A stretch of DNA of 847 nt from Escherichia coli (GTDB taxonomy: Bacteria > Pseudomonadota > Gammaproteobacteria > Enterobacterales > Enterobacteriaceae): NCBI RefSeq assembly GCF_003334335.1, contig NZ_QOWQ01000146.1; one strand, 5' to 3'. A program made the position numbers and the translations under genes. The stretch's first letter is position 1. The number at the start of each line of letters is the position of its first letter. Of this stretch, positions 1 to 847 are shown in pieces. Below the pieces are notes generated by a model. It made no database searches. It saw nothing but the letters and a program-made list of their open reading frames with translations, and was not told where the DNA came from.

Positions 1-17
1 CAATGGGCAAGGTGGGC

Positions 18-46
18 TTGCATTTGCTTAATAGAAAGGCGTTAAT
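18..46 (+). promoter_or_regulatory. Candidate sigma70 promoter for agaR (weak match)
   Basis: TTGCAT at 18-23 (3/6 to TTGACA), a 17-bp spacer, then GTTAAT at 41-46 (4/6 to TATAAT). This would put the transcription start near 53-56, inside the CGAAA repeat block, which is the geometry expected for autorepression. The hexamers are weak and other registers are possible. Confidence 0.25.
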
Positions 47-49
47 AGG

Positions 50-80
50 CAAAACGAAATGAAACGAAAGTTTTACGAAA
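50..80. promoter_or_regulatory. Putative AgaR operator (autoregulatory): phased CGAAA direct repeats in the agaR leader
   Basis: Directly visible: ACGAAA at 54-59, 64-69 and 75-80, plus TGAAA at 60-64, giving 10-11 bp centre-to-centre spacing (one helical turn). Positions 50-73 (CAAAACGAAATGAAACGAAAGTTT) fit every position of the reverse complement of the AgaR operator consensus as I recall it from the literature (WRMMTTTCRTTTYRTTTYNYTTKK). That consensus is from memory and should be verified. DeoR-family repressors typically bind direct repeats as oligomers. Confidence 0.55.
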
Positions 81-83
81 GGA
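79..83 (+). promoter_or_regulatory. Shine-Dalgarno / ribosome-binding site for agaR
   Basis: AAGGA at 79-83, followed by a 6-nt spacer (84-89, CTTACT) before the ATG at 90. The spacing and purine-rich core are typical of an enterobacterial ribosome-binding site. Confidence 0.6.
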
Positions 84-89
84 CTTACT

Positions 90-847
90 ATGAGTAATAC
101 CGACGCTTCAGGTGAGAAGCGAGTGACTGGCACCAGCGAGCGACGAGAACAGATCATTCAGCGTCTGCGACAGCAAGGGAGTGTGCAGGTTAACGATCTG
201 TCGGCATTGTATGGCGTATCTACTGTGACGATCCGCAACGATCTGGCGTTTCTGGAAAAGCAGGGGATCGCTGTGCGTGCCTATGGTGGCGCGTTGATCT
301 GCGATAGCACGACGCCGTCAGTCGAGCCATCAGTGGAAGATAAAAGCGCACTGAACACCGCGATGAAACGCAGCGTTGCGAAAGCTGCCGTTGAGTTGAT
401 TCAGCCAGGTCATCGGGTTATCCTCGATTCCGGGACCACCACTTTTGAGATTGCTCGTCTGATGCGCAAGCACACTGACGTAATTGCGATGACCAACGGT
501 ATGAACGTGGCTAATGCGTTGCTGGAAGCGGAAGGCGTTGAGCTGCTGATGACCGGCGGGCATTTGCGCCGTCAGTCGCAATCTTTTTACGGCGATCAGG
601 CTGAGCAATCGCTGCAAAATTACCACTTCGATATGCTGTTTCTTGGTGTAGATGCGATCGATCTGGAGCGCGGCGTCAGCACACATAATGAAGATGAAGC
701 TCGTTTAAACCGTCGGATGTGCGAAGTTGCGGAACGGATCATCGTGGTCACCGATTCCAGTAAGTTCAATCGTTCCAGTTTACATAAGATCATTGATACT
801 CAACGTATCGACATGATCATTGTTGATGAAGGCATTCCTGCGGATAG
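90..847 (+). CDS. agaR: DeoR-family transcriptional repressor AgaR (aga operon repressor); 3'-partial, with no stop codon inside the window
   Basis: ATG at 90-92 opens a reading frame with no stop through 847 (252 complete codons plus 2 bases). Translation begins [67 protein letters not shown]... and ends ...[13 protein letters not shown]. The N-terminal ~55 residues (about nt 141-300) have the DeoR-type helix-turn-helix pattern; the rest (about nt 340-847) looks like a DeoR C-terminal sugar-phosphate sensor domain. Recognition as AgaR is from memory, not a database search. As I recall, full-length AgaR is about 269 aa, so roughly 17 C-terminal residues lie beyond the window. A Shine-Dalgarno sequence sits at the correct spacing upstream. 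Confidence 0.9.

Follow-up and report, generated by a model that had tools for sequence, protein, structure and literature searches.

The window, by which we mean the whole 847-base stretch of DNA analysed here, consists of agaR with 89 bp of upstream DNA and matches E. coli K-12 MG1655 at every base (100% identity). The same sequence was found in 5,321 of 5,426 complete E. coli genomes, where RefSeq annotates it as agaR, and the ATG at 90-92 is the agaR start codon, opening a reading frame that leaves the window. The product scored 445 bits against the NCBIfam AgaR equivalog NF040755 (cut-off 260) and 115 bits against a DeoR/GlpR-family equivalog model, which is under that model's cut-off. 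Pfam domains HTH_DeoR (PF08220, residues 18-74, E 3e-21) and DeoRC (PF00455, residues 89-247, E 4e-55) were both present, so that the protein is a DeoR-family regulator with an N-terminal DNA-binding and a C-terminal sensor domain, in agreement with the preliminary description of this DNA, which had named a DeoR-type repressor, AgaR. The kbaZ (agaZ) gene lies divergent from agaR, 248 bp upstream of the agaR ATG, and agaS-kbaY-agaBCDI are found further along. In K-12 a truncated agaA and PTS IIC pseudogenes occupy the DNA between agaV and agaS (L002 7751-8675), which is the known K-12 deletion in the aga cluster; it places the agaS promoter nearer to agaR than in other strains.

Within the species, positions 17-92 (76 bp) were unchanged in 5,267 of 5,322 E. 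coli records; over the full 847 bases, identity of at least 99% was retained by only 2,485 of 5,324 records, indicating that promoter and leader vary less than the coding part. For comparisons beyond the species we assembled a phylogenetic footprint of 80 orthologous agaR loci from species-representative genomes (AgaR 82-98% identical), which take in Escherichia, Citrobacter, Klebsiella, Raoultella, Enterobacter, Kluyvera, Yersinia, Serratia, Buttiauxella, Cedecea and others, with Salmonella arizonae and diarizonae among them; conservation was computed on the 79 distinct 92-nt upstream sequences that these loci provided. The features of the window are as follows.

18-23, plus strand: -35 hexamer TTGCAT, named in Table S1 of PMC2760140; 17-24 is conserved.
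30-39, plus strand: A-rich element in the promoter spacer, AAAAGAAAGG in most genera and AATAGAAAGG in E. coli; 86-100% conserved per position in 79 sequences.
41-47, plus strand: -10-like element GTTAATA (GTTAAT at 41-46), 17 bp after the -35 hexamer; 42-47 is invariant in 79 orthologous sequences.
50-73, minus strand: very probable 24-bp AgaR operator, AAACTTTCGTTTCATTTCGTTTTG, with 0 mismatches to the reported consensus WRMMTTTCRTTTYRTTTYNYTTKK.
51, plus strand: agaR transcription start (agaRp), within about 1 nt, from Table S1 of PMC2760140 (90 - 39 = 51).
54-59, plus strand: ACGAAA copy 1, exact match, +4 to +9.
56-70, plus strand: operator core GAAATGAAACGAAAG, three GAAAN pentamers; 82-100% conserved per position in 79 orthologous promoters.
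64-69, plus strand: ACGAAA copy 2, exact match, +14 to +19.
75-80, plus strand: ACGAAA copy 3, exact match, +25 to +30, overlapping the Shine-Dalgarno sequence.
79-83, plus strand: Shine-Dalgarno sequence AAGGA, read from the sequence, 6 nt before the ATG; 87-99% conserved.
90-847, plus strand: agaR coding sequence, residues 1-252, from translation and RefSeq annotation; the gene extends beyond the end of the window.

The promoter assignment begins from a mapped transcript end. Table S1 of Mendoza-Vargas (2009; PMC2760140) records a sequenced agaR 5' end 39 nt upstream of the start codon, represented by 3 reads, assigns it to promoter agaRp in the class "Known sigma 70", 1 nt off the annotated start, and lists ggtgGGCTTGCATttgc as the -35 box. 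Conservation in the 79 orthologous upstream sequences is 73-100% per position over the -35 region (17-24), and the block at 41-48, GTTAATAG, is also conserved. The -10-like element within this block precedes the mapped start by 4-5 nt; it is atypical and unusually near to that start, which counts against the explanation we favor below. A simple sigma-70 scan of positions 1-200 called no promoter, missing this one because its -10 lacks an A at hexamer position 2. Overlapping the -35 hexamer is an inverted repeat, GCAAG-GTGGG-CTTGC at 7-21, that was flagged as terminator-like, and in orthologues its variable left arm often pairs with GGCTTGC. We rejected it as a conserved hairpin, for which it is weak (median fold z-score of -0.7 over 79 orthologues).

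Downstream of these elements are the repeats on which the preliminary description had centered. It reported three exact ACGAAA copies at helical-turn spacing, located between promoter and ribosome-binding site, with the third copy running into the Shine-Dalgarno sequence, and all of this was borne out: the three copies are the only ones in the 847 bases, all on the plus strand and spaced 10 and 11 bp apart, the AAGGA at 79-83 overlaps copy 3, and with transcription starting at about 51 the repeat block can be placed more precisely, as beginning at the start site itself. Three ACGAAA copies anywhere in the window were reached by only 6 of 200 shuffles. For any hexamer present three times at 10-11 bp spacing, dinucleotide-preserving shuffles gave 6 cases in 20,000 for the whole window, and the corresponding counts were 0 in 20,000 for the non-coding positions 1-89 and 2 in 20,000 for the A-rich positions 45-89. 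In the aga cluster, 9 of the 16 exact ACGAAA copies fall in the regulatory intergenic 5% of the sequence. GAAA begins in the window at 34, 56, 61, 66 and 77, and the starts at 56, 61 and 66 reveal a 5-bp period beneath the 10-bp period of ACGAAA; the repeat is more aptly described as a series of 5-bp GAAAN pentamers or as a pair of 10-bp RAAACGAAAK units (51-60 and 61-70).

The minus strand at 50-73, which spans about -1 to +23 relative to the agaR start, agrees at every base with the AgaR consensus 5'-WRMMTTTCRTTTYRTTTYNYTTKK-3' that Ray and Larson reportedly proposed in 2004 (Mol Microbiol 51:813). Two perfect matches to this string occur in the 12-kb aga cluster, the one in the window and another 52-75 nt upstream of agaS. 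When up to 3 mismatches were allowed there were 6 matches against a chance expectation of 0.04, all of them upstream of agaS or in the kbaZ-agaR intergenic region. This confinement to aga regulatory regions supports the reported consensus and could not have come from an incorrect string; the exact limits of the footprint, like the 24-bp consensus itself, are taken here from secondary accounts.

Conservation across genera follows the outline of the operator and separates the three copies from one another. In the 79 sequences the drifting positions (1-16, 25-29, 71-78 and 84-88) are flanks and linkers, and AA at 52-53 forms a conserved block just ahead of the core. Copy 2 is 96-100% conserved throughout, and copy 1 has a GAAA that is 99-100% conserved preceded by A54 at 63% and C55 at 80%. 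At copy 3, C76 (25%) and G77 (29%) are at chance level, and only the As shared with the Shine-Dalgarno sequence are conserved. The proposal that the direct repeats form one operator, with a signal extending over 50-80, is therefore upheld for copies 1 and 2, which belong to the conserved core, and for 50-73, which carries the consensus match, but not for copy 3, which is outside the consensus and restricted to Escherichia; in the other direction the conserved signal reaches upstream as far as 30-39.

Promoter spacers normally drift. The conserved spacer element at 30-39 contains GAAAG at 34-38, and its GAAA, beginning at 34, is 22 bp from the first GAAA of the core. The T at position 32 of E. 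coli departs from the A of its orthologues (95%), and an A37C change is found in two Escherichia lineages. From its conservation and this 22-bp interval, the GAAAGG element may be an extra AgaR contact.

The motif recurs at the other promoters of the regulon. We built a weight matrix solely from the orthologous agaR leader 20-mers; in the 12-kb E. coli cluster it returned 6 hits of at least 12 bits, all upstream of agaS or in the kbaZ-agaR intergenic region, which together are 5% of the sequence. Across 446 kb of orthologous loci there were 72 hits of at least 15 bits outside the leaders, and 71 of these were 100-250 bp upstream of agaR. Sixty-two of the non-leader hits lay at about -216 on the opposite strand and correspond to a kbaZ operator, GAAACAAAACGAAAG, which the leader matrix recovered in 63 of the 80 loci. 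The scan of the divergent promoter region for further copies that had been suggested at the outset thus yielded this operator together with an AgaR-like element, AAAGAAACATAATGAAAG. At agaS, the core 15-mer GAAATGAAACGAAAG is also present upstream of the E. coli gene in identical form, and in 8 other species the agaS promoter carries GAAACGAAACGAAAG, always 71-72 nt away from the ATG; these cross-genus promoters were collected through AgaS homologues. The E. coli operators were compared by core-anchored alignment, automatic alignment slipping by 5 bp owing to the internal pentamer period. At agaR, agaS and kbaZ alike the motif has the same sense orientation, upstream of the gene. A scan of metagenomes for the core 15-mer gave 120 loci. 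Most were fortuitous matches in unrelated DNA, and those related to aga came almost exclusively from E. coli.

Several further observations concern the kbaZ-agaR intergenic region, the kbaZ-proximal half of which is conserved throughout across orthologues. A CRP-like site, TCTGATCTGATTCACA, is found at window positions -58 to -43 (L001 2942-2957), with 1 mismatch to TGTGA-N6-TCACA, and is conserved across orthologues; it is followed by the additional AgaR-like element mentioned above. The kbaZ-proximal operator (L001 2876-2895, opposite strand) and the agaR leader operator at 51-70 start at about -216 and about -40, respectively, and the distance between their centers is a constant ~176 bp across genera. 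This spacing is compatible with cooperation or looping but does not count as evidence for it, since the region as a whole is constant in length.

Published work on AgaR is in line with these results. PMC4694137 describes AgaR as an autoregulator, and papers citing the primary study, this one included, state that AgaR binds the agaR, kbaZ and agaS promoters. In the agaZ, agaR and agaS regions AgaR binds several repeats in tandem, according to PMC5018945, which cites Leyn et al. (2012), and AgaR is reported to form tetramers (PMC10991401). Guharajan et al. (2021; PMC8667592) cloned the 20-mer CTTTCGTTTCATTTTCGTTT as an AgaR site; in a synthetic promoter it gave repression on AgaR titration when placed at +1, and an AgaR effect when placed at -61. 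This 20-mer differs from the reverse complement of window positions 51-70 at 3 places, equal to a CG moved by one base. Table S3 of that paper labels it PkbaZ, and within the aga cluster nothing comes near to it except the agaR leader site, at 3 mismatches. Either the sequence was adapted or it contains a transcription slip.

Taken together, the locus identity, the placement of the repeats with respect to the mapped start, the match to the consensus, the conservation of the core and the recurrence in the regulon, all from this analysis, lead us to conclude with high confidence that window positions 50-73 are the operator for AgaR at the E. coli agaR promoter. The earlier proposal of a probable AgaR auto-operator is thereby supported by the reported consensus, conservation and recurrence at agaS and kbaZ, and by the passages on AgaR in the citing papers.

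Other explanations of the repeats were weighed against this one. The composition of the leader, which is 47% A over 45-89, would favor a functionless product of chance, but phased triples of this kind appeared in at most 6 of 20,000 shuffles, and the near-invariance of the operator core across 79 orthologous sequences refutes chance as the source, leaving it a probability we regard as negligible. Because all three copies are transcribed (+4 to +30), and the motif keeps its sense orientation upstream of agaR, agaS and kbaZ, the repeats might act in the mRNA leader, as a structure, a protein-binding element or a translational element, instead of as a DNA operator. The leader matched no Rfam family at E values up to 1, however, and its fold was no better than that of shuffled sequences (z = -1.14); the 3' arm of a small hairpin (71-75) is not conserved, extra copies of the motif lie upstream of the agaR promoter and so outside the agaR mRNA, and the 20-mer of Guharajan et al. 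works through AgaR from -61, where it is untranscribed (PMC8667592). We consider a role in the RNA very improbable, and on the same Rfam result, fold z-score and unconserved hairpin arm a riboswitch or attenuator leader was rejected.

A further possibility is that the site chiefly serves some other regulator, such as a paralogous repressor of the DeoR type whose CTTTC/GAAAG motif is similar. Several E. coli DeoR paralogues do score against the AgaR protein, and the predicted TagR operators of E. coli Nissle, CTTTCAAAATGAAAGTAAA, resemble the motif. The motif is nevertheless specific to agaR orthologues and aga promoters, with 71 of the 72 extra matrix hits in the agaR-kbaZ intergenic region, titration of AgaR changes the output from the 20-mer (PMC8667592), and the literature assigns the binding to AgaR in the relevant passages of PMC4694137 and PMC5018945. 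A different principal regulator therefore appears very improbable.

The AgaR operator at 50-73 leaves copy 3 outside its limits, and whether all three ACGAAA copies nevertheless act as one functional operator in E. coli, with the third as an Escherichia-specific auxiliary subsite adding affinity or cooperativity, is a separate matter. In favor of such a subsite, the E. coli agaR and agaS operators both have GAAA at 0, +5, +10 and +21 from the start of the core, GAAAG at 77-81 is unchanged in 5 Escherichia lineages in which nearby positions vary, and the near-uniformity of 17-92 among E. coli records, set beside the variability of the full window, takes in copy 3. On the opposite side are the chance-level frequencies of C76 and G77 in the 79 orthologous sequences, the lack of the +21 GAAAG at the agaS promoters of 8 other species, the position of copy 3 beyond the 24-bp consensus match, and the Shine-Dalgarno sequence, which accounts for its conserved As; the common +21 offset was, moreover, noticed post hoc. 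We hold the three-copy operator to be doubtful. Judged from sequence, copy 3 is outside the conserved operator and would be at most an auxiliary AgaR subsite, peculiar to Escherichia.

The +21 offset has some features of its own. GAAAG at the agaS promoter (L002 7441-7445) and GAAAG at 77-81 of the agaR leader are both exactly 21 bp past the first GAAA of the core, and other genera are without the +21 GAAAG at both promoters. The E. coli agaS copy apparently arose by duplication of CAAGTGAAA. It is conceivable, although we think it rather unlikely, that in Escherichia only the agaR and agaS operators have both gained a GAAAG two helical turns past the first core GAAA and that AgaR uses it. Our search of the secondary literature on AgaR found no earlier description of an Escherichia-only extension with GAAAG at +21.

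Several described systems are related to this one to different degrees. With the AgaR operators of the E. coli K-12 aga regulon (agaR, agaZ/kbaZ and agaS) the locus, the repressor and the reported consensus are all the same, and what is added here is that only two of the three copies fall within the conserved core and that, upstream of it, the spacer contains a conserved element. The operator site and the autoregulation of agaR are already known, nothing in our results differs in kind from the described AgaR site, and the judgement made at the outset that the site is not novel was correct. GlpR, the tetrameric DeoR/GlpR-family repressor of the glp regulon, recognizes tandem half-sites that are phased at 10 bp and overlap promoters; its recognition sequence and effector differ from those of AgaR, which is a separate member of the family. 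The motif that Leyn et al. (2012; J Biol Chem 287:28047) reportedly reconstructed for the AgaR regulon across Proteobacteria, as cited in PMC5018945, presents a picture that is reproduced by our 79-sequence alignment and matrix scan.

The TagR operators tagO1 and tagO2 of E. coli Nissle 1917 (PMC12226905) share with the agaR site a DeoR-family repressor and a CTTTC...GAAAG-type operator overlapping the transcription start, and the tag cluster also resembles aga in that a CRP site lies close by and the regulator gene is divergent, a likeness on which the authors of that study remark. In contrast to aga, the tag cluster has different genes and is absent from K-12, and its operators are predicted ones in which the arrangement is inverted and not purely direct. 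The "AgaR" of Streptococcus (PMC5018945, PMC4694137) has in common with the E. coli protein its name and the pathway controlled, but belongs to an unrelated family (GntR/HutC), recognizes a palindrome and is non-homologous to the E. coli AgaR system.

These data suggest a simple scheme for the control of agaR, in which binding to the agaR promoter, autoregulation and the tetrameric state are reported in the literature. AgaR, probably as a tetramer, would occupy the tandem GAAA repeats that its own promoter carries between about +1 and +23, and may also touch the spacer GAAAGG. Bound at +1 it would be expected to hinder RNA polymerase binding or escape, a steric effect suggested by the position of the site, and the hindered initiation would lower AgaR synthesis, amounting to negative autoregulation. 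Sister operators at the divergent kbaZ and at agaS would bring three transcription units under one repressor. Growth on N-acetylgalactosamine or galactosamine relieves the repression.

Beyond correct annotation the significance of the site is slight, because AgaR autoregulation through the agaR promoter was reportedly published by Ray and Larson in 2004. What is gained is a precise map, which fixes where transcription starts and where the 24-bp operator, the invariant 15-mer core and the conserved element in the spacer lie, and this map puts just two of the three repeats in the conserved operator. If AgaR does use the GAAAG at +21, the agaR and agaS promoters of Escherichia would represent a parallel, lineage-specific lengthening of two operators in one regulon.

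Follow-up and report, generated by a model that had tools for sequence, protein, structure and literature searches.

The agaR repressor gene and its antisense shadow reading frame in an 847-nt stretch of Escherichia coli DNA

The stretch of Escherichia coli DNA analysed here (847 nt, referred to below as the window) carries a single long reading frame on the + strand, which is open for 252 codons from the ATG at position 90 to the edge of the window, and within which the remaining two + frames are open for no more than 35–37 codons (Table 1). With its default threshold of 60 aa, the ORF lister reported only one ORF, which is 118 aa long, runs on the − strand and lies wholly inside the + frame; at a threshold of 20 aa, seven further ORFs of 22–57 aa were obtained. 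The + frame does not appear in the ORF track, since it continues past the window edge, as had been pointed out in the earlier note, where the unlisted frame was taken for the real gene. A scan relying on a stop-to-stop ORF track systematically misses genes cut by the window edge. By megablast, K-12 MG1655 and many further strains were identical to the window across all 847 nt (100% identity), and matches were found in 5,321 of the 5,426 complete E. coli genomes, the annotation beneath the window being “agaR: aga operon transcriptional regulator AgaR” among the matches listed. Approximately 105 of the 5,426 complete genomes gave no match to the window, while a few matched at up to five places or carried plasmid copies (three places on plasmids). 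Extension in the 3′ direction, which had been advised in order to find the stop codon, placed the end of the + ORF at window-equivalent position 899 in the full record. This agrees with the RefSeq agaR CDS of the K-12 record (L001), which spans 3090–3899 (window 90–899) and encodes the 269-aa protein WP_000072187.1. The window covers codons 1–252 of 269 (94%) and is without the last 17 codons and the stop.

Table 1. Coordinates of the features assigned in and next to the window
Feature	Position in the window	Strand	Basis
Putative AgaR operator in the agaR leader	51..82	−	CGAAA repeats (CTTTCG on the minus strand), match to a published site
Upstream in-frame stop TGA	60..62	+	Translation of the upstream frame
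Shine-Dalgarno-like AAAGGA	78..83, 6 nt before ATG 90	+	Sequence; best anti-SD duplex −5.3 kcal/mol
agaR CDS, codons 1–252	90..847, full end at window-equivalent 899	+	Identity, RefSeq annotation, NCBIfam, synonymous excess
DeoR-type helix-turn-helix, AgaR residues 18–74	141..311	+	Pfam HTH_DeoR PF08220, i-E 3.1e-21, full model 1–57
118-aa antisense shadow ORF	330..686	−	Reverse complement of agaR codons 81–199
DeoR C-terminal sensor (effector-binding) domain, AgaR residues 89–247	354..830	+	Pfam DeoRC PF00455, i-E 3.7e-55, model 2–160 of 160

The + frame had previously been described as a DeoR-family sequence, and the profile check not only bore this out (HTH_DeoR 3e-21, DeoRC 4e-55) but made it possible to name the protein more precisely as AgaR. 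Both hallmarks of the DeoR family, the N-terminal HTH_DeoR and the C-terminal DeoRC domain, were found in the + translation. This two-domain plan is shared by AgaR with its E. coli paralogues SrlR, GlpR, DeoR, UlaR, FucR, YgbI, and YciT, but the window protein stays below the curated cut-offs of the paralogue models (SrlR, 214.6 bits with a cut-off of 350; GlpR, 194 with 300; DeoR, 96 with 244; UlaR and FucR likewise). The NCBIfam equivalog PRK09802/NF007316, on the other hand, scored 544.7 bits (cut-off 351) and NF040755, “transcriptional repressor AgaR”, 445 bits (cut-off 260), both with a query short of the 17 C-terminal residues. The + translation scored above the curated AgaR cut-offs and above every paralogue model, SrlR being the runner-up. 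The sole solved relative detected by sequence search was the C-terminal domain of E. coli DeoR (PDB 7l6l, E 1.8e-12). Compared with K-12 AgaR (WP_000072187.1; NF040755/NF007316), the start, the domains, the divergent kbaZ–agaV layout, and the operator motif were all identical in the window, and the sole difference is made by the window edge, which cuts the gene off 17 codons before its stop.

The start codon could be fixed by translating the frame upstream of ATG 90, where an in-frame TGA (60–62) is followed by nine codons that include no ATG, GTG, or TTG. Because of this upstream stop and the absence of an intervening start codon, ATG 90 is the sole possible start of agaR. The ribosome-binding site proposed for this ATG was recovered as the AAAGGA at 78–83. 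Moreover, a functional AgaR-mCherry fusion cloned from the equivalent of ATG 90 repressed a reporter with a synthetic promoter (PMC8667592, Table S1).

Selection on the + frame was followed in K-12 and 10 other E. coli alleles, which were picked down the identity ranking to 96.8% over 1,112 nt. Among these 11 alleles, 49 sites of the CDS were variable, 47 of them at third, two at first, and none at second codon positions, and the substitutions comprised 51 synonymous changes versus one non-synonymous change. The protein was identical to K-12 AgaR in nine of the 10 other alleles, including the most divergent one, which differs at 31 nt in the CDS. Such a distribution of changes argues for strong purifying selection on the agaR + frame. 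The frame might alternatively represent a DeoR-family paralogue, a pseudogene, or a gene using a different start codon rather than functional AgaR. As the window is without the 3′-end of the gene, intactness is not judgeable from the window alone; however, the full 269-aa ORF was intact in all 11 alleles, K-12 included, the scores of SrlR, GlpR, and DeoR (215, 194, and 96 bits) stand against 445 and 545 bits for AgaR and PRK09802, and there is no alternative in-frame start, while the protein made from ATG 90 represses through an AgaR site (PMC8667592). Thus, we regard these readings as extremely improbable. Considering the sequence comparisons, we identified the gene in the window as agaR, which encodes the repressor of the E. 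coli N-acetylgalactosamine genes, the biology of which is already known. The earlier note could therefore be made more specific on two points, as the gene can be named as agaR and the antisense ORF can be predicted from codon usage, of which it is a by-product.

In the K-12 record, agaR is separated by 248 bp from the divergently transcribed kbaZ–agaV–(agaW′–agaA′) genes and is convergent with the yhaV–prlF toxin–antitoxin pair. The location expected of AgaR, adjoining and diverging from aga catabolic and PTS genes, was found here, and like neighbours were present on metagenome scaffolds. The K-12 aga cluster also contains two truncated pseudogenes (L001 130–1054), one being a fragment of a PTS IIC component and the other a fragment of N-acetylglucosamine-6-phosphate deacetylase; therefore, AgaR regulates a partly deleted pathway in K-12. 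Just past the agaR stop, in the spacer between agaR and its convergent neighbour yhaV, an inverted repeat was read by eye (ATGCCCGC ... GCGGGCAT with a 21-nt loop; L001 3906–3942, window-equivalent 906–942, outside the window). The terminator scan did not flag this repeat because of its large loop and the lack of a T run.

In the leader of agaR (window 51–82, L001 3051–3082; AAAACGAAATGAAACGAAAGTTTTACGAAAGG), CGAAA units begin at 55, 65, and 76; the three are spaced at 10–11 bp, and the last of them overlaps the Shine-Dalgarno sequence. In the 6.8-kb locus, CTTTCGTTT-like 9-mers occurred eight times versus 1.84 expected, five of them in the kbaZ–agaR intergenic region. Two such 9-mers were located at locus positions 70–88, just past the end of the agaA remnant, on what we take to be the agaS promoter side of the aga cluster. 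An experimentally used AgaR binding sequence, CTTTCGTTTCATTTTCGTTT (PMC8667592, Table S3), which is labelled P_kbaZ and not P_agaR in that work, had one match in the 6.8-kb locus, on the minus strand of window 51–70, with three mismatches that amount to one shifted base (0.01 matches expected). Judging from these motifs, cognate CTTTCGTTT-type operator repeats appear to be present in the promoters regulated by AgaR, its own included. Window 9–89 was invariant among the 11 E. coli alleles versus 17.5% of variable third codon positions, for which P is ~2e-7 at the silent-site rate. AgaR was reported to repress agaZ (kbaZ) and agaS as well as agaR itself by autoregulation (Ray and Larson 2004, as cited in PMC4694137), and the invariant leader with its operator match fits the autoregulation and the agaZ/agaS repression described there.

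The consensus scan detected no strong sigma-70 promoter candidate inside window 1–89. Two + strand candidates were found ~150–200 nt upstream of the agaR ATG, at a frequency no higher than in shuffled sequences. Midway in the kbaZ–agaR divergent region, a CRP-like site, TCTGATCTGATTCACA, is present (L001 2942–2957, window-equivalent −58 to −43, outside the window); it has one mismatch to TGTGA-N6-TCACA, and it is not distinctive alone, as one or more such matches arose in 43 of 200 shuffles.

The features of the window can be joined in one explanation, in which it holds the first 252 codons of agaR, encoding the DeoR-family repressor of the aga genes, together with a functionless antisense by-product. 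We consider this explanation nearly certain, and no evidence contradicting it was found in this analysis. AgaR is the DeoR-family repressor of the N-acetylgalactosamine/galactosamine (aga) gene cluster of E. coli, with its N-terminal helix-turn-helix predicted to bind CTTTCGTTT-type arrays in the kbaZ–agaR divergent region, on the agaS side, and in the agaR leader at 51–82. Through binding at these three places, AgaR would therefore repress both the catabolic operons and agaR, and at the leader site the bound protein might block access to the promoter, to the transcript start, or to the ribosome-binding site. The DeoRC domain would serve as a sugar-phosphate sensor, and the binding of the effector, of which the chemical identity is likewise presumed, would lift repression; the effector was described as still unclear in a paper from 2015 (PMC4694137), which cites Leyn et al. 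2012. Repression and autoregulation by AgaR are taken from the literature, while the identity of the gene, its domains, its start, the operator match, and the lack of selection on the antisense frame come from this analysis.

The 118-aa ORF on the minus strand, which had been described as lying entirely inside the + strand gene, proved to be the codon-for-codon complement of agaR codons 81–199. It is in exact codon register with agaR, every antisense codon being the reverse complement of one agaR codon: its ATG is the complement of the CAT of His-199, its stop is the complement of the TCA of Ser-81, and the minus-strand stop ahead of the ORF complements the TTA of Leu-206. In this register, antisense stops are possible only at sense TTA, CTA, or TCA codons, which are rare in E. 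coli and of which there are none in agaR between codons 81 and 206. These three codons make up five of the 269 codons of agaR (18.6 per 1000), and the average of the locus, taken over six annotated genes, is 21.3 per 1000. Thus, the antisense frame is open because agaR uses few TTA, CTA, and TCA codons. Antisense ORFs with 118 aa or more were obtained in 14.9% of agaR codon permutations and in 10.0% of synonymous resamplings with local codon usage, and same-register shadows of 122, 109, and 104 aa lie opposite the neighbouring kbaZ, agaV, and garD genes, respectively (L001 1065–2841 and 4902–6473). As 10–15% of the randomised genes match its length and the neighbours carry similar shadows, the length of the antisense ORF is unremarkable, and, unlike what would be expected of an overlapping gene, it does not go beyond chance given the sense gene (P 0.15 and 0.10). 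The codon register, the stop rule, and the chance length are common to this ORF and to shadow ORFs in general, that is, long frames opposite real genes.

The allele comparison revealed no purifying selection on the antisense frame either. All 22 substitutions inside 330–686 among the 11 alleles were silent for AgaR and changed an amino acid in the antisense product, and strain KKo009 (L007) has an internal antisense stop, the antisense ORF being intact in 10 of the 11 alleles. The translation signals and conserved homologues that would mark an overlapping gene were also missing. The earlier note had seen neither a ribosome-binding site nor protein features for this ORF, and the calculations supported it: the best anti-SD duplex before the antisense ATG had only −2.2 kcal/mol and ended 11 nt upstream, no Shine-Dalgarno core (GGAG or AGGA) was present in the 20 nt upstream of the ATG (AAACGAGCTTCATCTTCATT), and the 118-aa product matched no Pfam model even at E ≤ 10 and no NCBIfam model.

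The 118-aa ORF may be compared with genes proposed to be embedded in antisense orientation in E. coli (PMC9927249, PMC7103648, and bioRxiv 10.1101/2020.11.18.388249), and could on that model be a genuine young overlapping gene like those of O157:H7. It has an ATG start, it is intact in 10 of the 11 alleles, and its exact sequence is present in a 57-member cluster of public collections. The O157:H7 genes pop, antisense to ompA (PMC7103648), and ano (PMC5960689) are likewise fully embedded in an annotated gene, but the claims for them rest on ribosome profiling, promoter and terminator evidence, and phenotypes. The ORF opposite agaR differs from them in having no Shine-Dalgarno sequence, in the non-synonymous nature of 22 of its 22 changes, all of them synonymous in agaR, and in the premature stop found in one strain. 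A length that arises by chance in 10–15% of equivalent genes, the similar shadows of the neighbours, and the lack of Pfam or NCBIfam matches also speak against a young gene, as does the finding that each database call examined lies on a damaged agaR. The main text of a survey of E. coli antisense overlapping genes does not mention agaR; the literature search was dominated by “agar plate” matches. Consequently, we give the young-gene reading almost no chance. Nor do we give any more credence to a narrower version of it, by which the ORF would be a very young gene restricted to E. coli that is translated conditionally without purifying selection and has been lost in KKo009.

In E. coli, antisense transcription is a widespread phenomenon. 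A non-coding RNA made from the agaR minus strand could modulate the expression of agaR, the ORF being incidental to it. This would be compatible with the ORF being a shadow, but it drew no support from this analysis: the three promoter-like sites that the consensus scan detected in the region all lie on the + strand and none on the minus strand, and within the span only third positions of agaR varied, at the ordinary silent rate, with no sign of extra constraint. A regulatory antisense RNA is therefore judged very unlikely. On the sequence evidence, we concluded that the 118-aa ORF is most probably a functionless by-product of agaR codon usage and not a gene.

What sets this shadow apart from ordinary shadow ORFs is only its roughly 60 entries in public protein collections, where it has been called as a protein ~60 times. 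The warning that annotation from the ORF track alone would yield a wrong-strand hypothetical protein thus describes what has already occurred in public data. The exact 118-aa sequence belongs to a 57-member cluster of a collection of 15 billion proteins, which consists mostly of gene calls from ENA metagenomes and has one NCBI entry, named “hypothetical protein HmCmsJML291_02548 [Escherichia coli]”. By comparison, 2,467 members make up the AgaR cluster, and at least 1,000 contigs carry the exact AgaR sequence. A sensitive search with the antisense product returned only 11 proteins among 5.8 billion clusters. Where examined, these few matches turned out to be gene-calling artefacts on damaged agaR, in accordance with the expectation that the product would have no conserved homologues: in all eight antisense-encoding loci examined, either a scaffold gap or indel errors had disrupted agaR.

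On five ENA scaffolds (L002–L006), the antisense ORF is in the gene list and agaR is not, and a gap of 100 N cuts agaR at codons 250–268. Three NCBI matches with approximately 50% identity (P0034–P0036; loci L017–L019) were considered as conserved homologues and rejected, since the underlying DNA proved to be indel-ridden E. coli agaR. These loci come from sibling assemblies (GCA_002230435.1, GCA_002230655.1, and GCA_002230475.1), and their DNA is 96–97% identical to K-12 agaR; each has 14 one-base gaps per 810 nt of agaR (~1.7% indels), by which the sense frame is broken into pieces of at most 96 codons and both frames are scrambled. In the loci examined, the antisense “homologues” are gene-calling artefacts where agaR is damaged, and the 847-nt window reproduces this situation. 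Gene callers fall back on the antisense shadow once a window edge, a scaffold gap, or indel errors have truncated the real gene. For the biology of agaR itself nothing new emerged, and the mildly useful by-product of the analysis is a shadow that is repeatedly mis-called wherever agaR is truncated or frameshifted.

Two minor observations were made on the damaged loci. The three sibling assemblies contain real genes in fragments, and among their few, short gene calls are chimeric antisense “proteins”, which are now in protein databases. On the five ENA scaffolds, which are independent of one another, the 100-N gap falls at a shared place (window-equivalent ~840–993), reaching from the 3′-end of agaR across the intergenic hairpin to the yhaV side; none of the five has a yhaV call, and two also have no prlF call. 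The site of this gap may be a strain-variable junction, defined by the presence or absence of yhaV–prlF, at which assemblies break.
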